DNA of 7,936 nucleotides, taken from positions 1 through 7,936 of the IMG/VR virus record IMGVR_UViG_2695420871_000002. One strand, written 5' to 3'. Every line of letters begins with the position of its first letter. Position 1 is the first letter of the stretch. Shown here one piece after another: positions 1 through 7,936 of the stretch. The position numbers and the translations under genes are program-made. The DNA is from a virus. Its lineage: Duplodnaviria > Heunggongvirae > Uroviricota > Caudoviricetes. The notes beneath the pieces are model-generated. The model ran no database searches and was not told the DNA's origin. It saw only the letters and a program-made list of their open reading frames with translations.

Positions 1-6287: not shown

Positions 6288-6498
6288 GAATCACCTTCCA
6301 AGGTCGTTTTGCCTTACGATATTCGTCATAAACTTTGGGGTCGTACTGAAGTTCCCCGCCAGATGCCTCTTGCAGGCGCATCGCGCGACCTTCAGGAACC
6401 AGTTCCCCCCATGCAGCAATGCTTGCCAGCCTAACTCCTGCGGCATTGGCAAGCTTTGTTTTGCTGCCAAAAAACGCTATAGCATCAATTTTCAACAT
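6271..6498 (-). CDS. dicC: DicC-like Cro-type repressor, 75 aa
   Basis: MLKIDAIAFFGSKTKLANAAGVRLAS...EGRAMRLQEASGGELQYDPKVYDEYRK matches E. coli Qin DicC as I recall it. SD AAGGAG 6 nt before the ATG at 6498; divergent from the dicA-like gene. Confidence 0.8.
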   Translation of the reverse strand: MLKIDAIAFFGSKTKLANAAGVRLASIAAWGELVPEGRAMRLQEASGGELQYDPKVYDEYRKAKRPWKVIHENQA

Positions 6499-6505
6499 AT
6501 CGAGC

Positions 6506-6553
6506 TCCTTAGATTTTCCTAAGGAAACTAGATCGTAGAGAAACCTAAGTCAA
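6506..6553 (-). promoter_or_regulatory. PR-like promoter for the dicC-like gene with overlapping operator repeats
   Basis: Minus-strand -35 TTGACT (plus 6548-6553), 17-nt spacer, weak -10 TAGTTT (plus 6525-6530). Inverted repeat TCCTTAG-N6-CTAAGGA at 6506-6525 and CCTAAG at 6544-6549 overlap the promoter. On the + strand, TAGAAT at 6561-6566 sits 8 nt before the dicA ATG with no SD, suggesting a leaderless PRM-like transcript as for lambda cI. Confidence 0.35.
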
Positions 6554-6574
6554 GAAAAATTAGAATTCCCTAAT

Positions 6575-6982
6575 ATGAAAAACGAAACCTTCGGTGCTCG
6601 CCTCTTACATAGGCGTAAAAAATTAAAACTGTCTCAGGCCGCATTAGGTAAGCTGGTCAAAGTGGCTCACGTAACAATTTCTCAATGGGAAAGAGATGAA
6701 ACACAGCCGGCGGGGAAAAGATTATTCGCACTGAGCCAAGCGCTTCAGTGCTCACCGACTTGGCTTCTTTTTGGGGATGAAGATAAACAACCAGGCGAAC
6801 CGATCCCGGATAATCAGCCAGCCATTCTGACAGAAGATCAAAAAGAGTTACTTCAACTGTTCGACGCACTGCCTGAGTCAGAGCAAAAGGCCCTGTTGTC
6901 AGAGATGCGTGCTCGAGTTGAAAATTTCAACAAACTTTTTGAAGAACTACTCAAAGCTCGCAAAAGAAGCGCAAACAAATAA
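6575..6982 (+). CDS. dicA: DicA-like XRE-family HTH repressor (cI analogue), 135 aa
   Basis: LKLSQAALGKLVKVAHVTISQWERDETQPAGKRLFALSQALQCSPTWLLFGDEDKQP...EMRARVENFNKLFEELLKARKR matches E. coli DicA as I recall it, with the same length. Divergent from the dicC-like gene. Confidence 0.85.
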   Translation: MKNETFGARLLHRRKKLKLSQAALGKLVKVAHVTISQWERDETQPAGKRLFALSQALQCSPTWLLFGDEDKQPGEPIPDNQPAILTEDQKELLQLFDALPESEQKALLSEMRARVENFNKLFEELLKARKRSANK

Positions 6983-7054
6983 TCCCCTTTTTTCTCCACA
7001 CCCTGTAATAAAAAGCACAAACTTTCAAACACTTGTGTTTTTTACATCAAAAAA

Positions 7055-7107
7055 CTTAGGTTTTTCTACACAAAAATCTTGACCGCCCACCTTAGGTTAT
7101 TCTAAAT
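7055..7107 (+). promoter_or_regulatory. PL-like promoter flanked by 15-bp direct repeats (putative DicA operators)
   Basis: ACTTAGGTTTTTCTA (7055-7069) and CCTTAGGTTATTCTA (7089-7103) flank -35 TTGACC (7079-7084); -10 candidates CTAAAT/TAAATT at 7102-7108. The CTTAGG core is shared with the dicC/dicA intergenic repeats. Confidence 0.35.
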
Positions 7108-7184
7108 TTCATTCATCAAGACACCGCACGGTGTTCTCAGCAAACAGTTCCGCTACCCCGGCGTTAAGGGGAAATGGGGTCAAC

Positions 7185-7340
7185 ATGAATACTATCGATC
7201 TTGGCAACAACGAATCTCTGGTGTACGGCGTGTTCCCCAACCAGGACGGCACATTCACCGCCATGACGTATACCAAAAGCAAAACGTTTAAAACCGAAGC
7301 TGGCGCACGTCGTTGGTTGGGAAGACATTCAGGTGAGTAA
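7185..7340 (+). CDS. ydfA: YdfA-like small protein (DUF1391-type), 51 aa
   Basis: Track ORF 7131..7340 trimmed to the internal ATG at 7185 (MNTIDLGNNESLVYGVFPNQDGTFTAMTYTKSKTFKTEAGARRWLGRHSGE). Resembles Qin YdfA as recalled, and sits downstream of dicA as in Qin. Confidence 0.6.
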   Translation: MNTIDLGNNESLVYGVFPNQDGTFTAMTYTKSKTFKTEAGARRWLGRHSGE

Positions 7341-7341
7341 A

Positions 7342-7545
7342 ATGAACGAGACAGAATTAAAACACGTTATCGCTCTACTCCTAGAAGATGCAAAACGCCT
7401 CCAGCAACTGGAGCCAAATGCAGGCACTGGGGCACGCATCTGGCTGGCTAAAGAAGCGCTGGAATCTGGCGATTATGATAGCGAAGAAGCCTTCTACAAA
7501 GCAGAAGGCCGTGCAGGATATTCACCGGGTCTTGGCGGGGTATAA
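7342..7545 (+). CDS. ydfB: YdfB-like small protein, 67 aa
   Basis: ATG at 7342 preceded by AGGTGAG (track ORF starts at GTG 7333). MNETELKHVIALLLEDAKRLQQLEP... follows the ydfA-like gene. Its 3' end overlaps the convergent 7522..7818 ORF by 24 nt, so the true stop is uncertain. Confidence 0.5.
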   Translation: MNETELKHVIALLLEDAKRLQQLEPNAGTGARIWLAKEALESGDYDSEEAFYKAEGRAGYSPGLGGV

Positions 7546-7818
7546 ATACCATGCGCATTGACTGAATTCGCAAACAAAAACAGACGCGCGATACCTGGAT
7601 AGTCGGTCTGCATAGTCAGATATCTGGCTGCGAATTTGATAAATATCACCGCCCTTTTCGGAAACATAAGTTCCGTCCGGGAGTTGATTATACGAACCAT
7701 CTCCATGGGGGATCGTTCTCCTGAATCCTAGTGAGAGCATATATTTATGAAGCCCTTCGTAATCCTCTGGCTCAGCATTATATAGTTCTACTCTGGCGAG
7801 ATACGTTGGCATATTCAT
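7522..7818 (-). CDS. Hypothetical protein, 98 aa, convergent to the PL-like operon
   Basis: ORF 7522..7818 with AAGGA just before the ATG (short spacing). Composition looks protein-like (MNMPTYLARVELYNAEPEDYEGLHKYMLSLGF...). No family recognised. Confidence 0.4.
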   Translation of the reverse strand: MNMPTYLARVELYNAEPEDYEGLHKYMLSLGFRRTIPHGDGSYNQLPDGTYVSEKGGDIYQIRSQISDYADRLSRYRASVFVCEFSQCAWYLYPAKTR

Positions 7819-7922
7819 TTCCTTACTGGTTGTGTGAGAACTTCAGTAAAGATACCACTGAGGTAGCCTGAGTTTAACGGACACTCCTTCCTGAAATAGA
7901 ATGGCATCAGAAGGAGCTAATA

Positions 7923-7936
7923 ATGAGCAGAAAAAC
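7923..7936 (+). CDS. 5' end of a gene truncated by the window edge (MSRK...)
   Basis: AAGGAG at 7910-7915 sits 7 nt before the ATG at 7923; only 4 codons are visible. Confidence 0.25.

Follow-up and report, generated by a model that had tools for sequence, protein, structure and literature searches.

The operator-like repeats between the divergent dicC- and dicA-like genes studied here very probably belong to a bistable immunity switch of a Qin-type lambdoid prophage, in which they would be bound by dimers of the DicA repressor and probably by DicC as well. The window (the whole stretch of 7,936 nucleotides that was analysed) comes from a lambdoid prophage of E. coli or Shigella, and, as judged from sequence, its switch is a variant of the already characterised DicA/DicC switch of the E. 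coli K-12 Qin prophage. The repeated unit is a palindrome of 16 to 20 bp, (C)CTTAG-N6-CTAAG(G), found three times in the 76-bp dicC/dicA spacer (Oc, Om and Oa) and twice at the promoter downstream of dicA (OB2 and OB1). What emerges is a known switch in variant form and no new kind of system.

Genes of the switch

The switch region is 99.6% identical to that of E. coli FDAARGOS_943. The names given to the two divergent genes by an earlier, sequence-only reading were confirmed by Pfam, by alignment with the K-12 proteins (62% identity for DicA, 75% for DicC) and by PDB matches, which identify a short HTH_3 repressor without peptidase domain and a P22-Cro-type protein, respectively. DicC shares 75% to 87% identity with the K-12, BL21 and O157 proteins in the alignment, and its PDB match is the P22 Cro structure 1rzs. 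DicA is 98% identical to an O157:H7 protein, and its N-terminal domain resembles the solved DNA-binding domain of P22 c2 (E 1e-21); Pfam detects only the HTH in its 135 residues, and no S24 peptidase C-terminal domain. The gene dicB itself lies outside the window. A Rem-like gene adjoins hokD, as in Qin.

Table 1. Positions of the genes, promoter elements and palindromes of the switch in the window (a dot marks palindromes, listed without strand).
Feature	Position	Strand	Sequence, description or basis
Rem-like gene	1631-1918	-	95 aa; candidate DicA antirepressor; 68% identity to K-12 Rem
dicC-like gene	6271-6498	-	Cro analogue, 75 aa; Pfam P22_Cro, E 3e-13
dicC Shine-Dalgarno	6505-6510	-	AAGGAG, in left arm of Oc; sequence reading
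Oc	6506-6525 (core 6508-6523)	.	TCCTTAG-ATTTTC-CTAAGGA; perfect 7+7 palindrome
dicCp -10 (predicted)	6525-6530	-	TAGTTT, 17 bp from TTGACT; predicted start G6518
Om	6534-6549	.	CGTAG-AGAAAC-CTAAG; one core mismatch
dicCp -35	6548-6553	-	TTGACT; read from sequence
Oa	6559-6574	.	ATTAG-AATTCC-CTAAT; palindrome with A/T at outer base
dicAp -10	6561-6566	+	TAGAAT; predicted start A6573, 2-nt leader
dicA-like repressor gene	6575-6982	+	135 aa; HTH_3 the sole Pfam domain
AT-rich hairpin	7009-7044	+	12-bp stem and U run; -9.6 kcal/mol, z = -4.5 against shuffles
OB2	7055-7070	.	CTTAG-GTTTTT-CTACA; 8 nt upstream of dicBp -35
dicBp-equivalent promoter	7079-7108	+	TTGACC-18-TAAATT (PL analogue), upstream of ydfA and downstream genes; consensus promoter scan
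OB1	7091-7106	.	CTTAG-GTTATT-CTAAA; between dicBp -35 and -10, overlapping -10
ydfA-like gene	7185-7340	+	First gene of the repressed operon; Pfam DUF1391, E 3.5e-28; annotation of locus L001

Probable operator palindromes

Every string quoted by the sequence-only reading occurs where it was placed (TCCTTAG at 6506-6512, CTAAGGA at 6519-6525, CCTAAG at 6544-6549 and AGTCAA, which is TTGACT on the minus strand, at 6548-6553), and the divergent region does measure 76 bp (6499-6574). The repeats it described are real; however, the set was incomplete, amounting to one and a half of the three spacer operators. The further CCTAAG noticed at the -35 is the right half of the second palindrome, Om, and overlaps the -35 by 2 nt, while Oa and, at the downstream promoter, OB1 and OB2 were missing. 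The first palindrome lies over the dicC Shine-Dalgarno as proposed, but touches the -10 (TAGTTT, 6530-6525) by one base only.

Oc covers about -7 to +13 of dicCp, mainly the predicted +1 (6518) and the AAGGAG (6510-6505), and its half-sites are invariant or nearly so among 23 unique spacers of the C type defined below. Om is located within the dicCp spacer, corresponding to -39 to -24 of dicAp. Oa overlaps the TAGAAT, covering the dicAp -10 and +1 and abutting the ATG. The centres of Oc and Om are separated by 26 bp, and those of Om and Oa by 25 bp. OB2 and OB1 start 36 bp apart, and a distance of 35-36 bp between them is kept in both C-type and G-type loci. At dicBp, no third operator was found even when up to 3 mismatches were accepted in the 10 specified bases.

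With regard to enrichment, the bare hexamer CCTAAG occurs 4 times against 2.6 expected, a count equalled in 51 of 200 shuffles, and is not enriched. The 14-bp core TTAG-N6-CTAA, with at most one mismatch, has eight matches against 2.37 expected, and none of 200 shuffles reached eight. The meaningful unit is the longer palindrome and not the hexamer. Five of the eight core matches fall in the two intergenic regions flanking dicA (76 and 202 bp, 278 bp together), a clustering whose Poisson probability, computed post hoc, is about 3e-8. A repeat finder returned four direct copies of a 16-mer, with a fifth copy as inverted-repeat partner.

Promoters and the dicA transcript

The TAGTTT of dicCp has three of the six consensus bases, and the AGTCAA at its -35 position is kept in nearly all DicA-like loci examined. 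The predicted dicC leader, 20 nt long from G6518, carries the AAGGAG, the GGAG of which ends 6 nt before the ATG. In two viral contigs (L027 and L034), the equivalent of position 6529 reads ACCAG for ACTAG in otherwise identical C-type spacers; this change, which converts the -10 from TAGTTT to TGGTTT with loss of the key -11 A, may represent a promoter-down variant.

No good -35 is recognisable for dicAp. The absence of a Shine-Dalgarno from dicA and the TAGAAT ending 8 nt before its ATG at 6575, both pointed out previously, are borne out by the sequence; neither a GGAG-like Shine-Dalgarno nor an alternative upstream start precedes this ATG, the latter being excluded by an in-frame TAG at 6536-6538. 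The suggestion of a leaderless transcript agrees with what is known of the K-12 homologue: its mRNA belongs to a set of five in E. coli that are classified as leaderless, its start, mapped to 3 nt ahead of the ATG, was verified by RLM-RT-PCR (PMC4681348), and the gene appears in lists of known leaderless genes (PMC8794815). The K-12 -10 (TAGCAT, at -12 to -7) is equally spaced, and from this common geometry the dicA start of the window is predicted at A6573. A near-leaderless dicA mRNA in the window is thus supported by homology to the measured K-12 case. The Reg-Seq paper offers no dicA promoter data for comparison, reporting no active start in the region that it mutagenised. The consensus promoter scan listed only dicBp among the three promoters, so that dicCp and dicAp both rest on K-12 homology.

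The description of this transcript as PRM-type, as in lambda, stands as an analogy only: the dicC and dicA promoters overlap, the repressor has no cleavable C-terminal domain, and the -42-type activation geometry is absent, as the centres of Om and Oc fall at -31.5 and -57.5, respectively, relative to the predicted start at 6573.

Between dicA and OB2, the hairpin of Table 1, with arms AAAAAGCACAAG and CUUGUGUUUUUU, is kept in the O157 copy and absent from K-12. It may be the dicA terminator, insulating dicBp and the dicB operon from readthrough.

The outer operator base and the repressor type

DicA-like loci were collected from Enterobacteriaceae genome contigs (21 loci) and viral contigs (80 loci), giving 50 unique protein/spacer combinations. 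Their layout is conserved, the dicA ATG being preceded by the palindrome at about 67 nt and by the AGTCAA at about 27-32 nt. Among 19 diverse loci compared for layout, a -10-like hexamer (TAGAAT, TAAGAT or TATATT) ends 6-9 nt before the ATG, and none has a Shine-Dalgarno before dicA.

The outer base was compared in 41 unique related loci, 23 with Ser20/Ala22 and 18 with Thr20/Arg22 repressors. All 23 loci of the Ser20-Gln-Ala22 repressors, which are 69-100% identical to that of the window, carry C at the left outer base of Oc (C type); the site reads CTTAG...CTAAG in 22, the remaining one having a degenerate right arm. The Thr20-Gln-Arg22 repressors, which include the K-12, BL21 and Citrobacter types together with Symbiopectobacterium and Rahnella (Oc core with one mismatch), are paired with GTTAG...CTAAC in 18 of 18 loci (G type). 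The correspondence at Oc therefore has zero exceptions in 41 loci. The OB sites mostly share the outer base of Oc, with T or A in a few C-type loci. Less closely related repressors, which differ in helix 3, are accompanied by palindromes of another sequence, for example TTGAG-N4-CTCAA or TAAC-TTTT-GTTA.

Among 27 unique proteins, residues 10, 20, 22 and 75 alone separate the two repressor types, and three of them (10, 20 and 22) lie inside the DNA-binding domain; helix 3 is identical in the BL21-type and window-type repressors. The C-type repressors form one clade, so that the co-variation amounts to a single evolutionary contrast, and the entire C-type spacer is highly conserved, half-sites included, so that conservation alone does not single out the operators. 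Arg22 was rejected as the sole determinant of the outer G, as residues 10 and 20 co-vary equally and the C type is one clade. In lambda cI, the position equivalent to residue 22 faces RNA polymerase and not DNA.

A speculative and rather unlikely extension is that immunity specificity in the DicA family is set outside the recognition helix, with residues 20 and 22, at the start of helix 2, tracking the outer half-site base, while the types have DicC and the Om/Oa half of the spacer in common. If this were true, a Qin-type prophage could, through its DicC, throw the switch of another prophage in the same cell whose immunity type is different; as many as four dicC-like copies occur in E. coli genomes. 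The mildly new point of the present analysis is the clean C/G contrast at the outer base and its link with two or three residues that are not part of the recognition helix. This contrast, with the three residues, offers a simple case of specificity change in prophage repressors.

The BL21-type spacer (L003 1687-1766, aligned with 6499-6574 of the window) is a mosaic, with a GTTAG-type Oc in its dicC-proximal half and a dicA-proximal half (CCTAAGTCAAGAAAAATTAGAATTACCTAA) nearly identical to the window type. Such a structure points to recombination within the operators or to a DicC-binding module common to the two types.

A proposed mechanism and its alternatives

In the switch that we propose, DicA on Oc would block the dicC promoter and, on OB1 and OB2, the promoter that drives the ydfA...dicB operon. 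The strong dicCp, when occupied by polymerase, would make the weak dicAp inaccessible; because the two promoters overlap, with predicted starts about 55 bp apart, silencing of dicCp would free dicAp and result in positive autoregulation. Alternatively, DicA might act by direct contact from Oc, centred near -57. We infer both these modes of activation and the assignment of proteins to individual sites in the window variant. The dicA gene would be transcribed from TAGAAT with a leader of 0-3 nt and translated without a Shine-Dalgarno. Following inactivation of DicA, DicC would be made and, probably reading the shared TTAG-N6-CTAA core, would occupy Oa and Om over the dicAp -10 and +1 and lock the opposite state. 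Shut-off of dicAp by DicC at these sites fits the genetics of O157:H7 and K-12. A Rem homologue is encoded in the window, and DicA offers no domain for cleavage; induction by an antirepressor is therefore likely, a role that the Rem-like protein itself would likely fill.

A more restricted assignment, possible but doubtful, limits binding of DicA at physiological levels to Oc, OB1 and OB2, leaving Om and Oa as sites of DicC only or as mere promoter sequence, with one DicA operator in the spacer and not the three of lambda. With 26 and 25 bp from centre to centre, the sites are spaced much like the lambda OR operators. Om matches the core at 9 of 10 positions, much above the K-12 Om, and its left half (CGTAG or TGTAG) is conserved in C-type loci; its right half, however, is fixed by the dicCp -35, CTAAG being followed by TCAA and its AG being part of AGTCAA. 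The left half of Oa is likewise fixed by the dicAp -10, and its outer base is A/T, not C/G. The stretch CCTAAGTCAAGAAAAATTAGAATT(A/C)CCTAA is also present in loci of the BL21 type, in which DicA goes with GTTAG operators, and the part of DicC that reads DNA hardly differs between repressor types. In K-12, assays of each site alone showed binding of DicA to Oc and not to Om or Oa (PMC3441716), and occupancy of all three sites by DicA is for this reason no more than putative; cooperative binding would, however, be invisible in assays of single sites.

It is very improbable that the Oc palindrome acts as an RNA hairpin of the dicC leader, sequestering the Shine-Dalgarno for translational control, and not as a DNA operator. 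A transcript from 6530 or upstream would form a 6-7 bp stem including the AAGGAG (-9.6 kcal/mol, z about -2), whereas the 30-nt leader examined from the predicted start, G6518, is unstructured: this start, 11 nt from the A of TAGTTT as in the K-12 start mapped by 5'RACE (PMC3441716), falls in the loop, so that the 5' arm would not be transcribed. The hairpin needs a start upstream of 6525 and is rejected on this predicted geometry. Furthermore, palindromes of this type are present at four further positions, among them promoter DNA that is not transcribed, the outer base co-varies with the repressor protein, and K-12 Oc works as a DNA site after transfer to a foreign promoter (PMC3441716).

Chance matches in AT-rich intergenic DNA, in line with the insignificant hexamer count and a spacer G+C of only 34%, are a next to untenable explanation given a 14-bp core count never reached by shuffling, five sites within 278 bp, and site positions kept across genera and co-varying with the repressor.

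Other features of the window

Downstream of dicBp, the transcribed leader preceding ydfA (7116-7184, plus strand) is strongly conserved across genera, with the pattern CATCAAG ACACC-GCAC-GGTGT ... GTTCCGCTA CCCC-GGCGTTAA-GGGG. In relatives from Enterobacter and Citrobacter, its first hairpin has changes that appear to be compensatory, and the leader of more distant relatives contains a GAAAGA-loop hairpin, which we take to resemble lambda boxB. The leader may be a nut-like antitermination site. RNAalifold, applied to ten sequences of it, retained a 3-pair stem only, with weak covariation. Rfam gave no match in this leader, nor in or near the switch, the only hit in the window being sok.

This sok antisense RNA (2318-2493, RF01794, 117 bits) is paired with a hokD-type toxin gene (2168-2323, minus strand), which lies within a 70-aa ORF (2168-2380). 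A homologue of QueH, an epoxyqueuosine reductase (2551-3237, minus strand), so annotated in the nearest genome, is an unusual cargo at this place.

Two genes carry lesions compared with FDAARGOS_943. The ydaT-like (CII-like) gene (5866-6287, minus strand) lacks 1 nt next to 6249 relative to the intact 140-aa gene; this loss splits it into ORFs 6111-6287 and 5866-6171, and it is probably a pseudogene. The frameshifted region overlaps the 3' end of dicC, and the DicC C-terminus differs from that of other DicC proteins. The replication-initiator-like gene with a poly-Glu tract (4989-5788, minus strand) has lost 10 nt, gained 24 nt through expansion of a TCTTCC repeat and gained 3 nt by insertion, with these indels at 5315, 5337-5360 and 5471-5473. 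Loss of the 10 nt is expected to put the gene out of frame, in agreement with its two overlapping ORFs (5120-5788 and 4989-5258). Such lesions suggest a prophage in decay.

At either end of the window (1-99 and 7859-7936), similarity to FDAARGOS_943 is lost, and in FDAARGOS_943 an IS1 lies near the left end; the prophage segment thus has flanks that vary by strain.

Comparison with known systems

The immC region of P22 (c2, Cro and OR; PDB 1adr, 2r1j and 1rzs) resembles the present switch in its proteins: QAALGK and ISQWER are common to c2 and the window DicA, and DicC belongs to the P22 Cro fold family. P22 operators are likewise palindromic, with an A/T-rich central stretch free of protein contact; they are 18 bp long with four uncontacted central bp (PMC4267663), whereas the conserved G...C of the window half-sites are 6 bp apart. 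P22 c2 has 216 aa and a RecA-cleavable C-terminal domain (PMC10448788), in contrast to the 135-aa DicA with its short, unrelated C-terminal part.

With lambda, the switch shares a repressor gene divergent from a Cro gene, a spacing of about 2.4 helical turns between its three operators, an operator set at a PL-like promoter, bistability and, as predicted for the window, a leaderless repressor mRNA, a property of the prophage repressors lambda cI, K-12 dicA, racR and ymfK. The operators nonetheless have no sequence homology with those of lambda, and the promoters of the window overlap, their starts being separated by about 55 bp, compared with 82 bp in lambda. The repressor dimer at OR2 is near -42 in lambda, while the activating site of K-12, Oc, is near -57. 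DicA is also without an S24 peptidase domain, and its inactivation would proceed through an antirepressor, in contrast to the RecA-stimulated cleavage of the lambda repressor.

The closest characterised counterpart is K-12 Qin, the operators of which were first named in work of 1986 according to PMC3441716 (its references 16 and 28), and which was studied later in PMC3441716 and PMC10448788. Gene order is the same (ydaT-like, dicC, dicA and ydfA), a Rem homologue is present in the window, and TTAG-N6-CTAA palindromes occupy equal positions, the right end of Oc being 52 nt from the dicA ATG in both. The promoters correspond as well: dicCp is TTGACT-17-TAGTTT in the window and TTGACT-17-TATCTT in K-12, the distance from the dicA -10 (TAGAAT and TAGCAT, respectively) to the ATG is equal, and the downstream promoter has an operator pair about 36 bp apart, with TTGACC-18-TAAATT in the window against TTGACC-17-TAATCT at K-12 dicBp. 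The window has two operators at this promoter, whereas three are reported for K-12. Further differences concern the spacer (76 bp against 83 bp), the dicA leader (2 nt, predicted, against 3 nt), the repressor (Ser20/Ala22 against Thr20/Arg22) and the operators themselves. K-12 Oc is TTGTTAGTCATAACTAACAA, of which the window Oc is the positional equivalent; TCCTTAG...CTAAGGA in the window stands against TTGTTAG...CTAACAA in K-12, and the K-12-type TGTTAG-N6-CTAACA is not matched, the window having CCTTAG-N6-CTAAGG at Oc and CTTAG at OB1 and OB2. The window Om is far closer to the consensus than K-12 Om, and the K-12 equivalent of Oa is TTTAG-CATTAG-CTAAC. As its operator sequence differs, the window switch would represent a different specificity class within the Qin family, probably heteroimmune to K-12 Qin.

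In K-12, DicA on Oc represses dicC and enables dicA, and single-base mutations in Oc abolish DicA binding in vivo and permit cloning of the region (PMC3441716). DicA also represses dicBp, which is derepressed by the antirepressor Rem and which, provided that DicC is present, switches on spontaneously in some 1% of cells; DicA has no Ala-Gly site (PMC10448788).

Finally, the PPompW prophages of O157:H7 carry the variant of the window, annotated dicA/dicC. Oc and Om are identical, as are the half-sites of Oa. The two copies differ by a single base within the Oa spacer and at the dicC Shine-Dalgarno, and also by the frameshifts that the window copy carries in the two neighbouring genes. The primers of a published O157:H7 study (PMC6915034), including those for dicA, match the window exactly and take in 42 nt of the spacer. 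In that study, DicC overexpression lowered dicA and raised dicB expression, whereas DicA overexpression lowered dicB; these genetics established that dicA and dicC repress each other, as well as control of dicB, with operators and transcription starts outside its scope (PMC6915034). Most of a 1-kb query is contained in 751 of 5426 complete E. coli genomes, and the present analysis provides a predicted operator map for the DicA/DicC variant of O157:H7 and of at least 14% of complete E. coli genomes.

Follow-up and report, generated by a model that had tools for sequence, protein, structure and literature searches.

The dicA/dicC/dicBp region of the Qin prophage in E. coli K-12 is the described system to which the locus reported here is most usefully compared. 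In one study, dicBp is described as a PL-like, DicA-repressed promoter, and operator-like sequences are reported between dicA and dicC as well as at dicBp itself (PMC10448788, citing Bejar et al. 1988). Deletion of dicA raised expression of a dicBp-lacZ fusion 22-fold and gave 100% 'on' colonies, and DicA is released by the antirepressor Rem, not by RecA (PMC10448788). In a second study, the switch operator Oc was shown genetically to bind DicA, and in an in vivo assay DicA alone bound Oc, the best of the switch operators, but not Om or Oa (Yun et al. 2012, PMC3441716). ChIP-seq with K-12 DicC yielded a palindromic TT(A/C/T)G...C(G/A/T)AA motif and binding at these promoters (bioRxiv 10.1101/2024.09.21.614188). 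The Reg-Seq study of 2020 lists the DicA site for dicB as low-evidence, its location being unknown in the database used (PMC7567609), so even the K-12 reference is a combination of sequence prediction and genetics. For the P22 C2 repressor, binding to 18-bp symmetric operators is known to occur through the outer bases, with the centre left uncontacted (PMC4267663).

The whole stretch of DNA analysed here, which we call the window (7,936 nucleotides), carries the immunity module of a Qin/Rac-like lambdoid E. coli prophage, as its open reading frames, scans against Pfam and PHROG, and comparison to the nearest complete genome show. Its minus strand carries a YdaT-family gene and a 75-aa gene of the P22_Cro family (Table 1), the latter a Cro/CI family regulator in RefSeq and named dicC in the PPompW prophages. 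The dicA-like repressor consists of an N-terminal helix-turn-helix domain of the P22 C2 type and a short helical C-terminal part that aligns almost without change to that of K-12 DicA. P22 C2 is the closest relative with a solved structure, its N-terminal domain being matched by residues 2-69 (E=1e-21). A Pfam search of the 135-aa protein returned HTH_3 and related families only, with neither Peptidase_S24 nor any other peptidase domain found.

Downstream of the repressor gene, ydfA and a 67-aa gene follow on the plus strand. The RefSeq equivalent of the 67-aa gene is an incomplete gene lacking its C-terminus, an annotation that is probably wrong. Convergent with this operon is a 98-aa ORF (7522-7818, minus strand) that matches phrog_8894 over its full length (E=4e-38, function unknown) and is unannotated in the nearest RefSeq genome (L002 10263-10559). 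Neither dicF nor dicB lies within the window, which ends at 7936, and the nearest complete genome, lacking both further downstream as well, continues with IS elements and remnants; ydfB, ydfC and dicB are present in other copies of the window's immunity type. Elsewhere in the window, a 222-aa ORF beside the replication genes (5120-5788, minus strand) encodes an uninterrupted run of twelve glutamates from a GAA/GAG repeat, the opposite strand of which reads as poly-serine. A gene for a QueH-type epoxyqueuosine reductase (2551-3237, minus strand), which the annotation of the matching genome places near a hok-like toxin region, appears to be cargo within the prophage, unrelated to phage functions.

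Table 1. Features of the immunity region in the window; operators, promoter elements and RNA structures are predictions.
Feature	Positions	Strand	Remarks
cro/dicC-like gene, 75 aa	6271..6498	(-)	Pfam P22_Cro, E=3e-13; divergent from repressor gene
Switch operator 1, CCTTAGATTTTCCTAAGG	6507..6524		Perfect 6+6+6 palindrome; adjoins cro-like gene; K-12 Oc position
Switch operator 2, TCGTAGAGAAACCTAAGT	6533..6550		Inverted; one good and one degenerate half-site; Om position
Switch operator 3, AATTAGAATTCCCTAATA	6558..6575		Oa position; abuts repressor start codon
dicA-like immunity repressor, 135 aa, WP_000787424.1	6575..6982	(+)	62% identity to K-12 DicA
Terminator-like hairpin, 12-bp stem AAAAAGCACAA / TTGTGTTTTTT, 12-nt loop	7009..7044	(+)	dG -9.2 kcal/mol, z -3.8
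Distal left operator, ACTTAGGTTTTTCTACAC	7054..7071		About -61 to -44 from predicted start site
-35 hexamer TTGACC, PL-like promoter, orthologue of K-12 dicBp	7079..7084	(+)	Promoter scan; K-12 alignment
Proximal left operator, CCTTAGGTTATTCTAAAT	7090..7107		About -25 to -8; spacer and first five -10 bases
-10 hexamer TAAATT, 18-bp spacer	7103..7108	(+)	Promoter scan
Transcribed leader, two small hairpins	7112..7184	(+)	Common to prophages and phages of other immunity types; also L001 1936-2008, L030 2511-2583
ydfA (DUF1391), 51 aa, operon gene 1	7185..7340	(+)	Pfam E=3.5e-28; RefSeq annotation
Operon gene 2, 67 aa	7342..7545	(+)	ydfB-like N-terminus; phrog_30817 full-length, E=2.5e-49

An earlier note on this DNA had pointed to two 15-bp direct repeats, identical at 13 of 15 positions, that flank a TTGACC -35 element and share a CTTAGG core with the switch region. 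Both copies can be read off directly (CTTAGGTTTTTCTAC at 7055-7069 and CTTAGGTTATTCTAA at 7091-7105), and the hexamer does lie between them. Although the 13/15 identity holds, the repeats are more aptly viewed as a pair of 18-bp imperfect palindromes built on a TTAG-N6-CTAA core, and the second does more than flank the -35 hexamer, since it also takes in the spacer and the -10 up to its fifth base. The shared CTTAGG core is likewise present in the switch region, at 6518-6523 and 6544-6549, but on the opposite strand.

CTTAGG occurs four times in the window, twice downstream of the repressor gene and twice in the switch region, and by itself this number lacks significance (4 against 2.5 expected for the window). 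Longer patterns define a five-member family of 18-bp sites, each with TTAG at positions 3-6, CTAA at positions 13-16, a variable centre and a symmetry centre between bases 9 and 10. Searching the window for CTTAG-N6-CTAA with at most one mismatch gave 10 strand-hits against 1.3 expected, a number reached in 0 of 200 shuffles. These matches are the five sites and a single stray at 4621, and all except that one fall in the two intergenic regions on either side of the repressor gene. The exact TTAG-N6-CTAA core was found three times against 0.10 expected, and CTTAGGTTNTTCTA with up to two mismatches four times against 0.12 expected, neither number ever being reached in 200 shuffles. A repeat search placed four of the five sites in one direct-repeat family.

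The downstream sites can also be recovered from the switch region. A weight matrix was trained on the three switch sites alone and then applied to the remainder of the 7.9-kb window, where its best matches were 7090-7107 (16.2 bits) and 7054-7071 (11.9 bits), with the next best position at 8.8. Nothing above background was detected by this matrix between or beside the two sites that could serve as a third operator at the promoter. The distal site scored lowest of the five sites and has one degenerate half (CTAC). Over 7054-7069 it is identical at 15 of 16 positions (94%) to the reverse complement of the middle switch site (6535-6550), and the match takes in that degenerate half-site. The likeness between these two sequences hints at a distinct class of weak site. 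K-12 presents a parallel, its own distal site resembling Om, with TGTTA...CATA in both.

The TTGACC/TAAATT pair matches the promoter consensus at 9 of 12 positions, a quality about as frequent as chance predicts here (3 found, 2.0 expected). Should TAAATT be the -10 element, the predicted start of transcription is near A7115. Across the immunity types examined, the first bases of the -10 are always the TAA in the right half-site of the proximal operator. The centres of the two left sites are 36 bp apart, or about 3.4 helical turns, and two dimers would therefore lie on different faces of the helix. The 18 bp between the sites hold the -35 hexamer and a hypervariable stretch and contain no operator match. 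This geometry differs from the adjacent, cooperative arrangement of lambda.

When the window is aligned to K-12 Qin, TTGACC and the leader down to ydfA coincide with the dicBp region and are conserved, the hexamer without a change. Gene order is also the same: a cro-like gene, a three-operator switch, a 135-aa repressor, the promoter and ydfA. Two operator-like sites surround the K-12 promoter at the same positions as here, their centres 35 bp apart compared to 36 in the window. The K-12 sequences at these aligned positions, TGTTAGCTATAGCATACA and TGTTAGTCATGGCTAATC, match K-12's own switch operator Oc, TTGTTAGTCATAACTAACAA, and not the sites of the window, for the operator flanks read TGTTAG...CTAACA there and CCTTAG...CTAAGG here. 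The first two helices of the repressor's helix-turn-helix differ as well, and the window is therefore another immunity variant. Differences extend to the operon past ydfA and to the terminator-like hairpin, which is absent in K-12. With its divergent genes and three palindromes, a short repressor of the DicA type, and a dicBp-like promoter that precedes ydfA and carries switch-type sites, the locus belongs to the Qin-type dicA/dicC/dicBp module, as a variant in both operators and repressor.

The intergenic region was found in 177 of 5,426 complete E. coli genomes (about 3%), at 80-99% identity, and most complete E. coli genomes contain some relative of the wider dicC-to-ydfB region. Nine E. 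coli copies chosen across the 80-99% identity range were aligned. In these, 17 of 18 positions of the distal site are invariant, as are both promoter hexamers, and in the proximal site variation is confined to the outermost base and a single central one. Variable positions make up 3 of 43 in the operators and hexamers as against 11 of 31 in the spacers (Fisher p=0.003). All five bases at 7085-7089 vary, along with several positions past the -10. The 7085-7089 hotspot reads differently in nearly every lineage (GCCCA, ACCAG, ATATG, ACAAT or ATAAT) within otherwise fixed sequence. The switch region is almost invariant in the E. coli copies, and switch operator 1 is unchanged in all nine.

Comparison across immunity types ties the downstream sites to the switch. 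A scan with a DicA alignment, covering one genome per species, provided 19 loci, which together with the window and K-12 represent 13 immunity types. A distinct operator word marks the switch of every type and recurs on both sides of the downstream -35; examples are TGTTAG..CTAACA, TTGAG..CTCAA, TGTTGAG..TTAACA and TAACTTTTGTTA. The best 16-mer match between switch and downstream region averaged 14.0 within a locus and 12.25 between different loci (13 types), and the observed mean was not attained once in 20,000 permutations of the pairing of switch and downstream regions (p < 5e-5). This 16-mer test was an unbiased all-against-all comparison, whereas the 18-mers used to compare layouts were picked by eye. 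On that footing, 12 immunity types share one layout, in which a distal site is followed by 5-8 bp, the -35, 3-7 bp and a proximal site ending in the -10, with the centres of the two eye-picked sites 34-37 bp apart. In several types the distal site is a good palindrome (L003, L007 and L018). Three of the DicA loci (L005, L012 and L014) come from metagenome-assembled genomes labelled Collinsella, Bacillota and Veillonella. The first is near-identical to K-12 Qin; the other two are of the mEp460 immunity type, with identical operators and the same leader and ydfA. All three most likely represent contigs of enterobacterial prophages that were mis-binned.

In module architecture the viable lambdoid phage mEp460 agrees with the window, having the distal/-35/proximal layout, the same leader and ydfA, but its operators are of another type, ATTGAGTTTTCTCAAT, and its repressor is not the same. 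In Shiga-toxin-producing E. coli, the PPompW prophages belong to the window's own immunity type (about 95% identity) and are annotated with dicA and dicC. Operator annotation is absent from the mEp460 and PPompW records. In phages such as mEp460 and HannyBb, similarity to the window begins only at about 7102, with the -10 and leader. Judged from these alignments, a mosaic boundary lies at the proximal operator and -10, and the immunity module is swapped as a unit that includes both left operators.

Two RNA elements frame the promoter. The terminator-like hairpin stands directly past the repressor gene with A and T runs on either side. Across the nine copies its stems are invariant and its loop is variable, and K-12 Qin shows a 36-nt alignment gap in its place. 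Such a hairpin would protect the left promoter against transcription continuing past the end of the repressor gene. The leader contains two small hairpins, GACACC-GCAC-GGTGTT and CCCC-GGCGTTAA-GGGG, with GTTCCGCTA just before the second. In Citrobacter and other loci the second stem carries compensatory changes (weak covariation) and its loop, GGCGnTAA, is kept, and other lineages have GTTCTGAC and a CCCG-GAAAGA-CGGG hairpin instead. The leader as a whole folds no more stably than shuffled sequences (z -0.36), and the first small hairpin weakly stands out (z -2.0). An Rfam scan of 6900-7936 gave zero matches at E<=1, and thus the leader belongs to no described RNA family. It could act as a signal for antitermination, of the nut/put kind, or for processing. 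Our literature search returned nothing on a leader signal or on antitermination of ydfA/dicB, and neither ydfA nor the 67-aa gene is annotated as an antiterminator in Pfam or PHROG.

The earlier note had gone on to propose that this is an analogue of OL/PL under the same repressor. As in P22 and lambda, the repressor gene sits between two promoters, and one type of operator is used at the switch and at the leftward promoter. The likeness to P22 C2 is closer still in that the repressors have homologous N-terminal DNA-binding domains, the window's sites are 18-bp and symmetric with conserved outer bases and a variable centre, and one operator overlaps the -10. In contrast to the three tandem operators of lambda and P22 OL, which are about 23-24 bp apart and cover both the -10 and the -35, the window has two, 36 bp apart, and its -35 sits between operators instead of inside one. 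The lambda and P22 repressors carry a C-terminal LexA-like (S24) domain for self-cleavage and oligomerisation, which the window's repressor does not have. PL of these phages is followed by a gene for an N-type antiterminator and by nutL, whereas no gene annotated as N-like follows the promoter here. Judged by its layout, the left promoter would work like OL/PL of lambda and P22 and is not a strict member of that family. The proposal is thus supported by the K-12 homology, the switch-trained matrix, the co-variation, the layout and the conservation, with the amendment that there are two sites, not three, and that they are palindromes.

The two sites match the switch operators non-randomly, occupy positions homologous to those at dicBp, co-vary with immunity type and are conserved. 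We consider it very probable that both repeats are repressor operators, with the specificity of the switch, at an early-left promoter that drives ydfA and the genes downstream. We propose a model where occupancy of the proximal site (-25 to -8) by a DicA-like repressor dimer would keep RNA polymerase off the spacer and -10. The weaker distal site (-61 to -44) lies immediately upstream of the -35, and a second dimer bound there would strengthen repression, either through protein-protein contact or by blocking upstream contacts of the polymerase. The Cro-like protein probably recognises the same sites. The inferred parts of this model are the assignment of proteins to sites, the order in which the sites are filled, the start of transcription and cooperativity, if there is any. 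It is tempting to speculate that the distal site, instead of cooperating with its neighbour in the manner of lambda, might pair with the three-site switch about 540 bp upstream through the short DicA-type C-terminal domain, looping out the repressor gene. We regard such a loop as doubtful; the one specific observation in its favour is the near-identity of the distal and middle switch sites. If true, looping would couple autoregulation to silencing of the left operon.

The distal site invites a more restrained reading, in which the proximal site is the sole working operator and the distal sequence is a weak, Om-like half-operator, either a relic or mainly a target of the Cro-like protein. Its degenerate CTAC half and its score, the lowest of the five, speak for this, as does its similarity to the middle switch site, whose K-12 counterpart was not bound by DicA alone in the in vivo assay (PMC3441716). 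Because of that similarity, and because Om went unbound in K-12, the distal site may bind repressor poorly by itself or may mainly serve the Cro-like protein. However, 17 of its 18 positions are invariant in nine diverged copies while the neighbouring spacers vary, and a site of the locus's own operator type holds the distal position in 12 immunity types, as a good palindrome in L003, L007 and L018. On balance it is unlikely that only the proximal site works, and two repressor operators are the reading we prefer.

Other explanations would deny the sites a regulatory role altogether. The region is AT-rich and the CTTAGG hexamer by itself is not over-represented (4 against 2.5 expected), as would suit a functionless chance similarity in an intergenic region. 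Yet the longer patterns were not reached in 200 shuffles, a matrix built from the switch alone singled out both sites, the operator words co-vary with the switch (p < 5e-5), and the sites are conserved relative to their spacers. Shuffles, matrix, co-variation and conservation together effectively refute chance, to which we assign a negligible probability. A junction or linker for recombination between mosaic modules could likewise leave repeats without regulatory function, and the module boundary does fall right at the proximal site, with other immunity types sharing sequence only from about 7102. Linkers should be common to different module types, however, whereas the sites here are particular to each type and vary together with the repressor; the shared sequence begins past the sites, and the sites match the switch operators inside the module. 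We therefore reject a recombination linker as very improbable, on the statistics and the type-specific co-variation.

In a broader context, the two operators add a concrete map of predicted repressor positions at the early-left promoter of prophages that form a widespread family in E. coli. Their importance is modest: no new kind of mechanism emerges from them, and the locus is an ordinary variant of the known dicA/dicB control region. The set of loci across immunity types amounts to natural operator/repressor pairs on one scaffold, which may be of use in working out the specificity rules of P22 C2-like repressors and as a source of orthogonal parts.
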